Assembly (NCBI RefSeq): GCF_013315695.1 | Contig: NZ_CP054353.1 | Strand: one strand, 5' to 3' | Length of the DNA: 64,000 bases | Source of the DNA: Escherichia coli | GTDB lineage: Bacteria > Pseudomonadota > Gammaproteobacteria > Enterobacterales > Enterobacteriaceae | Shown: piece after piece, positions 1 to 64,000 of the stretch | How the letters are laid out: the number at the start of each line of letters is the position of its first letter | Position numbering within the stretch: position 1 is the stretch's first letter | Notes under the pieces: generated by a model | Database searches by the model: none | Seen by the model: the letters and a program-made list of their open reading frames with translations, nothing else | Told to the model about the DNA's origin: nothing | Made by a program: the position numbers and the translations under genes

Positions 1-41
1 TGCTGATGTGAACACCTGCCCAAATGAACCATCCTGACCCA

Positions 42-284
42 CTAGCGCCTGCCATACCCCACCATAAAGCGAATCATCAAGCCACAAGCCGGGGCAAGAA
101 ACATAAATATCCCCGTCACTAGTTCATTACCGCCAGTTAACCACATGGTGAAGTAGTAAATGAGTGCAGCGAGGATCACCATGCCGAAGAAAGAAGAGAC
201 CGCCGAGACCACGTTCAGGACCTGACCGATGTATCCGCTTACGCAGACAATACACAGGGCGAGAAACATCCATAAATAAATCAT
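42..284 (-). CDS. yfdY: small hydrophobic inner-membrane protein, 80 aa (YfdY-like)
   Basis: 80-codon ORF, almost entirely hydrophobic; lies divergently upstream of lpxP as in K-12 gene order. Confidence 0.7.
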   Translation of the reverse strand: MIYLWMFLALCIVCVSGYIGQVLNVVSAVSSFFGMVILAALIYYFTMWLTGGNELVTGIFMFLAPACGLMIRFMVGYGRR

Positions 285-636
285 AGCTCAACCTCCTGCC
301 GCGCTAAAAAACCTGTAACTTCAGTCACTTTAATAGTAAGACAATCCTTAACCTCTGGCAATTTTTGCTAAGCATCAATGAAAACAGCACGTTAAATGCA
401 ACGCTATTGCGTGCGGAAAACTTTTTACTTTGCACGATTAATAATCAGTAGCTGAAAGCCGTCAGCCAGTGATAAAGTAGAGCCACCGCATTCATGCTCC
501 TCGTGGTTATGTCCTGACTAGTCTTTACACTCTTTACAGGAACCATTGTCGTACATGATGGCCTAATCAATTGAGTGTACCGCTGTCGACATGGAATCTT
601 CTGCGATACAACAATTCGTATCTACAGAAGGTAACT

Positions 637-1557
637 ATGTTTCCAAAATGCAAATTTTCCCGCGAGTTTCTGCATCCTCGCTACTGGCTCACATGGTTTG
701 GGCTTGGTGTACTCTGGCTTTGGGTACAACTTCCTTATCCTGTTCTCTGCTTTCTCGGCACGCGTATTGGCGCAATGGCGCGACCATTCCTGAAACGGCG
801 TGAATCTATCGCCCGTAAAAACCTGGAACTTTGTTTCCCGCAGCATTCTGCGGAAGAACGCGAGAAGATGATTGCCGAAAACTTTCGTTCACTCGGCATG
901 GCGCTGGTAGAAACCGGCATGGCGTGGTTCTGGCCCGACAGTCGCGTACGTAAATGGTTTGATGTTGAAGGGTTGGATAACCTTAAACGCGCACAAATGC
1001 AAAATCGCGGCGTAATGGTTGTCGGCGTCCATTTTATGTCGCTGGAACTGGGCGGCCGCGTGATGGGACTGTGCCAACCAATGATGGCTACCTATCGTCC
1101 ACATAATAATCAGCTGATGGAATGGGTGCAGACCCGTGGGCGCATGCGCTCTAACAAAGCGATGATCGGCAGAAATAATCTGCGCGGCATTGTCGGTGCA
1201 CTGAAGAAAGGTGAAGCGGTATGGTTTGCTCCCGATCAGGATTATGGTCGTAAAGGCAGCTCCTTCGCGCCGTTCTTTGCGGTAGAAAATGTCGCCACAA
1301 CCAATGGCACCTATGTCCTCTCTCGTCTCTCTGGCGCAGCCATGTTGACCGTAACGATGGTAAGAAAAGCGGATTACAGCGGATATCGTTTGTACATCAC
1401 CCCAGAGATGGAAGGCTACCCGGCAGATGAAAATCAAGCCGCTGCCTATATGAACAAGATTATCGAAAAAGAGATCATGCGCGCACCGGAGCAGTACCTA
1501 TGGATCCACCGTCGCTTTAAAACGCGCCCGGTGGGAGAATCGTCGCTATACATTTAA
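637..1557 (+). CDS. lpxP: lipid A biosynthesis palmitoleoyl acyltransferase (LpxL/HtrB family), 306 aa
   Basis: ORF 571-1557; chose ATG at 637 (MFPKCKF...) with AAGG about 9 nt upstream; N-terminal TM segment followed by LpxL-family acyltransferase sequence. Confidence 0.9.
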   Translation: MFPKCKFSREFLHPRYWLTWFGLGVLWLWVQLPYPVLCFLGTRIGAMARPFLKRRESIARKNLELCFPQHSAEEREKMIAENFRSLGMALVETGMAWFWPDSRVRKWFDVEGLDNLKRAQMQNRGVMVVGVHFMSLELGGRVMGLCQPMMATYRPHNNQLMEWVQTRGRMRSNKAMIGRNNLRGIVGALKKGEAVWFAPDQDYGRKGSSFAPFFAVENVATTNGTYVLSRLSGAAMLTVTMVRKADYSGYRLYITPEMEGYPADENQAAAYMNKIIEKEIMRAPEQYLWIHRRFKTRPVGESSLYI

Positions 1558-1590
1558 CAAACTGCTCTTACTCTTTCCCTCCTCAAATCA

Positions 1591-1625
1591 GCCATAATAA
1601 CCTCATGGTTTTTATGGCTTTTTTC
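1591..1625 (+). terminator. rho-independent terminator of lpxP
   Basis: Stem GCCATAATAACC / GGTTTTTATGGC (one mismatch) with TCAT loop, followed by TTTTTTC. Confidence 0.6.
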
Positions 1626-1912
1626 TTAAGGTTTTTTCCTTCGCTGAATCTCTAATTATTACCGTCAGAAATTAAACTGTCGCCGATATGAGACACCTGT
1701 AAGTTACTAAAAGTAAATAAGAAAATGCCTCTTGTCTCGTTTCAGTTTTAGGCGTACATTAGCGCCGTCTGGAGCAGTTTAGCTCAGAATTCTGGGGTGA
1801 TGCCCACGGTAAAATACAGGACTTTTAAGGTCGTTTTGCCCGGTGTCAACTCACTGTATCAGGTGTAATGAAGTCATTCAGGCGTAACAGTAATTACGCG
1901 GAGAGATGTAAA

Positions 1913-1984
1913 GTGAAATATTTCTTTATGGGCATTTCTTTTATGGTCATCGTTTGGGCCGGTACTTTTGCCCTGATGATCTAA
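1913..1984 (+). CDS. ypdK: 23-aa single-TM small protein (YpdK-like), GTG start
   Basis: GTG AAA TAT TTC... encodes (M)KYFFMGISFMVIVWAGTFALMI; purine-rich stretch upstream; matches the K-12 small protein at this position (from memory). Confidence 0.55.
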   Translation: MKYFFMGISFMVIVWAGTFALMI

Positions 1985-2003
1985 AAGCAAACTGTGCAAT
2001 GAA

Positions 2004-2029
2004 AAACAGGAGCCATCTGGCTCCTGTTT
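2004..2029. terminator. bidirectional hairpin terminator between ypdK and alaC
   Basis: AAACAGGAGCC-ATCT-GGCTCCTGTTT perfect inverted repeat with A-run on one side and T-run on the other. Confidence 0.6.
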
Positions 2030-2048
2030 GCATTTCTGGCGATGGTGT

Positions 2049-3287
2049 TTATTCCGCGTTTTCGTGAATATGTTTGCTGCTGGCGGGTAGTAAACCGTCG
2101 GCACGGAACATCGCTTTAATTCCACGAATCGCCTGGCGAATACGATCGCGGTTTTCAATCAGTGCAAAGCGAACATGGGTGTCGCCGTAGTCGCCAAAGC
2201 CAATCCCTGGAGAGACACAGACCTTCGCTTCGTTAAGCAATTTCTTGGCAAATTCCAGTGAACCCATGGCCGCATATGGTTCCGGGATTTTCGCCCAGAC
2301 ATACATCGAAGCCTTCGGCATTTCGACCATCCAGCCCGCTTCATGCAGCCCTTTTACCAGTACATCACGGCGGCGTTTGTACTGTTCGGCAATATCGCGC
2401 ACGCACTGTTGATCGCCCTCCAGTGCCGCAATCGCCGCCACCTGCAACGGCGTAAAGGTGCCGTAATCGTGATAGCTTTTAATACGTGCCAACGCGCTGA
2501 CCAGCGTTTTGTTACCGACCATAAAGCCGATACGCCAGCCCGCCATGTTGTAACTTTTCGACAGCGTAAAGAACTCGACCGCCACATCGCGTGCACCTGG
2601 CACCTGCATGATTGACGGCGCTTTCCAGCCATCGTAGACGATATCGGCATAGGCCAGGTCATGGACCACCAGCACATCGTAGCGTTTCGCCAGCGCCACT
2701 ACTTTTTCGAAGAACTCCAGCTCCACGCATTGCGCAGTTGGGTTCGAGGGGAAGCCGAGGATCATCATCTTCGGTTTCGGATAACTTTCGCGAATGGCAC
2801 GTTCCAGTTCGTTGAAGAAATCGACACCTTCCACCAGCGGCACTGAGCGTACCTGCGCCCCGGCAATCACCGCGCCGTAAATATGAATGGGGTAACTTGG
2901 ATTCGGCACCAGCACTGTGTCACCGTGATCCAGCGTCGCCAGCATCAGATGCGCCAGGCCCTCTTTCGAACCAATAGTGACGATGGCTTCTGATTCCGGG
3001 TCGATTTCAACGTCGTAGCGATCCTGATACCAGCGGGAAATGGCGCGACGTAGCCGCGGAATGCCGCGTGAAGTGGAGTAACCATGCGTGTCCGGGCGCT
3101 GGGCCACCGTACATAATTTTTCGACGATATGCGGCGGAGTCGCACCGTCCGGGTTACCCATACTGAAATCGATAATATCTTCGCCGCGCCGACGCGCAGC
3201 CATTTTCAGTTCAGCGGTAATGTTAAAAACGTAGGGCGGGAGACGATCAATACGCGTAAAGCGACGTTCAGGGCGAGTGTCAGCCAT
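2049..3287 (-). CDS. alaC: PLP-dependent aminotransferase (glutamate-pyruvate aminotransferase AlaC), 412 aa
   Basis: 412-aa ORF with class I aminotransferase features, including the [15 protein letters not shown]-lysine region. Confidence 0.9.
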
Positions 3288-3663
3288 AATGTCCTCAGAT
3301 TAACGTTAGCGCCCGGACCGTCCGAGCGACGTCGCCACGATGGTGGCTGTTTTGAAAATAGCCTGATTAATTTCTGTCTGTCCAGCGTTTTAGAACATTT
3401 TTATCAATGGCTTTAAATGAGGAACTCCACTTCAAAAACAGGAAATTTATCTGCGCTAACAAGAAAATTACCACTCATTTTATTAACATTATAATTTCAA
3501 TAAATTTACCAAGCAGATGTGCATTATCAAGAGATGCATTGCTAATACACCATTTATCCTTCAATCCCCTTTTAAAATTGTGGCTTTTCCTCAAAAACGG
3601 CCTGCTGGTCATCAGCCTTCAGGTTACCTATCATAGAGGTTTAATCCTTATTCAGAGTCACCC

Positions 3664-5361
3664 GTGCACGAAATATTCAACATGCTGCTGGCGGTCTTCG
3701 ATCGGGCAGCGTTAATGCTTATCTGCCTGTTTTTTCTCATCCGTATCCGCCTGTTTCGCGAACTGTTGCACAAGTCGGCACACTCACCGAAAGAGCTGCT
3801 CGCCGTTACCGCCATTTTCTCGCTGTTCGCCCTGTTCAGCACCTGGTCCGGCGTTCCCGTAGAAGGCTCGCTGGTGAACGTACGTATTATCGCGGTGATG
3901 TCAGGCGGAATTCTGTTTGGCCCGTGGGTGGGCATCATTACCGGCGTGATTGCGGGTATTCACCGTTATTTAATTGACATCGGCGGCGTGACGGCGATCC
4001 CCTGCTTTATCACCAGCATTCTGGCGGGTTGTATATCGGGCTGGATCAACCTGAAAATCCCTAAAGCGCAGCGTTGGCGCGTCGGTATTCTCGGCGGCAT
4101 GTTGTGTGAAACGTTGACCATGATTCTGGTGATTGTCTGGGCACCAACTACCGCGTTGGGGATCGATATCGTCTCTAAAATCGGCATTCCAATGATCCTC
4201 GGTAGCGTCTGTATCGGCTTTATTGTGCTTCTGGTGCAAAGCGTTGAGGGCGAAAAAGAGGCCAGCGCCGCGCGGCAGGCCAAGCTGGCGCTGGATATCG
4301 CCAACAAAACGCTGCCGCTGTTTCGCCATGTCAATAGCGAGTCATTACGCAAAGTCTGCGAAATTATCCGCGATGACATTCACGCCGATGCGGTGGCGAT
4401 TACTAATACCGATCATGTGCTGGCCTACGTTGGCGTGGGTGAACATAACTATCAGAATGGCGATGACTTCATTAGCCCGACTACCCGTCAGGCGATGAAT
4501 TATGGAAAAATCATCATTAAAAACAATGATGAAGCCCACCGCACACCAGAGATTCATTCCATGCTGGTGATCCCATTGTGGGAGAAAGGCGTTGTGACCG
4601 GAACGCTGAAAATTTACTACTGCCACGCGCATCAGATCACCTCGTCATTACAGGAAATGGCGGTCGGTCTGTCACAAATCATCTCCACGCAACTGGAGGT
4701 TTCGCGCGCTGAGCAGCTGCGTGAAATGGCAAATAAGGCAGAGCTTCGCGCCCTGCAAAGCAAAATTAATCCCCATTTCCTGTTTAACGCTTTGAACGCT
4801 ATTTCATCGTCAATCCGCCTGAATCCGGATACTGCTCGCCAGCTGATCTTTAATTTGTCGCGCTATCTGCTCTATAACATTGAATTAAAAGATGATGAGC
4901 AAATCGATATCAAAAAAGAGCTGTATCAAATTAAAGACTATATTGCCATTGAGCAGGCCCGCTTTGGCGACAAGCTGACAGTTATCTATGATATTGATGA
5001 AGAGGTGAATTGCTGCATTCCCAGCCTGCTGATCCAGCCGTTGGTGGAAAACGCCATTGTCCACGGTATCCAGCCTTGCAAAGGTAAAGGCGTTGTCACC
5101 ATCAGCGTTGCAGAGTGCGGTAATCGGGTACGTATTGCGGTGCGAGATACCGGGCACGGCATCGATCCAAAGGTGATTGAGCGGGTCGAAGCGAATGAAA
5201 TGCCGGGCAATAAAATTGGCCTGCTGAATGTCCATCATCGTGTGAAGTTATTGTATGGCGAGGGGCTGCATATCCGCCGCCTGGAACCAGGAACGGAAAT
5301 TGCGTTTTACATTCCTAACCAACGCACCCCAGTCGCCTCACAGGCTACGTTATTGCTTTGA
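3664..5361 (+). CDS. ypdA: LytS-type sensor histidine kinase, 565 aa (YpdA; pyruvate-responsive two-component sensor in K-12)
   Basis: GTG start at 3664; N-terminal multi-TM region, central GAF-like region, C-terminal kinase with [10 protein letters not shown] motif and ATPase domain. Confidence 0.9.
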
Positions 5362-5375
5362 GCCGGAGTGATATT

Positions 5376-6110
5376 GTGAAAGTCATCATTGTTGAAGACG
5401 AATTCCTGGCACAACAGGAACTGAGCTGGCTAATTAAAGAGCACAGCCAGATGGAGATTGTCGGCACCTTTGACGACGGTCTGGACGTGTTGAAGTTTTT
5501 GCAGCATAACCGCGTCGACGCCATTTTTCTGGATATCAATATTCCGTCGCTGGATGGTGTGTTGCTGGCGCAAAACATCAGCCAGTTCGCCCATAAACCG
5601 TTTATTGTGTTCATCACCGCGTGGAAAGAACATGCGGTAGAAGCGTTTGAACTGGAAGCGTTTGACTACATTCTCAAACCGTATCAGGAGTCACGCATTA
5701 CCGGGATGCTGCAAAAACTGGAAGCAGCCTGGCAACAACAGCAGACCAGCAGTACGCCTGCCGCGACGGTAACGCGTGAGAATGACACCATTAATCTGGT
5801 GAAAGATGAGCGAATCATCGTCACGCCCATTAACGATATCTATTACGCCGAAGCGCATGAGAAAATGACCTTTGTCTATACGCGGCGTGAATCCTACGTA
5901 ATGCCGATGAACATTACCGAGTTTTGCAGCAAGCTGCCGCCGTCGCATTTTTTCCGCTGCCATCGCTCATTTTGTGTCAATCTGAACAAAATCCGCGAGA
6001 TCGAACCGTGGTTTAATAACACCTATATTCTGCGGCTGAAAGATCTGGATTTTGAAGTGCCGGTCAGCCGCAGCAAAGTTAAAGAATTCCGCCAGTTAAT
6101 GCATCTTTAA
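5376..6110 (+). CDS. ypdB: LytTR-family response regulator, 244 aa (YpdB)
   Basis: Chose GTG at 5376 (VKVIIVEDE) with GGAG upstream; receiver domain plus C-terminal LytTR DNA-binding domain; immediately follows ypdA. Confidence 0.9.
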   Translation: MKVIIVEDEFLAQQELSWLIKEHSQMEIVGTFDDGLDVLKFLQHNRVDAIFLDINIPSLDGVLLAQNISQFAHKPFIVFITAWKEHAVEAFELEAFDYILKPYQESRITGMLQKLEAAWQQQQTSSTPAATVTRENDTINLVKDERIIVTPINDIYYAEAHEKMTFVYTRRESYVMPMNITEFCSKLPPSHFFRCHRSFCVNLNKIREIEPWFNNTYILRLKDLDFEVPVSRSKVKEFRQLMHL

Positions 6111-6122
6111 TCGGGAACTTTC

Positions 6123-6980
6123 ATGAAAGCACCAGGCTTGCCCGCCGATCAACAATTTTTCGCCGATCTGTTCAGCGGCCTGGTGCTTAACCCGCAACTA
6201 CTGGGGCGCGTCTGGTTTGCCAGCCAGCCTGCCTCATTGCCAGTGGGCAGTTTATGTATTGATTTTCCCCGTCTGGATATCGTGCTACGCGGCGAATACG
6301 GCAATCTGCTGGAAGCAAAGCAGCAACGTATGGTGGAAGGAGAAATGCTGTTTATTCCGGCACGCGCGGCTAATTTACCGGTCAACAACAAACCGGTGAT
6401 GCTGTTAAGCCTGGTGTTCGCACCGACCTGGCTTGGGTTATCGTTTTACGATAGCCGCACCACGTCGTTGTTGCATCCTGCCCGCCAGATCCAGCTTCCC
6501 AGCCTGCAACGCGGCGAAGGTGAAGCGATGCTTACCGCCCTCACCCATCTTAGCCGTTCGCCGCTGGAGCAGAATATCATTCAGCCACTGGTGTTAAGTT
6601 TGCTGCATCTTTGCCGCAACGTGGTGAATATGCCACCGGGCAATTCGCAGCCGCGCGGCGATTTTCTCTATCACAGCATTTGTAACTGGGTTCAGGATAA
6701 TTATGCCCAGCAGCTCACCCGCGAGAGCGTGGCTCAGTTTTTTAATATCACGCCCAATCATCTGTCAAAACTGTTTGCTCAGCATGGAACAATGCGTTTT
6801 ATCGAGTATGTTCGCTGGGTACGAATGGCAAAGGCAAGGATGATTTTGCAGAAATATCATCTGTCGATTCATGAAGTGGCACAGCGTTGCGGTTTTCCGG
6901 ACAGCGACTATTTTTGTCGCATTTTCCGGCGTCAGTTTGGCCTGACGCCGGGAGAGTACAGCGCCCGTTTTCAGGGCTAA
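6123..6980 (+). CDS. ypdC: AraC/XylS-family transcriptional regulator, 285 aa
   Basis: C-terminal AraC-type HTH region (HLSKLF...RFIEYVRWVRMAKA...); 13 bp downstream of ypdB. Confidence 0.85.
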   Translation: MKAPGLPADQQFFADLFSGLVLNPQLLGRVWFASQPASLPVGSLCIDFPRLDIVLRGEYGNLLEAKQQRMVEGEMLFIPARAANLPVNNKPVMLLSLVFAPTWLGLSFYDSRTTSLLHPARQIQLPSLQRGEGEAMLTALTHLSRSPLEQNIIQPLVLSLLHLCRNVVNMPPGNSQPRGDFLYHSICNWVQDNYAQQLTRESVAQFFNITPNHLSKLFAQHGTMRFIEYVRWVRMAKARMILQKYHLSIHEVAQRCGFPDSDYFCRIFRRQFGLTPGEYSARFQG

Positions 6981-6982
6981 CG

Positions 6983-9478
6983 TCAGAAGGTTAATTCCGT
7001 TTCCAGCAGCGTCAGGATGCTTTGCGCATCTTGCGCGGCGAACAGCGACTGGCGGAAGTTTTTATTCACCAGTTTGCGCGCCAGCTGCGAGAAGACTTTC
7101 ACATGGCTCATCCCTTCGTTAGCACCTAACGTCAGCATGATCACCAGTTCGACTTCGCCCATTTCTGACTGCCAGTCAACCGGTTTCACCAGCCGGGCAA
7201 TGCTGATACTGGAATGACGGATCCACTGAGATTTGGTGTGCGGGATCGCTACGCCAAAACCAACGCCGGTGGTAACAATCTCTTCCCGCTGCCAGACATC
7301 TTCTTCCAGCTCAAACGGATGTTCAGTACGCCCGTTAACGCCGAGGTTACCGCACAGGAACTGGATCGCCTGCTCTTTATTGCTAAAGGCCTGATCAACG
7401 AAGATATTCTCCAGCGCCAGCAGCGGGCGAACGTCTTCTTCCGGCGTAAACGCGGTGAGTAACGCTTCAATCTCCTGCGCGCTGCGGCATTCACATGCCT
7501 GACGCGCCAGTTCCCGACACGCCTCGCTATCCAGTTGACGAAGCTGGCTTTTCACCGCCGGAATGCGCGGGCTACTCATACTCAGCTCGTCCAGGCCCAG
7601 CCCAAGCAGTAGCGGCAGATAACGACTTTCACCGCCCAGTTCACCGCAAATACCTACCCATTTACCCCGCTGATGCGCAGTGGTAACAATCTGCTGCAAC
7701 ATGCGCAGGAACGATGGCGTAATCGGGTTATACAGCGGCGATACGCGCGGGTTATTACGATCGACCGCATACAGATACTGGGTCATATCGTTGGAGCCGA
7801 TACTGAAGAAATCGACCTCATCGCAGAAGTGATCGATGATGTAGCACACCGACGGCACTTCCACCATGATACCCAGCGTAATCGTCTCTGCATGACGCAG
7901 GCCATCGCGCTTAAGCTCAACGATCGCTTTTTGGATCTCGCCCTTCACCCATAAGATCTGATCGAGGCTGTGAACCATCGGGATCATCAACTGGGCGTTG
8001 CCGAAACAGGCAGCACGCAAAATCGCCCGCAGTTGAGTGCGGAACAGGCCAGCAAATTCCGGGTAAATACGTACCGCGCGATAGCCGAGGAACGGGTTCT
8101 CTTCCTGGGGAATATTCAGATAAGGAATGCTTTTATCGCCGCCGATGTCCATCGTGCGGAAGATAATCGGCTTGTCGCCCGCCGCCAGTAGCACCTGCTG
8201 GTAGGCTTCAAATTGCTCCTGCTCGTCCGGCGCGCTGTCGCGATCCATATAGAGCATTTCGGTACGGAACAGCCCGACACCTTCCGCGCCGTTGGCAAAC
8301 GCGCCTGGCGCTTCCAGCGCGGTGCCGATATTCGCCGCAATATCAATACGCTTGTTATCACGGGAATAGGCCAGCTGCGCGGCGGCCTGCGCCTGTTGTT
8401 TTTGGCGTTTATCCGCCAGCGTCTGCGCAACCTGATAATAACCGCTCACCGCGTCATTCGGGTTAATCGCCAGCACGCCGCACTGGGCGTCAAGCACTGC
8501 AGGTTGCCCGGCATAACGGGCAATCGCATCCAGCGGCAGGCCGCTCAGTACCGGGATCGCCGAAGCGCGGGCCAGGATCAGGGTATGCGAGGTGCGCCCG
8601 GTTTTCTCCAGAATCATGCCCGCAAGATTTTTTAAATCGAGGCTCAAAAACTGGCTTGGGGTTAAATCTTCAGCCACCAGAATAGTCGGTTTTTCAAGCA
8701 CCAGATTATTGCGCGGTTTTAGTTCCGGCCAGGTGATATGCAGCAACTGTTCGCTGATATCGCGAATGTCGCTGACCCGCTCGCGCAGATAATCGCTGGC
8801 AGAAGCAGAAAGTTTGGCACAAACCTGCTCCATATTGCTGATGATCGCCGCCCCCAGCCCCTGATGCTGTTCTGCCATCAGGTGACGGATATTGCCTGCA
8901 AATTCATCATCCTGAATCAGCGACAAATGGGCGCTGAGGATAGTTTTGCTTTCGCCGTCACGCTCACGCAATTGCTGGTTCAGTTGCTCGGCAAGCGTTG
9001 CCAGACTGTGCTCCAGCAGGGTGGAATCTTGCGCACTGGCCGGTATTGCCCGATAACTGTCGAGGCTGTCGCTCTGTAACAGGGTCAGCGTACCCACGCC
9101 GACGCCGCTTGCCAGCACATTGCCGTACAGTAAATCAGGATTCAGACGGCTTAATGAACGCGGCAGCGGATGCGCCGTCAGTTCTGCCTGCGTTGGCTGG
9201 ACGCTGTCGCTGTCGATAAAGCGCGCCTGGATGTACTCTTCCAGCACGCGCCGCGCCTGCTCTTCATCGCTGCCGCTAATGTTCAGGCTGCAACTGTCAT
9301 TAAATAGGGTGCCGGTGCCAATCAGCGCCAGCGAGCTTTTCGCATCTGCCTTTGCGTTCTGGCGATGGTTGATGAAGGTGATTTCGCTTTGCCACTGGCT
9401 GCACTGTTCTTTAAGTTCCCACGCCGGACGAGCATGCAGACCGTTAGGCAGAGGACAGAGAAATTGAATCGTTAGCAT
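6983..9478 (-). CDS. fryA: PTS multiphosphoryl transfer protein (EIIA-HPr-EI fusion), 831 aa
   Basis: N-terminal HPr-like domain (GLHARPA), internal EI core and C-terminal EIIA-like domain; last gene of a minus-strand operon. Confidence 0.9.
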   Translation of the reverse strand: MLTIQFLCPLPNGLHARPAWELKEQCSQWQSEITFINHRQNAKADAKSSLALIGTGTLFNDSCSLNISGSDEEQARRVLEEYIQARFIDSDSVQPTQAELTAHPLPRSLSRLNPDLLYGNVLASGVGVGTLTLLQSDSLDSYRAIPASAQDSTLLEHSLATLAEQLNQQLRERDGESKTILSAHLSLIQDDEFAGNIRHLMAEQHQGLGAAIISNMEQVCAKLSASASDYLRERVSDIRDISEQLLHITWPELKPRNNLVLEKPTILVAEDLTPSQFLSLDLKNLAGMILEKTGRTSHTLILARASAIPVLSGLPLDAIARYAGQPAVLDAQCGVLAINPNDAVSGYYQVAQTLADKRQKQQAQAAAQLAYSRDNKRIDIAANIGTALEAPGAFANGAEGVGLFRTEMLYMDRDSAPDEQEQFEAYQQVLLAAGDKPIIFRTMDIGGDKSIPYLNIPQEENPFLGYRAVRIYPEFAGLFRTQLRAILRAACFGNAQLMIPMVHSLDQILWVKGEIQKAIVELKRDGLRHAETITLGIMVEVPSVCYIIDHFCDEVDFFSIGSNDMTQYLYAVDRNNPRVSPLYNPITPSFLRMLQQIVTTAHQRGKWVGICGELGGESRYLPLLLGLGLDELSMSSPRIPAVKSQLRQLDSEACRELARQACECRSAQEIEALLTAFTPEEDVRPLLALENIFVDQAFSNKEQAIQFLCGNLGVNGRTEHPFELEEDVWQREEIVTTGVGFGVAIPHTKSQWIRHSSISIARLVKPVDWQSEMGEVELVIMLTLGANEGMSHVKVFSQLARKLVNKNFRQSLFAAQDAQSILTLLETELTF

Positions 9479-9568
9479 AACCGCTCCGGGTTAATCAGGA
9501 GATCATCTGAAATCCGTCAGTTGAACAACCGTCTCACGCGTAAGACGTTGAATAAGGGCAGATAAAAG

Positions 9569-10540
9569 TTACTGCATCTGCAAAATGTCGCGGCAATCGG
9601 CAATCGATGCCGCGCAATGTCCGTGGCGGGTGGCAGGCCCCATCACCACTGTGGGTACGCCAGTGCCGGTTAAATGCATCGCTCCACCGTCCGTGCCGCC
9701 GTTGCTGAACATATCTGCCTGTAACGGCACGCCAATTTCTGCCGCCACGGTTTCAATCCACGCGGTAAGTTTTGGCGGCGCAATCAGCGATTTATCGCTT
9801 AACACCAGCATCGGGCCGTTACCAATCTGACGATGGTTAGCCGCGCCATAATCAAAGTTTTTCGCCCAGCAGGCGGTATCAAGCACAATGGCGACGTCCG
9901 GCGACACCGCGCGGGTGGCAGTTTGCCCGCCGCGTAATCCCACCTCTTCGCTGGAACTTGCCACCAGCCACACTTCCGCAGGCAGTTCGGCGTCGTGCAG
10001 CTCACGTAGTAACGTCACCAGCAGATAGCAACCGAGGCGATCATCAAAGGCTTTCCCCATCACCCGCTGGTGCGGGAGAACCTGAAAAGTTGTATCAAAG
10101 GTGACGCGATCGCCTGGACGAATTCCCACCTGCATCACTTCGTCATACGAGCGCGCACCAATGTCCACGCGCATGGTGCTGACGTCATTTCCCTGCCGGT
10201 CGCCGTCAAGCAGGCCAGGTATTTTGCACTCTTCACGGGTGGTGATGCGCACCGGCTGAAGCTGTCGGGCAGCCATGCGTACATTGCCAACCGGCAACAC
10301 ATCGATCGCCCCTTCGCGGGAGATGCTGCGCACCATAAATCCCACTTCATCCATATGCGCACAGATCATCACCTTCGGACCTGTCGATTCATTGAGGCGG
10401 ATCAGCACCGATCCCAGGCCGTCAAATCGCACTTCTTTTTGCAGGCGATCCGCTTCTTCCAGCAGGATCTGCCGTACTTCCTGTTCCGAGGAGGCGATCG
10501 CATCTGCCTCGCTCAACGCTTTTAATAGCGATAAATCCAT
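9569..10540 (-). CDS. ypdE: M42-family aminopeptidase
   Basis: 323-aa ORF; its ATG overlaps the ypdF stop (TAATG), indicating translational coupling. Confidence 0.85.
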
Positions 10541-11625
10541 TATGCCTCTCCCGTGAGCAACACTGTTTTCGGCATGGCGTAGAGCACTTCTGCGCCTTGC
10601 GGGGTGACCAGCACAACATCTTCGATGCGCACGCCCCCTTGCCCTGGCAAATAAATCCCCGGCTCCACGGTCAGTAACATGCCTGGCTGTAGCGTCGTGG
10701 TGTCCCGCGGTGAAAAACGCGGATCTTCATGGACTTCAATGCCGATAGCATGACCGGTGTTATGACCGAAATAGTCGCCAAATCCAGCCTCGGTAATCAC
10801 CCGGCGCGCGGCGTCGTCAACCTGCTGGCAGCGCACGCCGGGGCGAATCGCGGAGATTGCCGCGAGCTGTGCCTGCAAAACAATCTGATAGACGTCAAAC
10901 AGCGGGTGAGATTCGGCGCTCACCCCTTCGCCATTCACCAGCAAGGTGCGCGTCATATCAGAGCAGTAGCCCTGATACAGCGCACCAAAATCAAGAGTGA
11001 CAAACTCGCCCGCTGCAACAATCTTGTCGCTGGCTTTACCGTGCGGCAGCACCCCACGCCAGCCACTGGCGACAATGGTATCGAAAGAGGCTTTTTCTGC
11101 GCCCTGCTGGCGCATAAACCACTCCAGTTCAGCGGCTATCTCGCGCTCGCTCATTCCCGCCTGAATAAAGCGGCGAATATGCTCTGCACCGCGATCGGCA
11201 ATCCCACAGGCGAGGCGGATTTTCTCCACCTCCTCTGGCGTTTTGATTTGCCGCAGCACATCCGGCGTGGCGCTTACCAGTTTCGCATTGAGTTCAGACT
11301 GCCAGCGGTGCGCGGTTTCCCAACTCACCTGCTGGCCTTCAAAACCGAGCGTTTGCAACTGCTCATCGGCAATGATTTGCCTGGCGATGGTTGCAAGCGT
11401 GTGCGTCGCGTCAAGCAAATGCAGCTGGTAACCTTGCGTGCGGGCTTCTACATCCGCGTAATAGCGCGAGTCCACCAGAATGTGCGCACTTTCACGGCTA
11501 ATCAGCACATAGCCTGATCCGGTGGAGATCCCCAGATGCGGCTGTTTGTTCTGCCGTGAGGAGAGAAGCACCGCATCCAGTTGTTGCGCCTTAAGCCAGT
11601 CACGCAGCGAAGCGAGTAATGTCAT
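10540..11625 (-). CDS. ypdF: M24-family Xaa-Pro aminopeptidase, 361 aa
   Basis: Creatinase/prolidase N-terminus plus M24 metal-binding core ([13 protein letters not shown]). Confidence 0.85.
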
Positions 11626-11639
11626 CTGGATTTTCCTTC

Positions 11640-12887
11640 TTACAGGCTATCGATTAACAATTTGCCTTTACGGAACATCATCAGACGCAGGAACACCACC
11701 ATCAGCGCAGTAATGACTGCTCCCAGCGCGATCCCCGCCATATAGACGCCCAGGTTAGTGACCAGTGGCCATGCCCAGATAGCGGACTCCGGGAACCATT
11801 GCACTGCGCCCAGCCAGACTGCAGCGGTTGAGCCGACAATCGCGCCAACCATATAGGACGGAATGGCGGTGATGGGACTTTCCAGTGCAAACGGAATCGC
11901 ACCTTCACTGATCCCCATAAACGCCAGGAACATGGCGGTTTTACCCTGCGGATAAAGCTGAGCACTGAACAGACGTTTGCCGGTTAAACGGCGGTCGATA
12001 ATGGTCGCCAGACCCAGACCAATCGGCGGAATAACAATAGCGATGGAACGCGCGGTAACCGGTAATACGTGGTCAGTGGTAAAGCTGAAGGCAACGAAAC
12101 CAGCTGCTTTGTTGATCGGGCCACCAAGGTCGATTGCTGTCGCCGCGGCGATCCCCATCGCGTACATCAGCGCGCCCTTCTCACCTGCGGCAGTCAGCAC
12201 GGTACGGATACCGCCGTTGATCCAGCCACCAAAGGGGGTGATGACGTAGTACATCGCCAGCATGACAAAAATGGCGGAAAGAATCGGTAGCAAAAATGTG
12301 GTTTTGAACGCTAACAGGAAATCCGGTAACTGGATTTTCTGGTTCATCCACTTCACAAGGTAACCAGCAACGATAGAAATAATCAGGGCACCAATGAAGG
12401 TGGACGGCACCGGCGAAGAGGTCGCCCATTGCATAGTGCTGGGATCGAAGTTCAGCAGTTGCGTCGGCTGGGTAGACATCAAGCCGCCGATAAAACCAGC
12501 CGGGAACGCCAGTTTGCCACCGATGGAGTTCGCCACAAAAGCGGCAAACATCGGTATGGCAAAGCCAAACAGCACGCCACCAAAGGACTGTGACAGCCAG
12601 GCAAACTTCAGTAAGGAGAGGTCGAAACCGGAGAATTTCCCGCTATTAAGAGCATCCATGATGCCGATATCAGCAGGAATTTTAAGCCAGCTATAAGCAA
12701 TCAGCTGGCTGAAAGCGAGGATCACACCGCCCATAATTAAGGTCGGCACCATGCGTGAAATCCCTGACATCACATGCTGCGGGAGTTCACCCCAGAAGCT
12801 GGATTTAGAGGCCTGCGGATTCTTAACTGCCGCTGCCGCACCGGATGCGCCAGGCACAACGGTTGCACTGCGTTTTTTAATGGCCAT
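11640..12887 (-). CDS. fryC: PTS fructose-like EIIC permease, 415 aa
   Basis: Polytopic membrane protein of the PTS EIIC (fructose) family. Confidence 0.85.
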
Positions 12888-12908
12888 AACAATTATCCCT
12901 GTCGAATA

Positions 12909-13235
12909 TTACTGTTGTTCAGAGGCAATCATCTCTTCGATTTCTTTGATGATTCCCGCAGCGTTTTTAATTGTGTCCTGCAAAGTGATTTCATAAACGT
13001 CGCGTGATTCGAAACGTTCGTTATCTTCCGGGGTAACTGCCACGGAGTGGATGATGATGGTCGCTTCGGCGATATCCTGCGCCGTCAGGCGATTCTGGAT
13101 ACCGTCCGCGCCCTGGGTTTCAATTTTCACTTCATAACCGGCTTCTACCGCCGCTTCTTCCAGCGCCTGAGCGGCCATAAAAGTGTGAGCCAGGCCCATT
13201 GGGCAGGCACATAAGGCAATCAGTTTCTTACTCAT
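12909..13235 (-). CDS. fryB: PTS fructose-like EIIB, 108 aa
   Basis: Small soluble protein with active-site cysteine motif (ALCACPMGLAHTFMAA); first gene of the fry operon. Confidence 0.85.
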   Translation of the reverse strand: MSKKLIALCACPMGLAHTFMAAQALEEAAVEAGYEVKIETQGADGIQNRLTAQDIAEATIIIHSVAVTPEDNERFESRDVYEITLQDTIKNAAGIIKEIEEMIASEQQ

Positions 13236-13416
13236 CGTTAATTCCTCGTTCAGTGATAGTTAACGAGTGAAATTATGAACGTGCAAAACAAATCGCCGTT
13301 ACCAGACAAATAATGCATTTACTGGAGAATTAATCCCGCTGTACGGAAGTGTGACGCAGGTCGGCCTTGTGAGGGGACACAAAGAAAAATTGAATTAACT
13401 GTATGATTTAAAAGAT

Positions 13417-13440
13417 TATCGGGAGAGTTACCTCCCGATA
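13417..13440 (-). terminator. hairpin terminator downstream of glk
   Basis: TATCGGGAG-AGTTAC-CTCCCGATA perfect 9-bp stem, 14 bp beyond the glk stop, followed on the minus strand by AATCTTTT. Confidence 0.5.
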
Positions 13441-13453
13441 TAACAGGAAGGAT

Positions 13454-14419
13454 TTAGAGAATGTGACCTAAGGTCTGGCGTAAATGTGCACCGGAACCGA
13501 GAAGACCCGGATTGTCATGGACGATGAGATATACCGGAATATCATGGACATATTCCTTAAAGCGCCCTTTATCTTCAAATGCGGCGCGGAAACCAGAGGC
13601 TTTGAAGAACTCAAGGAAGCGCGGCACGATACCACCCGCAATAAACACGCCGCCAAATGTCCCGAGATTGAGCGCCAGATTGCCGCCAAAACGGCCCATA
13701 ATGACGCAAAACAGCGACAACGCGCGGCGGCAATCGGTGCAGCTGTCAGCCAGCGCGCGTTCGGTAATATCTTTTGGCTTGAGATTTTCTGGCAGGCGGT
13801 TGTCGGCTTTAACAATTGCGCGATACAAATTCACCAGCCCAGGGCCAGAAAGCACGCGCTCTGCCGAAACATGACCAATTTCTGCACGCAGTATTTCGAG
13901 GATAATGCCCTCTTCTTCACTATTCGGCGCAAAATCAACGTGACCGCCTTCGCCTGGCAAGCTTACCCAACGCTTATCGACATGGACCAGATGCGCAACC
14001 CCTAGCCCCGTTCCGGCACCGTAAACCGCAATAGGCTTACCTTCTACCGGTTCTGCGCCACCAAACTGAATCAGATGCTCTTTTTTCAGCATCGGGATCG
14101 CCATCGATACAGCAGTAAAATCGTTAATAATTTCCAGATGGCTAAAACCGAGATTCTTTTTCATTTCGGCAATTGAGAACGCCCAGGTATGGTTGGTCAT
14201 TGCCACCCAGTCACCGGTAATTGGGCAAGCGATGGCAATACAGCCGTCTTTCACCTCGACCTTATGTTCTTCAAGATAAACGCGAATGACCGCTTCGAGG
14301 CTGGGGTAATCAAGCCCTGAATAGGTCTTAGCCTGCGAGATTTCACCACTGGCAATATCACACAGAGCAAGACGTGCGTTGGTGCCGCCCACATCACCGA
14401 CTAATGCATACTTTGTCAT
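13454..14419 (-). CDS. glk: glucokinase, 321 aa
   Basis: N-terminal [12 protein letters not shown]-binding motif; full-length glucokinase. Confidence 0.95.
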
Positions 14420-14622
14420 TCTTCAACTGCTCCGCTAAAGTCAAAATAATTCTTTCTCACACTGTAAATACCTGGGGGCATAACAACAACGCCGGAAAGG
14501 CAGGCTCCCTGTAAATATCGATCTGGGTCACACAATTACTTTATCGTTTCAGCACCAATTGCAGCGATGCCTTTTTGCAAGCTGGGCAAACTAAGTATCT
14601 GACCCCGCATAAGGAATAGAAC

Positions 14623-15879
14623 ATGCTCCATCCGCGAGCCAGAACCATGTTGTTATTATCGCTCCCCGCCGTGGCAATTGGGATTGCGTCCAGTCTTATT
14701 CTGATTGTGGTGATGAAAATCGCCTCGGTATTACAGAATTTGCTCTGGCTACGACTGCCGGGAACTCTGGGGATAGCCCAGGATTCACCTTTCTGGATCA
14801 TCGCCATATTAACGCTAACAGGTATTGCGGTGGGGTTGGTTATCCGTTTCAGCCAGGGGCATGCTGGACCAGACCCCGCCTGTGAACCGCTGATCGGCGC
14901 ACCGGTTCCGCCCTCTGCGCTACCAGGACTTATCGTAGCATTAATTCTCGGTCTTGCTGGCGGCGTCAGCCTGGGGCCGGAACATCCGATCATGACCGTC
15001 AATATCGCCCTTGCGGTTGCGATAGGTGCTCGTCTGTTACCGCGCGTCAACCGGATGGAGTGGACAATTTTAGCCTCTGCTGGAACCATCGGCGCGCTGT
15101 TTGGCACACCTGTTGCGGCGGCGTTGATATTTTCGCAAACCTTAAATGGCAGTAGTGAAGTCCCGCTATGGGATCGTCTCTTTGCGCCGTTAATGGCGGC
15201 GGCGGCTGGTGCGCTAACCACCGGATTGTTTTTCCATCCTCATTTTTCACTGCCCATTGCGCATTATGGGCAGATGGAGATGACCGATATTCTCAGCGGT
15301 GCAATTGTGGCGGCGATTGCCATCGCAGCAGGGATGGTTGCCGTATGGTGTCTGCCACGGTTGCACGCGATGATGCATCAGATTAAAAATCCGGTGCTAA
15401 TGCTGGGAGTGGGCGGATTTATTCTCGGTATTCTGGGGGTTATTGCTGGACCAGTTTCGCTATTTAAAGGGCTGGATGAGATGCAGCAGATGGTGGCAAA
15501 TCAGGCTTTCAGCACCAGCGATTACTTTTTGCTGGCCGTGATTAAACTTGCCGCTCTCGTGGTTGCTGCCGCCAGTGGCTTTCGCGGTGGGCGAATCTTC
15601 CCGGCAGTGTTTGTCGGGGTGGCATTAGGGTTGATGCTGCATGAGCACGTTCCCGCCGTTCCAGCGGCAATAACCGTTTCCTGCGCTATTCTCGGCATCG
15701 TGCTGGTGGTAACACGCGATGGCTGGTTAAGTCTTTTTATGGCGGCAGTCGTTGTACCCAATACCACATTGCTACCGCTGCTCTGTATCGTCATGCTTCC
15801 GGCATGGCTGTTATTAGCAGGTAAGCCGATGATGATGGTCAATCGTCCGAAGCAACAGCCACCCCACGATAACGTTTAG
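14623..15879 (+). CDS. yfeO: ClC-family putative ion channel/transporter, 418 aa
   Basis: Polytopic membrane protein with Gly/Ala-rich helices; divergent from glk. Confidence 0.85.
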
Positions 15880-15993
15880 CAAAAAATGCTCTCCTTTATG
15901 ATTTAAGAGTTATGGCGATGATACGGGGCTTTACCTCCCCGTAATATTGCGTTAACAGGCCGCTGACGGCTTCGATCGTGAAGGAGAATAACA

Positions 15994-16320
15994 ATGTTCA
16001 GGTCACTGTTTCTGGCGGCCGCCCTGATGGCATTTACCCCGCTTGCGGCAAACGCAGGTGAAATCACCCTACTGCCATCAATCAAATTACAAATTGGCGA
16101 TCGCGATCATTACGGTAATTACTGGGACGGTGGTCACTGGCGCGACCGTGACTACTGGCATCGCAATTATGAATGGCGTAAGAACCGCTGGTGGCGTCAT
16201 GATAATGGCTACCACCGTGGCTGGGATAAGCGTAAAGCCTATGAGCGTGGCTATCGTGAAGGCTGGCGCGATCGTGACGATCATCGCGGAAAAGGCCGCG
16301 GACATGGGCATCGCCATTAA
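15994..16320 (+). CDS. ypeC: secreted low-complexity Arg/Asp/Trp/His-rich protein, 108 aa (YpeC-like)
   Basis: Signal peptide [21 protein letters not shown] then repetitive RD(R/H)xYW-type motifs ending GRGHGHRH. Confidence 0.8.
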
Positions 16321-16344
16321 ACACATTTGCCAATGGAGCACAAT

Positions 16345-16380
16345 GCCTGATGCGACGCTAGTGCGTCTTATCAGGCCTAC
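16345..16380. repeat. REP (repetitive extragenic palindrome) element
   Basis: GCCTGATGCGACGCTAGTGCGTCTTATCAGGCCTAC, classic enterobacterial REP palindrome in the ypeC-mntH gap. Confidence 0.8.
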
Positions 16381-16398
16381 AAACCGGCTCTTTAACGC

Positions 16399-16433
16399 GT
16401 AGGGCGGATAAGGCGTTTTACGCCGCATCCGCC
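16399..16433. repeat. second REP element (inverted relative to the first)
   Basis: GTAGGGCGGATAAGGCGTTTTACGCCGCATCCGCC; with the previous repeat forms a BIME-like pair. Confidence 0.7.
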
Positions 16434-16461
16434 AGTGGTGCCTGCTCCGACACCAGTTCCA

Positions 16462-17709
<1,248 letters not shown>

Positions 17710-17712
17710 CTA

Positions 17713-17734
17713 AAACATAGCCTTTGCTATGTTT
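17713..17734 (-). promoter_or_regulatory. MntR operator in the mntH promoter
   Basis: AAACATAGC-N4-GCTATGTTT inverted repeat 13 bp upstream of mntH start; matches the published MntR box AAACATAGCAAAGGCTATGTTT read on the minus strand. Confidence 0.6.
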
Positions 17735-17749
17735 CATGCTATGTCAAAC

Positions 17750-17768
17750 GAGAATGATTATCAAATTC
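17750..17768 (-). promoter_or_regulatory. candidate Fur box in the mntH promoter
   Basis: GAGAATGATTATCAAATTC matches the 19-bp Fur consensus GATAATGATAATCATTATC at 14 of 19 positions by eye. Confidence 0.4.
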
Positions 17769-18035
17769 ATTTAAGTGGATTGTGATGATTTCTTTGATAG
17801 ACCAGAATTATGACGACGAAAAGATTGATGACTTGAATGTTGTGATTATGTTTAATGTTAGCACATTTACATAACTTTCAGCTTCCATACACAACATAGC
17901 AGAAATGTATGACAGCTCACTATTTTTGAAGCTTGTCACAGGACGTCATTATAGTGTGTGTCAGATCTCGTTTTCCTTAACCATGTTACATAGAATGTGC
18001 ACGGAAATTTAACCTGCCTCATATTTGGAGCAAAT

Positions 18036-19238
18036 ATGGACCGCGTCCTTCATTTTGTACTGGCACTTGCCGTTGTTGCGATTCTCGCACTGCTGGTAAG
18101 CAGCGACCGCAAAAAAATTCGTATCCGTTATGTTATTCAACTGCTTGTTATCGAAGTGTTACTGGCGTGGTTCTTCCTGAACTCCGACGTTGGTTTAGGC
18201 TTCGTGAAAGGCTTCTCCGAAATGTTCGAAAAACTGCTCGGATTTGCCAACGAAGGGACTAACTTCGTCTTTGGTAGCATGAATGATCAAGGCCTGGCAT
18301 TCTTCTTTCTGAAAGTGCTGTGCCCAATCGTCTTTATCTCTGCATTGATCGGTATTCTCCAGCACATTCGCGTGTTGCCAGTGATTATCCGCGCAATTGG
18401 TTTCCTGCTTTCCAAAGTCAACGGTATGGGCAAACTGGAATCCTTTAACGCCGTCAGCTCCCTGATTCTGGGTCAGTCTGAAAACTTTATTGCCTATAAA
18501 GATATCCTCGGCAAAATCTCCCGCAATCGTATGTACACCATGGCAGCAACGGCGATGTCCACCGTGTCGATGTCCATCGTTGGTGCATACATGACCATGC
18601 TGGAGCCGAAATATGTCGTTGCGGCGCTGGTACTGAACATGTTCAGCACCTTTATCGTGCTGTCGCTGATCAACCCTTACCGTGTTGATGCCAGTGAAGA
18701 AAACATTCAGATGTCCAACCTGCACGAAGGTCAGAGCTTCTTCGAAATGCTGGGTGAATACATTCTGGCAGGTTTCAAAGTTGCCATTATCGTTGCCGCA
18801 ATGCTGATCGGCTTTATCGCCCTGATCGCCGCGCTGAACGCACTGTTTGCTACCGTGACTGGCTGGTTTGGCTACAGCATCTCCTTCCAGGGCATCCTGG
18901 GCTACATCTTCTATCCGATTGCATGGGTGATGGGTGTTCCTTCCAGTGAAGCACTGCAAGTGGGCAGTATCATGGCGACCAAACTGGTTTCCAACGAGTT
19001 CGTTGCGATGATGGATCTGCAGAAAATTGCTTCCACGCTCTCTCCGCGTGCTGAAGGCATCATCTCTGTGTTCCTGGTTTCCTTCGCTAACTTCTCATCA
19101 ATCGGGATTATCGCAGGTGCAGTTAAAGGCCTGAATGAAGAGCAAGGTAACGTGGTTTCTCGCTTCGGTCTGAAACTGGTTTACGGCTCTACCCTGGTGA
19201 GTGTGCTGTCTGCGTCAATCGCAGCACTGGTGCTGTAA
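18036..19238 (+). CDS. nupC: concentrative nucleoside:H+ symporter (CNT family), 400 aa
   Basis: ORF 17997-19238; chose ATG at 18036 (MDRVLHF) with GGAG upstream. Confidence 0.9.
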
Positions 19239-19257
19239 GACCATACATAAAAAAGCC

Positions 19258-19270
19258 GGGGATAATTCCC
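19258..19270. repeat. left 13-bp target-site duplication of IS4
   Basis: GGGGATAATTCCC immediately outside the IS4 end; identical copy at 20697-20709. Confidence 0.75.
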
Positions 19271-20696
19271 TAATGCCAGTCAGTTAAGCAACTGACTGGC
19301 TCTTTTTCGGGGCTGTGGGGTATTTCCAGGGCCTCTCCTTTACCACTCTCGGGAAGGCCCTTTCCCTTCTTGTCGGTAATTTCACAAGTTGTCCCATACT
19401 TGCAAGATCGCGCATCAGCTCCGGTATACGTCCCGGTGAAGCGCCCTGCAATGTCATCAGCATTCTCATCACCATTCCGCATGATTCTGAGAAACTCAGT
19501 TGATTCGGCCAGTAACCTTTCAGATGTTCCGCCATTTTAATCATCTGATATCTCACCAGATTATAAGCCAGTAAGACACCCCACAGCTCTTGCTCCACAA
19601 GCTCCGGTTTTTTACTTCTCAGCGTCAGCCTGCTCAGTTGCATCGTCTGTTTTATCTCCCTGTATCCCAGTTCGATTTCCCAGCGATGACTGTACAGATC
19701 CGCCATTTCTCCTCCGGGGAAGCGCATGGCGTCCGTCATCGACGTCAGCAGATGGCAGACTTTTCCTTTGCGCGTCACGGTCAGCAGGCGGGCTGTCACT
19801 TCATTTCCCAGTCCCGGCCACTTTTTTCGTGCCTGCGGGCTGGTTTTCAGCTTCACCAGATGATCGCCTTTACCCAGTTTTCTGATCTCTTCATATTGCG
19901 CTCCCTTTCTGAGAGGTATCATCCAGTGGCGGTGTTCTCCCGCCAGGCTCCAGGCATTTAACAGTCCCAGTGAGTAATAACCTTTATCCATTAACGTCAG
20001 AGTGTTATCGCCGGTTTGTTCTATAAGTTGCTCAGCAAGCTCATTTTCGCTGTTCTTCATCGTGCCGAAGGCTGCAGCCGTCAGCAGATGGCTGGTCAGT
20101 TCCATCTGGCAGACCATTTTGACCTGCGGGTAGAGCGCCGGGTTCCCGGCATGTGTCTGGCGGGGGAAGGCTGCATCGTTCTCTGGTGTATCCGGTGTGC
20201 GCCAGAACACACCATCGATGGCCAGCAGGGTCAGGCCGCACCAGTGCGGATGCGGCGTGGCGTTATGCCAGAGCTGCGCTGTTTTCGTGAACACGCGGCG
20301 GACAGCCTCACTTCCCAGGCGCTGGCGGGCCTGAATAACGGCACTGGGGGCAACGAAGGGGCGATTGCCCGGCAGCATGATGTCCAGGCGATTCACAATC
20401 TGGTGAAGAGGTTCTTTACGCTCAAGCGCCATGCCAACAATACACCAGACCATCATTTCGAGGGGAAGACGGCGCTTGCGTAGCGTTACAGTACCTGATT
20501 CGGCAAGGCAACGAGAGATGAGTTCGGGGTCGAGGTAATCCCCCAGAGAAGTCAGTGGGTTACGCAGAGAATCGTAACGGGATACCAGATCAAGAGCCTG
20601 TCCAATGTGCATAAAAAAATCCGGAAACAAGTGAGCGTTTCCGGATTCTTACACAGCCACTGGATCGGTCAACTGATCCTTAACTGATCGGCATTA
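19271..20696 (-). mobile_element. IS4 insertion sequence, complete (1426 bp)
   Basis: Terminal inverted repeats TAATGCCAGTCAGTTAAG (19271-19288) and TAATGCCGATCAGTTAAG (reverse complement of 20679-20696), 16 of 18 identical; length exactly 1426 bp; one 442-aa IS4-family transposase ORF; flanked by a 13-bp direct repeat. Confidence 0.85.
19284..20612 (-). CDS. insG: IS4 transposase (DDE, IS4 family), 442 aa
   Basis: ORF 19284-20630; ATG at 20612 gives MHIGQALDL... (442 aa), with an in-frame TTG 6 codons upstream; contains the IS4-family YREK signature ([15 protein letters not shown]). Confidence 0.85.
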
Positions 20697-20709
20697 GGGG
20701 ATAATTCCC
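20697..20709. repeat. right 13-bp target-site duplication of IS4
   Basis: GGGGATAATTCCC; removing IS4 and one copy restores the palindrome AAAAAAGCCGGGGATAATTCCCCGGTTTTTT. Confidence 0.75.
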
Positions 20710-20725
20710 CGGTTTTTTACGCCTG

Positions 20726-22915
20726 TTAATCAGCTAATGGCTGCGGGCGACCAATCAAATACCCTTGCAGATATTGCACCCCGAGCTTATGCAATAGCGC
20801 CTGCTGCTGTTGCGTCTCGACAAACTCAGCGACCACACTCAATGACTTCGCTTTCGCCAGATCGGTAATTGATCTCACAATCATCGCATCCAGCGTATTC
20901 GTGACGATATCTTTCACAAAGACGCCATCAATTTTGATGATATCAGCCTGCAAACGTTTTAACCGTTCGTAGTTGGCATAGCCGGTGCCAAAGTCATCAA
21001 TCGCAATCCGGAAACCAAACTTATGCAGTTGCTCGATGTTGTACATGCTGCTTTCTGCGTTAGAAAACGCCTGCTCCTCGGTGATCTCAAGAATGACCGC
21101 CTGCGGGGAGATGTAATAACGCTTAAACAGACGAATAATCCGCCCGGCAATATTCTTTTGCAGCAGCGTGAGCGGCATTAAATTGACTGAAAATCGTGGA
21201 CCTTTTTTGTCGCAAGGGTGTGTTGCCAGCCATTTCAACAAGGATTCCAGCACTTGCAAATCAAAACGCGCGCTAAGGTTAAACTGAGCAATAAGGGGCA
21301 GAAACTTATCCGGGGTCATAATGCCGCCGTCATACTTCAGTCGCGCGAGGATCTCATCATAACCTTCACCCTCTTTGTTGCGAATTGGCTGGGCGTAGAG
21401 CAGCAAATCACCTTGATCTAACGCCGTGCGAATGGTATTCAGCAATAGCACCTGTTTAGTGGTTTGCCCGGAAACCATCTCCTCTCTGCTATCCAGCGCC
21501 AGCACATGATGATGTGCGCAGGATTGCTCCGCCAGCCAGCTTAACTGCCCCAACAAGGGTTGCAGGGTTTCCTGATTTCCATCAAAATGCCCCCAGGCAG
21601 CACCATAGCCCATATCCAGCCCGGTATTGTTCCAGTGAATTTGCCGACTATTCAGGATGTTAACCATATGCTGGAGTCGCCCTTCCGTTTCCGGTCCACT
21701 CAGCACTAACAGCAGTTCACTACCCGGCAATTGATACAACTTTTCGTTTTCCTGCATCAACGGCAGCAGCGTACGGTAAATTGAGCTGATACAGTGAACG
21801 CGCATCATTAAGCCGTAATGACGACTCATAAACTCAAGATTATCAATGCGCAGGCAACAAAAACTCTTGCCCGCCTCTTGCTCCGGCGCTTGCTCCAACG
21901 CACGAAAGTTGGGTAGGAGCGTTAACGGATCGGTCAGCGCCTGCAAATGCCAGCGGCGGTTAAGCCATTCACTACGATGATAAATACGCACCATATAGAG
22001 CAGGCAAACACTAAAGGAAATCAGTACTGCGAGAATAAATGCCAGCGAATATTCGGTTAGTACCCCTTGCAAAAAGTTCTGGTTATAATTCAGAAGGCAA
22101 AGCGTTGAAACAGCCCAGGTGAGATTTAAAAACGGATAGCGAAGCTTACCGACACCGAGGGTAAAGATGATAAAGAAAACAGGTACCAGGTAACCGGCAA
22201 TAAAGTCATTTTCATACGGTGTGCACATCAGAAGTAGCAGCACGCTAAGAGCTGCCAGCCAGCTTAAGGTAAATGCGCGTTTCTCTTTGCTCAACGACGG
22301 AGCGATATCCCTACGCCACAATATCTGTGCAAAGTGGGGACTTACAATCATGCGGGTGAGATAGTAAAAAAGCATGTTGTAAATCAGCACTGCGGTGAAA
22401 AGGCTTAGCAAATCAACGACCGTGAAAATGGCATCCGCATCGCCGAAAAAGGTAGATATCTTTAGCGGAAAATCAAAGAAATTTCCCACAAGATACATGC
22501 TGCATTTGATGCCAATCGGCGCCACCAAACCAAGCCAGAACAGACGTTGCCAGACGTATCGGCTGGTCAATCCATAACGCCAACGCGTCCCCAATTGCAA
22601 GCGTAATATTGCACAGGCACACAGGACTGCAAACGCCTGGCTGCCGATCATGACGGCGGTCTGTAAAAAAGTGAGATGAAGGTTCCACAGATTGGTGCAA
22701 AACATCCCGCATAAAATGGGAACGACACCACGCCAGCCAAAGATAAACAAGATTGACAGCATTACGCACAGTGGCATCCACGCCAGAAAGATATAATTGG
22801 AATGGATAACAGCAAGTGGCGAAATTAAACGGGATAGCTGAATAAGTACCACGGTGAGCGTAAACGCTAGTGTGAATATCTTGATATTTTTTATCAGGTT
22901 ATGCTCCACAAACAT
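20726..22915 (-). CDS. pdeA: c-di-GMP phosphodiesterase with N-terminal membrane sensor, degenerate GGDEF and EAL domains, 729 aa
   Basis: ORF 20726-22975; chose ATG at 22915 (MFVEHNLIK); multi-TM N-terminus and C-terminal EAL-type sequence (EITEEQAF..., DDFGTGYA). Confidence 0.8.
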   Translation of the reverse strand: MFVEHNLIKNIKIFTLAFTLTVVLIQLSRLISPLAVIHSNYIFLAWMPLCVMLSILFIFGWRGVVPILCGMFCTNLWNLHLTFLQTAVMIGSQAFAVLCACAILRLQLGTRWRYGLTSRYVWQRLFWLGLVAPIGIKCSMYLVGNFFDFPLKISTFFGDADAIFTVVDLLSLFTAVLIYNMLFYYLTRMIVSPHFAQILWRRDIAPSLSKEKRAFTLSWLAALSVLLLLMCTPYENDFIAGYLVPVFFIIFTLGVGKLRYPFLNLTWAVSTLCLLNYNQNFLQGVLTEYSLAFILAVLISFSVCLLYMVRIYHRSEWLNRRWHLQALTDPLTLLPNFRALEQAPEQEAGKSFCCLRIDNLEFMSRHYGLMMRVHCISSIYRTLLPLMQENEKLYQLPGSELLLVLSGPETEGRLQHMVNILNSRQIHWNNTGLDMGYGAAWGHFDGNQETLQPLLGQLSWLAEQSCAHHHVLALDSREEMVSGQTTKQVLLLNTIRTALDQGDLLLYAQPIRNKEGEGYDEILARLKYDGGIMTPDKFLPLIAQFNLSARFDLQVLESLLKWLATHPCDKKGPRFSVNLMPLTLLQKNIAGRIIRLFKRYYISPQAVILEITEEQAFSNAESSMYNIEQLHKFGFRIAIDDFGTGYANYERLKRLQADIIKIDGVFVKDIVTNTLDAMIVRSITDLAKAKSLSVVAEFVETQQQQALLHKLGVQYLQGYLIGRPQPLAD

Positions 22916-23087
22916 GAGTAAACTACTCTCACTGATCGGGGTTTTCAGGCACACAAATAATAAGTTTATTCGCATCGCGAAGCAAACAGGGGCCAGCCTG
23001 TTGCCGATTTTTCATCCAATGATGCTTTCACCAGGCGGCGCTAACCCGGACGTAGACTGTATTACAAAAGCGGCAAAAAGCAGAGAC

Positions 23088-23118
23088 AAAAAACCCCCGC
23101 TTTACAGCGAGGGTTTGA
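23088..23118 (-). terminator. rho-independent terminator after the tRNA-Ala pair
   Basis: Minus-strand reading AAACCCTCGC-TGTAAA-GCGGGGGTTT followed by TTTTTGTC, directly after the tRNA 3' end. Confidence 0.7.
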
Positions 23119-23122
23119 AATT

Positions 23123-23198
<76 letters not shown>

Positions 23199-23237
23199 AC
23201 GAGTCGTTTACGTACCAATTTTGTTGGGTGCAAAATT

Positions 23238-23313
<76 letters not shown>

Positions 23314-23345
23314 GTCACGTAAAGCTTGTCGAGTTGACGGGCGGC

Positions 23346-23374
23346 ATCATATGAATTCCGCCCGAATGTGTCAA
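23346..23374 (-). promoter_or_regulatory. sigma70 promoter of the alaW-alaX tRNA operon
   Basis: Minus-strand TTGACA (-35), 17-bp spacer, TATGAT (-10), then GC-rich discriminator GCCGCCC typical of stringently controlled stable-RNA promoters. Confidence 0.6.
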
Positions 23375-23548
23375 CGGCAAATTGCAACGTGTAGTTTCAA
23401 TCGCTGAAAAATCAGGCAAATGAACAATTTTGGAAAACCGCTCGCATTCAGTAGTTATTCATGTCACGGTTTCCTGTAAAGTGGTGTTATAAAATGAACT
23501 ACTAATAGACCCACATACATTCAGGGAATTGTTATGTTCAAGGAGAGG

Positions 23549-23893
23549 ATGACGCCAGATGAACTTGCCAGACTGACCGGCTATAGCCGCCAGACCATTA
23601 ATAAATGGGTACGCAAGGAAGGCTGGACAACGTCACCAAAACCAGGCGTCCAGGGTGGCAAAGCTCGACTGGTTCACGTCAATGAACAGGTTCGTGAATA
23701 TATTCGCAATGCTGAACGTCCAGAAGGTCAGGGAGAAGCGCCAGCCCTTTCTGGTGATGCGCCGCTTGAAGTGTTGCTGGTGACACTGGCGAAAGAGATG
23801 ACGCCAGTTGAACAAAAACAGTTTACATCCTTGCTTCTGCGGGAAGGGATTATCGGATTATTACAACGCTTAGGGATTCGCGATAGCAAATAA
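23549..23893 (+). CDS. yfeC: small HTH DNA-binding protein (YfeC), 114 aa
   Basis: ORF 23534-23893; chose ATG at 23549 with AAGGAGAGG upstream; N-terminal HTH-like segment (ELARLTGYSRQTINKWVRKEGW). Confidence 0.8.
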   Translation: MTPDELARLTGYSRQTINKWVRKEGWTTSPKPGVQGGKARLVHVNEQVREYIRNAERPEGQGEAPALSGDAPLEVLLVTLAKEMTPVEQKQFTSLLLREGIIGLLQRLGIRDSK

Positions 23894-23894
23894 T

Positions 23895-24287
23895 ATGAAA
23901 AGATTACGCAATAAAATGACCACCGAAGAACTGGCTGAATGCCTCGGTGTGGCTAAACAAACTGTTAACCGTTGGATCAGAGAAAAAGGCTGGAAAACGG
24001 AAAAATTTCCTGGCGTGAAAGGCGGTCGTGCCAGACTTATTCTGGTCGATACGCAAGTTTGCGATTTTATTCAGAACACGCCAGCCTTCCATAACACGCC
24101 GATGCTTCTGGAAGCCGAAGAACCCCTTGCCGAATACGCACCGGGGATTCGCACTCCTGCTTATCGGCAAATCATCAGCGCAATAGACAACATGACTCAC
24201 AGTGAGCAGGAAAAAGTTGCGCAATTTTTGTCACGCGAAGGAATTCGTAATTTCCTTGCTCGTCTCGACATAGATGAATCAGCTTGA
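23895..24287 (+). CDS. yfeD: small HTH DNA-binding protein, paralog of YfeC (YfeD), 130 aa
   Basis: Shares the motif EELA..LG..KQT.N.W.R.KGW.T...PGV.GG.ARL with yfeC; start is 1 bp after the yfeC stop. Confidence 0.8.
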   Translation: MKRLRNKMTTEELAECLGVAKQTVNRWIREKGWKTEKFPGVKGGRARLILVDTQVCDFIQNTPAFHNTPMLLEAEEPLAEYAPGIRTPAYRQIISAIDNMTHSEQEKVAQFLSREGIRNFLARLDIDESA

Positions 24288-24326
24288 CATCCTCCACGCC
24301 CTGAATGACGAGGATCCCTGCTACGT

Positions 24327-25535
24327 TCAGGCTGTCACCTGAATCATTTCGGTGGGTTCCTGCTTCAACGAGCGGCCTGACTGCACCATCTCTCCACAGG
24401 CAAGAACGGCGTGCCCCGCCGCTAAAATGTTACGAGCGCCATTTACATCAGCGTTCGCTGTATATCCACATGCCTGGCATCTGAATTTACTTTGTGACAG
24501 GCGATTTTCTTTCGCTGTATGACCACAGCACGCGCAACGCTGGCTTGTGTACGCTGGCGGAACAGCAAGCACCTGACCGCCACGCCAGAGCTGCTTGTAC
24601 TCAAGCTGGCGGCGCATTTCATACCAGCCCTGATCCAGTATCGAACGGTTTAAACCTGATTTTGCCCGGACATTGCGCCCCGGCTGGCTGACCGTACCCG
24701 CTGCTGACTTTGACATGTTGCTGACCTTCAAATCCTCAATGACTATCATTGCGTGGTTTTTGCTGACGGTCGTTGTGACTTTGTGAAGGTAGTCCCTGCG
24801 GATATTTGCGATACGGGAATGCAGTCGCTGTATTTTGCGTTTCTGCTTCTGCCAGTTATTGCTGAATTCGACCTTGCGGCTTAACTGTCGCTGAAGTCTC
24901 GCCAGCGTCTTCTGGTTTTTCTGAAAACTGTTTACAGGCTCAAAGACTGTGCCATCTGACAGCGTGGCGAGTTTAGCCACGCCAGCATCCAGCCCGACCA
25001 TTGATGCTGAAGGGTGAACCGGAGTGGATACTTCACTTTCTGTCTGAATACTGATGTACCACTTACCGCAGGACTGGCTGACAGTGACATTTTTCACAAC
25101 ACCCGTGACCTGACGGCTGTTCCGGTAGCGCATCCAGCCAAGTTTCGGCAGAAAAATACGGCTGTTTTCCTGATCGAGCTTAACGCCCTGCGGGTAGCGG
25201 AATGCATCATTCTGTCCCCGCTTTTTGAATCGGGGAAAAGCAGCCCGCTTCTGGAAGAAGTTTTTGTAAGCCCGCTCAAGGTCTTTCAGTGACTGTTGCA
25301 ATGGCTGTGAGGGCGAATCTTTAAGCCATTGCATTTCAGTGGCGTTTTTCCACTCAACCAGCCAGGAAGCCATTTTCCCGTAAGGGATGTATTTATTACC
25401 GGCCTCATGATTCTCATTCTGAAGCGCCAGAGCACGATTGAAAACGAAACGACATGCGCCTGCGAAGCGCCTCATTTCACACTCCTGTTGACCACCTGGT
25501 CTTAACTGGAATTTAAATGCCTGTAATCGTTTCAC
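24327..25535 (-). CDS. tnpB: TnpB (OrfB) RNA-guided endonuclease of IS200/IS605 family, 402 aa
   Basis: Conserved N-terminus ([10 protein letters not shown]...[13 protein letters not shown]), RuvC-I VGLDAGV, Ruv[12 protein letters not shown], zinc finger CACCGH...CQACGY, Ruv[17 protein letters not shown] start at 25535 has no SD, internal ATG at 25475 has strong AGGAG and would give 382 aa. Confidence 0.85.
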
Positions 25536-25542
25536 AGGTCAA

Positions 25543-26030
25543 ATGATACTTTGGTCTGTGAAAAAAGAAACCGATATCCGGCGTGGAAGGCATTGTGTTT
25601 TCCTGATGCATGTTCACCTGGTCTTTGTCCCAAATACCGACGCCAGATTTTTGACCATGACGCGACAGAAAAACTACGCACTTACTATTCAAATGTATGT
25701 GCTGATTTTGAAGCTGAACTGGTTGAAATGGATGGCGAACCAGATCACGTCCATTTGTTAATTAACTATCCTCCCAAACTGGCGATATCCAGTCTGGTAA
25801 ACAGCCTCAAAGGCGTATCGGGTAGGTGACTGCGACGAGATCGACCAGATATTGCAGTCAGGTATTACTACAAAGGCGTTTTGTGGAGTCCTGGCTATTT
25901 TGCCAGTAGCTGCGGAGGTGCGCCAATATCCGTCATCCGCCAATACATTGAACAACAGCAAACACCTGGTCAGGTGGAAAACCGCGCCTTATATCCCCGC
26001 CCTGAAGGACGGGGTTTTACGGCGCACCGG
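25543..26030 (+). pseudogene. tnpA: tnpA (IS200/IS605 Y1 HUH transposase), disrupted
   Basis: TnpA-like sequence is split: ...HCVFLMHVHLVFVP in one frame, KYRRQIF...DHVHLLINYPPK...SLKGVSGR in another (about 1-nt loss near 25628-25631), then an in-frame TGA at 25827-25829, then ...WSPGYFASSCGGAPISVIRQYIEQQ. Confidence 0.65.
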
Positions 26031-26040
26031 ATAAATAAAA

Positions 26041-26067
26041 AACGGCAGGGGTATCTCTCCTGCCGTT
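26041..26067. terminator. gltX rho-independent terminator (bidirectional hairpin)
   Basis: AACGGCAGG-loop-CCTGCCGTT 9-bp stem; on the minus strand followed by TTTTTTATTTAT, 18 bp after the gltX stop. Confidence 0.65.
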
Positions 26068-26084
26068 TATCTTTTATGCGCTAA

Positions 26085-27500
26085 TTACTGCTGATTTTCG
26101 CGTTCAGCAATAAAAGCCAGCGCTTTGTTGATACGCTCGATACTGCGGGTCTTACCGATTGCGTGAACGGTAACATCCAGCGCTGGAGACTGCCCCGCAC
26201 CGGTTACGGCGACACGCAGCGGCATACCAACTTTACCCATACCCACTTCCAGCTCATCCGCCGTCGCCTGAATAGCGTGATGAACGTTTTCAGCGGTCCA
26301 GTCAGTAATCGCAGTCAGTTTGTCACGAACCACTTCCAGCGGCTGACGCGCTACCGGACGCAGATGTTTTTTCGCGGCGTCGGCATCGAACTCAGCAAAA
26401 TCTTCGTAGAAATAACGGCAGCTCTGTGCCATCTCTTTCAGCGTCTTGCAGCGTTCGCCCAGCAGTTTCACCAGATCAGCCAGCTGCGGGCCGTTACGGG
26501 TATCGATATTTTCCTGCTCAATGTGCCACTGTAAGTGAGTAGCAACATACTCCGGCGGCAGCGCGTTAATGTAGTGATGGTTCAGCCACAGCAGCTTGTC
26601 GGTGTTGAACGCACTGGCAGATTTGCTGACGGCATTCAGAGTGAAGTATTTGATCATCTCTTCACGAGTGAAGATTTCCTGATCGCCGTGGGACCAGCCC
26701 AGACGCACCAGATAGTTCAGCAGTGCTTCTGGCAGATAACCATCATCACGATACTGCATTACGCTGACCGCCCCGTGACGTTTGGACAGTTTTTTACCGT
26801 CATCGCCGTTGATCATAGAAACGTGCGCGTAAACCGGTACCGGCGCTTTCAGGGCTTTAAGAATGTTGATCTGGCGCGGCGTGTTGTTGATATGGTCTTC
26901 GCCACGGATAACATGGGTGATTTCCATATCCCAGTCATCAACAACCACACAGAAGTTATAGGTTGGGGAACCATCGGTACGGCGAATGATCAGATCATCC
27001 AGCTCCTGGTTGCTGAACTCAATCGGGCCACGGATCTGATCGTCAAAAACAACAGAACCTTCCTGCGGGTTAGCAAAACGTACAACGCACGGTTCATCAT
27101 CAGCATGATGCTCATGGCTGTGGCGGCAGCGACCGTCATAACGCGGCTTCTCACCTTTCGCCATTTGCTCTTCGCGCAGCGCTTCCAGGCGCTCTTTAGA
27201 GCAATAGCATTTATAAGCTGTGCCCTCTTCCAGCATCTGATCGATCACCGCGTTGTAGCGATCAAAACGTTTGGTCTGGTAGTACGGACCTTCATCCCAC
27301 TCCAGGCTCAGCCAGTTCATGCCATCCATAATGGCTTCGATAGCTTCCGGCGTGGAACGCTCAAGATCGGTGTCTTCAATACGCAGCACGAACTCACCGC
27401 CGTGGTTACGTGCAAAAAGCCAGGAGTAAAGAGCAGTACGCGCGCCGCCAACGTGCAGATAGCCTGTTGGGCTTGGCGCGAAGCGAGTTTTGATTTTCAT
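26085..27500 (-). CDS. gltX: glutamate--tRNA ligase, 471 aa
   Basis: Class I aaRS with HVGG-type motif ([18 protein letters not shown]) and KLSKR (KMSKS-type) motif. Confidence 0.95.
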
Positions 27501-27713
27501 GAAATGGCCTTACGTTTAGAAAGATGCCGACAACCGGCAAATCCTGGAAAAATTGAGTGGGCGATATTCTATCACTCCCGCCTGATTCCTCAATGTAGTT
27601 CGGGTTGCAACCTTACGCATTATTGTTTTCGTTGACAAATTGCGCAACACGGTCTGTTTTGCGATCATCTTGCTTAAATTTACGACGAACGAACAATTTC
27701 TTTAGAAAATGCG

Positions 27714-27741
27714 TTGACTCATTTTGAACTCTCCCTATAAT
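27714..27741 (+). promoter_or_regulatory. sigma70 promoter of the tRNA-Val/Lys operon
   Basis: TTGACT (27714-27719), 16-bp spacer, TATAAT (27736-27741), GC-rich discriminator, AT-rich UP-like region upstream; about 18 bp before the first tRNA. Confidence 0.65.
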
Positions 27742-27759
27742 GCGACTCCACACAGCGGG

Positions 27760-27835
27760 GGGTGATTAGCTCAGCTGGGAGAGCACCTCCCTTACAAGGA
27801 GGGGGTCGGCGGTTCGATCCCGTCATCACCCACCA
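27760..27835 (+). tRNA. valU: tRNA-Val (anticodon UAC)
   Basis: 76 nt GGGUGAUUAGCUCAGCUGGGAGAGCACCUCCCUUACAAGGAGGGGGUCGGCGGUUCGAUCCCGUCAUCACCCACCA; anticodon loop CUUACAA; encoded CCA. Confidence 0.92.
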
Positions 27836-27879
27836 ACTACTTTATGTAGTCTCCGCCGTGTAGCAAGAAATTGAGAAGT

Positions 27880-27955
27880 GGGTGATTAGCTCAGCTGGGA
27901 GAGCACCTCCCTTACAAGGAGGGGGTCGGCGGTTCGATCCCGTCATCACCCACCA
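27880..27955 (+). tRNA. valY: tRNA-Val (anticodon UAC), identical second copy
   Basis: Exact duplicate of the previous tRNA after a 44-bp spacer; which K-12 paralog name applies is uncertain. Confidence 0.9.
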
Positions 27956-27959
27956 CTTC

Positions 27960-28035
27960 GGGTCGTTAGCTCAGTTGGTAGAGCAGTTGACTTTTAATCA
28001 ATTGGTCGCAGGTTCGAATCCTGCACGACCCACCA
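27960..28035 (+). tRNA. lysV: tRNA-Lys (anticodon UUU)
   Basis: 76 nt GGGUCGUUAGCUCAGUUGGUAGAGCAGUUGACUUUUAAUCAAUUGGUCGCAGGUUCGAAUCCUGCACGACCCACCA, 4 bp after the preceding tRNA-Val. Confidence 0.92.
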
Positions 28036-28042
28036 ATGTAAA

Positions 28043-28066
28043 AAAGCGCCCTAAAGGCGATTTTTT
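28043..28066 (+). terminator. terminator of the tRNA operon (short stem plus T-run)
   Basis: CGCC-CTAAA-GGCG short hairpin followed by ATTTTTTG right after lysV. Confidence 0.4.
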
Positions 28067-28145
28067 GCTATCTGCAATTTGCGAAATTGCCTGATGCGCT
28101 TCGCTTATCAGACCAACTATGTCCGGCAGTTCCCGTGCCTCTCAT

Positions 28146-29030
28146 CTACTGCGCCAACGCCGCCAGCAGTTTAACCAGCGCGGGCGTCACCTGCTGCGTT
28201 TCATAAACAATATATAAGTCTGCCGGGATGCGTTCTTTGAGCGGACGGAATATGACACCTGGCCAGTTCATCTGCGCGTAACTGTCCGCTATCAATGTGA
28301 TACCAATACCCATACTGACCATGGCGAGTACCGTTTGCGGTTCATTAACTTCGCAAATAACAACCGGTGAAAATCCCACCTGCTGGCAAACTCGCTGCAA
28401 AAAATCCCAGTCAGTGTACACGGGCGGCATTGTAACGAAATACTCGTCACGTAGCGCTTCCAGCGGGACGGTGGAAAATGATGAGAGATGATGCTCTTCA
28501 GGCATCGCCACCACAAACGCCGATTCATGCAACCGTAAGCTGGTAAAACCAGTCGGTGGTTCTGTCGCCATTCGCCAGATCCCGGCATCAAGTTCGCGGC
28601 GTTCCAGCAAGGCCATTTGCATCGCGGGCATCTTTTCGCGAAACAGAACTTCAACGTTAGGATTTTCTCTAAGGAATCGCCGCATAACCGGGCGCATCCG
28701 TCCCCACATTGCCGTTCCCACAACCCCGAGTTCAATCCGCCCTGCTTCTCCCCGACCTATTTGTTCAACCCGAGCCAATACATTATTTGCATTCACCAGC
28801 AATCGACGCGATTCTTCCATCAAGATTTTGCCCGCGTGTGTCAGTACGACGCTGCGCGAATGGCGAATAAAAAGCTGCGTGCCGAGTTGATTTTCCAGCT
28901 CTTTAATATGAATACTGAGCGGAGGCTGAGACATATTTAAACGCGCTGCTGCGCGACCAAAATGCAACTCTTCCGCTACGGCAAGAAAATAACGGAGCAA
29001 CTTAAGATCTGTTCTATATACGCGTTCCAT
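28146..29030 (-). CDS. xapR: LysR-type transcriptional activator of the xanthosine operon, 294 aa
   Basis: ORF 28146-29045; chose ATG at 29030 (MERVYRTDLKLL); N-terminal LysR HTH. Confidence 0.85.
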   Translation of the reverse strand: MERVYRTDLKLLRYFLAVAEELHFGRAAARLNMSQPPLSIHIKELENQLGTQLFIRHSRSVVLTHAGKILMEESRRLLVNANNVLARVEQIGRGEAGRIELGVVGTAMWGRMRPVMRRFLRENPNVEVLFREKMPAMQMALLERRELDAGIWRMATEPPTGFTSLRLHESAFVVAMPEEHHLSSFSTVPLEALRDEYFVTMPPVYTDWDFLQRVCQQVGFSPVVICEVNEPQTVLAMVSMGIGITLIADSYAQMNWPGVIFRPLKERIPADLYIVYETQQVTPALVKLLAALAQ

Positions 29031-29282
29031 AATTAAGTGCTCCATATAAAAAAATATATCGTATTAAATTATCATGGCATAAAGTATTTCACCACCAGAT
29101 ATCCGACATACATAAACACGATGGATAATATACCCGGCAATACATTTGGAACAGGAATAGGTAATCGCACGATTGTAAACAAAGCACCAATGCCAAAACC
29201 AACGCCAGAAGAAAATAAAATATCTTTCACTAATTAACCTTTATCATAAAAGCAGCCCCAAGGAACAGAGCTGCGAATCCTT

Positions 29283-30539
29283 TTAATGTGTAACTGAACG
29301 ATGCGTTATCTTTTCAGGGTCATGGTTATATTTAAACCCAAAGAAAAATATCACTGCGAGGAAAAGAGCATACCCTGCAAACATCAGCCAAATGGTATGC
29401 CAATCTTTTACGCCATCCACCGAGAAGTAATCCACTGCCATACCGCTCAGAATCGAGCCAACCCATGCGCCGACGCCATTTACCATCGTCATAAAAAGGC
29501 CCTGGGCGCTGGCACGAATGCTGGAATCAACTTCCTGTTCGACAAAGACCGAACCAGAAATATTGAAGAAATCGAATGCACAACCGTAAACAATCATCGA
29601 AAGCAGCAGCAAAATAAACCCGGTTGGTGATGGGTCGCCATAGGCAAAGAAGCCAAAGCGCAGCGTCCACGCCACCATACTCATCAGCATGACGGTTTTA
29701 ATACCGAAACGCTTCAAAAAGAACGGTATCGTCAGAATGAAACCGACTTCAGCCATCTGTGAAACTGACAGTAAAATGGACGGATATTTCACCACGAAGC
29801 TATCAGCAAACTCAGGATTACGGGCGAAATCATGCAGGAACGGGTTGCCAAAAACGTTGGTAATTTGCAGCACCGCGCCCAGCATCATGGCGAAGAGGAA
29901 AAAGATAGCCATGCGTGGATTTTTAAACAGCACGAAGGCATCCAGACCCAGCTTGCTGGCAAGCGATGTAGTCGCTTTTTTCTCCGCAACCGGAATCTTC
30001 GGCAAAGTCAGCGCATAAGCCGACAGCAGCAATGACGCACCGGACGCGATATACAGCTGCAGACTACTCAATTCCAGATGCAGCAGGCTTACTGCCCACA
30101 TGGCGACAATGAACCCCACCGTACCAAAAACGCGAATGGGCGGGAAAGCGGTCACCGGGTCAAGCCCTGCCTGGGCAAGACAGGAATAAGAGACGCTGTT
30201 CGATAACGCAATAGTCGGCATAAACGCCATCGCATTGACTAACATCACCCAAAACATCATATCCGGATCAGTTACGGATGCCGCATAAAAAAGTACGCCC
30301 GCACACACCAGGTGACACAGCATGTATGCACGTTCTGCACGCAGCCATTTGTCTGCGATGATCCCCATTATACCAGGCATAATAATCGCGGCGATCCCTT
30401 TGGAACTGTAAACCATGCCAACATTAGCGCCGGTGAAATGAAGGGTATTAATCATGTAAGAACCGAGGGTAACCAGCCAGCTCCCCCAGATAAAATATTG
30501 CAAAAAGGACATTACCTTTAAGCGCAAAGCGATGCTCAT
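29283..30539 (-). CDS. xapB: xanthosine/nucleoside:H+ symporter (MFS, NHS family), 418 aa
   Basis: 12-TM MFS permease between xapA and xapR. Confidence 0.9.
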   Translation of the reverse strand: MSIALRLKVMSFLQYFIWGSWLVTLGSYMINTLHFTGANVGMVYSSKGIAAIIMPGIMGIIADKWLRAERAYMLCHLVCAGVLFYAASVTDPDMMFWVMLVNAMAFMPTIALSNSVSYSCLAQAGLDPVTAFPPIRVFGTVGFIVAMWAVSLLHLELSSLQLYIASGASLLLSAYALTLPKIPVAEKKATTSLASKLGLDAFVLFKNPRMAIFFLFAMMLGAVLQITNVFGNPFLHDFARNPEFADSFVVKYPSILLSVSQMAEVGFILTIPFFLKRFGIKTVMLMSMVAWTLRFGFFAYGDPSPTGFILLLLSMIVYGCAFDFFNISGSVFVEQEVDSSIRASAQGLFMTMVNGVGAWVGSILSGMAVDYFSVDGVKDWHTIWLMFAGYALFLAVIFFFGFKYNHDPEKITHRSVTH

Positions 30540-30598
30540 AATCGTTTCCTTGTCGCATCATATGGCCTCACCCGCGAGGCCGTTTCTTATTGTTTTTC

Positions 30599-31432
30599 TC
30601 AGGCAATTTTGCGCAGAAAGCCACAAATAAGGTTGATGAAGTTCTGCTTAGAGAGCTCCGCAGCCGCCAGCGTTTGCGCATGTGACAATTTCACATCGCT
30701 TAAACCTTCCGCCATATTGGTAATCGCAGAGACCGCAACGACTTTAAGTTCGCAATGGCGAGCAGAAATAACCTCAGGCACCACAGACATACCAACAACA
30801 TCCCCACCAATAATTTGCATCATGCGAATTTCCGCCGCAGTCTCGAAATTCGGACCCGGATACGAGACGAACACGCCCTCCGTCAGAGGGAACCCCTCTT
30901 CTTTCGCCACTTTTTGTAACAGTGCGCGGTATTCCGCATCGTAGGCATTCGCCAGCGAGAAGAAGCGCTCACCAAAACGTTCATCATTAAGACCCACCAT
31001 CGGCGTTCCCGGCATGGTGTTGATATGATCTTTCAATGCGACCAGACTGCCGGCCCCCACTTCAGGACGCAGTGAGCCAGCCGCATTGGTGCTGAACAGC
31101 AACTCGCAGCCCAGCAACTTAAAGGTACGGATTGCATCCGTCATGATGGTCATCCCACGACCTTCGTAGAAATGTCCGCGACCTTTCATGCACACCACTG
31201 GCACCCCCTGGAGATAACCCAGCACCAGCTCACCCGCATGGCCATGTACGGTACTTACCGGGAACCCAGGCAGCTTTTCGTAGGAAATTGCGACCGCGTT
31301 CTCAATCTGATCGGCCAGCGCGCCCAGCCCGGAACCTAAAATAAAGGCCACTCGTGGCGTGAAATCAGGTTTATAAGTCTTGATAATATCTACGCAATAC
31401 AGTGGGTTATGAGAAAACTGAGCCTGATACAT
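30599..31432 (-). CDS. xapA: purine nucleoside phosphorylase II (xanthosine phosphorylase), 277 aa
   Basis: PNP family (trimeric type) sequence. Confidence 0.9.
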   Translation of the reverse strand: MYQAQFSHNPLYCVDIIKTYKPDFTPRVAFILGSGLGALADQIENAVAISYEKLPGFPVSTVHGHAGELVLGYLQGVPVVCMKGRGHFYEGRGMTIMTDAIRTFKLLGCELLFSTNAAGSLRPEVGAGSLVALKDHINTMPGTPMVGLNDERFGERFFSLANAYDAEYRALLQKVAKEEGFPLTEGVFVSYPGPNFETAAEIRMMQIIGGDVVGMSVVPEVISARHCELKVVAVSAITNMAEGLSDVKLSHAQTLAAAELSKQNFINLICGFLRKIA

Positions 31433-31680
31433 ATATATCCTTTTTTTGTAGGGTGGAATCTAACGCCTTTTTATAACGAGATTGCCCTAACTCATACCAA
31501 TACACTTTTTTCATGTATCCGATAGTTATTCGATATCGATATATTTATATTTTTTCACTATTAATAGACTGAAAAAACTGTATTGGTACTCTCCTTTCCA
31601 TTGCATTAACAATATGCCGCTTTTAATCAACCTTTTTATTAAGCAATCAACTAATAACGATCAGCATAGGGAATTATGCT

Positions 31681-32445
31681 ATGAAAAAACATCTTTTTAC
31701 TCTGACACTCTCTTCTGTATTGGCGATACCAGCAGTATCCCATGCAGAATTTAAAGGCGGTTTTGCTGATATAGGTATTCATTATCTTGACTGGACTAGC
31801 AGAACCACTGAGAAATCGTCGACCAAATCACACAAAGATGATTTTGGATATCTGGAACTGGAAGGCGGCGCTAACTTTAGTTGGGGAGAAATGTACGGGT
31901 TCTTCGACTGGGAAAACTTTTATAATAATCGTCATGATAAACCGGGTAGCGAGCAGCGTTACACATTTAAAAATACCAACCGTATTTACCTGGGTGACAC
32001 CGGATTTAATCTCTACTTGCATGCGTATGGCACCTACGGTTCTGCGAATCGTGTGAATTTCCATGACGATATGTTCCTTTACGGGATCGGCTACAATTTC
32101 ACCGGCAGCGGTTGGTGGTTCAAACCGTTCTTTGCAAAACGCTATACAGACCAAACCTATTATACCGGCGATAACGGTTATGTCGCCGGTTGGGTTGCAG
32201 GTTACAGCTTTATGCTGGGCAGTGAGAAATTCACCCTCACCAACTGGAACGAGTACGAGTTTGATCGTGATGCCACCTACGCGGCAGGTAATGGCGGCAA
32301 AGAAGGTCTGAACGGTGCCGTCGCACTTTGGTGGAATGCAACTTCACACATCACCACAGGGATTCAGTATCGTTATGCGGATGACAAACTGGGCGAAGAT
32401 TTTTACCAGGATGCAATAATCTACTCCATCAAATTTAATTTCTGA
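31681..32445 (+). CDS. yfeN: outer-membrane beta-barrel protein, Tsx-like nucleoside channel family (putative), 254 aa
   Basis: Signal peptide MKKHLFTLTLSSVLAIPAVSHA, aromatic-rich alternating beta-strand pattern, C-terminal Phe (IKFNF); divergent from xapA. Confidence 0.8.
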   Translation: MKKHLFTLTLSSVLAIPAVSHAEFKGGFADIGIHYLDWTSRTTEKSSTKSHKDDFGYLELEGGANFSWGEMYGFFDWENFYNNRHDKPGSEQRYTFKNTNRIYLGDTGFNLYLHAYGTYGSANRVNFHDDMFLYGIGYNFTGSGWWFKPFFAKRYTDQTYYTGDNGYVAGWVAGYSFMLGSEKFTLTNWNEYEFDRDATYAAGNGGKEGLNGAVALWWNATSHITTGIQYRYADDKLGEDFYQDAIIYSIKFNF

Positions 32446-32450
32446 TTGAT

Positions 32451-32473
32451 TACTGCCGGGGCTCCCGGCAGTA
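32451..32473. terminator. hairpin between convergent yfeN and yfeR
   Basis: TACTGCCGGG-GCT-CCCGGCAGTA perfect 10-bp stem; flanking T-runs are weak. Confidence 0.5.
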
Positions 32474-32482
32474 TGAATAGCT

Positions 32483-33409
32483 CTATATCTGATACAGCGG
32501 ATCCCCTTCCCGCCCAGCCATTAGCGCACGGCCCTGGCCTCGTACCACGTCCCATAACGCTTGTGCGGCGGTGAAAAGTGAACGGTTCTTCCTGCGCACC
32601 AGCATCAACTGGCGTTCCACCACCGGCGTAATGCGCTTTACCACCAGCGGGCTACCTTCAGGCAATGGTAGCGCCAGTGCGGGAAGAATACTGATGCCGA
32701 TGCCTGCGGCTACCATCGGGAACAGCGTCGCCGGATGTCCAATCTCCTGCACAATATTCGCCTGAATACCATTGCGCGCCAGAGCTGCGTCAATCAGCGG
32801 TCGGCTGCCTGACGCGTAATCCTGCAACACCAATTTCGCTCCCTGTAATGCCTGCCAGGGGACATAATCTTCCGCGGCCAAAGCGCTATCGCGATGGCAA
32901 AGCAAGAAGAAAGGCTCGGAAAGAATCGCTTCACATTGCAGATCGCTCACTGAGCCTGGATCGATGACGATGCCAAAATCGACATCTCCCTGGCGAATAC
33001 TTTCCATCACCCACTGCTGCGGACGATCGTGCAGGACAAACTGAATATCTGGATAGCGGCGATGGCTTTCAGCAATGCATTGCGGAATAAGATGCGCGGA
33101 AATGGTCTGGCTGGCAGCGACCCGAACTTTTCCGCTCAGTTGTTGCCCCATACGCCCGGTATCGCGCAACGTGCTGTTAAGTTCATCCAGCAGTCGCTCA
33201 AGACGCAAAGCCAACTGCTGCCCTGCATCTGTAAGCACCACTTCACGCGTGGTTCTGTCCAGCAGGCGAACACCAGTATGATTTTCCAGCTCCTTCACAC
33301 TGTGACTCACTGCCGACTGGCTCAGGCCGATACGCTCTCCTGCACGACTAAAACTTTTCTCCTGCGCTACTGTGACGAAAACCTTTAATTGCTTTAAAGA
33401 ATAATTCAT
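32483..33409 (-). CDS. yfeR: LysR-type transcriptional regulator, 308 aa
   Basis: N-terminal LysR HTH ([38 protein letters not shown]). Confidence 0.8.
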
Positions 33410-33498
33410 CTGTTTTCTTCATGAATGGATGCAATAAATCAATTTTATTTCTCAAACTGGAAGAAGCACAATAGAACCATCGATCATCTGGAGTCTTT

Positions 33499-34497
33499 AT
33501 GAAACTTTTTCGTATCCTCGATCCTTTCACCTTAACCCTGATCACGGTGGTGTTGCTGGCCTCTTTCTTTCCGGCCAGAGGCGATTTCGTCCCCTTCTTT
33601 GAAAATCTGACCACTGCAGCTATTGCCCTGCTGTTCTTTATGCACGGCGCGAAGTTGTCGCGTGAGGCGATTATTGCTGGCGGTGGTCATTGGCGACTGC
33701 ATTTGTGGGTAATGTGCAGCACCTTCGTGCTGTTCCCAATTTTGGGCGTGCTGTTTGCCTGGTGGAAACCGGTAAATGTCGACCCGATGCTCTATTCCGG
33801 TTTTCTCTACTTGTGCATTCTTCCTGCTACCGTGCAGTCTGCAATCGCCTTCACGTCAATGGCGGGCGGTAACGTCGCGGCGGCGGTTTGTTCTGCGTCA
33901 GCATCCAGCCTGCTGGGGATTTTCCTTTCACCATTGCTGGTTGGTCTGGTGATGAATGTTCACGGTGCAGGGGGCAGCCTTGAGCAGGTCGGTAAAATTA
34001 TGCTGCAACTGCTGCTGCCGTTTGTGTTGGGGCATCTTTCCCGGCCGTGGATTGGTGACTGGGTGTCGCGCAATAAAAAATGGATTGCGAAAACTGACCA
34101 GACGTCCATTCTGTTGGTGGTTTATACGGCATTCAGCGAAGCCGTCGTTAACGGTATCTGGCACAAAGTTGGCTGGGGATCATTGCTGTTTATCGTGGTG
34201 GTCAGTTGCGTTCTTCTGGCTATCGTGATTGTAGTTAACGTCTTTATGGCACGCCGACTGGGCTTCAATAAGGCAGATGAAATTACTATCGTCTTTTGTG
34301 GTTCGAAAAAGAGTCTGGCAAATGGCATCCCGATGGCAAACATTCTGTTCCCCACATCGGTGATCGGTATGATGGTGCTGCCCCTGATGATTTTTCATCA
34401 GATCCAATTGATGGTCTGTGCGGTGCTGGCGCGTCGATACAAACGCCAGACCGAACAGTTACAGGCGCAGCAGGAAAGCAGCGCCGATAAAGCTTAA
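33499..34497 (+). CDS. yfeH: putative Na+-dependent transporter (bile acid:sodium symporter superfamily), 332 aa
   Basis: Polytopic membrane protein; divergent from yfeR. Confidence 0.8.
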   Translation: MKLFRILDPFTLTLITVVLLASFFPARGDFVPFFENLTTAAIALLFFMHGAKLSREAIIAGGGHWRLHLWVMCSTFVLFPILGVLFAWWKPVNVDPMLYSGFLYLCILPATVQSAIAFTSMAGGNVAAAVCSASASSLLGIFLSPLLVGLVMNVHGAGGSLEQVGKIMLQLLLPFVLGHLSRPWIGDWVSRNKKWIAKTDQTSILLVVYTAFSEAVVNGIWHKVGWGSLLFIVVVSCVLLAIVIVVNVFMARRLGFNKADEITIVFCGSKKSLANGIPMANILFPTSVIGMMVLPLMIFHQIQLMVCAVLARRYKRQTEQLQAQQESSADKA

Positions 34498-34712
34498 AGC
34501 GGACGCTTCAGGGGCTGGACCAGTTGCGTCAGCCCCTCGGTTTTAATCAGCAGCGTGATTTGCATTAGCTCACCGAGCTTCCCTGCCGGGAACTCATCTT
34601 TGCGGGCAAACCACAGCAGATACTCCTCCGGCAGGTCGATTAAGCGACGCCCTTTGTACTTGCCAAACGGCATTATCGTATTGGCTATTTCAATCAGCTG
34701 CTCTTTTTCCAT
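34494..34712 (-). CDS. ypeB: small conserved protein (YpeB-like), 72 aa
   Basis: ORF 34494-34805; chose ATG giving MEKEQLIEIANTIMPFGKYKGRRL...; stop codon overlaps the yfeH stop on the opposite strand (TTAA); start 1 bp after the ligA stop. Confidence 0.7.
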   Translation of the reverse strand: MEKEQLIEIANTIMPFGKYKGRRLIDLPEEYLLWFARKDEFPAGKLGELMQITLLIKTEGLTQLVQPLKRPL

Positions 34713-34713
34713 C

Positions 34714-36738
<2,025 letters not shown>

Positions 36739-36799
36739 TCAATGCTAAAAACCCCCGACAAGCGGGGGTTCGAAGAGGAGTTAATTTGCCTTAAGTGTA

Positions 36800-37798
36800 T
36801 CAGGCGTTGGCGTCTTTGACTTCGCGGATGATGTCCTGGTACTCGCGCAATTTCTGCGGAGTCATCATACGGCGCTGATCGTCAAGCACTACACCGCCCA
36901 CTTCATCGGCAATATGCTGCGCAGATTGCAGCATCAGCTTGAAGTTCTGCAGCTCGTCACCGTAAGACGGTACCTGCATAAAGATAGTGACACCCGGAGT
37001 AGTGAAATCCTTCATTTCAGGATCAAAGGTTCCCGGTTTCACCATATTCGCCAGGCTAAATAACGCCGGGCCGCTGCCATCCGGGCTAAGATGACGATGG
37101 TAAATATTCATATCGCCAAAAATGAAGCCCGCTTGTTGAATGCTGTTAAGAAGCAGTTCACCGTTTAGCTCGCTACCGTGATGCGCCGCGACGTTCATGA
37201 TAATCACCGCTTCTTTGCGCTTCGGTTTATCCATAACTGGAGCCGGTTCCGCTACAGGCTCAGGCTGTGGTGCCGCTACAGGCTCTGCAGGCTGGAAAGC
37301 CTGTTGTGCCGGTTGCGGTGCTGAATGCACTGGCTGCGGCGCTGATGCGACCTGTGGCGAAACTGGCTGCTGCAACGGCTGTTCAGGCTGCGGCTGATAG
37401 GCAGGCTGCTGCACGGGTTGCTGCACCGGCTGCGCTGGACGCGGAGCATGTTGCGGCGGTACCTGAGCTTCAGGCGGCTGCTGGACCGGTTGACGCGGCT
37501 GCGCAGACGCATAAGGCGGTTGGTACTGGTGTTGCGGCGACGGACGAGCAGCCTCATGCTCCTGGGCGTTAGCCGGGGCATGATTCACGCGGTGAACTCG
37601 AACCTCACCAACGCCCTCATCATCTTCGACATCCTCGTCATAAGAATCGTCGTCACGTTTTGACTTCATTCGTTTTAATGGCCGATCGCGGAACATAGAA
37701 GATCGTTCTTTACGGCTGGTCCAGAAACCATGTACCAGTAAAGCGATTATGGCGATCGCGCCAACAATGATTAATATCAGACGCAAATCCTGCATCAT
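36800..37798 (-). CDS. zipA: cell division protein ZipA (FtsZ membrane anchor), 332 aa here
   Basis: ORF 36800-37849; chose tandem ATG ATG at 37798 ([15 protein letters not shown] anchor); charged region, long P/Q-rich linker, C-terminal FtsZ-binding domain. Confidence 0.9.
37200..37560 (-). repeat. low-complexity P/Q-rich coding repeat (ZipA linker)
   Basis: Reiterated CAGCCG/CAGCAG-rich units encoding PQ(P/A)VQQP-type repeats; biased composition visible on both strands. Confidence 0.5.
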
Positions 37799-38027
37799 TA
37801 TATTCTCTGTTGTTCTAACACCTTGCCACCACGGCAAACATTTACTCACTAAGAGTATTTGCCGATTACCTCAAGTGCAAGTGCACTATTAACTTTCACA
37901 GCACAAAGATAGATGAAATCGTGCTTTTTGCTGTTTTTTCGAACATATCCTAACTGTCCATTGCGCAATTACCCGGTAAAATACGCAGAATTTTCCTGGG
38001 ATTGGTCAAAAGGAGCTCATCCTGATT

Positions 38028-38789
38028 ATGGTTTCATCATTCACATCTGCCCCACGCAGCGGTTTTTACTATTTTGCGCAAGGCTGGAAGCTCGTCTCGC
38101 AACCTGGGATTCGGCGTTTCGTTATTTTACCGCTGCTGGTCAATATTTTGTTGATGGGGGGCGCATTCTGGTGGCTATTTACGCAGCTCGATGTCTGGAT
38201 CCCGACGCTCATGAGTTATGTTCCGGACTGGTTACAATGGCTGAGCTATCTGTTGTGGCCTCTGGCAGTCATCTCCGTGCTGTTAGTGTTTGGCTATTTC
38301 TTCTCAACGATTGCTAACTGGATTGCCGCTCCGTTCAACGGTTTATTGGCTGAACAACTGGAAGCAAGATTGACTGGCGCTACACCGCCAGATACCGGGA
38401 TTTTCGGTATCATGAAAGATGTGCCGCGAATCATGAAACGCGAATGGCAAAAATTTGCCTGGTATCTGCCGCGCGCAATTGTATTGCTAATTCTTTACTT
38501 CATCCCTGGTATTGGGCAAACCGTCGCGCCGGTACTATGGTTCCTGTTTAGCGCCTGGATGTTAGCCATCCAGTATTGCGATTACCCCTTCGATAACCAC
38601 AAAGTGCCGTTTAAAGAGATGCGCACCGCCCTGCGCACACGCAAAATCACCAATATGCAGTTTGGTGCTTTAACCAGCCTGTTTACGATGATCCCGCTGC
38701 TTAATCTGTTCATTATGCCCGTTGCCGTTTGTGGCGCGACGGCGATGTGGGTCGATTGCTATCGCGATAAACACGCCATGTGGCGGTAA
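38028..38789 (+). CDS. cysZ: sulfate transporter CysZ, 253 aa
   Basis: Polytopic membrane protein immediately upstream of cysK. Confidence 0.9.
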
Positions 38790-38827
38790 CAATCTACCGG
38801 TTATTTTGTAAACCGTTTGTATGAAAC

Positions 38828-38850
38828 AGGGGTGGCTTATGCCGCCCCTT
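38828..38850 (+). terminator. hairpin after cysZ
   Basis: AGGGGTGGC-TTAT-GCCGCCCCT stem (one G-U pair) followed by a T-rich stretch. Confidence 0.45.
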
Positions 38851-38973
38851 ATTCCATCTTGCATGTCATTATTTCCCTTCTGCATATAGATATGCTAAAT
38901 CCTTACTTCCGCATATTCTCTGAGCGGGTATGCTACCTGTTGTATCCCAATTTCATACAGTTAAGGACAGGCC

Positions 38974-39945
38974 ATGAGTAAGATTTTTGAAGATAACTCG
39001 CTGACTATCGGTCACACGCCGCTGGTTCGCCTGAATCGCATCGGTAACGGACGCATTCTGGCGAAGGTGGAATCTCGTAACCCCAGCTTCAGCGTTAAGT
39101 GCCGTATCGGTGCCAACATGATTTGGGATGCCGAAAAGCGCGGCGTGCTGAAACCAGGCGTTGAACTGGTTGAACCAACCAGCGGTAATACCGGGATTGC
39201 ACTGGCCTATGTCGCTGCCGCTCGCGGTTACAAACTTACCCTGACCATGCCAGAAACCATGAGTATTGAACGCCGCAAGCTGCTGAAAGCGTTAGGTGCA
39301 AACCTGGTGCTGACCGAAGGTGCTAAAGGCATGAAAGGCGCAATCCAAAAAGCAGAAGAAATTGTCGCCAGCAATCCAGAGAAATACCTGCTGCTGCAAC
39401 AATTCAGCAATCCGGCAAACCCTGAAATTCACGAAAAAACCACCGGTCCGGAGATCTGGGAAGATACCGACGGTCAGGTTGATGTATTTATTGCTGGCGT
39501 TGGGACTGGCGGTACGCTGACTGGCGTCAGCCGCTACATTAAAGGCACCAAAGGCAAGACCGATCTTATCTCTGTCGCCGTTGAGCCAACCGATTCTCCA
39601 GTTATCGCCCAGGCGCTGGCAGGTGAAGAGATTAAACCTGGCCCGCATAAAATTCAGGGTATTGGCGCTGGTTTTATCCCGGCTAACCTCGATCTCAAGC
39701 TGGTCGACAAAGTCATTGGCATCACCAATGAAGAAGCCATTTCTACCGCACGTCGTCTGATGGAAGAAGAAGGTATTCTTGCTGGTATCTCTTCTGGAGC
39801 AGCTGTTGCCGCGGCGTTGAAACTACAAGAAGATGAAAGCTTTACCAACAAGAATATTGTGGTTATTCTACCATCATCGGGTGAGCGTTATTTAAGCACC
39901 GCATTGTTTGCCGATCTCTTCACTGAGAAAGAACTGCAACAGTAA
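38974..39945 (+). CDS. cysK: cysteine synthase A (O-acetylserine sulfhydrylase A), 323 aa
   Basis: PLP-lysine motif SVKCRIG and GTGGT loop. Confidence 0.95.
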
Positions 39946-39970
39946 TGCCAGCTTGTTAAAAATGCGTAAA

Positions 39971-39996
39971 AAAGCACCTTTTCAGGTGCTTTTTTG
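39971..39996 (+). terminator. cysK rho-independent terminator
   Basis: AGCACCT-TTTC-AGGTGCT stem followed by TTTTTTG. Confidence 0.65.
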
Positions 39997-40328
39997 TGGC
40001 CTGCTTCAAACTTTCGCCCCTCCTGGCATTGATTCAGCCTGTCGGAACTGGTATTTAACCAGACTAATTATTTTGATGCGCGAAATTAATCGTTACAGGA
40101 AAAGCCAAAGCTGAATCGATTTTATGATTTGGTTCAATTCTTCCTTTAGCGGCATAATGTTTAATGACGTACGAAACGTCAGCGGTCAACACCCGCCAGC
40201 AATGGACTGTATTGCGCTCTTCGTGCGTCGCGTCTGTTAAAAACTGGCGCTAACAATACAGGCTAAAGTCGAACCGCCAGGCTAGACTTTAGTTCCACAA
40301 CACTAAACCTATAAGTTGGGGAAATACA

Positions 40329-40586
40329 ATGTTCCAGCAAGAAGTTACCATTACCGCTCCGAACGGTCTGCACACCCGCCCTGCTGCCCAGTTTGTAAAA
40401 GAAGCTAAGGGCTTCACTTCTGAAATTACTGTGACTTCCAACGGCAAAAGCGCCAGCGCGAAAAGCCTGTTTAAACTGCAGACTCTGGGCCTGACTCAAG
40501 GTACCGTTGTGACTATCTCCGCAGAAGGCGAAGACGAGCAGAAAGCGGTTGAACATCTGGTTAAACTGATGGCGGAACTCGAGTAA
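40329..40586 (+). CDS. ptsH: phosphocarrier protein HPr, 85 aa
   Basis: [23 protein letters not shown] with active-site His15. Confidence 0.97.
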
Positions 40587-40630
40587 TTTCCCGGGTTCTT
40601 TTAAAAATCAGTCACAAGTAAGGTAGGGTT

Positions 40631-42358
40631 ATGATTTCAGGCATTTTAGCATCCCCGGGTATCGCTTTCGGTAAAGCTCTGCTTCTGAAAGAAGACGAAA
40701 TTGTCATTGACCGGAAAAAAATTTCTGCCGACCAGGTTGATCAGGAAGTTGAACGTTTTCTGAGCGGTCGTGCCAAGGCATCAGCCCAGCTGGAAACGAT
40801 CAAAACGAAAGCTGGTGAAACGTTCGGTGAAGAAAAAGAAGCCATCTTTGAAGGGCATATTATGCTGCTCGAAGATGAGGAGCTGGAGCAGGAAATCATA
40901 GCCCTGATTAAAGATAAGCACATGACAGCTGACGCAGCTGCTCATGAAGTTATCGAAGGTCAGGCTTCTGCCTTGGAAGAGCTGGATGATGAATACCTGA
41001 AAGAACGTGCGGCTGACGTACGTGATATCGGTAAGCGCCTGCTGCGCAACATCCTGGGCCTGAAGATTATCGACCTGAGCGCCATTCAGGATGAAGTCAT
41101 TCTGGTTGCCGCTGACCTGACGCCGTCCGAAACCGCACAGCTGAACCTGAAGAAGGTGCTGGGTTTCATCACCGACGCGGGTGGCCGTACTTCCCACACC
41201 TCTATCATGGCGCGTTCTCTGGAACTGCCTGCTATCGTGGGTACCGGTAGCGTCACCTCTCAGGTGAAAAATGACGACTATCTGATTCTGGATGCCGTAA
41301 ATAATCAGGTTTACGTCAATCCAACCAACGAAGTTATTGATAAAATGCGCGCTGTTCAGGAGCAAGTGGCTTCTGAAAAAGCAGAGCTTGCTAAACTGAA
41401 AGATCTGCCAGCTATTACGCTGGACGGTCACCAGGTAGAAGTGTGCGCTAACATTGGTACGGTTCGTGACGTTGAAGGTGCAGAGCGTAACGGCGCTGAA
41501 GGCGTTGGTCTGTATCGTACTGAGTTCCTGTTCATGGACCGCGACGCGCTGCCCACTGAAGAAGAACAGTTTGCTGCTTACAAAGCAGTGGCTGAAGCGT
41601 GTGGCTCGCAGGCGGTTATCGTTCGTACCATGGACATCGGCGGCGACAAAGAGCTGCCATACATGAACTTCCCGAAAGAAGAGAACCCGTTCCTCGGCTG
41701 GCGCGCTATCCGTATCGCGATGGATCGTAAAGAGATCCTGCGCGATCAGCTCCGCGCTATCCTGCGTGCCTCGGCTTTCGGTAAATTGCGCATTATGTTC
41801 CCGATGATCATCTCTGTTGAAGAAGTGCGTGCACTGCGCAAAGAGATCGAAATCTACAAACAGGAACTGCGCGACGAAGGTAAAGCGTTTGACGAGTCAA
41901 TTGAAATCGGCGTAATGGTGGAAACACCGGCTGCCGCAACAATTGCACGTCATTTAGCCAAAGAAGTTGATTTCTTTAGTATCGGCACCAATGATTTAAC
42001 GCAGTACACTCTGGCAGTTGACCGTGGTAATGATATGATTTCACACCTTTACCAGCCAATGTCACCGTCCGTGCTGAACTTGATCAAGCAAGTTATTGAT
42101 GCTTCTCATGCTGAAGGCAAATGGACTGGCATGTGTGGTGAGCTTGCTGGCGATGAACGTGCTACACTTCTGTTGCTGGGGATGGGTCTGGACGAATTCT
42201 CTATGAGCGCCATTTCTATCCCGCGCATTAAGAAGATTATCCGTAACACGAACTTCGAAGATGCGAAGGTGTTAGCAGAGCAGGCTCTTGCTCAACCGAC
42301 AACGGACGAGTTAATGACGCTGGTTAACAAGTTCATTGAAGAAAAAACAATCTGCTAA
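40631..42358 (+). CDS. ptsI: PTS enzyme I, 575 aa
   Basis: Full-length EI with phospho-His region ([21 protein letters not shown]) and PEP-utilising domain. Confidence 0.97.
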
Positions 42359-42398
42359 TCCACGAGATGCGGCCCAATTTACTGCTTAGGAGAAGATC

Positions 42399-42908
42399 AT
42401 GGGTTTGTTCGATAAACTGAAATCTCTGGTTTCCGACGACAAGAAGGATACCGGAACTATTGAGATCATTGCTCCGCTCTCTGGCGAGATCGTCAATATC
42501 GAAGACGTGCCGGATGTCGTTTTTGCGGAAAAAATCGTTGGTGATGGCATTGCTATCAAACCAACGGGTAACAAAATGGTCGCGCCTGTAGACGGCACCA
42601 TTGGTAAAATCTTTGAAACCAACCACGCGTTCTCTATCGAATCTGATAGCGGCGTTGAATTGTTCGTCCACTTCGGTATCGACACCGTTGAACTGAAAGG
42701 CGAAGGCTTCAAGCGTATTGCTGAAGAAGGTCAGCGCGTGAAAGTTGGCGATACCGTGATTGAATTCGATCTGCCGCTGCTGGAAGAGAAAGCCAAGTCT
42801 ACCCTGACTCCGGTTGTTATCTCCAACATGGACGAAATCAAAGAACTGATCAAACTGTCCGGTAGCGTAACCGTGGGTGAAACCCCGGTTATCCGCATCA
42901 AGAAGTAA
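42399..42908 (+). CDS. crr: glucose-specific PTS EIIA (Crr), 169 aa
   Basis: EIIA-Glc sequence [39 protein letters not shown]. Confidence 0.97.
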
Positions 42909-42922
42909 TTCTTGCCGCAGTG

Positions 42923-42950
42923 AAAAATGGCGCCCATCGGCGCCATTTTT
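42923..42950. terminator. bidirectional terminator shared by crr and pdxK
   Basis: AAAAATGGCGCC-CATC-GGCGCCATTTTT perfect 12-bp stem with A-run and T-run arms, abutting the pdxK stop. Confidence 0.75.
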
Positions 42951-43802
42951 TTATGCTTCAGCCAGAGGCGGCAAAATCAATTCATCGCTCTCATGCTGCT
43001 GGGTATAGCGCATCACTTCCAGTACGCGCAACCCCGCGCGGTGCACCGCATCGTTTAACGCCTTCCCTTTCAGCAAACCACTGATAAGCTGAGCACAAAA
43101 CAGGTCGCCAGTCCCTTTCAGGTCGGTTTTTACCCGTGAATGGGAAATGACATTCACGCTGTCGGCACTCACCACCACCACCTGCATCTCCTGATTTTCT
43201 TCATTGCCGGAGGCGCTGGTAATCACCACCCATTTTAATGTGTCTGAAAGCAGACTTTTTGCGGCAGCAATGGCACTGTCGAGATCGCGGCAATCTTTAC
43301 CGGTCAGGATTTCCAGCTCAAAGATATTGGGGGTAATTCCCTGTGCCAGCGGCAGTAAATATTGTCGATACGCCTCGGGAAGGTCAGGTTTGACATAAAT
43401 TCCGCTATCAATATCGCCAATCACCGGATCGACCATGATCAATAGGTCAGGATGGTCTTTGCGTAGCGCAGTCAGCCACTCGGCAAGGATTTTGATTTGC
43501 GATGCCGTTCCCATATAGCCCGTGGTTACAGCACGAAGTTGGCGCAGCGCATCACGCTCCTGAAGCGCACGCAAATAACCGCTAAACCATTCATCCGGAA
43601 TCGCACCACCGTAGAAAGTGTCATAATGCGGCGTATTGCTCAGCAATACCGTCGGCACGGCAAAGACATTCAGGCCGTTCTGTTTGATAGCAGGCACCGC
43701 AATGCTGTTGCCTACGCTGCCGTACACTACCTGCGACTGCACGGCAACGATATCCGCCTGCAGTGCCCTGCTCTTATCGTTAAACAACAACAAACTACTC
43801 AT
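42951..43802 (-). CDS. pdxK: pyridoxal/pyridoxine/pyridoxamine kinase, 283 aa
   Basis: PfkB/ribokinase-like fold with PdxK-type sequence. Confidence 0.9.
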
Positions 43803-43815
43803 TTAATTTTTTCTC

Positions 43816-43881
<66 letters not shown>

Positions 43882-43882
43882 C

Positions 43883-44275
<393 letters not shown>

Positions 44276-44277
44276 TC

Positions 44278-45189
44278 TTAAATCCCCGCCCCCTGGCTAA
44301 AATGCTCTTCCCCAAACACCCCGGTAGAAAGGTAGCGATCGCCACGATCGCAGATGATCGCCACCACCACCGCGCCAGGGTTAGCTTTTGCCACCCGCAG
44401 TGCTCCGGCAACCGCGCCGCCGGAGCTGACGCCACAGAATATTCCTTCCCGCGCCGCCAGTTCGCGCATAGTGTTTTCCGCATCGCGCTGATGAATATCC
44501 AGCACCTCATCCACCAGAGAAGCGTTGAAAATCCCCGGCAGATATTCCGCAGGCCAGCGGCGAATGCCTGGAATACTGCTGCCTTCTTCCGGCTGCAGGC
44601 CAACAATCGTCACCGGTTTGGATTGTTCGCGCATAAAGCGTGACACGCCGGTGATAGTGCCGGTTGTTCCCATGCTGGAGACAAAATGGGTAATGCGCCC
44701 GCCGGTTTGCTGCCAGATTTCCGGTCCGGTAGTGGTGTAATGGGCGTAAGGGTTATCGGGATTATTGAACTGATCGAGCAGCTTTCCTTCACCACGATTG
44801 GCCATCTCCAGCGCCAGATCGCGCGCACCTTCCATGCCCTGCTCTTTGGTGACCAGAATCAGTTCCGCACCGTAGGCACGCATTGCCGCACGGCGTTCCT
44901 GGCTCATGTTGTCGGGCATCAGCAATTTCATGCGATAGCCTTTAAGCGCGGCAATCATTGCCAGCGCAATGCCGGTGTTACCACTGGTGGCTTCGATCAG
45001 CACGTCACCCGGTTTAATTTCCCCGCGCTTTTCCGCCTCGACGATCATCGAAAGTGCCGCACGATCTTTTACCGAACCTGCCGGGTTATTGCCTTCCAGT
45101 TTCAACCAGACTTCACTGCCGTTATTCGGCCCCATTCGCTGCAACTTCACCAGAGGCGTATTGCCAATTGTTTGTTCTAATGTACTCAC
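44278..45189 (-). CDS. cysM: cysteine synthase B (O-acetylserine sulfhydrylase B), 303 aa
   Basis: ORF 44278-45267; chose GTG at 45189 giving (M)STLEQTIGNTPLVKL; PLP-lysine motif SVKDRAA. Confidence 0.9.
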   Translation of the reverse strand: MSTLEQTIGNTPLVKLQRMGPNNGSEVWLKLEGNNPAGSVKDRAALSMIVEAEKRGEIKPGDVLIEATSGNTGIALAMIAALKGYRMKLLMPDNMSQERRAAMRAYGAELILVTKEQGMEGARDLALEMANRGEGKLLDQFNNPDNPYAHYTTTGPEIWQQTGGRITHFVSSMGTTGTITGVSRFMREQSKPVTIVGLQPEEGSSIPGIRRWPAEYLPGIFNASLVDEVLDIHQRDAENTMRELAAREGIFCGVSSGGAVAGALRVAKANPGAVVVAIICDRGDRYLSTGVFGEEHFSQGAGI

Positions 45190-45212
45190 GATCTCTGTCC
45201 ATACGTGGTGTT

Positions 45213-45248
45213 GCCTGATGCGACGCTTGCGCGTCTTATCAGGCCTAC
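45213..45248. repeat. REP element between cysA and cysM
   Basis: GCCTGATGCGACGCTTGCGCGTCTTATCAGGCCTAC, near-identical to the REP at 16345-16380. Confidence 0.8.
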
Positions 45249-45322
45249 AGGTTACAAACCTTGCCATTAAAAAGCCCGGATCGCGGGAAGCGCCTCCGGG
45301 CGTTTAACATTCACTCAACCTA

Positions 45323-46420
45323 TCAGGCGCTTTGTGCGAGAGCAAGTTCCTCATCGCGGGTTTCAATACGCTCGTCGCCGTTATACAGCCGCGCATGTTG
45401 CAGACCAACGAATAAACGCTCGCCACGCTGCGGGGCATCGTCGCCATGCATCACAACCGTCAGCGCTTCGTTGTACCACCCCAGCGGCTGCACGACTAAT
45501 TGGGTGTAGTGGCCTTTCGGGCTGGCTTCCAGTACCTGTACCGGCAGCGGCGAATCGAGGCTGGTACGGCGGCTGATATCCACTTCCCACGGACGCAGGA
45601 AGAGATCCACTGGCCCCTGATACGCAGGTGTATAGCCCAGCGGCCAGCGATGTGCGCCAACATGGAACTGCCCGCCGCGAATGGTTCCCTGCAGGCGGTT
45701 CACTTCGCCCATAAATTCGAGTACAAAACGGGTCGCTGGTTCGCGCCATACCTGGTCCGGTGCATCAGCCTGCTCGATATTGCCCTGGCTCATCACCACC
45801 ACACGATCGGCTACTTCGGTCGCTTCTTCCTGATCATGGGTCACAAACACGCTGGTGAATTTCAGCTCTTCATGTAACTGACGCAGCCAGCGACGCAACT
45901 CTTTACGCACCTGCGCATCCAGCGCGCCAAACGGTTCATCAAGCAGCAGAATTTGCGGTTCTACAGCCAGCGCGCGCGCCAGTGCCACACGCTGTTTCTG
46001 GCCGCCGGAAAGCTGTGCTGGATAACGATCCGCCAGATGCGCAAGCTGCACCATCTCCAGCAAGTTTGTCACTTTCGCTTTGATAGCTGCGGCATTCGGG
46101 CGCTCGCGACGCGGCAGCACCGTCAGGCCGAAAGCGATATTGTCGAACACCGTCATATGGCGGAACAGCGCGTAATGCTGAAACACGAAACCGACTTTAC
46201 GATCGCGCGCATGCAGGCGGCTGACGTCGGTGCCGTGGAAGCGAATATGCCCGCTGGTTTGATGCTCCAGCCCGGCGATAATTCGCAGCAGCGTGGTTTT
46301 CCCGGAACCGGACGGCCCCAGCAACGCGACCATCTGACCAGAAGGAATATCCAGTGAGATATCGTTCAGCACCTGGGTGCGACCAAAAGACTTCTTAATA
46401 TTGGCAATCTCAATGCTCAT
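45323..46420 (-). CDS. cysA: sulfate/thiosulfate ABC transporter ATPase, 365 aa
   Basis: Walker [13 protein letters not shown] signature LSGGQKQR, Walker B LLLDEP. Confidence 0.95.
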
Positions 46421-47285
46421 GATGTTCCTCCTGCTGCGCGCGTTTTTCCTGATTCTCCAGACGCCACTGCAACATACTCTTTAAAAACAGGGTGATAATC
46501 GCCATCAGCGTCAACAACGCGGCAGCGGTAAAGGAGCCGACGGTGTTGTAGTCCTGCTCCAGCAATTCAATCTGTAACGGCAGCGAAAGTGTTTCGCCGC
46601 GAATCGAGCCGGAAACCACCGACACCGCACCAAACTCGCCAATCGCGCGGGCGTTGGTCAGCACCACGCCATAAAGCAGCGCCCAGCGGATGTTCGGCAG
46701 CGTGACGCGACGGAACATCTGCCAGCCAGATGCGCCCAGCAAAATCGCTGCTTCGTCTTCCTGGCTGCCCTGGCTTAACATTACCGGCACCAGCTCGCGC
46801 ACCACAAACGGACAGGTCACGAAGATGGTGACCAGCACCATTCCCGGCCAGGAGAACATAATTTGCAGGTTATGCTCATCCAGCCAGCCACCGAGCGGGC
46901 CGTTAGAGCCGTAAAACAGCAGATACACCAGACCGGCAACCACCGGCGACACGGCAAACGGAATGTCCAGCAGCGTCAGCAGCAACTGGCGTCCGGGGAA
47001 GTTAAAGCGCGTCACCAGCCAGGCCAGCAGAATGCCGAACACCAGGTTCACCGGCACGGCAATCAGCGCAATCATCACCGTCAGCCAGATGGCGTGCAGC
47101 ATGTCCGGATCGGCCAGATTCTGTAAAACTGGCATCAGCCCTTTGCTGAATGCCTGCACGAAGATGTAAATCATCGGCACCAGCAGGATGAACGCCGAAA
47201 CCAGCATCCCGATGCCAATCAGAAACCATTTGCCCCAGTTAATCGGGCGCGCGTCATAACGCTTCAATTGGGTAACTTCCGCCAT
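46410..47285 (-). CDS. cysW: sulfate/thiosulfate ABC transporter permease, 291 aa
   Basis: Membrane permease; 11-nt overlap with cysA start. Confidence 0.9.
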
Positions 47286-48118
47286 TAATGACCTACCACA
47301 CGCCGACCAAAGCGACTTTGCAGAGTGTTAATTGAGAACAGCAGCAGCAGGGATGCCGCGAGGATCACCGAAGCAATCGCGCTCGCCGCCGGGTAATCAA
47401 ACTCCTGTAAGCGAACAAAAATCATCAGCGACGTCACTTCCGTCTTCCAGGCAATGTTCCCGGCGATGAAAATCACCGCGCCAAATTCACCAAGACTACG
47501 GGTAAACGACAGCGCCACGCCCGCCACCAGCGCCGGAGAAAGCTCCGGCAGCACCACTTTGCAGAAACTCTGCCAGCGCGTTGCGCCGAGCGTTTCTGCC
47601 GCTTCTTCATATTCCGGGCCTAACTCTTCCAGCACCGGCTGCACGGTACGCACCACAAACGGAATACTGGTAAAAGCCATCGCCACCGCAATCCCCAGCC
47701 AGGTATAGGTAACTTTGATATCAAACTTCGCCAGCCATTCACCGTAAAAACCGTTCACGGAAAAGAGCGAGGCCAGCGTTAAACCGGCCACTGCCGTTGG
47801 CAGCGCAAAGGGTAAATCCATCAGCGCATCGAGCAGCGTGCGGCCCGGAAAGCGATAGCGGGTTAAGATCCACGCCATCAGCAAACCGAAAACGCCGTTA
47901 AAAATCGACGCGACAAACGCTGACAGCAGCGTCACTTTGTAGGCCGCGACCACCTGCGGGTTGGTGATCACCTCCCAGTACTGCGCCCAGCTCATCTGAG
48001 CCAGCTGCATCACCAGCGCGGAGAGCGGCAGCAGCAAAATCAGGCACACAAACAGCAGACTGGTGCCGAGGCTTAAGGTAAAGCCCGGCAGCACGCGTCT
48101 TGATGAAACTGCAAACAT
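47285..48118 (-). CDS. cysU: sulfate/thiosulfate ABC transporter permease, 277 aa
   Basis: Membrane permease; start/stop overlaps with cysP and cysW. Confidence 0.9.
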   Translation of the reverse strand: MFAVSSRRVLPGFTLSLGTSLLFVCLILLLPLSALVMQLAQMSWAQYWEVITNPQVVAAYKVTLLSAFVASIFNGVFGLLMAWILTRYRFPGRTLLDALMDLPFALPTAVAGLTLASLFSVNGFYGEWLAKFDIKVTYTWLGIAVAMAFTSIPFVVRTVQPVLEELGPEYEEAAETLGATRWQSFCKVVLPELSPALVAGVALSFTRSLGEFGAVIFIAGNIAWKTEVTSLMIFVRLQEFDYPAASAIASVILAASLLLLFSINTLQSRFGRRVVGH

Positions 48119-49134
48119 TAATTACGCCCCGCCGCTAACAGCTTGTCTAACTCGCCGCCGCTGGTGAAGTGGGTTTTCATCACTTCCGGCCAGGAGCCAA
48201 ATTTGTCTTCCACGCGGAACAGTTCGGTCTGCGGGAATTTGTCTTTCAGTTTGTCCATAACTTCCGGGTTATTTACGCGGTAGTAATAGTCGGTGATGAT
48301 GGTTTGCGCCTGCGGGCTGTAGAGCCAGTTCAGGTAAGCTTTTGCTGCTTTTTCCGTACCGTTGGCCTGCACGTTTTTATCGACCCACGCCACCGGGAAT
48401 TCCGCCAGAATATTGGTTTTCGGAATCACCACTTCAAAGCCTTGCGCTTCATACTGTTTGCGAATGTTGTTCACTTCCGATTCAAAGCTAATCAGTACAT
48501 CGCCCAGCCCGCGCTCGGCAAAAGTGGTGGTCGCGCCACGACCGCCGGTATCGAACACTTCAACGTTTTTCAGGAACTGGGTCATAAACTGTTCGGTTTT
48601 GGCTTTGTCGCCACCGTCAGCTTTATCCGCTGCGCCCCATGCCGCCAGATAGGTATAACGCGCGTTACCCGACGTTTTCGGATTCGGGAAAATCAGCTTC
48701 ACGTCGGAGCGCACGAGGTCGTTCCAGTCGTGAATATTCTTCGGGTTGCCCTTACGCACCAGGAAGCCCATGGTGGAGTAGAACGGCGAGCTATTATTCG
48801 GCAGGCGCGACTGCCAGTCGGCCGGGATCAGCTTGCCTTTGTCATGCAGGATTTGTACGTCGGTCACCTGGTTATAAGTGACAACGTCGGCTTTTAAGCC
48901 CTGCAAAATCGCCAGCGCCTGTTTTGATGACCCGGCATGAGATTGTTTTATAGTCAGTTTGTCGCCGCCGTTATCTTTTGCCCATTGTTGCTCAAACGGC
49001 GGGTTCAGGGCGGCAAACAGCTCGCGGGAGACGTCATAAGAACTGTTCAGCAGTTCCGTTGCCTGTACATGGCCCGCCAGCAGCAGAGAAGCGACCAGCG
49101 CGAGTGAGTTCTTTTTCAGTAAGTTAACGGCCAT
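48118..49134 (-). CDS. cysP: thiosulfate/sulfate periplasmic binding protein, 338 aa
   Basis: Signal peptide then periplasmic binding protein fold; first gene of cysPUWA. Confidence 0.9.
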
Positions 49135-49291
49135 TGCGCACCCTTATAAATTTAATGACTTTCTAATAGCCATCATATTTATAACGGACGTGAAAGGAGT
49201 AACGGTTTTATATACCGTTTGGTGATTTGGAAGTTGAAAAGGGAATAAGACGAAATCCTCCCCACAAATGCAGGGAGGAAACAGAGGTGAA

Positions 49292-50083
49292 TCAGATGCC
49301 GACGCTGACCGTCTCCGGCAGTGTGCTGCCGCCATCAATCACATTCTGTGTACCGGTTAAATAACTTGATTCATCCGATGCGAGGAAGGCTGCCAGTTCG
49401 CCGACTTCCAGCGGATCGGCGAGGCGACGCATCGGGATTGCTTTTGCCATTTCAGTCAGCACCGATTCTGGATCTTCCGGGTTCGACTGGCGGGCAATGC
49501 TTTCCGCCATTGGCGTGCGTACGTATCCCGGGCAGATGGCGTTAACGCGAATACCAGACTGCGCGTACTCCACCGCCAGCGATTTAGTCAGGCCAACAAT
49601 CGCCGCTTTCGTTAAGGCGTACGCCGTTTCGCCCGGATCGGCCACCATATCGCCAGTGACTGAAGACATCATCACAATGCGGCCATCTTTGCGGGCAATC
49701 ATCTCCGGCAGCACCGCCTTCGTGACGTTCCATACGCCTTTTATATTGATATCAATATGGAAATCGCGATCTTCATCGCTCATATCGAGGAAACTGCCCA
49801 GACGACAAACGCCTGCGTTATTCACCAGAATATCAATGCGCCCTTCTTTTTCCTTAGCGCGCTTGATAGCTGCGGCGACCGACGCCGGGTCACGCACATC
49901 GGCGACAACCGCCGTACAGCGATGACCACGACCACACAGTTCGTCCGCCAGCTTTTCGATCTCAGGGGAGATATCCAGCAAGATTAGGTTTGCGCCATGA
50001 CGCGCAAAAGTTCTGGCAATTCCTTCGCCAATTCCCTGCAATGCGCCCGTAATCAGTGCTGTCTTGCCCGTGAGTTTACCCAT
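49292..50083 (-). CDS. ucpA: short-chain dehydrogenase/reductase (SDR), 263 aa
   Basis: ORF 49292-50149; chose ATG at 50083 (MGKLTGKTALITGA) with AAGGAGAG upstream; TGxxxGIG Rossmann motif. Confidence 0.85.
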   Translation of the reverse strand: MGKLTGKTALITGALQGIGEGIARTFARHGANLILLDISPEIEKLADELCGRGHRCTAVVADVRDPASVAAAIKRAKEKEGRIDILVNNAGVCRLGSFLDMSDEDRDFHIDINIKGVWNVTKAVLPEMIARKDGRIVMMSSVTGDMVADPGETAYALTKAAIVGLTKSLAVEYAQSGIRVNAICPGYVRTPMAESIARQSNPEDPESVLTEMAKAIPMRRLADPLEVGELAAFLASDESSYLTGTQNVIDGGSTLPETVSVGI

Positions 50084-50211
50084 TTTAATGCTCTCCTTGT
50101 TAATACAGAGCGTTACACTCCATTCCCTCTGAAAATACAGGATAAACAAAATATTGCTGCGGATCAGCTCACTAATTCAGGAAAATCTCAATCCAGTCGC
50201 TGCTTTATGCA

Positions 50212-51069
50212 TCATTTCAGGCGTTGTGTTAGCTCACTGCTGCGCTCAATCATTTTCAATGACTCCACATCATTGAGTTGCACAAGGCCAACAAACAGTA
50301 AGTCGGTAACAGAATTTTGCGCCGTGCGGGTAGACATCGACGAGCTACGCCATTCGGTTTCGCCAGAAACGGTATCGAGGGTGTAATGCGCCAGCCGCCG
50401 CAGCGGGGAATCGGTTAATGAGGTAATGGCAATCACCGTTGCCCCCTGCTTTCGCGCTGCCTCGGCGCACAAGACAATCTCTTTTTTACTGCCGCTGTAA
50501 GAGATAGCGATTTGTACATCGCCTTTTTTTAGCGCCTGAGAAACGGTGGCTTGTACGTGCGTGTCGGCTTCACAGGCCACGCGATAGCCAATTTTCATCA
50601 GTTTGAACGACAGATCGCGCCCCACCAGCGCCGACCCGCCCAGGCCCGTTATCTGGATAAGCGGTGCTTTACTGATGGCCTCAATGATTTTTTGCAGCCG
50701 CGCGTAGTCGAACAACGCGCAGGTTTGCTCCAGCGCCAGCTCTTTTTCGCGATTCAGTTTGCGGGCAATCACTTCCAGCGAATCATCACTGGTAATCGAA
50801 CTGTGCAGGTGCAGCGCCGTGGCATTCGTTTTCTCCCGGCTGGCACTGTATTCGCCAATTAACGCCATACGCAATTCAGTAAATCCTTGCGCGCCGAGCT
50901 TCTGGGCAAACTTCACAATACTCGACTGGCTGATGCCGAGCTGTTTCGCCATCTTGCGCGAAGAGACGGATTTCAGCTCACTCACGTTGGCCCGCAGAAA
51001 GTCAGCAATTTTTTGCTCGTTCCCGGTAAATTCACTTTCCGCATTGCGTATTTTCGTCAGGTACAACAT
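50212..51069 (-). CDS. murR: RpiR/MurR-family repressor (HTH plus SIS domain), 285 aa
   Basis: ORF 50212-51324; chose ATG at 51069 ([14 protein letters not shown]) with AGGAGAG upstream; divergent from murQ. Confidence 0.85.
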
Positions 51070-51232
51070 CTTCCACTCTCCTGGGCTGGCAGCAAAAATT
51101 CCGCTTAAGTTCTTATGACGCTCTTCACACTCTGCGAGTGTAGACTCAATGATTCCTTTAAGTCTGTCAATTCGGGATATATGATTCCATACATCTGCAA
51201 TTATTTGATCGTAAATAGTAAGGTCACCACCG

Positions 51233-52129
51233 ATGCAACTTGAAAAGATGATTACCGAAGGCTCGAACGCCGCTTCGGCTGAAATTGACCGCGTATCAAC
51301 GCTGGAAATGTGCCGGATTATCAACGATGAAGATAAAACCGTACCACTCGCCGTTGAGCGCGTACTGCCGGATATCGCCGCAGCGATCGATGTTATCCAC
51401 GCCCAGGTAAGCGGCGGCGGGCGTCTGATTTATCTCGGTGCGGGAACATCAGGTCGTCTGGGGATTCTGGATGCCAGCGAATGTCCGCCGACCTACGGCG
51501 TGAAACCGGGTCTGGTGGTTGGATTAATTGCTGGCGGCGAATATGCCATTCAGCACGCGGTGGAAGGCGCAGAAGATAGCCGGGAAGGCGGCGTTAACGA
51601 TCTGAAAAATATTAATTTAACGGCACAGGATGTGGTGGTTGGCATTGCTGCCAGCGGTCGCACGCCGTATGTGATTGCCGGACTGGAATATGCACGCCAG
51701 CTCGGCTGCCGTACAGTGGGAATTTCCTGTAATCCGGGGAGTGCCGTTTCCACCACCGCTGAGTTTGCCATTACACCGATTGTAGGTGCCGAAGTGGTTA
51801 CCGGTTCTTCACGAATGAAAGCAGGCACAGCGCAGAAACTGGTGCTCAATATGCTCTCCACCGGGCTGATGATTAAATCCGGCAAAGTGTTCGGCAACCT
51901 GATGGTCGATGTGGTCGCCACCAACGAAAAACTGTATGTGCGCCAGGTCAATATCGTCAAAAACGCTACCGGATGTAATGCCGAACAAGCGGAAGCGGCG
52001 TTAATTGCTTGCGAGCGCAACTGTAAAACGGCCATTGTGATGGTACTGAAAAATCTCGATGCCGATGAAGCTAAAAAATGCCTGGATCAACACGGCGGTT
52101 TTATTCGCAAGGCTCTGGAAAAGGAATAA
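51233..52129 (+). CDS. murQ: N-acetylmuramic acid 6-phosphate etherase, 298 aa
   Basis: SIS-domain etherase (GAGTSGRLG). Confidence 0.9.
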
Positions 52130-52132
52130 CCC

Positions 52133-53557
<1,425 letters not shown>

Positions 53558-53561
53558 TAAT

Positions 53562-54866
53562 ATGAAACGGACAATGCTCTATCTTTCTCTGCTGGCTGTC
53601 AGCTGTAGCGTCAGCGCCGCAAAATACCCTGTTCTGACAGAAAGTTCGCCAGAGAAGGCAGGGTTTAACGTCGAACGGCTTAATCAGATGGATCGCTGGA
53701 TAAGCCAGCAAGTTGATGCCGGTTATCCCGGCGTAAACCTGCTGATTATAAAAGATAATCAGATTGTTTATCGCAAAGCCTGGGGCGCGGCGAAAAAGTA
53801 CGATGGCAGCGCGTTAATGGCGCAGCCTGTAAAAGCCACCACCGGGACGCTGTATGATCTGGCCTCAAACACCAAGATGTACGCCACTAACTTCGCGCTG
53901 CAAAAGCTGATGAGCGAAGGCAAACTGCATCCTGACGATCGGATTGCGAAATATATTCCAGGGTTTGCCGACAGCCCGAACGATGCGATCAAAGGCAAAA
54001 ACACGCTGCGGATTTCTGATCTGCTGCATCACAGCGGCGGTTTCCCGGCAGATCCGCAATACCCGAATAAAGCGGTCGCGGGCGCGTTATATTCCCAGGA
54101 TAAAGGCCAGACGCTGGAGATGATCAAGCGCACGCCGCTGGAGTATCAGCCCGGCAGCAAGCATATCTACAGCGATGTCGATTATATGCTGCTTGGATTT
54201 ATCGTCGAGTCGGTTACCGGTCAGCCACTTGACCACTATGTTGAAGAGTCGATTTATCGCCCGCTCGGCCTGACGCATACGGTGTTTAATCCGCTACTGA
54301 AAGGCTTTAAACCGCAACAAATTGCCGCCACGGAACTCAACGGCAATACCCGCGATGGCGTGATCCATTTCCCGAATATCCGCACCTCCACTCTCTGGGG
54401 TCAGGTGCACGATGAAAAAGCCTTTTATTCGATGGGCGGCGTTTCCGGGCACGCAGGTTTGTTTTCCAATACCGGCGATATTGCGGTGTTAATGCAAACG
54501 ATGCTGAACGGCGGTGGCTATGGTGATGTGCAGCTGTTCAGTGCGGAAACGGTGAAGATGTTCACCACCAGCTCTAAGGAAGATGCCACTTTTGGCCTCG
54601 GCTGGCGCGTGAATGGTAATGCCACCATGACGCCGACGTTTGGCACGCTGGCAAGCCCGCAAACCTACGGTCACACTGGCTGGACCGGGACGGTGACCGT
54701 TATCGATCCGGTGAATCATATGGCGATTGTGATGTTAAGCAATAAGCCGCATTCGCCAGTAGCCGATCCGCAAAAGAATCCCAATATGTTCGAAAGCGGT
54801 CAGTTGCCGATTGCAACTTATGGTTGGGTTGTTGATCAGGTATATGCGGCGTTGAAGCAGAAGTAA
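53562..54866 (+). CDS. yfeW: penicillin-binding protein 4B / beta-lactamase-family DD-carboxypeptidase, 434 aa
   Basis: ORF 53475-54866; chose ATG at 53562 (MKRTMLYLSLLAVS signal peptide), 4 bp after murP stop; SxxK motif (ASNTK). Confidence 0.85.
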   Translation: MKRTMLYLSLLAVSCSVSAAKYPVLTESSPEKAGFNVERLNQMDRWISQQVDAGYPGVNLLIIKDNQIVYRKAWGAAKKYDGSALMAQPVKATTGTLYDLASNTKMYATNFALQKLMSEGKLHPDDRIAKYIPGFADSPNDAIKGKNTLRISDLLHHSGGFPADPQYPNKAVAGALYSQDKGQTLEMIKRTPLEYQPGSKHIYSDVDYMLLGFIVESVTGQPLDHYVEESIYRPLGLTHTVFNPLLKGFKPQQIAATELNGNTRDGVIHFPNIRTSTLWGQVHDEKAFYSMGGVSGHAGLFSNTGDIAVLMQTMLNGGGYGDVQLFSAETVKMFTTSSKEDATFGLGWRVNGNATMTPTFGTLASPQTYGHTGWTGTVTVIDPVNHMAIVMLSNKPHSPVADPQKNPNMFESGQLPIATYGWVVDQVYAALKQK

Positions 54867-54870
54867 TAAA

Positions 54871-54904
54871 AAGGCCAGTCAGTAATGTTACTGCCTGGCC
54901 TTTA
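54871..54904. terminator. bidirectional hairpin between yfeW and yfeX
   Basis: AAAGGCCAGTCAGTAA-TG-TTACTGCCTGGCCTTT long stem with one mismatch. Confidence 0.6.
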
Positions 54905-54923
54905 ATCAATGAATCAGAAACGC

Positions 54924-55907
<984 letters not shown>

Positions 55908-55918
55908 TCAGACGCAAA

Positions 55919-56494
55919 TTAACGCCGCCAGATAATTTTACTGACTTTCCAGTTTTTCAGGGTATCGTCCGAAGGCATTAACCCTTCAGGACCACTCCAT
56001 TCCCCGCTGAACTGGTAGCTAATATGTTGACTGCCTTCGGCTTTACATTCGACGGCACGATTATCATCACCATCAGCTTTTTGGCAATTGCCAAATGCTT
56101 TGCTGTAAAGGTCGCTAAACGGTGTACCGATTTTAACACCGGTGTCAGCAGGAATATCGCTATCCAGCACATCAATGCGGCTGATCGTACCCTGATCGCC
56201 GTTAATCACCATCGCCACGTTGTCGCCTTTCATCACTTCAAAAAAGCGCACCACGTTGCCGTTCGCGGTTTTCATTCCGCTGCGCAGGCGATAATCGCCA
56301 TCAAGCGCATCGGCAATGGCTTGTTCTTGCAGTGGTGTGGACGCCGTTAATTCACCCACGCCCTGCTCGCTCACTTTGGTGGACGACCCAAACCAGTTCC
56401 ACGGGTTAGCGGCAGACCAGTTAACTGACGACATCGTGGAACAGCCGGTCAGCATCAACGGCATAGCGCATAACATTAAACGCAGCGATTTCAT
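55919..56494 (-). CDS. yfeY: lipoprotein of unknown function, 191 aa
   Basis: Lipobox LTGC in MKSLRLMLCAMPLMLTGCS. Confidence 0.8.
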   Translation of the reverse strand: MKSLRLMLCAMPLMLTGCSTMSSVNWSAANPWNWFGSSTKVSEQGVGELTASTPLQEQAIADALDGDYRLRSGMKTANGNVVRFFEVMKGDNVAMVINGDQGTISRIDVLDSDIPADTGVKIGTPFSDLYSKAFGNCQKADGDDNRAVECKAEGSQHISYQFSGEWSGPEGLMPSDDTLKNWKVSKIIWRR

Positions 56495-56554
56495 GTCACT
56501 TCCTTTGGTTATTCAATAACGTTGCTTGGAGTGCAAATTCACCAAAAAGTGCCG

Positions 56555-57004
56555 TTATTCTTTTTCTTCATTAAAACAAGCGCGTAAACGTCGATTGGTC
56601 AGCAGCCAGATTAACGCCACGATATCCGCCACTACCAGCGCCAGACCGATACCGCTAACGGATTCACCGTTCAGCCACAGCCACGGTTGCCAGCAAAGTA
56701 AAACCACCTGCGCCAACAGCAACAGAAAATAGAGCACATGCCAGATACGGGGAAATGAAGCCCGCCGACCACTCAGCAAAAATGCCAGCACCGCCGGAAT
56801 ACCGGGAATCAACCCCAGCCAGAAATTATCGTGATCGGGATAAAACAGATTTAGCAGTGCAGTACCCTGCTCGCGCGACGCACCGGCAATGACAAACAGC
56901 ACCCAGGTTCGCGCCTGAAGCAATAGCACAAGCCAGAAGAGCAAGGGTAAACGCAGGCGACCGTGCGCATCATAATGGACAGGATGAAACTCAGTACTCT
57001 TCAT
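56555..57004 (-). CDS. yfeZ: inner-membrane protein of unknown function, 149 aa
   Basis: ORF 56555-57010; chose ATG at 57004 (MKSTEF); four hydrophobic segments. Confidence 0.75.
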
Positions 57005-57416
57005 CTTCAATCAAACGCTTACCCAGACTCAGTACGTCGGCGTGTTCATATCCCAGGCGTTCATACATTCCGAGCACCATGTCGTTATCTTCCGGCACGT
57101 TGATCTGAATTTTCGGACAGCCGCGAGCAATCAGCTTTTTCTCCAACCGATTAAGCAACGCATTAGCAATCCCACGCCCACGAAACTCTGGATGCACGCC
57201 AAGATAATAAGCAGACCCGCGATGCCCGTCATAACCGCCCATCACCGTTCCGACCACTTCACCGTTTACCTCAGCGACCAGAAACAAACTGACGTCATGG
57301 TTCATCTTACGCTCGATGTCCATTTCCGGATCGTTCCACGGACGCAGCAAGTCGCAACGCTCCCAAAGGGTGATGACCTCTTCGAAATCTTCCTGGCGAA
57401 ATACGCGTATCTCCAT
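56991..57416 (-). CDS. ypeA: GNAT-family N-acetyltransferase, 141 aa
   Basis: ORF 56991-57527; chose ATG at 57416 ([14 protein letters not shown]); acetyl-CoA motif RGRGIANAL; 3' end overlaps yfeZ start by 14 nt. Confidence 0.8.
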
Positions 57417-57629
57417 GGTATTCGTTACCTTTTTGCGGGTTAAAAGGCTGATTATGGCGTGAACGGTCGAATTAGCCAATATCTGACGAAAATCGGTTGA
57501 AAAAGTGGCATAATGGGGAGTTGTCAACTATTGAAATGAAAAGTAAAACAATTCTCAACAGCAAACGGTCGTAACGGATTACGCGATACGATATAACATC
57601 TGGAACTTTATTATTACAACTCAGGCCGT

Positions 57630-58499
57630 ATGAGCACTTTTAAACCACTAAAAACACTCACTTCGCGCCGCCAGGTGCTGAAAGCCGGTTTGGCTGCCCT
57701 GACGTTGTCAGGAATGTCGCAAGCCATCGCCAAAGACGAACCTTTAAAAACCAGCAACGGACACAGCAAGCCGAAAGCCAAAAAATCTGGCGGCAAACGT
57801 GTCGTTGTTCTCGATCCAGGCCACGGCGGGATTGATACCGGAGCGATCGGACGCAACGGTTCGAAAGAAAAACATGTGGTGCTGGCGATTGCTAAAAACG
57901 TCCGTTCCATTTTGCGTAATCATGGCATTGATGCGCGTTTAACGCGTTCTGGCGATACGTTTATCCCACTATACGATCGCGTTGAAATCGCCCATAAACA
58001 TGGCGCAGATCTGTTTATGTCAATTCATGCCGATGGCTTTACCAACCCGAAAGCTGCCGGTGCTTCGGTATTTGCCCTCTCTAACCGCGGTGCTAGTAGC
58101 GCAATGGCGAAATACCTGTCTGAACGCGAAAACCGCGCTGATGAAGTTGCCGGTAAAAAGGCGACTGACAAGGATCACCTATTGCAGCAAGTGCTGTTTG
58201 ATCTGGTGCAAACCGATACTATTAAAAACAGCCTGACGCTCGGCTCGCATATTCTGAAGAAGATTAAGCCGGTGCATAAACTGCACAGCCGCAACACCGA
58301 ACAAGCCGCGTTTGTGGTGTTGAAATCGCCGTCGGTTCCGTCGGTGCTGGTGGAAACCTCGTTTATCACCAACCCGGAAGAAGAGCGGCTGTTAGGCACG
58401 GCGGCGTTTCGCCAGAAAATCGCCACAGCGATTGCCGAAGGCGTGATCAGTTATTTCCACTGGTTTGACAACCAGAAAGCACACTCGAGAAAGCGATAA
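57630..58499 (+). CDS. amiA: N-acetylmuramoyl-L-alanine amidase AmiA, 289 aa
   Basis: Twin-arginine signal peptide (TSRRQVLKAGLAALTLSGMSQA) and Amidase_3 domain. Confidence 0.9.
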   Translation: MSTFKPLKTLTSRRQVLKAGLAALTLSGMSQAIAKDEPLKTSNGHSKPKAKKSGGKRVVVLDPGHGGIDTGAIGRNGSKEKHVVLAIAKNVRSILRNHGIDARLTRSGDTFIPLYDRVEIAHKHGADLFMSIHADGFTNPKAAGASVFALSNRGASSAMAKYLSERENRADEVAGKKATDKDHLLQQVLFDLVQTDTIKNSLTLGSHILKKIKPVHKLHSRNTEQAAFVVLKSPSVPSVLVETSFITNPEEERLLGTAAFRQKIATAIAEGVISYFHWFDNQKAHSRKR

Positions 58500-59402
<903 letters not shown>

Positions 59403-59407
59403 CTCCC

Positions 59408-60460
59408 TCACCCCCACTCCCGCATCCGCTGATGCAGCGTCAGTGACGGCTTCTCGGCAAACAGTTGCTGATAATCCGTAGCAAATTGCCCAAGATGCCA
59501 GAATCCCCACTGCATGGCGGCGTCTTTTACCGTCATACTTTGCGACCACGGGCTTATCAGTTCGCGGCGCACGGCGTTCAGGCGAATGCGTTTCAGCCAC
59601 GCGTTTGGGCCAATGCCTAAAATAGCGTGAAAAGCGTTTTGTAGCGTGCGGCGGCTGACATGTAGTTGATTACACAAGTCCAGCACCGTCACCGGTTCGG
59701 ACATGTTTTCCAGCACATATTCACGGGCGCGGGAAAGCAATCGACGGTAACTCTGATGACTGATGCTTTCCGCCGTCACCATTGGCTGCGCTTCTTCCAG
59801 CATCGCCCCCATCGCCATTAGCAAGTTATCCCCCAGCACTTTTCGCACTGCAGGCTGATGGAGATTTTCCGGGTTCTCGCAAAACGTCGCCAGCGCCTGT
59901 TGGACAAAGCCCCACAGAGCGGCTTTATGCTGCTCTTTCACTTCCAGCGCCGACTGGCTACGCAGCATATGTAATACCCGATCCGGATTATGCAAAAAGT
60001 TAGCCTGACGAGTGATGACATCTTCAGAAAGCACTACGCCCAGGATCGTGTAATCGTCCGGCGTACTTAATTCAAACTCGGTTCCACCCGGGCGCGTCGC
60101 AATTTCTGCGCTTCCCAGACATTGCGAACCGATAAATCCCTGCTCACCGCGCGTCGCCGGAATGCCAAACCAGAACGAGTTCGGCCAGACCAGGCACGAC
60201 TGACGCAGCGCCAGACCGGTGTATTCACGAAAAACCTGAATATCATCGAGTAGAATTTCCGTAAATTCACCATGAAACTTGCCCGGATGCAGCTGATCGT
60301 AAATCTGCTGCCAGGCGGTAATCGTCAAAGCATGTTCATAGACATCCGTTGTCTGTCGTTGATGAACATTATCCACTTCGACCTTCGGCGTGAGCTTCAG
60401 GTTTTCGGGTAAGGGTTCATGATAAAGATGGTGCAAATTGGCTGTACGGGTCTTTTTCAT
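59408..60460 (-). CDS. eutR: AraC-family activator of the ethanolamine operon, 350 aa
   Basis: C-terminal AraC HTH; last gene of the minus-strand eut operon; stop 5 bp from the hemF stop. Confidence 0.9.
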
Positions 60461-60505
60461 GATGTTAATGCCGGGTGTTGTAGGACACCCGGCACCTCCG
60501 ACAGG

Positions 60506-61006
60506 TTAATGGGGCTTGAGACGGTAACGACTACTGCGTTTACGTAACGTCCCGGCAGAAAAGAGCTGTTCGAGCGCATTTCTGGCTTTTTCCAGCGGCC
60601 AGCCAAAGTGGGCAGCCACTTCTCCTGCCGTCATTCCCTGACGTACTGATGTTAACAGCGCCAACAACTCGTCAGCAGATTCCGCGTCGATAACTGGCGC
60701 GTCGGGTTCCTTTACGGGTTGCTTCGGCTGGCGGTTAAAGCCAGTAACCAGCCACTGGGTGTCATCGTCTGGCCGACCGATCTCCTTACGGCTGATGACA
60801 CGCCCGGTACGCATCGCGGCAGCACAACCTGCGTCCAGCGCCGCACGACACGCCGCCAGATCGCCTTCCACCACCAGCGTTAGGCGACCAGGGTCAAGCA
60901 CTTCATGGCTGAGCAGACGAACGTTAGCTGCTTTGAGCATGGCATCCGCTGCATCTATCGCGGCGACCATGCCGTCAACTTCCAGCAATCCCAGTGCATT
61001 GATCAT
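60506..61006 (-). CDS. eutK: ethanolamine microcompartment shell protein EutK, 166 aa
   Basis: ORF 60506-61012; chose ATG at 61006 (MINALGLLEV) with GGAGG upstream; BMC domain plus C-terminal extension. Confidence 0.85.
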   Translation of the reverse strand: MINALGLLEVDGMVAAIDAADAMLKAANVRLLSHEVLDPGRLTLVVEGDLAACRAALDAGCAAAMRTGRVISRKEIGRPDDDTQWLVTGFNRQPKQPVKEPDAPVIDAESADELLALLTSVRQGMTAGEVAAHFGWPLEKARNALEQLFSAGTLRKRSSRYRLKPH

Positions 61007-61018
61007 CGGCAACCTCCG

Positions 61019-61678
61019 TTACGCACGCTGGATTGGATTACGCGCGATTTCCAGCACTGCATCGGTAAAGGCGTTACAGGCTGCTTTACACGCGGCCTGG
61101 CTACCGGTTAAAAATGCTGCCGAGTAGTTGGTTTCAGACGGTGGCGGGACATAGGTCACCAGCTGCACGTCGGCAGATTTCAACGCTGCATCAATGCCGT
61201 AGGTCGCTTCCAGCGGCGGTGCCACCAGATACGCCATCGGATCGCCAAGCGTGATCCCGGCGGTTGATGAGAGATAAGAACCGGTACGCGAAACGACATG
61301 TGCCAGGAAGGCTGTATTTTCTGCGTCATTAGCCCACTGGAAAGCAGCGCCATTTTCAATATGCGCAACCATCGCATCCAGACCAGCACGCACTTCCGCC
61401 GGGTTTGGCCCACCCAGCATAATCAGCACTTCACCGGCAGTCGGTGACGGGCCGTGTGCGGCTCCCGCATACAGCGAGCGGCCATACACCACTTCCACCA
61501 TCGCCTGCTTGGTCGCTTCGTCAGCCGCAATGTAGGTGACGTCATCTGAATCAGCAGAAATCAGCCCGAGGCTACGAATATGCGGCGGCAATTTCAGTTC
61601 ACGTGCAAATTCGGCGTTAACGGAGGCAATCACCCGCATGGCGGTTACCGACGGTCGAATCAAATCTAAAGCTGGCAT
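61019..61678 (-). CDS. eutL: ethanolamine microcompartment shell protein EutL, 219 aa
   Basis: Tandem BMC-domain protein. Confidence 0.9.
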
Positions 61679-61687
61679 GATGCCTCC

Positions 61688-62575
61688 TTATCGGGTCATG
61701 TTGATGCCGGATGCTTTCTGCTCCAGCATACGTTTCGCCAAATCCACAATGACGGCTGCGGCTTCAACCGGCGGCGTGCCGCCCTGGTGAATGTTAGAGA
61801 TACAGGTGCGATCGGCCTCAACGGTGGTCGCCATACGCGGCGAGTAAACGGCGTAGCAGGAGAGGCTTTCTGACTGCCCCAACCCCGGACGTTCGCCCAC
61901 CAGCAGGATCACCACTTTCGCACCGAGGATCTCACCGATCTGATCTTCAATCTTCACGCGACCATAACGAACAAAGAATGGCGTACCAACTTTCAGCCCG
62001 GCCTGTTTCAGGCCCGCCATCAGCGGCGGCAGGATCTCTTCGTAGTTCACGGTGATCGCATCAGTTGACAGGCCATCAGAAATAACGACCTGCACGTCCG
62101 GATTAGCAACACACTGTGCTTTCAGCGCTTCAACAGCTTCTGCACACAGGCGGCGGCCCATATCCGGGCGAGTCAGGTAGAGATTTTTGTCGCTGATTTC
62201 GGAGCGGACTTCCAGCAAGCCCTGCGCTTTCACCCACTCTTCCGGCACTTCTTTCAGTACAGTATCTTTCGAACGAGAGTGATCGGCCAGGAAACGCAGC
62301 AACGCCTGGGTACGCGGACGCGGACCGGCACGACCGGTACAAACGCGGGCCACGGTGCTGCGACGCAGTTCTGTTAATACGTCTGCGCGATGCGGGTTTT
62401 CAACACCAATCCACGCTTTTGCTTCCGCAGAGCCTAAATCCAGCGCGCAGCTTTCCGAGGTCACCGGTGCCGCACAGGTGGTGGTGGCGCACTTTGCTTC
62501 TGACGGCGCGGGGGCCGCTTGTCCCATTGACGCCATCACGCTGCGTACAATTTCTTCAATCTGTTTTTGATCCAT
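61688..62575 (-). CDS. eutC: ethanolamine ammonia-lyase small subunit, 295 aa
   Basis: EutC family, follows eutB. Confidence 0.9.
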
Positions 62576-62595
62576 GATGTGTTATCTCCGCGTCA

Positions 62596-63957
62596 TCAGA
62601 AGAACAGTGACGGATCGCCCGCCCGTTTGGTCAGGCGACCGTTTGCCATAATGCCCATGCTTTCCAGCCAGCGTTCAAACTCCGGTGACGGGCGCAGGTT
62701 GAGTAACTGACGCACAGTGGCAGTGTCGTGGAATGCGGTGGTCTGATAGTTGAGCATGATGTCATCACCCAGCGGCATCCCCATGATGTAGTTGCAGCCT
62801 GCGGTGGCGAGCAGGATCATCAGGTTTTCGTTGAGGTTCTGGTCAGCGTCAGCGTGGTTGGTGTAGCAGCAGTCACAGCCCATAGAGATGCCGCTCAGCT
62901 TGCCCATAAAGTGATCTTCTAAGCCCGCGCGGATAATCTGGCGGTCGTTGTAGAGATACTCCGGCCCAATAAAACCGACCACGGTGTTGACGATAAACGG
63001 ATCGTAATGACGCGCCAGCCCATAGTTACGCGCTTCCATCGTCACCTGGTCAGCGCCGAAGTTAGCGCCAGCAGACAGCGCCGAACCTTGTCCGGTTTCG
63101 AAGTAGAGGCAGTTTTCCCCAGCGATACGGTTAAACTCTGCACCCACTGCGCGCGCTTCGTCGAGCATCGCCAGCTCCACGCCAAACTCTTTCAGCCCTT
63201 TTTCGCTGCCGCAAATACTCTGGAAAATCAGCCCGCCCGGTGCGCCGCGACGAATCGCTTCGATCTGGGTGGTGACGTGCGCCAGTACGCAGCCCTGAGT
63301 TGGGATGTTGAATTTGTCGATCACGCCATAGATGGTATCCAACACGCGGCTTAAGTTTTCCACGTCGTCCGTCACCGGGTTAACGCCGATCACCGCATCG
63401 CCCACCCCGAAGGAAAGCCCTTCGTAGATTTGCGCGGCGATACTTTGCACATCGTCACGGGTATCGTTTGGCTGCAAGCGGGCGCTAAAGGTGCCCGGAA
63501 TACCGATGGTGGTATTGGCCTTTTTGATCACCGGCATTTTCTTCGCGCCGTAGATCAGGTCCGCGTTAGAACTGATCTTCGCCACCGCCGCGACCACTTC
63601 CGAGGTCAGCCCTTTGCGGGTAAAGGCAATGTCGTCAACGCTGGTTTCGTCGCTCAGGACGTATTCACGCAGTTCGCTGATGCTCCAGTTTTTAATCTGG
63701 TTGTAGGCCGTTTCGTTAACATCGTCCTGAATCAGCCGCGTCACGCAGTCATCTTCATAGGCAATCACCGGATTATTGCGGATGTCCGCTACGGTCATTT
63801 CCGACAACACCTGCTTTGCCGCCACGCGCTCCTGTGAACTTGCCGCTGCAACGCCTGCCAGCACATCCCCCGAACGCAGTTCGTTGGCTTTAGCCAGCAC
63901 CTCTTTTACATCCTTAAACTGATATACATTGCCGAACAATGTGGTCTTTAGTTTCAT
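62596..63957 (-). CDS. eutB: ethanolamine ammonia-lyase large subunit, 453 aa
   Basis: Full-length EutB; ATG at 63957 with GAGGGA upstream. Confidence 0.95.
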   Translation of the reverse strand: MKLKTTLFGNVYQFKDVKEVLAKANELRSGDVLAGVAAASSQERVAAKQVLSEMTVADIRNNPVIAYEDDCVTRLIQDDVNETAYNQIKNWSISELREYVLSDETSVDDIAFTRKGLTSEVVAAVAKISSNADLIYGAKKMPVIKKANTTIGIPGTFSARLQPNDTRDDVQSIAAQIYEGLSFGVGDAVIGVNPVTDDVENLSRVLDTIYGVIDKFNIPTQGCVLAHVTTQIEAIRRGAPGGLIFQSICGSEKGLKEFGVELAMLDEARAVGAEFNRIAGENCLYFETGQGSALSAGANFGADQVTMEARNYGLARHYDPFIVNTVVGFIGPEYLYNDRQIIRAGLEDHFMGKLSGISMGCDCCYTNHADADQNLNENLMILLATAGCNYIMGMPLGDDIMLNYQTTAFHDTATVRQLLNLRPSPEFERWLESMGIMANGRLTKRAGDPSLFF

Positions 63958-63969
63958 AAGTCGTTCCCT

Positions 63970-64000
63970 CAGGAAGGAAATGCGAGTGATTTCACCGTCA
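63970..64000 (-). CDS. eutA: 3' end of an upstream minus-strand gene (probably eutA), partial
   Basis: Minus-strand frame open from the window edge to a TGA at 63972-63970, 12 bp before the eutB start; identity inferred only from eut operon order. Confidence 0.3.

Follow-up and report, generated by a model that had tools for sequence, protein, structure and literature searches.

The window analysed here, a 64,000-nucleotide stretch of Escherichia coli contig NZ_CP054353.1, was found to contain the minus-strand operon fryB-fryC-ypdF-ypdE-fryA (K-12 b2387-b2383), an already annotated operon of the E. coli core genome and a known locus of unknown function. It was found in 5424 of 5426 complete E. 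coli genomes, with 98-100% identity to annotated E. coli chromosomes, and an 8-kb query (positions 6500-14500) gave sequences 95-99% identical to the window in all complete-genome records except six. The genes, their order, strand and spacing, and their neighbours (glk; ypdA/pyrS, ypdB/pyrR and ypdC) correspond to those of K-12 fryBC-ypdFE-fryA with ypdC (b2382), from which the window differs in that its ypdE carries Q324* and encodes 323 rather than 345 amino acids. The features of the locus are as follows.

6123-6980, plus strand: ypdC, AraC-family regulator gene, convergent with fryA, with 2 bp between the stop codons
6983-9478, minus strand: fryA, multiphosphoryl transfer protein HPr-EI-EIIA(Fru), 831 aa
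9503-9568, minus strand: ypdE remnant, now untranslated, comprising codons 325-345 and the original stop
9569-9571, minus strand: premature TAA (Q324*); base 9571 is A in the window and G in relatives
9569-10540, minus strand: ypdE, truncated M42 aminopeptidase allele, 323 of the 345 aa of the full-length protein
10538-10542, minus strand: ypdF/ypdE overlap TAATG, in which TAA (10542-10540) and ATG (10540-10538) share base 10540
10540-11625, minus strand: ypdF, M24B aminopeptidase with Creatinase_N and Peptidase_M24, 361 aa, intact
11640-12887, minus strand: fryC, PTS EIIC of the fructose family, 415 aa
12909-13235, minus strand: fryB, PTS EIIB of the fructose type, 108 aa, with a putative phospho-Cys11 in ACPMG
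13236-13416, minus strand: fryB upstream regulatory region, downstream of the glk terminator
13272-13277, minus strand: candidate -10 hexamer, conserved CATAAT
13298-13326, minus strand: candidate AraC-type (YpdC) operator, a conserved pair TCCAGTAAATGCAT ... TCTGGTAAC with a period of ~20-21 bp, overlapping the -35 position
13349-13362, minus strand: possible CRP half-site, conserved GA-N6-TCACAC, centred at ~-92
13417-13440, minus strand: glk intrinsic terminator, which parts glk from the fry transcription unit

The gaps between fryB and fryC and between fryC and ypdF measure 21 nt and 14 nt, respectively, ypdF and ypdE overlap by 1 nt, and ypdB and ypdC are spaced 12 nt apart. A previous sequence-only reading of this DNA had described a minus-strand run of fryB, fryC, ypdF, ypdE and fryA with tight junctions, including the TAATG overlap, and both the families that it named, which fit the family models, and its junction coordinates were confirmed. 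It had also placed fryA inside 9569-13235, a range that the gene lies beyond. Nor can the operon be called complete in this strain, with its truncated ypdE.

The phosphorelay motifs of the PTS proteins were all found. FryB scored 90.4 bits against TIGR00829 (cutoff 76.85) and has Cys11 within ACPMGLAHT, and FryC gave a bare pass against TIGR01427 (157.7 bits, cutoff 157.55), with PF02378 present in its orthologue. FryA consists of an HPr domain (residues 11-83), an EI domain (118-674) and an EIIA-Fru domain (687-812), an order matched by the Pfam domains of its orthologue; the protein is organised as HPr-EI-EIIA, and not as the EIIA-HPr-EI fusion proposed earlier. The EI (TIGR01417, 503 bits, cutoff 341.7) and EIIA (TIGR00848, 141.7 bits, cutoff 103.5) domains scored well above their cutoffs and contain His298 in GRTSH and His747 in IPH, respectively. 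The HPr domain scored 39.7 bits against TIGR01003, under the cutoff of 47.9; the GLHARPA motif with His15 is present, as is PF00381 in the orthologue.

Both peptidases matched their equivalog models. YpdF scored 813 bits against NF007310 (cutoff 393) over positions 1-361 of 361, and matched PDB entry 5CNX, 'Aminopeptidase YpdF', with E = 4e-233. YpdE scored 642.5 bits against NF007421 (cutoff 412) over profile positions 1-323 of 345, and in its reconstructed form is nearly identical to PDB entry 1YLO, the structure of a YpdE orthologue. Both peptidases, as purified, are annotated as ordinary aminopeptidases, and plain peptides may be their substrates.

The assignment of 9569-10540 to an M42 reading frame was upheld; position 9569, however, is not the natural end of the gene, but the last base of a premature TAA. 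With TAA at codon 324 the reading frame encodes 323 instead of 345 amino acids, 22 residues are removed, and the gap between ypdE and fryA grows from 24 to 90 nt. All 19 aligned YpdE homologues run beyond residue 324, and in the AlphaFold model of YpdE the stop falls within the first of two confident helices (316-331 and 335-342), such that the C-terminal helices are lost from the truncated protein. The allele is rare, its exact 61-mer occurring in only two of the 5426 complete genomes, and PGAP flags it as a pseudogene ('internal stop'); hence the window is unsuitable as a wild-type example of ypdE. The invariant catalytic and metal residues (H62, D64, D166, E198, E199, D221 and H308) are retained, all of them before residue 324, so some YpdE activity may remain, although the lost residues and the widened gap before fryA suggest that the fry pathway is probably impaired in this strain.

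The gene order fryB-fryC-ypdF-ypdE-fryA proved colinear in all 29 complete Enterobacterales loci compared (~30 species), despite differing flanks, and 25 of 31 Enterobacterales loci share the T[AG]ATG junction, in which stop and start codons have one base in common. No terminator-like hairpins were found at the fry gene junctions. These features point to a single unit of PTS and peptidase genes, as the earlier reading had supposed, and a database-derived listing gives fry as one transcription unit (PMC2731931). The operon is under species-wide purifying selection, with dN/dS values of 0.03-0.13 across the five fry genes (fryC 0.029, fryB 0.049); the corresponding values of glk and yfeO are 0.02 and 0.06.

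These values bear on the possibility that fry in this strain or clone is a decaying, non-functional remnant, in which the ypdE nonsense codon is perhaps polar on fryA and selection has been relaxed. Such a reading would account for the Q324* pseudogene and for further lesions in close relatives, namely AF10, in which ypdF is frameshifted and ypdC interrupted by an internal stop, lesions that make up two of only eight differences from the window in 19 kb, and AF3, in which fryA is frameshifted and cut to 1574 nt. A fryC frameshift is also present in strain ER1709, and an in-frame fryA deletion was reported to raise fitness in LB (PMC5364489). We nevertheless consider decay an unlikely, if serious, alternative given the low species-wide dN/dS, the presence of the locus in all but two of the complete genomes, the retention of the catalytic residues ahead of codon 324, from which residual activity may persist, and the fact that single-base frameshifts in the OZ-series could represent sequencing errors. 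Decay of the operon throughout the species, an idea prompted by the lesions of this clone and by numerous YpdE database entries shortened by in-frame deletions of 13-38 aa, was rejected outright: of 5402 complete genomes, 5394 have an intact copy of the ypdE segment in which the most frequent of these deletions falls, and dN/dS is low across all five genes.

The association of PTS and peptidase genes was compared with that in other systems. All three M42 paralogues of K-12 (ypdE, frvX and sgcX) reside in PTS operons, hence the earlier description of the pairing as 'unusual' was too strong. The cryptic PTS operons frvABXR and sgcXBCQAER each place an M42 protein (FrvX and SgcX, 35% and 31% identical to YpdE in full-length alignments) beside EII genes, but differ from fry in having neither an M24 peptidase nor a dedicated EI/HPr fusion, in their regulators (FrvR and the DeoR-type SgcR) and, for sgc, in EII family.

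The closest non-enterobacterial relatives of YpdE, at 41-45% identity, originated from 13 Firmicute loci, and the cluster that they belong to occurs in C. difficile, Romboutsia, Terrisporobacter, Lactococcus, Latilactobacillus and L. sakei LT-13. Against the YpdE equivalog model (cutoff 412), the C. difficile M42 protein reached 563 bits. In these loci, genes for the M42 protein, a Lac/cellobiose-family IIA-IIB-IIC permease, an M24 peptidase and a PatB-family C-S lyase (a PLP enzyme) form an operon behind a PRD regulator. A YpdF-like M24 peptidase and a PTS permease thus share one operon, as in fry, whereas the permease is of the Lac and not the Fru family, the general EI/HPr are used, the regulator is of the PRD and not the AraC type, and the C-S lyase has no place in the E. 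coli operon. A gene for a PatB-type enzyme was found after fryA in one Enterobacterales MAG. AlaC, only 21% identical to the Firmicute PLP enzyme and a different kind of aminotransferase, was rejected as its equivalent in E. coli. The PatB-family enzyme of the L. sakei cluster is a demonstrated racemase and beta-lyase, and the same M42-PTS-M24 cluster has been drawn for L. sakei LT-13 (PMC5845896); strain LK-145 does not have it.

That the M42 and M24 pair is joined here to a PTS of another family argues for a functional link, and against the peptidases being unrelated passengers that recycle peptides generally whilst FryABC moves an ordinary fructose-like sugar. The passenger explanation draws on the exclusively fructose-family PTS parts, on the lack of a sugar-processing enzyme in the operon and on the general view of M42 enzymes as peptide-degrading TET complexes (PMC3511314). 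It was judged improbable, since a pairing that spans phyla and transporter families is unlikely to reflect persistent chance co-location; the three E. coli M42 paralogues within PTS operons, and a gene order and translational-coupling overlap conserved across genera, also speak against it.

The region upstream of fryB was examined for regulatory elements. A phylogenetic footprint of 17 sequences with differing upstream neighbours revealed ~100 bp of conserved sequence 5' of fryB, retained regardless of the upstream neighbour, within which we infer operator function for the repeat pair. A sigma-70 scan returned nothing that reached threshold in the fryB upstream region, and its sole minus-strand match near fryC (12921-12892) was within chance expectation. 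The CRP-like site is weak, with three mismatches to consensus, and such matches occur at a chance rate in the window, hence a strong CRP site at fryB was rejected and the element is retained only as a conserved block. An Rfam search for riboswitches or known RNAs gave no hit at the fry locus, and only tRNAs elsewhere in the window. The arrangement resembles that of araBAD-type promoters in that the repeat pair, with its period of ~21 bp, ends ~20 nt before the conserved -10, a conserved TCACA is found ~92 nt upstream and the neighbouring gene belongs to the AraC family. This likeness is one of layout only, as the CRP match is weak and YpdC gave no ChIP-exo peaks in the conditions tested (PMC8464067).

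Of 30 loci, 28 have a ypdC-like gene near fry, and in 26 it is both convergent with fryA and no more than 1.5 kb away; the gene is kept beside fry even in genera without nearby glk and ypdAB. By comparison, ypdAB was near fry in only 11 of the 30 loci, and the previous treatment of ypdA, ypdB and ypdC as one signalling module is not borne out by this distribution. The comparative evidence suggests that YpdC is probably the cognate regulator of the fry operon, and that fry most likely answers to this protein and not to YpdAB, the pyruvate sensor. Direct control of fry by the YpdA/YpdB (PyrSR) pyruvate system, which the adjacency of the ypdAB and fry loci in Escherichia and Citrobacter might suggest, was considered very improbable. 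The remaining 19 loci have no ypdAB near fry and retain ypdC, and yhjX has been described as the sole YpdB target (PMC4847170). The YpdB motif taken from the same paper, the direct repeat GGCATTTCAT, is moreover absent upstream of fryB: a search allowing at most one mismatch returned no match in 13236-13453 and six matches window-wide, which is chance level, and direct YpdB control was rejected on this basis. With ypdC lying so close behind ypdB, the two are probably co-transcribed, and YpdB might thus affect fry indirectly by way of the amount of YpdC.

Taken together, the best explanation overall, and on balance a probable one, is that the YpdC-driven fry operon imports a sugar-aminoacyl or sugar-peptidyl conjugate which its peptidases then cleave, the pathway being probably impaired in this strain. 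Transcription would start from an activator-dependent promoter 5' of fryB that has the CATAAT -10, no good -35 and the conserved repeat pair at ~-61 to -33; YpdC with inducer bound would probably drive it, possibly aided by CRP. Phosphoryl groups are predicted to flow from PEP to His298 of the FryA EI domain, then to His15 of HPr, His747 of EIIA and Cys11 of FryB, from which a hydroxyl of the substrate sugar would be phosphorylated during translocation by FryC. The imported compound would be a sugar bearing an aminoacyl or short peptidyl group, YpdE (M42, TET-type) and YpdF (M24B, Xaa-Pro/Met-type) would strip off this moiety in the cytoplasm, leaving the sugar phosphate to enter central metabolism. 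A sugar-amino acid or sugar-peptide substrate is plausible in light of the invariant gene order, the M42 paralogues in PTS operons and the Firmicute counterpart. As the operon has no deglycase, glycosidase or C-S lyase, the steps that follow peptide removal would not be encoded locally.

A regulatory phosphorelay comparable to PtsP-NPr-PtsN, in which FryA, FryB and FryC sense a signal and modulate the peptidases or other targets with no transport, would suit the dedicated EI-HPr-EIIA fusion that parallels the general PtsHI (ptsI at 40631-42358 in the window) and an operon without a sugar-phosphate catabolic enzyme, but is scarcely credible given that the membrane EIIC is full-length and EIIB has its active-site Cys, both under purifying selection, and that the Firmicute counterpart comprises a complete IIA-IIB-IIC permease with a PRD-type regulator, as is typical of catabolic PTS operons.

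For the uptake and cleavage of a conjugate proposed here, precedents exist in the Salmonella gfr (fructoselysine/glucoselysine) and dga (D-glucosaminate) pathways, in which a PTS takes in a sugar-amino compound that is subsequently split in the cytoplasm. Those pathways combine PTS permeases of the mannose family with ammonia-lyases or SIS-type deglycases and not with M42 or M24 enzymes; conversely, the fry operon encodes no SIS-type deglycase or ammonia-lyase. A literature search for a fry substrate or function found no assignment, and a 2017 paper describes fry as without assigned function and its substrate as unknown. Together with frv and sgc, fry is among the last PTS systems of E. coli K-12 without a substrate, and the M42 'peptidase' present in each of the three has never been explained, a question that the comparative results narrow without solving. 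In the uropathogenic strain UTI89, a ypdE deletion mutant was outcompeted in the mouse bladder with a competitive index of 0.30 (PMC8767336), an attenuation which speaks for a working operon and not a relic, and which suggests that the substrate may be host-derived and relevant to colonisation. The UTI89 ypdE phenotype could also stem from polarity on fryA.

More tentatively, the combination of PTS, M42 and M24 proteins, joined in Firmicutes and one Enterobacterales lineage by a C-S lyase of the PatB type, might constitute an ancient catabolic module shared across phyla, in which the peptidases would split an amino acid off a phosphorylated sugar and YpdC would serve as the enterobacterial sensor. 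The substrates of such a module would form an undescribed class, with hexosamines bearing an aminoacyl or peptidyl group, or sugar conjugates linked through cysteine, as candidates. Hints in this direction come from the Peptostreptococcaceae clusters, which lie next to genes for an AgaS-family deaminase and a tagatose-bisphosphate aldolase, and from the C. thermobutyricum cluster, which lies beside a GatZ/KbaZ gene.

The window derives from the E. coli chromosome, and its interval 6500-14500 was matched in 5424 of 5426 complete E. coli genomes, of which only six records were at least 99% identical to it, indicating that the lineage is rare. ORF calls, RefSeq annotation and NCBIfam searches agreed with the sequence-only reading on the genes of the fry operon and their order, which are as follows.

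12909-13235, minus strand: fryB, EIIB(Fru) (NCBIfam score 90.4, cutoff 76.85)
11640-12887, minus strand: fryC, EIIC(Fru) (157.7, cutoff 157.55)
10540-11625, minus strand: ypdF, YpdF equivalog (813, cutoff 393)
9569-10540, minus strand: ypdE (M42 ORF), YpdE equivalog (642.5, cutoff 412)
6983-9478, minus strand: fryA, with HPr at residues 11-83, EI at 118-674 and EIIA-Fru at 687-812

The same reading had placed fryA within 9569-13235, outside of which it lies, and had given the domain order of its product as EIIA-HPr-EI rather than HPr, EI and EIIA-Fru. The phosphorylation motifs were complete, comprising His15, His298 and His747 of FryA and Cys11 of FryB. The tight junctions that had been proposed were confirmed, with gaps of 21 nt between fryB and fryC and 14 nt between fryC and ypdF, and a one-base TAATG overlap of ypdF and ypdE at 10542-10538; a scan of the window found no hairpins resembling terminators at the fry gene junctions. 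Upstream of fryB, glk is ended by a good terminator (13440-13417), whilst RefSeq annotation places ypdA/pyrS, ypdB/pyrR and ypdC past fryA on the opposite strand. Convergent ypdC and fryA terminate in stop codons separated by 2 bp (6978-6985) and lack an intervening terminator, hence the two transcripts must overlap, and this abutting layout recurs in most Enterobacterales loci. The window also encodes enzyme I of the general PTS (ptsI, 40631-42358; 575 aa; NF008382, 1175 bits) at a distance of about 27 kb from fry, so that a general and a private EI lie near each other in the cell.

RefSeq gives these gene names both in near-identical genomes and in K-12 MG1655, where the genes are b2387-b2383; the locus is the annotated K-12 locus and not a new kind of system. 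Structures have been solved for YpdF (5CNX) and for a YpdE orthologue (1YLO), and the notion that the fry system handles an unidentified compound is already in the literature. The useful additions here are a ypdE nonsense allele that had been missed, the identification of ypdC, and not ypdAB, as the partner of the operon, a conserved fryB promoter footprint, and a Firmicute counterpart employing a different PTS family.

Position 9569, previously taken as the ordinary end of ypdE, is instead the site of a premature stop, with codon 324 being TAA owing to an A at base 9571, against G in the closest relative. YpdE is consequently shortened from 345 aa to 323 aa, and the untranslated stretch before fryA lengthened from 24 nt to 90 nt. 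For a 61-nt probe with the mutation at its centre, just two of 5426 genomes gave an exact match, and the PGAP annotation of these two flags ypdE as a pseudogene on account of an internal stop. Alignment placed all of the M42 invariant residues (H62, D64, D166, E198, E199, D221 and H308) before the stop. All 19 aligned homologues, FrvX and SgcX included, extend beyond residue 324, and a confident AlphaFold model of YpdE (mean pLDDT 92.7) has helices at 316-331 and 335-342, such that the stop cuts one helix and deletes the other. The function of the truncated YpdE is likely to be lost or impaired. In the strain of the window the YpdE step would be impaired, and perhaps also the expression of fryA.

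Further lesions were observed in close relatives. In AF10, ypdC is interrupted by a stop codon and ypdF by a 1-bp frameshift; over 19 kb, eight differences separate AF10 from the window, three of which are these two lesions and the ypdE stop of the window. AF3 carries the ypdE stop together with a fryA reduced to 1574 nt, and ER1709 has a fryC frameshift that is not present in MG1655. These lesions are independent, though some of the single-base frameshifts may be assembly errors. An ISEc45 element is found between glk and yfeO in AF3 and MSB1_4I, and not in the window.

Many YpdE variants with in-frame deletions exist in the protein database, and the segment affected by the commonest of these deletions was whole in 5394 of 5402 genomes. 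Across five diverse E. coli strains, dN/dS was 0.036 for fryA, 0.036 for ypdE, 0.13 for ypdF, 0.029 for fryC and 0.049 for fryB, with values of 0.022 and 0.061 for the flanking glk and yfeO. The lesions and deletions thus do not add up to decay at the species level: fry is maintained by selection in E. coli and is probably compromised only in the clone to which the window belongs. A ypdE deletion in UTI89 loses in mouse bladder competition (competitive index 0.30; PMC8767336), and removing fryA in frame was of benefit to fitness when growth in LB was prolonged (PMC5364489), published data that agree with fry mattering in some niches.

The sequence-only reading had considered the pairing of a PTS with peptidases unusual, which proved too strong a word, since the pairing is recurrent. 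A YpdE scan with one genome per species retrieved 78 loci, which were annotated by tblastn with the window proteins. The order fryB-fryC-ypdF-ypdE-fryA was colinear in all 29 complete Enterobacterales loci, covering Escherichia, Citrobacter, Salmonella arizonae and diarizonae, Kluyvera, Pseudocitrobacter, Enterobacter, Pluralibacter, Superficieibacter, Buttiauxella, Hafnia and others, and the one-base ypdF/ypdE overlap was kept in 25 of 31 loci. The next closest YpdE relatives were those of Firmicutes (41-45% identity), where Pfam and tblastn searches identified, in 13/13 loci, an operon of a PRD-type regulator, M42, IIA, IIB and IIC, M24 and a PLP enzyme of the PatB-family C-S lyases. Unlike that of fry, the transporter of this cluster is of the lactose/cellobiose family. 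With a score of 563, the C. difficile M42 protein exceeds the cutoff of 412 of the YpdE equivalog model. The same cluster has been drawn for L. sakei LT-13, with MalY as racemase and beta-lyase, and is lacking from strain LK-145 (PMC5845896). The enterobacterial and Firmicute versions are linked by a divergent Enterobacterales MAG (L037), in which a PatB-family C-S lyase gene lies directly 3' of fryA (13623-14798 of that locus) and a ypdC-like gene upstream of fryB. Tandem M42 genes also adjoin Lac-family IIB/IIC genes in four more clostridial loci, and the other two M42 paralogues of K-12, frvX and sgcX, are likewise in PTS operons. Recurrence of the pairing, and its retention despite a change of transporter family, are good evidence of a shared pathway. 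Beside distant M42 homologues of about 30% identity (L061-L087, from Ruminococcus and other Clostridia), no PTS genes were detectable with Fru- and Lac-type probes; these homologues occur as tandem M42 pairs.

In Peptostreptococcaceae, genes for an AgaS-family SIS protein and a GatY-like tagatose-bisphosphate aldolase are found just upstream of the PRD-M42-PTS-M24-PatB operon (L043, 5691-7759; also L045, L048, L051 and L059), and in C. thermobutyricum a GatZ/KbaZ-like gene follows the cluster (L052, 15608-16951). Together with the C-S lyase, these genes hint at amino-sugar or cysteine-linked conjugates, though the AgaS, aldolase and GatZ genes may belong to separate operons.

Beyond the parts and motifs, operon-like anatomy, purifying selection, conserved coupling and strain-specific truncation that were observed, we infer a mechanism in which a YpdC-dependent promoter would drive a single fry transcript. 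Phosphate would pass from PEP through FryA (EI to HPr to EIIA) and FryB to a sugar moiety during import by FryC, and the resulting phosphorylated conjugate would then lose an aminoacyl or peptidyl group through the action of YpdE and YpdF.

With regard to regulation, it was ypdC rather than ypdAB that accompanied fry across genomes. A ypdC-like AraC-family gene abutted fryA convergently in 26 of the 30 loci with enough flank and was nearby in 28, whereas ypdAB was near fry in just 11/30; glk was near in 16/29. In Enterobacter mori the six-gene unit has rna on one side and a flavin reductase gene on the other. When 17 sequences that differ in their upstream neighbours were aligned over the 260 nt preceding fryB, a conserved Shine-Dalgarno sequence and the following elements emerged.

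13362-13349, minus strand: conserved block GA-N6-TCACAC
13326-13313 and 13306-13298, minus strand: conserved candidate repeats TCCAGTAAATGCAT and TCTGGTAAC, respectively, with a period of ~20-21 bp
13277-13272, minus strand: conserved CATAAT

This layout recalls araBAD-type promoters, a reading that is kept tentative since no YpdC peaks were obtained by ChIP-exo in the conditions used (PMC8464067), the CRP-like match upstream of fryB is weak and of a frequency at chance level, and a simple sigma-70 scan found no promoter there. A search for the YpdB motif GGCATTTCAT did not find it in the fryB upstream region, and yhjX has been described as the sole YpdB target (PMC4847170). As ypdC starts 12 nt after ypdB in E. 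coli, any link between fry and pyruvate sensing would therefore be indirect, via the level of YpdC.

Among the five E. coli strains, dS was 0.12-0.17 for fryA, ypdE, ypdF and fryC against 0.06-0.09 for glk, ypdA, ypdB and yfeO, and the GC content of the genes within 6983-12887 was 54-58%, above the 51.8% of the window as a whole; both features could reflect weak expression or an older horizontal acquisition. Elsewhere in the window, an IS4-family element of about 1.4 kb (19270-20697; transposase ORF 19284-20630, minus strand) lies between nupC and pdeA; it is missing from AF10, an isolate nearly identical to the window, whilst the same site is occupied in AF3. Two tRNA clusters, consisting of two tRNA-Ala(GGC) on the minus strand (23123-23313) and two tRNA-Val(TAC) with a tRNA-Lys(TTT) on the plus strand (27760-28035), are ordinary for this chromosomal region.

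Follow-up and report, generated by a model that had tools for sequence, protein, structure and literature searches.

The Escherichia coli gene ypeC is tied to cell-envelope stress regulators rather than to the adjoining mntH

The position of ypeC beside the manganese/iron transporter gene mntH raises the question of whether its small secreted product works with the transporter or belongs to some other system. The DNA analyzed, called the window below, is a stretch of 64,000 nucleotides of the E. coli chromosome. The genes around ypeC are the following.

13454-14419, minus strand: glk, named by 97-99% matches in related Escherichia loci
14623-15879, plus strand: yfeO, named by RefSeq annotation
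15994-16320, plus strand: ypeC, 108 amino acids from ATG to stop, named by RefSeq annotation
16462-17700, minus strand: mntH, named by RefSeq annotation and a 97-99% match in related Escherichia loci
to 19238, plus strand: nupC, named by 97-99% matches in related Escherichia loci

The ypeC gene is a known, annotated core gene of E. coli. A 701-bp query around the open reading frame finds it in 5424 of 5426 complete E. coli genomes, and the RefSeq label at the matches is 'DUF2502 domain-containing protein YpeC'. Translation of 15994-16320 on the plus strand gives exactly the protein that an earlier note on this DNA had quoted, 108 amino acids with the end GRGHGHRH. The protein matches Pfam DUF2502 (PF10697) over profile positions 1-90 of 90 with 85.4 bits (cut-off 27), and it has no match among the NCBIfam models. 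A ribosome-binding site, AAGGAG, lies 7 nt 5' of the start codon.

YpeC consists of a signal peptide, one conserved module, and a low-complexity tail, which occupy these positions.

15994-16056, plus strand: predicted signal peptide, residues 1-21 (MFR, a hydrophobic stretch, and cleavage between ANA and GE)
16060-16203, plus strand: DUF2502 core, residues 23-70, delimited by alignment A1, AlphaFold2, and Pfam
16204-16317, plus strand: variable charged tail, predicted to be disordered, residues 71-108, with the Gly/His end at 16282-16317

The N-terminus is built like a Sec signal peptide, with a predicted signal peptidase I cut after ANA and without a lipobox cysteine. The A-x-A site and the hydrophobic core of the signal peptide are kept in homologues. 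The signal peptide proposed for YpeC agrees with these features and points to a location in the periplasm. The unusual Arg/Asp/Trp/His-rich composition described before is also borne out. The mature protein of 87 amino acids contains 18% arginine, 15% (14.9%) glycine, 11.5% aspartate, 10% histidine, 9% tryptophan, and 8% tyrosine, and it has a pI of about 10 and a GRAVY of -2.1 (-2.12).

Conservation is concentrated in residues 23-58, as seen in alignment A1 of 29 intact, diverse DUF2502 members. Seven positions are invariant (P28, G35, G41, Y43, W44, D45, and G46) and four are nearly so (L32, D38, W49, and W55), while the histidine positions within the core are variable. YpeC follows the pattern of the family, a signal peptide and then the module [LIV]x[LIV]GDRDxxGxYWDGxxWRDxxWW. 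The YWDGxxW motif may resemble families of aromatic beta-hairpin repeats, for instance WXXGXW or cell-wall-binding repeats. AlphaFold2 run on A1 gives pLDDT values of about 85-92 for residues 31-70 and below 50 for residues 73-108. The model contains short strands, and residues 52-58 form its one helix. Residues 23-70 are confidently modelled as a small beta-plus-helix, aromatic-rich domain. A sequence profile search of the PDB with YpeC found no hit even at E = 10, and fold comparison found no known fold relative of the core that would hint at a ligand.

The tail varies in sequence and keeps its composition, which suggests selection on composition. A tail segment of 14 residues is kept within YpeC orthologues. 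The C-terminal part has units that resemble YERG or YREG and a Gly/His run, and the YERG unit is present in the Chimaeribacter tail as GYERGFERGYERGYERG. At least three histidines occur in the last 15 residues of 25 of the 29 relatives, though the tails cannot be aligned. The earlier description of YpeC as almost wholly degenerate repeats is correct for parts of the protein only. Residue-class autocorrelation has a single, weak peak at lag 6 (z = 3.4), and self-alignment at offsets of at least 10 scores 65 against 43 +/- 11 in shuffled sequences, with 10 of 200 shuffles equal to it. The one clear internal repeat is WRDRD, encoded at 16137-16152 and 16263-16278 by DNA that is 94% identical, and the tail is of low complexity. 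On the other side, residues 23-58 are non-repetitive, self-alignment at offsets of at least 20 is not significant, and there are no DNA tandem repeats in ypeC.

DUF2502 is a small family found mostly in Enterobacterales. Clustering at 90% identity gives 278 clusters; at 50% identity, among 1.84 billion representatives, the number is only 85. In 100,044 species genomes that were scanned, 430 loci came up. The named members belong to Enterobacteriaceae, Yersiniaceae (Chimaeribacter), Erwiniaceae (Pantoea), and Pectobacteriaceae (Brenneria), with a few from beta-proteobacteria (Deefgea and Jeongeupia). All 29 aligned relatives match the Pfam family, and a permissive Pfam scan for a second family in them found DUF2502 only. 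In several distant homologues the module is duplicated. Two distant members (P0164 and P0185) lie on short contigs, and their contexts are uninformative. Many database 'homologues' are frameshifted translations of the ypeC locus that switch to the +2 frame (for example P0127, P0142, and P0163), so the apparent diversity of the family is inflated.

A paralogue, YaaX (E. coli b0005), shares several properties with YpeC. Like YpeC it carries a signal peptide followed by this core, with 62% identity over YpeC residues 2-66. Its C-terminus is His-rich (HDHHGGHGPGKHHR; translation of L086), and the Rcs system induces it as well. It differs from YpeC in that its tail is rich in proline and histidine instead of YERG and WRDRD, and its gene lies between thrC and yaaA, not beside mntH. 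The Brenneria member of the family adjoins fklB. A search for a cis-element common to the ypeC and yaaX promoters did no better than in shuffled sequence.

Some database entries for the family require caution. The 116-residue Pantoea stewartii member (P0213) has one UniRef name that reads 'Zinc ABC transporter substrate-binding protein', most likely an annotation artefact transferred through His-rich composition. A ypeC sequence 100% identical to that of E. coli is found on a 398-bp contig labelled Rhizobium wenxiniae, and a contig labelled Chryseobacterium sp. contains the whole enterobacterial glk-yfeO-ypeC-mntH-nupC region. These two entries (L002 and L054) are probably from contaminated or mislabelled assemblies.

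The neighbourhood of ypeC does not support a functional link to mntH. The two genes are adjacent, as was noted before, but they are convergent, with ypeC on the plus strand and mntH on the minus strand, and they form separate transcription units. Their 3' ends face each other 141 bp apart, and two repeats lie between them.

16345-16376, no strand assigned: REP palindrome in the ypeC-mntH spacer, inverted repeat I4
16403-16433, no strand assigned: REP palindrome in the ypeC-mntH spacer, inverted repeat I5

Rfam gives only sub-threshold matches to REP-derived naRNA4 in the spacer (49.7 and 39.4 bits, cut-off 59.5), and a scan for intrinsic terminators found no canonical terminator after ypeC. 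The operators of mntH are at the other end of that gene. At its 5' end there is an MntR operator, AAACATAGCAAAGGCTATGTTT, at 17713-17734 that matches at 22/22 positions, and a Fur box, GAATTTGATAATCATTCTC, at 17750-17768 that matches at 15/19. Both are 1.4 kb from ypeC and face away from it. A search of 15840-16000 for the same motifs, a check that the earlier note had proposed, found at best 13/22 for MntR and 12/19 for Fur, and the Fur-like match overlaps the A/T-rich marbox described below. The ypeC promoter thus shows no sign of co-regulation by Fur or MntR. The mntH control region itself (17713-17768) is intact in this strain and lies directly upstream of the mntH start codon.

The convergent ypeC/mntH pair is kept in most of 80 Enterobacteriaceae loci and in Chimaeribacter. 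Since the whole region from glk to nupC is syntenic, the conserved pairing says little. The arrangement is conserved only for the orthologues, and the paralogues are found elsewhere; with yaaX next to thrC and the Brenneria member next to fklB, there is no link of the family as a whole to metal transporters. The argument from the placement beside mntH is therefore not supported, given convergent genes with REP elements between them, operators at the far end of mntH, and paralogues in other loci.

Two other features of the region were observed. In seven Citrobacter loci (L008, L012, L013, L014, L016, L027, and L076) there is no match to mntH or nupC within 5 kb downstream of ypeC, and these loci appear to have an insertion or rearrangement there. 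Directly downstream of nupC in the window, 19284-20630 on the minus strand encodes a 448-residue IS4-family transposase (Pfam Nterm_IS4 and DDE_Tnp_1). K-12 presumably carries IS186 at the position downstream of nupC, and this strain seems to carry a different insertion sequence there.

The DNA upstream of ypeC has a conserved organization, which was studied in an alignment (A2) of the 160 bp upstream of the gene in 20 genera. The elements are listed here with positions in the window.

15875-15889, minus strand: marbox (MarA/SoxS/Rob site) GCATTTTTTGCTAAA, the exact published 15-mer, overlapping the yfeO stop codon
15900-15911, plus strand: conserved block GATTTAAGAGTT, at about -56 to -45, GATTTA(A/G)GAGTT across genera
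15919-15924, plus strand: weak -35 position, TGATAC, as expected for an activator-dependent promoter
15923-15942, no strand assigned: GC-rich palindrome ACGGGG-N8-CCCCGT, filling the promoter spacer from the weak -35 to the -10 and part of inverted repeat I2
15942-15947, plus strand: -10 hexamer TAATAT, with TA..AT invariant in the 20 genera
15956-15993, plus strand: 5' untranslated region of 38 nt, with the putative start at C15956 placed by alignment from Salmonella SL1344
15957-15962 paired with 15967-15972, plus strand: predicted 5'-terminal leader hairpin of 6 bp, one base after the putative start
15981-15986, plus strand: Shine-Dalgarno sequence AAGGAG within the 5' untranslated region, a ribosome-binding site conserved in A2

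About 120 bp upstream of ypeC are conserved across the 20 genera. The direct upstream neighbour is yfeO only in Escherichia, and other genera have about 3 kb more at this point, containing ipdC and gpr (PMC5770404). Conservation of the 120 bp although the upstream neighbour differs indicates that the promoter belongs to ypeC. This promoter appears to be activator-dependent with a weak -35. A simple sigma-70 scan upstream of the gene found no consensus promoter, and 8 nt separate TAATAT from the downstream position that corresponds to the cappable-seq start in Salmonella. The palindrome is kept in most genera, and both of its arms change together in Salmonella diarizonae. The base pairs of the leader hairpin are kept in 19 genera, with some exchanges of G-C for A-U, and it may be an mRNA-stabilizing 5' stem-loop. 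Within the block at 15900-15911, TT..GAGT is invariant in the 20 genera. This block could be an activator site, and its TAAGA fits a left RcsB half-site.

The marbox connects ypeC with the MarA/SoxS/Rob regulon. The 15-mer has a single match in the window, where none is expected by chance, and it is kept in 19 of the 20 genera. It is in the class I orientation, with its center at about -74 from the putative start site. The class I promoters of mar, acrAB, fpr, and fldA likewise place a backward-oriented marbox upstream of the -35, and the ypeC promoter differs from them in having the extra conserved block and the GC palindrome in the spacer. The same 15-mer is the MarA ChIP-seq site for ypeC in ETEC, scored '+++' in Table 1 of that study, and ypeC is among seven MarA targets also found by SoxS ChIP-exo (PMC5684230). 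It is also the SoxS ChIP-seq site upstream of ypeC in Salmonella Typhimurium, and the supplement of that work lists ypeC as a class I promoter with the cappable-seq start site marked (Salmonella SL1344, Fig. S1; PMC10268841). Identity of the sequence suggests that these regulators also bind in this strain. The earlier statement that there is no regulatory evidence in the sequence is contradicted by this exact published site.

Expression data tie ypeC to the Rcs envelope-stress system as well. Inhibition of LolCDE raises ypeC transcripts 42-60x, and wca, bdm, ycfJ, and spy rise as well (PMC5105897). Where rcsB is disrupted, in an isolate of E. coli O157:H7, ypeC transcripts are down 23.7x (PMC5343319). 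Its paralogue yaaX has been assigned to the RcsB regulon, and both colicin M and the LolCDE inhibitor induce it. An Rcs reporter plasmid has also been constructed with the promoter of a DUF2502 gene from Serratia (PMC8470065). In addition, ypeC is part of the common recipient response of E. coli and Klebsiella to RP4 conjugation and of multi-stress gene sets. The RcsB box has the published form TN(G/A)GAN4TC(T/C)NA (PMC7913699), and a search for RcsAB or RcsB boxes upstream of ypeC (15840-15993) and of yaaX found nothing at 7/8 or better. With no recognizable box at either gene, Rcs control of ypeC may be indirect or may act via a non-canonical site. Other small exported proteins (OsmB, YmgD/YmgG, YcfJ, Ivy, and Spy) are co-induced in the same way by damage to lipoprotein sorting or peptidoglycan. 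They differ from YpeC in that there is no sequence or fold relationship, Pfam giving DUF2502 alone for YpeC, and the functions known for such Rcs-induced proteins, lysozyme inhibition and chaperoning, are not transferable to it. Overall ypeC is tied to regulators of cell-envelope and antibiotic stress rather than to the adjoining mntH.

YpeC is probably a periplasmic effector of the response to envelope damage, under the control of Rcs and of MarA/SoxS and independent of mntH. Its Sec signal peptide would be removed after ANA and the mature protein set free in the periplasm. The trigger for its production would be a disturbed outer membrane, disturbed lipoprotein sorting, or disturbed peptidoglycan. 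An active Rcs phosphorelay would then strongly induce ypeC, and MarA/SoxS would act via the class I marbox about 74 bp upstream of the start site. In the periplasm the cationic, aromatic-rich, His-tailed protein might buffer the damage by binding divalent cations or anionic material of the envelope (glycans, LPS, or the head groups of phospholipids). This last step is speculative and is proposed from composition. The searchable literature yielded no ypeC mutant phenotype and no experimentally assigned function. The beta-proteobacterial members (Deefgea and Jeongeupia) count against an Rcs effector, as they are outside Enterobacterales, beyond which the Rcs system is not known to occur. Of the two roles that had been offered for YpeC, a periplasmic metal-binding protein or a stress protein, the secreted stress protein agrees with the signal peptide, the strong induction by envelope stress, and the MarA/SoxS target site, while the support drawn from placement beside mntH falls away.

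Metal binding is unlikely to be the role of YpeC, though several observations favor it. The Gly/His-rich C-terminus, perhaps together with aspartates of the core, would bind divalent cations, with Ni, Zn, and Cu more plausible than Mn, and YpeC would buffer them or hand them on; the version in the earlier note has it cooperate with MntH. The recurrent His-rich tail, in relatives whose tails are unalignable, fits metal binding at least as well as it fits binding to envelope polymers, and the conserved positions include D38 and D45. SoxS also governs functions that depend on Mn. The persistence of the convergent pair with mntH as far as Chimaeribacter also speaks for a metal role, as does the zinc-transporter name of the Pantoea member, which is probably only an annotation artefact. 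ZraP, RcnB, and ZinT are His-rich periplasmic metal proteins that, like YpeC, are secreted and small, and some of them have His-rich termini. In contrast to these proteins, YpeC has no sequence match to any such family, and its gene does not adjoin a metal-responsive operator, the Fur and MntR sites being at the other end of mntH. The conserved pairing with mntH loses its force because the convergent genes have no common transcript and the glk-nupC order is conserved anyway, and the paralogues are in unrelated loci. The histidines of the core are not fixed in position. No known metal-binding family matches YpeC in Pfam, NCBIfam, or the PDB, where DUF2502 is the only match, and there is no fold match, which leaves the composition of the His-rich tail. 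The literature mentions of ypeC, b2390, and yaaX that were examined contain no metal-stress or metal-binding result.

A more elaborate proposal is quite improbable. It makes YpeC and YaaX a dedicated envelope-damage arm, in which a small cationic protein, rich in Trp and Arg and with a His tail, would fill the periplasm in large amounts once Rcs or Mar/Sox is activated. By binding to LPS or to phospholipid head groups, or by taking up the divalent cations that bridge LPS molecules, it would reseal or buffer the damaged outer membrane. In a narrower version, YpeC would be a periplasmic donor of Mn or another metal to MntH under superoxide stress.

It is very doubtful that YpeC is a protectant of the 'hydrophilin' type, that is, a hydrophilic, Gly-rich, largely disordered periplasmic protein that needs no specific ligand and shields envelope components when cells dry out or are under osmotic stress. 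The criteria reportedly set by Garay-Arroyo et al. in 2000, glycine above 6% and high hydrophilicity, define a composition class and not a homologous family, and the mature protein falls within this class by its glycine content and GRAVY. Disorder is predicted for the last 36 residues, and ypeC is induced together with osmotic-stress genes in the LolCDE-inhibitor data set. However, the most conserved part of the protein is the folded, aromatic-rich module with its invariant YWDG, which argues for a specific interaction, and a protectant of this kind leaves the recurrent His-rich end unexplained.

There is an exceedingly small chance that ypeC is spurious, either a chance open reading frame in compositionally odd DNA or a frame that overlaps the true product: long alternative frames do overlap it (16043-16402 on the plus strand and 16087-16428 on the minus strand) and databases hold many frameshifted translations of the locus, but the Pfam match, the signal peptide, and the ribosome-binding site are all in the ypeC frame, published ypeC transcription is strong and regulated, and the idea was rejected because conservation tracks the ypeC frame across families of Enterobacterales.

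The gene, its family, the marbox, and the Rcs-linked expression have all been published or annotated previously. The contributions made here are a map of the conserved ypeC promoter, a search for Fur and MntR sites at ypeC with a clearly negative outcome, and the division of the protein into a conserved, predicted folded core and a tail in which sequence varies and composition is kept. The gene belongs to those with the strongest induction under a block of lipoprotein sorting. It is also one of many conserved 'y-genes' of E. coli, and its role would add to the Rcs and Mar/Sox programmes of envelope defence, which bear on antibiotic tolerance.

Follow-up and report, generated by a model that had tools for sequence, protein, structure and literature searches.

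Ordinary REP elements in the ypeC-mntH gap and the cysA-cysM spacer of Escherichia coli

Three palindromes in the stretch of Escherichia coli DNA analyzed here (64,000 nucleotides, referred to as the window) are ordinary copies of the already known REP family, and they occupy two usual settings, one between convergent genes and the other between tandem genes. The best overall explanation, to which we attach a probability of about 0.9, is that they are ordinary REPs, consisting of a BIME-2-like pair between ypeC and mntH and a solitary z2 element between cysA and cysM, and that such activity as can be inferred for them is most likely exerted at the RNA level. REPs have been known since 1984 and are non-autonomous, high-copy palindromes that are thought to be spread and rearranged by a REP-associated tyrosine transposase. 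Since REPs are already known, the result carries little weight as a discovery, and the value of the check is mainly negative. It corrects the first-pass annotation of the window on two points: the ypeC-mntH pair has no IHF-type linker, and cysPUWAM is treated as one operon. The two loci also allow the states before and after insertion of a REP into, or beside, an intrinsic terminator to be compared cleanly in nature and should be of modest use in studies of 3'-UTR evolution and to users of the IS621 bridge recombinase.

Identification of the REP elements

REPs are described as imperfect palindromes of 30 to 40 nt with a conserved GTAG foot, are divided into types y, z1, and z2, and number 584 in E. 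coli K-12 (Ton-Hoang et al. 2012, PMC3333891); annotated REP elements in K-12 number 355 (Harris 2026). The y, z1, and z2 consensus sequences (z2, GCCTGATGCGACGCTGGCGCGTCTTATCAGGCCTAC) were taken from Durrant et al. 2024, and the 64-kb window was scanned with up to 3 mismatches allowed, using 100 dinucleotide-preserving shuffles as the control. The z2 consensus matched only the copy beside ypeC (2 mismatches) and the copy in the cysA-cysM spacer (1 mismatch), both on the plus strand, and the y consensus matched the copy beside mntH alone, on the minus strand (2 mismatches) (Table 1). The best type assignments for the three REPs, in order, are z2, y, and z2. Among the 100 shuffled sequences, there were 0 matches for z2 and 0 for y. 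Taken together, the lack of matches in the shuffles, the exact coordinates, and the identity to the consensus confirm the REP observation far beyond chance. The first-pass annotation had described an inverted REP pair between ypeC and mntH, together with a near-identical single copy between cysA and cysM, and had named a formal consensus scan as the check that could refute this description. The scans recovered both the inverted pair and the single copy, all three sequences matched a REP consensus, and the two z2 copies are identical at 36 of 38 positions (16344-16381 versus 45212-45249).

Both differences between the z2 copies lie in the loop, which is also the only part in which either copy departs from the z2 consensus. 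In the y copy, substitutions convert GCCGGAT..ATCCGGC to GGCGGAT..ATCCGCC, a compensated change that keeps the stem pair; on the plus strand, this copy begins with GTAG (16399-16402). All three REPs lie outside annotated coding sequences. Their predicted folding energies range from -20 to -22 kcal/mol (z-scores between -5.2 and -6.6), and each fold contains a 1x1 or 2x2 internal mismatch and leaves the GTAG/CTAC foot unpaired. The hairpin of the z2 copy beside ypeC is predicted at -22.1 kcal/mol on the plus strand and -19.7 kcal/mol on the minus strand, and those of the y copy and the cysA-cysM copy are predicted at -22.1 and -20.5 kcal/mol, respectively, on the minus strand. A GTAG foot and a stem mismatch, the sequence prerequisites for recognition and cleavage by TnpA-REP, are present. 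Of 5426 complete E. coli genomes, 5425 contain matches to a 38-nt z2 query at 40 or more places on the chromosome. When the window was searched against Rfam at gathering thresholds, five tRNAs alone and no REP were reported, and the K-12 RefSeq record carries no REP features.

A degenerate z1-like REP, the fourth family member in the window, lies just past the intrinsic terminator of a tRNA-Val/tRNA-Lys cluster (27760-28035). In the window strain, this cluster contains two tRNA-Val(UAC) genes and a tRNA-Lys(UUU) gene; its K-12 counterpart contains three Val genes (valU, valX, and valY) and lysV, so that the tRNA-Val copy number may differ between the window strain and K-12.

Table 1. REP elements and neighboring features in the window
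Feature	Position	Strand	Description
ypeC (DUF2502)	15994-16320	+	24 nt from the end of the stop codon to the z2 REP
z2-type REP	16345-16380	+	34/36 to z2 consensus; CTAC foot at 16377-16380; reads GCCTGATGCGACGCTAGTGCGTCTTATCAGGCCTAC
Linker AAACCGGCTCTTTAACGC	16381-16398		18 nt, between the CTAC and GTAG feet; kept in K-12, O157, and CFT073
y-type REP	16399-16433	-	33/35 to y consensus plus one extra loop base; minus strand reads GGCGGATGCGGCGTAAAACGCCTTATCCGCCCTAC
Spacer, y REP to mntH stop codon	16434-16461		28 nt; hypervariable among E. coli strains; fold of -10.8 kcal/mol
mntH (Nramp Mn2+/H+ symporter)	16462-17700	-	Convergent with ypeC; stop codon 28 nt before the y REP
z1-like degenerate REP	28089-28117	+	26/29 to z1 consensus; foot is CAAC, not CTAC
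cysM (cysteine synthase B)	44278-45189	-	GTG start at 45189; homologues align from residue 1
Solitary z2-type REP, cysA-cysM spacer	45213-45248	+	35/36 to z2 consensus; CTAC foot at 45245-45248; reads GCCTGATGCGACGCTTGCGCGTCTTATCAGGCCTAC
Intrinsic-terminator-like hairpin and U5	45269-45301	-	Hairpin at 45274-45301, U5 at 45269-45273; starts 21 nt past the cysA stop codon
cysA (sulfate/thiosulfate ABC transporter ATPase)	45323-46420	-	RefSeq annotation and ORF listing

The ypeC-mntH gap

Between the convergent genes ypeC and mntH, a z2 copy on the plus strand, the linker, and a y copy on the minus strand follow one another with their CTAC and GTAG feet facing each other, and the y REP is the first structure that an mntH transcript meets past its stop codon. 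All but two of the 5426 complete E. coli genomes (5424) contain a 1.2-kb region around the pair, with identities of 100% in MS 21-1 and 99.9% in CE10. Between K-12 and the window strain, the pair differs by one loop base and the flanks diverge; a 381-nt ypeC-mntH query was matched at 95% identity or more by 150 of 5425 records. The divergence around the pair is concentrated in the 28-nt spacer on the mntH side of the y REP. This segment carries many differences between strains that are otherwise about 98% identical and differs in almost every strain examined. Its counterpart in K-12 and O157 resembles the left arm of a z2 element (TGCCAGATGCGACGCT in K-12), and in the window strain it is predicted to fold into a separate small hairpin.

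Three strains carry altered forms of the pair. The genome of ECCNB12-2 (locus L004, positions 421-489) lacks the z2 copy and the linker, a 74-nt difference that is bounded by TTAAACAC and TTTAACGC and leaves a solitary y element; this state could have arisen by a microhomology deletion or could be rare and ancestral. In strain 135, 5 nt of the z2 arm are duplicated. In MB06171 (locus L005, positions 262-1503), an IS621-family element sits in the z2 REP, and at its left junction ATCAGGCCT is followed by TGTAT. The element is present in 2245 of the 5426 genomes, where the median copy number is 5. At its right junction, the MB06171 copy does not have the CTAC that would be expected, and this junction could not be reconciled with a canonical IS621 insertion. 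The copy is also about 70 to 110 bp shorter than others; truncation or assembly error may account for the odd junction and length. The absence of the z2 copy and linker from ECCNB12-2 and the presence of an insertion sequence inside the z2 copy of MB06171 indicate that an intact ypeC-mntH pair is dispensable. IS621 naturally targets the 11-bp sequence ATCAGGCCTAC, in which the core is CT, and its insertions, whether natural or experimental, lie mostly in REPs (Durrant 2024); the supplements to that study give no gene names for the insertion sites. Exact copies of this target are present in both z2 elements of the window (16370-16380 and 45238-45248).

In K-12, the same order of elements, z2 and then an inverted y, is present downstream of yaaX, a DUF2502 paralogue of ypeC, in the convergent yaaX-yaaA gap (locus L003, positions 5565-5673). 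Coinheritance of the REP pair with the paralogue was rejected because the flanks do not align outside the REPs, and the shared arrangement is therefore treated as a coincidence.

In Enterobacter hormaechei and Klebsiella michiganensis, the ypeC-mntH gap is 33 to 42 nt long (L093, positions 1349-1381, and L094, positions 1352-1393) and contains no REP. Instead, it holds a short GC hairpin flanked by an A-run and a T-run, together a compact bidirectional intrinsic terminator. The terminator scan of the E. coli gap revealed no other terminator-like structure, and the REP pair thus stands where these outgroups have a terminator. The YpeC locus of Citrobacter braakii, which has another downstream neighbor, and one locus from a noisy assembly were left out of this comparison.

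The cysA-cysM spacer

On the cys mRNA, the cysA-cysM spacer contains a hairpin followed by five U residues, the REP, and then 23 nt that include the cysM ribosome-binding region. The mechanical open reading frame of cysM extends to an upstream ATG at 45267, but the GTG start was used here, and the REP lies 23 nt upstream of it. Because the REP is in its consensus orientation on the plus strand, it is transcribed from the minus strand, as GUAGGCCUGAUAAG.... The hairpin nearer to cysA reads GCCCGGAGGCGCUUCCCGCGAUCCGGGC and then UUUUUAAU on the mRNA strand, has a predicted folding energy of -19.1 kcal/mol, and combines a GC-rich stem with the U-run characteristic of intrinsic terminators. The terminator scan had a loop limit of 8 and for this reason did not flag it. 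The first-pass annotation overlooked this hairpin, as well as the terminator of the outgroups and the strain variation at ypeC-mntH. The REP site was covered over at least 80% of the query, at 95 to 99% identity, in 5420 of 5426 E. coli genomes, and the z2 copy is fixed in the species.

CysM was also scanned in one genome per species, and 58 Enterobacterales loci with cysA directly upstream were analyzed (L010-L089). A stable hairpin directly followed by a T-run was present in 51 of the 58 spacers, which makes the hairpin and U-run, and not the REP, the conserved feature of the spacer. The distance from the end of the T-run to the cysM start is 13 to 14 nt in Citrobacter, Enterobacter, Kluyvera-like, and related genera and 79 to 80 nt in E. 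coli and E. albertii, where the z2 REP and short flanks intervene.

A different REP-like family, GCCGGGTGGCGCT..GCTTACCCGGCCTAC with GTAG/CTAC feet, is present in one or two copies per spacer in several genera, including Enterobacter, Citrobacter, Pluralibacter, and relatives (L011, L019, L021, L023, L024, L026, L027, and L059), and the cysM-proximal copy together with a T-run forms the terminator-like structure there. The cysA hairpin of E. coli (GCCCGGAGGCGCTTCCCGCGATCCGGGC) looks related to this family. Pseudocitrobacter faecalis (L012), whose CysM is 97% identical to that of E. coli, has a terminator-like hairpin of the E. coli type and a y + z2 pair, in which the z2 element is inverted relative to the E. 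coli copy and has the same loop (GCTTGCGCG). This arrangement suggests either a local inversion or rearrangement of the REP or horizontal exchange of the locus. REPs of different families have thus colonized the cysA-cysM interval repeatedly.

The first-pass annotation considered cysA and cysM to be separately regulated genes, a view that the literature consulted does not support: cysPUWAM is described there as one operon transcribed from the cysP promoter, and cysM-cysA-cysW-cysU-cysP is given as a single polycistron by Dar and Sorek. In most non-Escherichia Enterobacteriaceae, the T-run ends so close to the cysM start (13 to 14 nt) that there is no room for a promoter, and expression of cysM would consequently need read-through of the terminator. 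Such read-through suggests an attenuation step that may be built into the cysPUWAM operon. The conserved hairpin and U-run further suggest that cysM would receive fewer transcripts than cysA, by attenuation and not by separate regulation.

Proposed role at the RNA level and alternative explanations

The REPs are most likely either exonuclease-blocking 3'-UTR hairpins coupled to downstream Rho-dependent termination or near-neutral selfish DNA. As blocking hairpins, they would be transcribed by an RNA polymerase that runs through them and is stopped by Rho further downstream; 3'-to-5' exonucleases would trim the tail back to the REP hairpin, which would fix and protect the 3' ends of the mntH and ypeC mRNAs. 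At steady state, many Rho-dependent transcripts have been trimmed by exonucleases back to a protective stem-loop, which in some cases is a REP (Dar and Sorek 2018). A Rho termination region that is sensitive to bicyclomycin has been listed on the K-12 minus strand at position 2511284, antisense to ypeC (Rho score of 3.84, p = 1e-10) (Adams et al. 2021). Transcription in the mntH direction reaches this region shortly after the REP pair, which it has thus already passed in K-12. The Term-seq tables of the same study contain no dominant 3' end inside either gap, and both operons were poorly expressed in the media used. A search of the literature found no experiment on these particular ypeC-mntH and cysA-cysM copies. 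The analysis shows what the elements are, how they fold, how many copies exist, their context, their polymorphism among strains, and the lineage specificity of their insertion; we infer both the effects on mRNA 3' ends and the size of those effects, which could be close to nil.

At cysA-cysM, the REP would form a second hairpin behind the conserved hairpin and U5 and may bring about a modest reduction in read-through to cysM or shield the cysPUWA segment upstream. The best reading is that this REP is secondary to the terminator-like hairpin, and the adjacent hairpin and U5 may do all of the regulation in this spacer, in which case the REP would be a passenger. A REP that is no more than about 15 nt from a stop codon is reported to depress translation, a mechanism that is unlikely here given stop-to-REP distances of 24 nt for ypeC, 28 nt for mntH, and 74 nt for cysA. 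Both contexts are typical: of the REPs in E. coli, about 60% separate convergent genes and about 40% separate tandem genes (Harris 2026).

That the elements are near-neutral selfish DNA, residues of REP proliferation in non-essential spacers that have no measurable effect on neighboring genes, is a serious possibility, albeit one that we favor less than a functional role. Convergent gene pairs with REPs are more highly expressed, and terminal REPs do not lengthen half-lives globally (Harris 2026). The latter result is in keeping with selfish DNA, as are the lineage specificity of both insertions and the polymorphism of the ypeC-mntH pair, which comprises the deletion variant, the 5-nt duplication, the insertion in MB06171, and what looks like a decaying remnant of a third REP. 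Weighing on the other side are the near-unchanged retention of both sites in about 98 to 99.9% of the 5426 genomes, the preservation of the y stem through a compensatory double change, the lack of any other terminator-like structure in the E. coli ypeC-mntH gap, and the Rho termination signal just past the pair.

A more doubtful reading is that REP insertions rewired 3'-end formation at both loci in Escherichia. At ypeC/mntH, a bidirectional terminator would have been replaced by the REP pair, leading to Rho-dependent termination and REP-protected ends, and at cysA-cysM, the REP would have widened the distance between the conserved terminator and the cysM start from 13 to 14 nt to about 80 nt. 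We regard this reading, by which the insertions altered mRNA termination in Escherichia relative to other enterics, as plausible but rather unlikely. If the rewiring is real, the ratio of cysA to cysM expression in Escherichia would differ from that in other enterics.

The first-pass annotation attributed mRNA stabilization and gyrase binding to the REPs. Both agree with the literature on REPs in general, and gyrase binding is a reasonable suggestion for the z2 + y pair, although it is unproven there. It is improbable, in our judgment, that the pair is a transcription-independent site of gyrase binding and cleavage that manages supercoiling between the convergent units. The pair has the composition of BIME-2, in which published cleavage sites are over-represented, with y cleaved more often than z2, and the published cleavage signal rises when transcription is blocked; however, cleavage occurs in only a subset of BIME-2, mainly multicopy arrays such as those in sucC-sucB and tldD-yhdP, whereas ypeC-mntH has a single pair, and a gyrase site would leave the solitary z2 element at cysA-cysM unexplained.

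It is very improbable that the REPs themselves are Rho-independent terminators of mntH, ypeC, or cysA. Their hairpins are strong, a few REPs with a fortuitous U-run do act in this way (Harris 2026), and a REP-like hairpin with a T-run is the cysA terminator in Enterobacter- and Citrobacter-type genomes. However, inspection of the sequence shows no U-run after any of the three copies of E. coli on either strand, a simple promoter and terminator scan flagged nothing at the REPs, and termination in the mntH direction in K-12 is Rho dependent and located downstream of the REPs. As hairpins without a U-tract, the REPs are not intrinsic terminators. Finally, the suggestion in the first-pass annotation of IHF binding, which would make the ypeC-mntH pair an element of the RIP or BIME-1 type, is close to refuted: BIME-1 elements combine z1 and y around a long L linker that often has an IHF site (Ton-Hoang et al. 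2012, PMC3333891), and the control in the same motif search, the long, AT-rich linker of the yaaX-yaaA pair in K-12, yielded an IHF-like site, but the ypeC-mntH pair is composed of z2 and y around an 18-nt linker, and neither that linker nor the cys spacer contained a match to the IHF motif WATCAANNNNTTR with up to one mismatch allowed.

Comparison with known systems

The three elements share with the REPs, or palindromic units, of E. coli (Stern 1984; Bachellier; Ton-Hoang 2012, PMC3333891) a length of 35 to 36 nt, an internal mismatch, a GTAG/CTAC foot, 94 to 97% identity to the type consensus, an extragenic position, and a high copy number. There is no material difference from the family: the y copy has the compensated stem change and an extra loop base, and the z2 copies have loop changes.

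BIME-2 elements combine z2 and y around a short (S) linker and usually occur as tandem multiples with s, l, or r flanking motifs (Ton-Hoang et al. 2012, PMC3333891). The ypeC-mntH pair resembles them in the inverse orientation of z2 and y and in the facing feet; its linker, at 18 nt, is short and may correspond to the S linker. It differs from them in being a single pair and not a tandem multiple and is therefore filed as BIME-2-like, in distinction from a typical BIME-2 array. Next to the mntH stop codon, there may be a decayed third unit.

Two activities have been described for REP325, in yjdM-yjdN: it brings about partial Rho-dependent termination, and it stabilizes upstream mRNA (Harris et al. 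2026 preprint). The cysA-cysM copy resembles it in its tandem position within an operon, and the mntH pair resembles it in the alternation of z2 and y. REP325 has 12 units, in contrast to the 1 or 2 present here, and the cys copy differs from it in sitting behind a separate hairpin and U-run.

As targets of the bridge RNA of IS621, a member of the IS110 family, both z2 copies hold the exact target sequence, and the ypeC-mntH copy carries an IS621-family insertion in MB06171; in the window strain, in contrast, both targets are empty.

Follow-up and report, generated by a model that had tools for sequence, protein, structure and literature searches.

What occupies the gap between nupC and pdeA in this E. 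coli DNA, why did it come to lie there, and what would its presence mean for transcription of the two genes? The stretch analysed is 64,000 nucleotides long (the window; all positions below refer to it). The nucleoside permease gene nupC lies at 18036..19238 on the plus strand, as given by its open reading frame and by the RefSeq annotation of loci that are identical to it or nearly so (positions 1037-2239 of the RefSeq counterpart, L012, equal 18036-19238 of the window). The gene for the c-di-GMP phosphodiesterase, pdeA, lies at 20726..22915 on the minus strand, again according to its open reading frame and RefSeq annotation. The two genes are thus convergent, with a copy of IS4 between them. 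We consider it very probable that the feature is a canonical and evolutionarily recent transposition of IS4 into a preferred target, in other words a textbook IS4 event.

Identity of the element and the site before insertion

The element spans 19271-20696 (1426 bp, transposase on the minus strand) and is a 100% match to IS4 copies annotated in RefSeq, many of them under the name 'IS4-like element IS4 family transposase'. It departs from the MG1655 type copy at 4 of 1426 nt (99.7% identity), and its transposase, InsG, differs from that of K-12 at 2 of 442 residues. The insG frame runs on the minus strand from an ATG at 20612 to a stop codon at 19284 (19284..20612, 442 aa); an upstream TTG at 20630, often chosen by RefSeq, would give 448 aa. 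This protein scores 304.5 bits against NCBIfam NF033592 (cutoff 115) and contains the Pfam domains Nterm_IS4 (PF13006) and DDE_Tnp_1 (PF01609). As a DDE transposase encoded by one open reading frame, it carries at residue 307 the Y(2)R(3)E(6)K motif, which is the signature of the family (PMC2266710). The reading frame and both ends of the element are intact.

The terminal inverted repeats are 18 bp long, imperfect and start with TAATGCC. The transposase-distal end (19271-19288) reads TAATGCCAGTCAGTTAAG and the transposase-proximal end (20679-20696) reads TAATGCCGATCAGTTAAG on the minus strand, 16 of the 18 positions being identical. When the window was searched with a degenerate pattern for IS4 ends, only these two ends matched, the chance expectation being 0.01. 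Near the transposase-proximal end there are GATC sites at 20663, 20675 and 20686. A repeat search found the perfect 13-bp direct repeat GGGGATAATTCCC at 19258-19270 and 20697-20709, adjoining the inverted repeats exactly. A duplication of about 10-13 bp, approximately one helical turn, is characteristic of IS4 (other copies have 11-14 bp), and the site also fits the A-run/T-run arm consensus of the element. All sequence statements in a preliminary description of this locus (1426 bp, 16/18 repeats, 442 aa, 13-bp duplication) were verified, and its naming of the element as IS4 is upheld by the 4-nt distance from the K-12 type copy, the NF033592 match and the Pfam domains.

The element is the known IS4, and the insertion is already annotated in matching RefSeq genomes. 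Since IS186 fills the same gap in MG1655, and since a palindromic target blurs the boundaries of IS186, one could ask whether the element is instead IS186 or some other IS4-family member, or whether the 13-bp repeat is part of the element itself. We give this practically no chance: the 23-bp terminal repeats of IS186 (CATAAGCGCTAACTTAAGGGTTG) have no match in the window with 2 mismatches permitted, the identity to type IS4 is 99.7%, and genomes in which the site is empty carry exactly one copy of GGGGATAATTCCC. As for its wider distribution, 2686 of 5426 complete E. coli genomes carry IS4, at 5482 places altogether, with a median of 1 place per carrier and a maximum of 32. Strain MSB1_4I (NZ_LR898874), which is identical to the window over 6 kb, has IS4 in 18 places.

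Deleting IS4 together with one repeat yields AAAAAAGCCGGGGATAATTCCCCGGTTTTTT, the exact sequence of genomes with an empty site, for example CE10. In strain MS 21-1 (NZ_CP146670) the flanks are 100.0% identical and the site is precisely empty (a span of 4562 bp = 6001 - 1426 - 13). Because a strain with identical flanks has an empty site, the insertion is recent within the lineage. The rebuilt site has the stem CCGGGGA/TCCCCGG and the loop TAAT, with computed folding energies (z ~ -5) of -21.6 kcal/mol for the nupC strand and -24.0 kcal/mol for the pdeA strand, and a terminator scan scored the empty site of CE10 as terminator-like on both strands. On each strand, just 3' of the two convergent stop codons, the site offers a GC-rich hairpin with a T-run behind it. 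Folding and the scan call on both strands therefore support the earlier proposal of a bidirectional terminator-like hairpin at the rebuilt site.

At the occupied site this structure survives as two remnants. The left one (19249..19270) consists of A6 (19249-19254), G, CC and the left GGGGATAATTCCC copy (19258-19270), and the right one (20697..20718) of the right GGGGATAATTCCC copy (20697-20709), C, GG and T6 (20713-20718). The nupC stop codon lies 10 nt ahead of the A-run, and the pdeA stop codon 8 nt from the T-run. The insertion had been placed in the loop of the terminator; it is indeed in the same hairpin, but the 13-bp duplication takes in 4-5 bp of either stem arm as well as the loop.

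Target choice and recurrent occupation of the palindrome

To derive a target rule, 13 distinct IS4 sites, taken from the window and from two protein look-ups, were rebuilt in their empty form. All 13 consist of an A-run, 3 nt, a duplication of 11-14 bp, 3 nt and a T-run. Positions -5 and -6 are A in 13/13 sites, positions +4 to +6 are T in 12-13/13, and the three bases flanking the duplication are mutually complementary in 9-11/13. Ten of the 13 fold at <= -14 kcal/mol over 44 nt, compared with -7.3 +/- 3.5 kcal/mol for random 44-mers from the same loci. Nine lie <= 75 bp 3' of a stop codon (adhE, bamD, eno, rpoD/mug, degS/mdh, bipA, aroA, nupC/pdeA and, more loosely, opgH), and four lie between convergent genes. 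Three of the 13 are not terminators (two are intragenic and one is between divergent genes), and since these keep the A/T arms, the determinant for IS4 is DNA sequence or shape and not the role of a site as a terminator. Recurrence across genomes, with differing duplication lengths or orientations, is seen at the adhE and opgH/yceK sites, which are further IS4 hotspots. A target consensus AAA-N20-TTT was reportedly described for IS4 by Mayaux et al. in 1984 and by Mahillon and Chandler in 1998; the empirical 13-site consensus agrees with it, and the site of the resident K-12 IS4 fits it too. The target-arm specificity of the IS4 subgroup has been called 'spectacular' (PMC2266710). A possible orientation bias, with the transposase-distal end beside the stronger T-run as hinted at by adhE and rpoD, was dropped, since the L016 site is asymmetric in the other direction and IS4 has entered symmetric sites either way round.

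For IS186, the target motif is GGGG(N6/N7)CCCC in either orientation (PMC5009759). In mutation-accumulation lines single IS186 sites were hit up to 16 times, there being 19 N6 sites per genome (PMC5009759). The earlier statement that IS186 prefers G-run/C-run palindromes is therefore in line with the published motif (PMC5009759). As an explanation of what draws insertion sequences to this locus, such a palindrome serves for IS186 but not for IS4, for which it is the A-run/hairpin/T-run shape that is found at all 13 reconstructed sites.

In our reading, which we hold very probable, IS4 picks a core of 11-14 bp, later the duplication, that is separated by 3 nt on either side from an A-run and a T-run, a shape that in E. 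coli is usually provided by an intrinsic-terminator hairpin with an upstream A-tract. Staggered cuts centred on the dyad leave the loop and the upper stem within the duplication. The nupC/pdeA terminator, A6-G-CC-GGGG-ATAATT-CCCC-GG-T6, meets this rule and, independently, the GGGG-N6-CCCC rule of IS186, a different member of the IS4 family; because one site satisfies both recognition rules, IS4 and IS186 have repeatedly come to lie at the same dyad. The overlap with IS186 is a coincidence, with one palindrome satisfying two rules.

To survey the site, junction-specific 180-nt queries were run against 5426 complete E. coli genomes. The site is empty (uninterrupted) in 4441 of them. IS186/IS421 is present in the MG1655 orientation in 472 genomes and in the opposite orientation in 465, and IS4 in the orientation of the window in 9 and in the opposite one in 6. 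About 33 genomes fell in no class; EM20-18-50, sampled from these, has IS421 with a slightly different junction. IS186, with 937 genomes in total, is ~60 times commoner at the site than IS4, with 15. Approximately 17% of the complete genomes surveyed (about 1 in 6, MG1655 included) are occupied, although the collection is biased towards clinical and laboratory strains with many K-12 derivatives and its percentages are not population frequencies. A tenth genome in the window orientation, CE10, had been suggested by a 6-kb search and was rejected: its site is empty, and an IS4 located 5 kb away had been joined to the match.

Eight of the IS4-occupied loci were compared. The left junction falls at the identical nucleotide throughout, the IS4 alleles are 0-13 nt apart, and at least 3 haplotypes occur among the nupC flanks. 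Six loci (the window, MEI4BO-21, E686, 32-4, PEC011 and 23CRST047) have a 13-bp duplication, whereas AR_0013 and VR50 have one of 12 bp. E686 is an example of the orientation opposite to that of the window. When orientation, duplication length, allele and flank are combined, at least 5 independent IS4 insertions are needed; the IS186 events, judged by orientation, number at least two. The comparison of the nupC-pdeA gap across genomes, which the preliminary description had suggested, thus uncovered independent IS4 insertions, and its idea of a recurrent landing pad finds strong support in the 937 IS186 and 15 IS4 genomes, with both orientations of each element and one tandem.

This tandem, the sole one found, is in MEI4BO-21, where the order is nupC-IS4-IS186-pdeA and IS186 lies inside the right-hand copy of the duplication. 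In the window, 20697-20710 (the right duplication copy) forms an intact GGGG-N6-CCCC, GGGGATAATTCCCC, the sole such motif in the 64 kb; since the right copy keeps the full motif, the locus is still an open target for IS186. In MG1655, which according to the preliminary description carries IS186 in this gap and does so (IS186C, at the same palindrome), the junctions are GGGGATAATTCC|CATAAGCG...CGCTTATG|GGATAATTCCCCGG, symmetric about the same dyad as the IS4 site. Because the target is palindromic, the exact boundary of IS186 and the length of its duplication are ambiguous.

Could occupancy nonetheless reflect a single IS4 and a single IS186 insertion, shared by descent or recombination, with no repeated hits? 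Clonal groups such as the K-12 derivatives do inflate the counts, and IS4 and its flanks are identical within SWYHX138.261ft/33gt, 23CRST047/049 and E686/PEC011. Such a history is nevertheless highly improbable in our judgement, as both elements occur in both orientations (9 vs 6 for IS4, 472 vs 465 for IS186), and the IS4 duplication may be 12 bp (AR_0013, VR50) or 13 bp. VR50 and MEI4BO-21 have a nupC haplotype in common, yet their duplications are of unequal length and their IS4 copies are 11 nt apart. The empty site of a near-isogenic strain likewise speaks for repeated insertion, as do the up to 16 hits per GGGG-N6-CCCC site recorded for IS186 in mutation-accumulation lines (PMC5009759).

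Transcription at the occupied site

Of the original 7-bp GC stem, insertion leaves a mini-hairpin of 4-5 bp on either side, and it takes the adjacent T-run away from both transcripts. One reading of this damage, that of the preliminary description, is that the shared terminator is crippled, so that nupC transcription runs antisense to the transposase gene and pdeA transcription runs into IS4. We regard this as unlikely, because the element appears to bring structures of its own. On the nupC side, a terminator-like structure is predicted at 19275..19307 on the plus strand, in which an 11-bp perfect hairpin (GCCAGTCAGTT/AACTGACTGGC) is followed by TCTTTTT. This hairpin, GCCAGTCAGTT-AAGC-AACTGACTGGC, lies 5 nt in from the end of the element, has a folding energy of -18.7 kcal/mol (z -5.9), is the top match of the terminator scan in the region and overlaps the transposase stop codon of the opposite strand. 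On the pdeA side, a predicted 5' hairpin at 20613..20650 on the minus strand (AATCCGGAAAC-N8-GTTTCCGGATT) is followed by U7 reaching the transposase AUG. IS4 is, moreover, habitually found in the terminators of genes that are essential or highly expressed, such as eno, rpoD, degS/mdh, adhE and bamD, which would be costly if termination were abolished. With hairpins and T/U-runs predicted at both ends of IS4, a weakening of termination for both genes is doubtful and probably wrong, and the antisense read-through from nupC lacks support given the predicted 11-bp hairpin and TCTTTTT near the IS4 end.

The pdeA-side hairpin may be more than a terminator. In RNA entering from pdeA (20665->20585), a computed fold of -34.6 kcal/mol (z -6.0) buries both the U-run and the AUG. 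The transposase promoter is predicted at 20645..20672 on the minus strand by a consensus scan (TTGACC, a 16-nt spacer, TG-n-AAGAAT); it is sigma-70-like and weak, with 9/12 matches. The RNA expected from it, starting near 20638, does not fold into any significant structure (-6.7 kcal/mol, z +0.3), and transcripts from this predicted promoter would be without the 5' arm of the hairpin. The terminator scan did not call the pdeA-side hairpin, since its greedy stem extension pairs the U-run with an upstream A-rich stretch; folding was used instead. It may be that this hairpin works not as a terminator but by keeping the AUG hidden. An Rfam scan of 18900-21100 found no family.

Returning to the view that IS4 carries its own terminators, transcripts of nupC and pdeA would probably still be terminated, ~50 and ~100 nt later, respectively, than at the empty site. 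Transcription from nupC would stop before turning antisense to most of the transposase gene, and read-through from pdeA would be either terminated or kept untranslated, such that the transposase would be shielded from external transcription in both the sense and the antisense direction. Replacement terminators carried by IS4 would make the insertion nearly neutral. Taking this further, one can imagine IS4 as a dedicated terminator-homing element, which would split the hairpin of a bidirectional terminator and supply its own inward-facing terminators, insulating the host operons and shielding its transposase, with terminators containing GGGG-N6-CCCC serving as dual hotspots with IS186. We put this forward tentatively, as a possibility that we hold to be somewhat less likely than not.

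Significance and relation to known systems

Both the element seen here and its target rules are already known, the type of target having been reported decades ago, and the event is an ordinary insertion at a strong hotspot. What this analysis adds is a quantified dual hotspot (~17% of genomes occupied, both orientations, one genome with the two elements in tandem), a fresh empirical derivation of the IS4 target, which comes out terminator-shaped, and a testable terminator-swap hypothesis. The locus provides a natural example of target-site convergence, with one 18-bp palindrome answering to two unrelated recognition rules. There is also a practical side, in that the nupC-pdeA intergenic region of MG1655 is not the ancestral state, and three or more allelic states should be allowed for when nupC and pdeA are studied comparatively or for their 3'-UTRs or terminators. 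Since MG1655 has IS186 in the site, Term-seq of K-12 is uninformative on the 3' ends at the empty site. If IS4 does home to terminators, the polymorphism would be a common and possibly expression-relevant one, and if the hairpins at the IS4 ends do terminate, this would explain how some lineages have 15-30 IS4 copies beside essential genes.

The closest comparison is with the resident IS4 of K-12 (insG, MG1655 4502090-4503515), which like the window copy is 1426 bp long, has the same 18-bp inverted repeats and a duplication of 12-13 bp, and sits in a target that fits AAA-N~20-TTT. Unlike the window copy, which lies in a strong bidirectional terminator, it is located in the KpLE2 region in a weak target that does not form a hairpin. 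IS10 and IS50 protect themselves against outside transcription through fold-back sequestration of the transposase start. The predicted behaviour of IS4 is similar, in that transcripts entering from outside would bury the transposase AUG and the native transcript could not. It differs from IS10 and IS50 in that the predicted helix is followed by U7 and is also intrinsic-terminator-like, and in that a second terminator-like hairpin is predicted at the other end.

IS186C of MG1655 (IS186/IS421) shares with the window IS4 the same intergenic palindrome, and its cuts are placed symmetrically around the same dyad. The element itself is a different one, ~1.34 kb long with 23-bp repeats beginning CATAAGCGC and with the rule GGGG(N6/N7)CCCC; IS186 is listed in the IS231 subgroup (PMC5009759). 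Finally, IS1397/ISKpn1, ISRm22 and elements of the IS110 family target REPs, ISRm22 being in the IS4 family (PMC1525189). Like IS4, these REP-targeting elements home to intergenic hairpin-forming DNA and spare genes. Unlike them, IS4 recognises A-run and T-run arms around a variable core that belongs to no repeat family, and its targets coincide with terminators.

Tandem insertion at the nupC-pdeA site

In MEI4BO-21 (locus L014, NZ_CM149565.1, 2272-5048) two elements share one gap, in the tandem order nupC, IS4, IS186/IS421, pdeA. The IS4 copy is flanked by a 13-bp target duplication, the right-hand copy of which retains the GGGG-N6-CCCC motif and is itself the point of IS186 insertion. Since IS186 lies inside the right-hand copy of the IS4 duplication, this arrangement implies that IS4 arrived first and IS186 second.

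The T-run 3' of the palindrome (20713-20718 in the window) varies in length among strains, as seen in the window and in the right flanks of the compared loci L013 and L026-L029: a run of 6 T is shared by the window and AR_0013, one of 7 by MG1655, VR50 and 23CRST047, and one of 8 by E686, 32-4 and PEC011.

Other IS4 targets and copy number

The window lineage, comprising MSB1_4I (the strain matching the window) and its relatives, has undergone an IS4 expansion: MSB1_4I has IS4 at 18 places and CE10, IAI39, AR_0013 and OZ546943 at 15-20, the median among IS4-carrying E. coli genomes being 1. In CE10 (L015, NC_017646.1, 5889-8997) the nupC-pdeA site is empty and an IS4 copy lies 5 kb off, adjoining a degraded IS200/IS605 element (tnpA/tnpB pseudogenes) downstream of yfeD; the left flank of this IS4, ...taaaaccccgccctgaaggac, also carries an A-run.

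Two further palindromes in the window, AAAAAAGCACCTTTTCAGGTGCTTTTTT (39968-39995) and AAAAATGGCGCCCATCGGCGCCATTTTTT (42923-42951), match the A-run/GC-hairpin/T-run shape of the IS4 target, and neither bears an insertion in the window strain. Additional IS4 hotspots, recurring in different genomes, are adhE-tdk, where the adhE terminator is occupied (L002, L021 and L023; duplications of 12, 12 and 11 bp), and the opgH/yceK hairpin, where IS4 is found in either orientation (L003, L024 and L019).

Dam sites at one end of IS4

The window IS4 carries three GATC (Dam) sites, at 20663, 20675 and 20686, all within the final 34 bp of its transposase-proximal end. The two inverted-repeat mismatches are GATC vs AGTC, leaving the distal end (19271-19288) without GATC; the same mismatches create a perfect 11-bp hairpin there. 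This clustering of GATC at one end and its loss from the other suggest Dam-dependent, end-specific regulation as a candidate for IS4.

Annotation of the mntH 5' end

Tiny ORFs overlapping the mntH 5' end (window ~17681-17770) are called differently among RefSeq genomes, an annotation inconsistency: K-12, VR50 and PEC011 are given the 29-aa ypeD, and other genomes carry "hypothetical proteins" of 14 or 18 aa.

Follow-up and report, generated by a model that had tools for sequence, protein, structure and literature searches.

Two small genes, yfeC and yfeD, lie in tandem between a pair of tRNA genes and an IS200/IS605 element of the Escherichia coli chromosome, which raises the question of what kind of proteins they encode and whether their neighbors have any bearing on their function. 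The first-pass annotation of the window (the whole 64,000-nucleotide stretch of DNA that was analyzed) took them for paralogous DNA-binding proteins expressed as one unit, either regulators or an addiction-like pair, and tied them to tRNA genes and mobile DNA. The annotated gene order is pdeA, alaX, alaW, yfeC, yfeD, the IS200/IS605 element, gltX and valU, and the 981 bases around the pair are 100% identical to several clinical isolates. The two coding sequences are as follows:

23534–23893, plus strand: yfeC, probably 119 amino acids counted from the conserved ATG at 23534; matches PF07037 with 173 bits.
23895–24287, plus strand: yfeD, 130 amino acids plus stop; paralogue of yfeC; matches PF07037 with 204 bits; modeled with AlphaFold2.

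Both genes are on the plus strand, and the open reading frame list and the raw sequence agree that a single base separates them (TAA-T-ATG), as had been noted at the outset. In a BLASTP comparison, YfeC and YfeD are 36% identical (54% positives) over 124 columns with an E value of 4e-26, far beyond chance. The alignment includes the N-terminal block ELA..G..QT.N.W.R..GW.T...PGV.GG.ARL and the C-terminal block REGI...L.RL.I..S, the very features from which paralogy had been proposed, so that this proposal stands.

The position of the yfeC start codon required attention. The K-12 annotation and the first-pass annotation both place it at 23549, giving 114 amino acids plus stop (23549–23893), whereas the RefSeq PGAP annotation of this strain gives a YfeC of 119 amino acids. 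The ATG at 23534, five codons upstream, is kept in 87 of the 89 loci examined and is preceded by its own AGGRAA Shine-Dalgarno-like box. The residues that follow from it, M-[FILV]-K-[ED]-R, are retained despite synonymous changes of the arginine codon (AGG, CGG, CGA, CGT or AGA). Because of this conservation, the synonymous changes and the dedicated AGGRAA box, the start is probably at 23534, and a 119-residue YfeC appears more likely than the 114-residue one.

The neighbors on either side of the pair are listed below:

23123–23198 and 23238–23313, minus strand: alaX and alaW, tRNA-Ala(GGC), found by ARAGORN and Rfam (tRNA, 63 bits each) and present in the K-12 annotation.
23346–23374, minus strand: alaW promoter, TTGACA-17-TATGAT, matching 11 of 12 positions in a promoter scan; the block is invariant in 31 genera.
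24284–26030, minus strand: IS609-like element of the IS200/IS605 type, with limits taken from the empty K-12 site and from the annotation of identical genomes.
24327–25535, minus strand: intact tnpB of this element (open reading frame).
About 25543–26000, plus strand: frameshifted tnpA pseudogene of the same element.
26040–26075, either strand: bidirectional terminator hairpin, from a terminator scan, its inverted repeat and comparison with K-12.

The tRNA genes are transcribed divergently, away from yfeC, and their own strong promoter, which is followed by a GC-rich discriminator, serves the tRNA operon and not yfeC. On the other side, the IS609-like element begins within the last codon of yfeD, and its first bases contribute the yfeD stop codon TGA (24285–24287). 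This yfeD–IS junction is found in 535 of 5426 E. coli genomes and is absent in K-12; the element is a lineage-specific insertion that lies outside the yfeCD unit. In K-12 the terminator follows yfeD directly, within a few bases, and serves both yfeD and gltX, whereas in this strain the element has displaced it 1.75 kb from yfeD. The Rfam scan returned the two tRNAs and, in addition, a sub-threshold RAGATH-18 match inside tnpB.

The pair itself is nearly universal in the species: of 5426 complete E. coli genomes, all but one (5425) have a yfeC–yfeD region. The K-12 orthologues occupy the same place between alaW and gltX (order alaXW–yfeC–yfeD–gltX) and are 100% (YfeC) and 93% (YfeD) identical in protein sequence; relative to K-12, yfeD carries a divergent allele in its 3′ third, with 28% nucleotide differences, mostly synonymous, in 24100–24199. 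We have also scanned one genome per species with a 7-sequence alignment as the query. For the best 80 of the 221 relatives, the tandem order, a yfeC-like gene and then a yfeD-like one, is seen at every Enterobacteriaceae species locus (80 of 80). Most of these loci also have gltX next to the pair, and about three quarters have pdeA, so that the context pdeA–alaXW–yfeC–yfeD–gltX is shared across species. The genera represented include Escherichia, Citrobacter, Salmonella, Enterobacter, Klebsiella, Raoultella, Kluyvera, Kosakonia, Leclercia, Lelliottia, Trabulsiella and Pluralibacter, among others. More divergent family members, including those of Cronobacter, are tandem pairs beside gltX as well; a metagenomic locus (L087), whose GltX is only 74% identical to that of E. 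coli, carries a single copy next to gltX. The family is small: a search of 1.84 billion proteins at E≤1e-3 gives 128 representatives, and the named members are all from Enterobacteriaceae.

Both genes are under purifying selection, with a median dN/dS of 0.075 for yfeC and 0.098 for yfeD over 92 genome pairs. Their evolution is nevertheless asymmetric: orthologue identity averages 71% for YfeC and 55% for YfeD, and the DNA-binding domain of YfeC is nearly invariant, whereas that of YfeD is not. Such unequal rates explain why Wolf and Koonin listed yfeD among the cases in which best-hit orthology runs into difficulty.

Relatives were next to absent from mobile DNA. A tblastn search of 50,697 phage records retrieved no yfeCD relative, and 2.9 million viral contigs (IMG/VR) yielded just HTH-level matches of 21–37 residues and no full-length relative. 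Thirteen matches were obtained in 72,556 plasmid records; at least five of these records are chromosome-sized and several others are apparent chromosomal fragments. A tie to tRNA genes and mobile DNA is therefore not borne out, since the pair is vertically inherited in 5425 of 5426 genomes and the IS junction is present in only 535 of them; the phylogenetic profile that had been suggested as a check is negative: the pair and the IS do not go together across genomes. Both the IS and the tRNA genes are incidental neighbors of yfeCD, which is a core, vertically inherited Enterobacteriaceae operon of two paralogous small transcription regulators, known and ordinary.

Both proteins match PF07037 over its full length (profile positions 1–122 of 122) with 173.2 bits for YfeC and 203.9 bits for YfeD against a cut-off of 22.9. 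This family of YfeC-like transcription regulators was formerly DUF1323, and the K-12 proteins YfeC (b2398) and YfeD (b2399) are its founding members. The two proteins have the same layout, a winged HTH followed by a linker and a leucine-rich helical hairpin. In the AlphaFold2 model of YfeD, a disordered linker (residues 62–87, pLDDT down to 50) leads to a short two-helix hairpin, and an effector domain is absent. A DNA-binding fold is thus present in both proteins, and the objection raised beforehand, that structure prediction might reveal no such fold, does not apply. The present analysis demonstrates this fold and its conservation directly.

How the proteins would work can be outlined from these features. 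The N-terminal winged helix would be of the Mu-repressor/excisionase/MerR type in both proteins, and by homology its second helix (QT[IV]N[KR]W[IV]R) and its wing (GV[KQ]GG[KR]A) would contact DNA. A variable and probably flexible linker would then lead to the C-terminal leucine-rich two-helix hairpin, which may pair two subunits into a four-helix bundle; the protein would therefore read inverted repeats. In order to model this pairing, the C-terminal ~45 residues of YfeC and YfeD were fused through a 25-residue Gly/Ser linker and predicted with 37 paired orthologue sequences. The pTM was 0.59 for a chain of which 21% is disordered linker, and the pLDDT of the helices was 83–87, which suggests a defined packing of the two hairpins. 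A Foldseek search of the PDB with this model found no matching bundle, and the four-helix-bundle reading consequently relies on the pTM. As one prediction of a fused chain, the model supports dimerization in general and fits homo- and heterodimers alike.

The spacing of the two genes is itself conserved. The yfeC stop and the yfeD start lie −20 to +9 nucleotides apart in 84 of 85 loci, with 49 loci showing a gap of precisely one nucleotide; co-transcription and translational coupling appear, for this reason, to be conserved features. Expression as a unit, as proposed initially, agrees with this tight gap and with Gao 2021, where yfeCD is treated as one operon. Translation of yfeD would be coupled to the yfeC stop (UAA-U-AUG), and a single promoter with an extended −10 element, ahead of yfeC, probably drives the whole operon:

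23485–23493, plus strand: putative yfeC promoter, extended −10 element (TGtTATAAA), proposed from the presence of TGyTATAA in 30 of 31 genera.

This element, ~40 nucleotides upstream of the ATG at 23534, was not picked up by a strict −35/−10 promoter scan. It stands out in an alignment of 31 upstream regions, which revealed deep conservation, and conserved GTCAC..TTTC and CTCGCA blocks just upstream of it are candidate regulator sites.

What the proteins bind in the cell is known from K-12, where YfeC is annotated as a dual regulator. Gao 2021 (PMC8464067) tagged both proteins and showed by ChIP-exo that YfeC and YfeD each bind DNA, which supports the earlier suggestion that the pair are regulators. 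In that work, 50 YfeC sites, 40% of them intragenic, shared a TTC-rich inverted repeat (palindromic motif, E 7e-10), and the supplement contains at least 36 YfeD sites that are largely distinct from the YfeC set. YfeC was described as a local regulator and mostly a repressor, with 16 of 20 direct targets repressed. RNA-seq of the yfeC deletion showed an increase of yfeD by log2 4.3 (20-fold; padj 5e-133), and yfeCD was entered as a direct YfeC target (Gao 2021, PMC8464067).

We examined the evidence for this last entry. The sole YfeC ChIP-exo peak assigned to yfeC (2516052–2516085 in NC_000913.2) falls, once the coordinates are converted, at the 3′ end and terminator of alaX, about 400 bp upstream of yfeC and off the promoter. 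tRNA genes are prone to ChIP artefacts, and one that is highly expressed makes weak evidence of binding. Polarity of the deletion construct could, moreover, account for the 20-fold rise of yfeD, since Gao 2021 gives no description of the deletion scar. Negative control of its own operon by YfeC is nevertheless probable. A further step may be proposed for ybaQ, which has a YfeD site (S/N 29.7) and goes down by log2 5.2 (~36-fold) in the yfeC deletion (Gao 2021, PMC8464067). Because yfeD rises ~20-fold and ybaQ, with its YfeD site, falls ~36-fold in the same deletion, we infer a cascade in which YfeC would hold down the yfeCD operon and YfeD would repress ybaQ.

The same considerations bear on the published phenotypes. 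Deletion of yfeC led to more extracellular DNA (Gao 2021, PMC8464067); in the K1 study, it reduced small-intestine colonization and lethality with normal growth, and LEE expression was unaffected in an EHEC yfeC mutant. These phenotypes may result in part from yfeD overexpression, and extracellular DNA release and K1 gut colonization deserve re-examination, given the strong rise of yfeD.

To search for YfeC operators, a matrix was built from 14 strong ChIP-exo sites in the K-12 sequence after conversion of the NC_000913.2 coordinates (an offset of about +1978, in agreement with the annotated neighbors). De novo, the motif was a weak TTTCGGAAA-like sequence of 8–9 bits. With so little information in the motif and 40% of the sites intragenic, specific operator recognition by YfeC is not well established. 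The best intergenic match to this crude matrix was a conserved palindrome between alaW and yfeC:

23395–23411, no strand assigned: palindrome TTTCA-ATCGC-TGAAA(AA), from the 31-region alignment and the YfeC matrix scan.

The palindrome scored 10.5–11.3 bits, among the top 0.01–0.03% of window positions, and 23397–23410 was the best matrix position upstream of yfeC. It was not assigned to YfeC as an operator, because it is centered about −70 from the predicted alaW start. Fis sites at stable-RNA promoters classically lie ~70 nucleotides upstream of the start, and judged by position the palindrome more likely serves the alaW promoter as an upstream site of the Fis type.

Taken together, we consider it likely that YfeC and YfeD combine a Mu-repressor-type winged helix with a C-terminal oligomerization hairpin and are expressed in a coupled manner, and that YfeC is a repressor with probable negative control of its operon. 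Three other readings have to be weighed against this one. One of them, a recurrent one, is that yfeC and yfeD form a type II toxin–antitoxin (addiction) module: RASTA-Bacteria ranked yfeD/yfeC as a confident new toxin–antitoxin pair in 2007, the K1 study repeated the label, and two small adjacent genes with an HTH protein do invite it, as do weak sub-threshold HTH-level matches to PF15943, YdaS_toxin (E 0.0014–0.037). The partners, however, are paralogues of one HTH family and not a toxin with an unrelated antitoxin, and both bind DNA in vivo. No toxin domain was found in either protein, Pfam, NCBIfam and PADLOC giving HTH-level matches only (for PADLOC, the sole match was to mad1). Nor is the distribution the patchy, mobile one of an addiction module: the locus is core and syntenic (80 species loci, the best 80 of 221 relatives), with both genes under purifying selection, and neither phage or viral collections nor genuine plasmids hold copies. 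Deletions of yfeC are viable in K-12, K1 and EHEC according to the literature, with yfeD 20-fold up in the K-12 case. The addiction-like pair of the first-pass annotation thus fails on the missing toxin domain, the common HTH family and the viability of a yfeC deletion with yfeD raised 20-fold. We reject the type II module as extremely improbable, its paralogous partners and core, non-mobile distribution adding to the absence of a toxin domain; the recurrent label is without support.

The remaining two readings accept DNA binding and differ in how the proteins would assemble. YfeC and YfeD might be an obligate heteromer, a single regulator of two paralogous subunits joined via their C-terminal hairpins. 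Translational coupling conserved across genera would favor equimolar synthesis, the C-terminal modules are predicted to pack (pTM 0.59), and one strong ChIP-exo site, at the sfsB 5′ end, is common to both proteins. That site is nearly alone, with only 1–2 sites in common among 50 for YfeC and at least 36 for YfeD, and the two proteins evolve at very unequal rates (71% against 55% orthologue identity, with only the YfeC DNA-binding domain nearly invariant). Single-copy loci beside gltX do occur (at least one, L087), and the yfeC deletion is viable with yfeD strongly expressed, which makes an obligate heteromer unlikely. An architectural or nucleoid-associated role of the excisionase/BldC type, with head-to-tail polymers on T-rich DNA and low sequence specificity, would fit the nearest folds (Xis, BldC, RacA and pSK1 Par), the motif of just 8–9 bits and the 40% of YfeC sites that are intragenic. 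The Mu repressor, too, oligomerizes over arrays of sites. Against such a role are the palindromic motif (E 7e-10), the mere 50 sites and the classification of YfeC as a local regulator in Gao 2021, and the 20 bound genes that alter expression in the yfeC deletion; we regard it as very unlikely.

For genome annotation, the pair is of little consequence, as yfeC and yfeD have long been in the E. coli catalogue, their binding data are published, and they are close to tRNA genes and an IS by accident. Useful corrections concern the toxin–antitoxin label, the PGAP name "MerR family" for YfeD and the YfeC start, five codons earlier than in K-12. The MerR name is only loosely right. Membership of YfeD in that family was rejected, since PF13411 gives 12–13 bits against a cut-off of 21.6; MerR proteins have a long dimerization helix and an effector domain after the winged helix, and the YfeD model has neither. 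The generic HTH_17 model is passed by YfeD only.

The closest folds are those of Xis, BldC, RacA and pSK1 Par. Identity is 21–24% to Pukovnik Xis (4j2n), BldC (6amk), RacA (5i41) and pSK1 Par (8csh), and, unlike these proteins, YfeC and YfeD have an extra linker and a C-terminal hairpin and are encoded outside any integrase, partition or sporulation context. The winged-helix excisionase fold is present; the conserved yfeCD neighborhood contains no integrase to partner it and no attachment sites of a mobile element. The adjacent IS, itself absent from most genomes, uses a Y1 HUH transposase.

A further comparison is with the repressor c of bacteriophage Mu and with the MuA transposase, whose N-terminal domain binds operator and enhancer DNA. 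A search of solved structures with YfeC alone matched the N-terminal domain of MuA at E 0.013; with the family profile, hmmsearch gave E 3.6e-5 for the same domain (1tns) and E 0.021 for Mu c (1g4d). Profile–profile comparison with ten Mu c homologues by hhalign (96.9%, E 1.9e-10, 114 columns) extends this homology through the DNA-binding domain and the segment that follows it, and residues 5–120 of YfeD align collinearly with residues 14–135 of the 196 of Mu c, its first two-thirds. Reciprocally, Mu c matches PF07037 with 23.1 bits (cut-off 22.9) over residues 42–132, and both YfeC and YfeD weakly match phrog_7148, the family of Mu c itself. Against PF02316, 4 of 17 YfeC-like family members reach E≤0.1, the best at 3.1e-6. 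Membership of YfeC and YfeD in PF02316 was rejected: YfeC scores 14.8 bits against a gathering threshold of 23.3 and YfeD has no match, the last ~60 residues are missing, and the genes are not in a prophage. A literature search found no paper mentioning yfeC together with bacteriophage Mu, and this link may not have been stated before.

Whether the homology also reflects descent is a more speculative matter. A Mu-like phage repressor may have been captured next to gltX before the radiation of Enterobacteriaceae, then shortened and duplicated, with the products still oligomerizing via the leucine-rich segment on T-rich sites, among them one at sfsB/nlp as a target; together with sfsB/nlp, yfeCD would be the remnant of a domesticated c/ner switch with possible cross-talk with incoming Mu-like phages. 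SfsB is a chromosomal homologue of Mu Ner (64% identical), and its 5′ end holds the sole strong ChIP-exo site common to YfeC and YfeD (S/N 28.6 and 57.6). The YfeC matrix matches the Mu operator region, with its repeats (CTTTTCAGTAAT and similar), 9–13 times against 2.4 expected and about 3 per equal length in the rest of Mu, an enrichment that is only a hint since it is confounded by the AT-richness of the operator region. The idea of a c/ner remnant is weakened by sfsB not being among the differentially expressed genes of the yfeC deletion. We consider this scenario quite unlikely. The collinear homology to the Mu repressor offers a testable idea for why enterobacteria have retained both a pair resembling Mu c and a gene resembling Mu Ner.

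The likeness itself is at the level of protein architecture. YfeC and YfeD have the wing signature W-x-[TK]-x3-4-GVKGGKA in common with the Mu repressor c and MuA (PF02316; 1qpm/1g4d and 1tns), and in the alignment of the YfeC-like family with Mu c both have a C-terminal module ending in a leucine-rich helix (MTxxEQxxLxxLLxREGIxGLL against ELEPDEARKALKLLSKGGLLALM). The aligned C-terminal stretch presumably borders the leucine-rich region used by the Mu repressor to oligomerize. With identity of about 20–26%, the two proteins end at about position 135 of Mu c's 196 residues, so that the rest of the oligomerization region and the C-terminal tail (the last ~60 residues) have no counterpart; and unlike Mu c, which lies at a prophage end beside ner, yfeCD are chromosomal core genes outside any prophage, with no adjacent ner, A or B. 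From sequence comparison, we conclude that the YfeC-like family is homologous to the phage Mu repressor c, in a shortened form encoded on the chromosome. That both proteins resemble shortened copies of this repressor is the new point here, a modest evolutionary footnote that provides a structural and mechanistic template for a family without a solved structure.

The yfeD gene (23895-24287, plus strand) differs from its K-12 counterpart mainly in its 3′ third (24100-24287), where 28 of the 100 nucleotides between positions 24100 and 24199 are changed. Compared with K-12, the whole gene carries 27 synonymous and 9 non-synonymous codon differences, which cluster past codon 57; divergence in yfeC and in the 5′ portion of yfeD is 0-3%. 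At the protein level, YfeD is 98% identical to the homologue from Escherichia sp. MOD1-EC7003 and 96% identical to that of E. albertii. Judged from sequence, the 3′ third looks like a recombinant allele whose donor was a divergent Escherichia lineage.

The IS609-like element (24284-26030; junctions at 24282-24290 and 26028-26036) is inserted within the final sense codon of yfeD. In K-12, the empty site reads ...TCA GC|A TAA ATAAAAAAC (the bar marks the insertion point). The element contributes a T, which completes codon GCT (Ala130) and is followed by a TGA stop, and the exact length of YfeD is thereby kept. The minus-strand flank beside the tnpA-side end is TTTAT, a typical target of the IS200/IS605 family. 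It is the tnpB-side end that adjoins yfeD; a guide RNA, if one is made from this copy, would therefore run antisense to the final bases of the gene.

The Y1 transposase gene tnpA is split between two frames (ORFs 25551-25829 and 25881-26084; region 25543-26000) and is annotated in RefSeq as a frameshifted pseudogene. The tnpB gene is intact (24327-25535, 402 aa). The copy is probably immobile, but it may still express TnpB. Within the 3′ end of tnpB, at the position expected for the scaffold of a TnpB guide RNA, there is a sub-threshold Rfam match to the RAGATH-18 RNA (24357-24400, minus strand; 29.5 bits, gathering score 44.9; E 0.01).

The yfeC-yfeD pair itself varies in copy number and integrity among the relatives' loci compared with the window.

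Variants of the yfeC-yfeD pair in relatives (coordinates are those of each compared locus)
L079, 4636-5779, Enterobacter sp. BIGb0383: three tandem genes, yfeC and two yfeD-like
L003, 4883-4999, Escherichia sp. MOD1-EC7003: truncated yfeC
L076, 4639-4950, Enterobacter sp. EA-1: truncated yfeC

Upstream of yfeC, a palindrome-containing block, GTTTCAATCGCTGAAAAATCAGGC (23395-23416), is conserved in 31 genera. The block is centred at about -70 relative to the predicted start of alaW transcription and probably serves the tRNA-Ala operon as a Fis-type activator site. Further upstream, the 5′ half of pdeA/yfeA (22000-22700, minus strand) carries 5-12 differences per 100 nt relative to K-12, and the less divergent 3′ half 1-3. 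The gene is absent or fragmented in several other genera (compared loci L014, L053, L065 and L076).

YfeC and YfeD have a single strong ChIP-exo site in common (Gao 2021). We mapped this site to the 5′ end of K-12 sfsB/nlp, within its first ca. 50 nt (1110-1165 of L099, the K-12 sfsB/nlp region). A YciT peak is also present 70 bp upstream, so the shared site may just reflect a tendency of this position to give ChIP signal. A palindrome, GAAAGTAATTTC, occupies codons 2-5 of sfsB, whose product is 64% identical to the Ner protein of phage Mu (E 5e-29).

Follow-up and report, generated by a model that had tools for sequence, protein, structure and literature searches.

An IS609 copy with a decayed transposase gene and an open tnpB module between yfeD and gltX in Escherichia coli

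The block between yfeD and gltX in the 64,000-nucleotide stretch of Escherichia coli DNA analysed here (the window) is very probably a full-length copy of the insertion sequence IS609: an old, single insertion in which the transposase gene tnpA has been destroyed and TnpB, together with the scaffold of its predicted guide RNA, has been preserved. The initial annotation had placed an IS200/IS605-family element between yfeD and the gltX terminator, and an IS609 copy is what lies there. The insertion sequence is already known, its nuclease is of a known type, and the site is polymorphic but already annotated. RefSeq records the insertion, including in O157:H7 strains, and names the protein correctly, which leaves little beyond correct annotation. 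The locus provides a resolved example of an IS605-family copy with a decayed transposase and an open RNA-guided nuclease module, for which we define the ends, the TAM, the predicted guide and, in sister strains, a natural target at the empty site. It thereby offers a convenient native E. coli system for the activity of chromosomal TnpBs that lack a transposase.

The element and its insertion site

The insertion was fixed by reference to the empty sites of EcN, a K-12-like genome and MG1655 and to copies at other loci. The complete element occupies 24284..26030 on the minus strand (1747 bp), as delimited by the filled site against the empty sites of EcN and K-12-like genomes and by the homology among IS609 copies at different sites, which ends exactly at 24284 and 26030. 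With a 200-nt junction probe, matches to the IS only began at 24283/24284, and matches to yfeD only extended up to 24282/24283, across thousands of genomes. On the plus strand, the empty site reads ...TCA GCA TAA ATAAAAAACGG... and the filled site reads ...TCA GC/T TGA CATCC...(IS)...CACCGG/ATAAATAAAAAACGG, with slashes at the two junctions; removal of 24284-26030 gives back the exact empty site. The block as such had been recognised earlier with limits of 24288-26031, and its exact ends are corrected here to 24284-26030, a 4-nt shift.

The top strand of IS609 corresponds to the minus strand of the window, and the order of parts is LE, tnpA (leftward), tnpB (rightward) and RE. A 1748-bp query against complete E. 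coli genomes recovered full-length copies at other loci with 97.5-98.6% identity. As a proxy for the name IS609, we used the identity of 97.9-98.1% to the K-12 IS609 and to copies whose TnpA is described in RefSeq as 'IS200/IS605-like element IS609 family transposase'.

Directly 5' of LE lies the target/TAM 5'-TTTAT (26031..26035, minus strand), an unduplicated motif within the T-tract of the gltX terminator. Its plus-strand form, ATAAA, is kept beside LE at all sites compared. Across eight or more independent IS609 insertion sites, the flank was TTTAT four times, GTTAT three times and ATTAT once, with CTTAT also observed; from these flanks we derive TTAT as the target/TAM consensus. The authors of a published assay likewise assumed TTAT as the TAM of an IS609-like TnpB. 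Insertion 3' of a conserved tetra- or pentanucleotide without target-site duplication is characteristic of the IS200/IS605 family, as are the related subterminal imperfect hairpins found on the same strand at both ends. The LE hairpin, CCCCGTCC-TTCA-GGGCGGGG (25995..26014, minus strand), contains one T.G mismatch and folds as DNA with -17.3 kcal/mol (z -3.0); a search with its pattern returned one occurrence, plus the RE counterpart. The latter is a variant, CCTCGTCA-TTCA-GGGCGTGG (24294..24313, minus strand), beyond which RE closes at 24284 with the terminus ...GGAGGATGTCAA. All copies share the terminus ...GGAGGATGTCAA, and the sequence beyond it differs at each insertion site.

The RE hairpin differs from the K-12 and ytfB-site copies by two mismatches (24311 and 24306), and we considered whether these immobilise the copy in cis. 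This reading was rejected because the same RE variant is present in copies at the yeaQ/yeaR-side site of other genomes, next to a different flank and TAM. It is a subfamily variant found at two or more independent sites.

The element sits inside the last codon of yfeD, and its first four plus-strand bases (T followed by TGA) complete the codon and supply a stop. The native GCA-TAA becomes GCT-TGA, with the TGA stop codon (24285..24287, plus strand) drawn from the right end of the IS. The third base contributed by RE is synonymous and the YfeD protein is unchanged; O157 (filled) and EcN (empty) both have it annotated under one accession, WP_000826499.1. The bidirectional intrinsic gltX/yfeD terminator, identified by a terminator scan as a 12-bp stem with a T-run (26040..26068, plus strand), lies directly between the two stop codons at empty sites. 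In the window, it is kept on the gltX side and is now 1.75 kb from yfeD.

The tnpA and tnpB genes

The tnpB gene (24327..25535, minus strand) begins with GTG and encodes an intact protein of 402 amino acids. The exact protein is NCBI WP_174183259.1/QKM92220.1, an 'RNA-guided endonuclease InsQ/TnpB family protein'. Its sequence contains the motifs VGLDAGV at residues 180-186 (with D183) and IEDLKVSNM at 266-274 (with E267), the zinc-finger pairs CACC...CQAC, and the last RuvC motif at 361-370 (with D363). A 402-aa TnpB ORF with these motifs had been described from the letters alone, and the profile searches bear this out: Pfam assigns HTH_OrfB_IS605, OrfB_IS605 and the Cas12f1-like TNB domain (PF07282, E 2.7e-24), NCBIfam guided_TnpB scores 391 bits (cut-off 100), and the IS607_TnpB model scores 195 bits. 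With phmmer, residues 3-376 matched ISDra2 TnpB (8h1j/8bf8) at E 1e-53, followed by Cas12f and other type V effectors. The further claim that all catalytic motifs are intact agrees with the alignment to ISDra2 TnpB, in which D183, E267 and D363 fall on D191, E278 and D361 as a split RuvC triad, and C334, C337, C353 and C356 fall on the zinc-finger cysteines of the TNB domain. The D/E/D triad is invariant in 20 distinct TnpB relatives. An IS609-like TnpB 94% identical to the one in the window has been purified and assayed with a TTAT TAM, and the main text of that publication gives no individual result for it. In a literature search for IS609 or insQ in combination with TnpB, no functional work on the E. 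coli protein itself was found.

Divergent from tnpB, and 7 nt away from its start, lies the pseudogene of the Y1/HUH transposase TnpA (25543..25973, plus strand), with its ATG at 25543 and the sequence HVHLLI encoded at 25746-25763. Here, too, the initial annotation had correctly seen a divergent, decayed TnpA with this motif. The reading frame is split over three frames. Alignment and translations against an intact 143-aa IS609 TnpA (WP_000604943.1, L005) identified three lesions: a 1-bp deletion after 25629 that causes a frameshift (-1) at about codon 30, a TTA to TGA change at 25827-25829 (codon 96), and a change of the canonical TAG stop to CAG at 25971-25973. The RefSeq note on tnpA in the nearest genome reads 'frameshifted; internal stop'. 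After repair, the translation matches the IS200/IS605 transposase model NF033573 with 147 bits (cut-off 55) and displays the HUH motif HVHLL as well as the C-terminal tyrosine region YIEQQ, as expected of a former Y1 HUH transposase.

The TGA is the same lesion as that of the K-12 copy. Since the O157 copy at the yfeD site carries neither the frameshift nor the TGA, both arose, or came by conversion, after the insertion. Judged by its lesions, tnpA is dead, which leaves the copy unable to excise unaided; it may still be mobilised in trans by an intact IS609 TnpA encoded at another locus. The K-12 IS609 is described as non-transposing, which has been blamed on the stop codon in its transposase, and no transposition was seen in mutation-accumulation lines.

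Predicted guide RNA and the standing of the tnpB module

The predicted omega-RNA (reRNA) scaffold spans 24284..24422 on the minus strand, with an approximate 5' limit, and overlaps the 3' end of tnpB and RE. It would form four main stem-loops. An alignment of the last 277 nt of the element from 21 distinct relatives (mean identity 96%) supports six helices in the last ~140 nt, with 98.2% of cells paired. Five pairs showed compensatory changes, a count reached in 5 of 500 column shuffles of this 96% identical alignment. Folded as a single RNA sequence, the 3' region did no better than shuffles (z -1.3), so the scaffold structure is drawn entirely from the comparative analysis. The alignment gives modest support to a conserved omega-RNA scaffold, predicted at the tnpB 3' end and RE. 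One Rfam match was obtained in the tnpB 3' region, a RAGATH-18-like scaffold core CCUGUGGAG...CGUUGAAGCAGGAA (24357..24400, minus strand; RF03064), whose 29.5 bits (E 0.0085) fall below the gathering score of 44.9. RAGATH-18 has been described as the scaffold core of IS607 TnpB guide RNAs (PMC11061315).

By analogy with ISDra2 and ISGst, the guide would be the 16-20 nt after RE, read from the flank. The predicted guide 5'-GCUGAUUCAUCUAUGUCGAG (24264..24283, minus strand) lies directly 3' of RE, outside the element, and runs antisense to the final yfeD codons. Its predicted target, TTTAT+GCTGATTCATCTATGTCGAG, is the empty yfeD-gltX junction: TTTAT plus the guide 20-mer matches the EcN-type empty junction exactly, and the K-12-type empty junction with three mismatches. 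The combination is absent from the window, where the guide match is preceded by GTCAA, which is not a TAM. As the RE end ...GTCAA stands where the TAM would be, this cell holds no predicted substrate.

We propose that a Y1 transposase inserted IS609 in single-stranded form directly 3' of a TTTAT, which on the strand sense to gltX belongs to the T-tract of the terminator; the point of entry lies between this terminator and the last yfeD codon. Later, in the lineage of the window, the transposase gene would have been destroyed, with tnpB and the overlapping predicted scaffold retained. An expressed TnpB would process its transcript to an omega-RNA that ends in ~16-20 nt from the 3' end of yfeD, and would cut DNA in which TTTAT is followed by a match to the guide. 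Such DNA would be the empty junction, arising after excision or entering from an element-free strain. TnpB and omega-RNA would in this way serve as a retention device, in which the donor joint is cut after excision and recombination restores the element; homing of this kind has been reported for a related TnpB whose TAM is TTTAT (Meers et al. 2023). For the present copy, omega-RNA biogenesis, guide length, cleavage and homing are carried over by analogy from ISDra2 and ISGst. Because tnpA is dead and forms no donor joint, the nuclease, if active, would be idle or latent in this cell. The initial annotation had suggested that the copy could still act as a standalone nuclease; we regard the chances that this tnpB copy is expressed or active as evenly balanced.

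Only slightly less weight falls on the view that tnpB is a decaying relic, a reading frame still open for lack of time whose protein is inactive or not expressed. Two changes private to the window TnpB affect conserved positions: T68M, where 19 other distinct family members all have T, as does ISDra2, and K223E, a charge reversal where all others carry K or R and ISDra2 carries K. Mutational scanning of ISDra2 TnpB disfavoured negative charges near nucleic acid; no residue-level data on ISDra2 T68/K234 came to light in a literature search. A simple promoter scan on the tnpB strand found no sigma-70-like site upstream of the gene, and the transposase needed to make a substrate for TnpB is dead. 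Compared with the window, the family has a tnpB dN/dS of 0.07-0.08 at dS > 1, and by this measure TnpB is under strong purifying selection as a family. Among E. coli chromosomal copies, the ratio rises to 0.15-0.45 (0.31-0.45 among the three yfeD-site copies) with yfeC, yfeD and gltX below 0.1. These raised values may reflect either short-timescale inflation or relaxed constraint, and they are still clearly below 1. Also set against decay are the intact catalytic and zinc-binding residues and the absence of disabling lesions in the 1209 bp of tnpB, compared with three in the 432 bp of tnpA in the same element. All of the 30 full-length tnpB copies sampled among relatives from IMG/VR and E. coli chromosomes are open. 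The stems of the predicted scaffold are kept as well, and they include a compensated A-U pair (alignment columns 170/190) that is mismatched in the K-12 copy. Finally, the ORF can be renewed repeatedly by gene conversion from other copies.

It is very unlikely that an active but immobile copy acts as an allele-specific 'drive' that cuts incoming empty alleles, or that the flank guide or readthrough RNA alters yfeD expression. Were the drive to operate, the filled allele would be resistant to replacement by recombination, with empty alleles such as that of EcN being cut. Fainter still is the prospect that the host has exapted TnpB and omega-RNA as a TldR-like regulator, for control of yfeD by the antisense guide, or as a guard of the locus. 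In favour of it, the copy is fixed at yfeD-gltX in a sizeable clade, the guide or any readthrough RNA would run antisense to the 3' end of yfeD, and the insertion has separated yfeD from its terminator. Against it, the flank of RE, whatever its sequence, would provide the guide here and at every other IS609 site, with no site-specific features; a dead tnpA beside an open tnpB recurs at the ydcO, ytfB and yeaQ sites; and the protein is full-length with an intact catalytic triad, unlike TldR.

Distribution, origin and comparison with known systems

Of 5426 complete E. coli genomes, 535 (about one in ten) carry the element at the yfeD-gltX site, O157:H7 strains among them; the others are empty there. 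EcN is empty, and K-12 MG1655 has only a 51-bp spacer, in agreement with the initial annotation, which gave it no element here. IS609 itself occurs in 4858 of the 5426 complete genomes (~90%), including the K-12 insQ locus beside ydcO, with 1-9 IS609-matching places per E. coli genome. The description of the block as strain-specific accessory DNA holds for the site; the element itself is not unusual and is also present in K-12. With the RuvC triad aligned to that of a known TnpB and the site filled in only part of the species, the two main points of the initial annotation stand.

The closest complete genome to a 4-kb query (window:23500-27500) is MS 21-1, at 99.7%. In the nearest genomes, RefSeq annotates this pair of genes at the yfeD-gltX site as an RNA-guided endonuclease and a tnpA pseudogene. 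Between the window and the O157 yfeD-site copies, dS is 0.042 for tnpB, 0.035 for yfeD and 0.090 for gltX, and the yfeD alleles of filled genomes are nearer to each other than to that of EcN. The similarity of dS to that of the flanks and the grouping of yfeD alleles point to a single origin of the yfeD-gltX insertion, which on these distances is old and common to O157:H7 and the lineage of the window. That the block is instead ancestral here and has been lost by deletion from K-12, EcN and the majority of other strains would account for the presence/absence polymorphism and nothing beyond, and is effectively refuted by its precise bounds at LE and RE of IS609, its 98% identity to copies at unrelated loci, its position against the TTAT target of the family, the uninterrupted and scarless GCA-TAA-terminator junction of empty sites, and the ~90% of genomes that are empty.

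Among known systems, the K-12 IS609 beside ydcO (insQ/tnpB with the ynck/insP tnpA pseudogene) is 98.1% identical in nucleotide sequence over 1748 bp. The two copies share equal length, LE, the RE terminus, a TTTAT target, divergent genes and the same TTA to TGA change in tnpA. They differ in chromosomal site, in the extra tnpA frameshift of the window, and in the RE hairpin, which is CCACGTCC in K-12 and CCTCGTCA in the window. The TnpB proteins differ at 12 residues, including the window-private T68M and K223E.

The TnpB/omega-RNA of ISDra2 from Deinococcus radiodurans (PDB 8h1j, 8bf8, 8exa) belongs to the same family and has the same domain order, D/E/D residues and four zinc cysteines. In ISDra2, the guide RNA comes from the 3' end of tnpB together with RE, the arrangement predicted here. 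In contrast, its TAM is TTGAT rather than TTAT/TTTAT, tnpA and tnpB are divergent in the present element, and the protein alignment is far from identical.

IS607-family TnpBs use guide RNAs derived from RAGATH-18 (Ren et al. 2024), and the scaffold core in the window is similar to these at both ends of the motif. The match nevertheless remains below the Rfam threshold, and the internal segment measures 17 nt here compared with 44 nt there. Furthermore, the RNA here overlaps coding sequence, and the associated transposase is a Y1 HUH enzyme and not a serine recombinase. The nuclease-dead TldR proteins are marked by RuvC loss or C-terminal truncation and by a guide directed to a host promoter, whereas the window protein keeps both its triad and its full length and has the flank as its predicted guide. 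By these features, it is not TldR-like.

For the proposed retention, the comparison of interest is with ISGst2 TnpB2 of Geobacillus stearothermophilus, an IS605-family protein with a TTTAT TAM, as here (Meers et al. 2023). This TnpB has been shown experimentally to cut the donor joint, after which recombination restores the element; most ISGst2 copies have no working tnpA and rely on TnpA in trans (Meers et al. 2023). The two systems differ in host, in the distant relationship of their proteins and in copy number, with many ISGst2 copies per genome compared with the few IS609-matching places in E. coli.

Possible exchange among IS609 copies

The yfeD-site loci of the window and of strain MS 21-1 (L001) are identical throughout yfeC, yfeD and gltX, with 0 differences in 2169 nt. 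The 13 positions at which the two loci differ are all located within tnpB (span 24441-25369), forming three clusters whose states agree with those of IS609 paralogues, namely the ytfB-site and K-12 insQ copies. This clustered arrangement looks like gene conversion among IS609 copies.

The tnpA pseudogene carries a TTA to TGA nonsense mutation (25827-25829), which is identical in the window copy at the yfeD site and the K-12 copy at the ydcO site (L006), whereas the O157 copy at the yfeD site is devoid of it. This distribution points to a mutation that is either recurrent or spread by conversion. In most sampled E. coli IS609 copies (L002, L006, L059, L060), the TAG stop codon of the 143-amino-acid TnpA (25971-25973) is replaced by CAG. 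The reading frame consequently continues across the LE into the flank, and RefSeq labels such stop-less copies as 'missing C-terminus'.

The yfeD gene (23895-24287) falls into two deeply diverged allele classes, as seen when the window is compared with loci L003 and L058. Between K-12-like genomes and the window, EcN and O157, 40-42 of 393 nt differ, with a dS of about 0.45 and a dN of about 0.04. In the same comparison, the neighbouring yfeC and gltX show only about 1.5-2% divergence (dS 0.06-0.09).

Transcription around the insertion and the tnpA/tnpB start region

At the yfeD end of the element (24284-24330), the yfeD stop codon has had no adjoining terminator since the insertion, as the shared terminator now lies 1.75 kb away at 26040-26068. 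Owing to this missing terminator, yfeD transcripts should run antisense into the 3' end of tnpB and the predicted omega-RNA region. Readthrough from gltX would enter the LE in the tnpB-sense direction. Within the element, the GTG of tnpB (25535, minus strand) and the ATG of tnpA (25543, plus strand) are arranged back to back, separated by 7 nt. Because these starts are divergent and so closely spaced, the tnpB promoter must reside within tnpA, and the tnpA promoter within tnpB. A 7-bp hairpin on the tnpB strand (minus, 25538..25520) spans the tnpB start codon.

Viral relatives and the RAGATH-18-like motif

Many prophage- or virus-borne relatives in IMG/VR lack tnpA, and in these tnpB follows the LE after only about 84 nt. 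In a second group, similarity to the window ends just downstream of the RAGATH-18-like core, a loss that suggests a swapped RE/guide-proximal module. The RE of one IMG/VR group ends in GTCAC, as opposed to GTCAA. These three observations derive from loci L008-L014, L038 and L051, and from L012, L044, L045 and L047.

The RAGATH-18-like motif of the window (24357-24400, minus strand) has a shortened internal arm and matches the RAGATH-18 model below threshold. In the characterization of the RAGATH-18 guide RNAs, the motif is reported to co-occur with IS607 TnpBs only (PMC11061315). In contrast to these sole stated partners, the sub-threshold motif described here is situated within the tnpB of an IS605-type element, with a Y1 TnpA.
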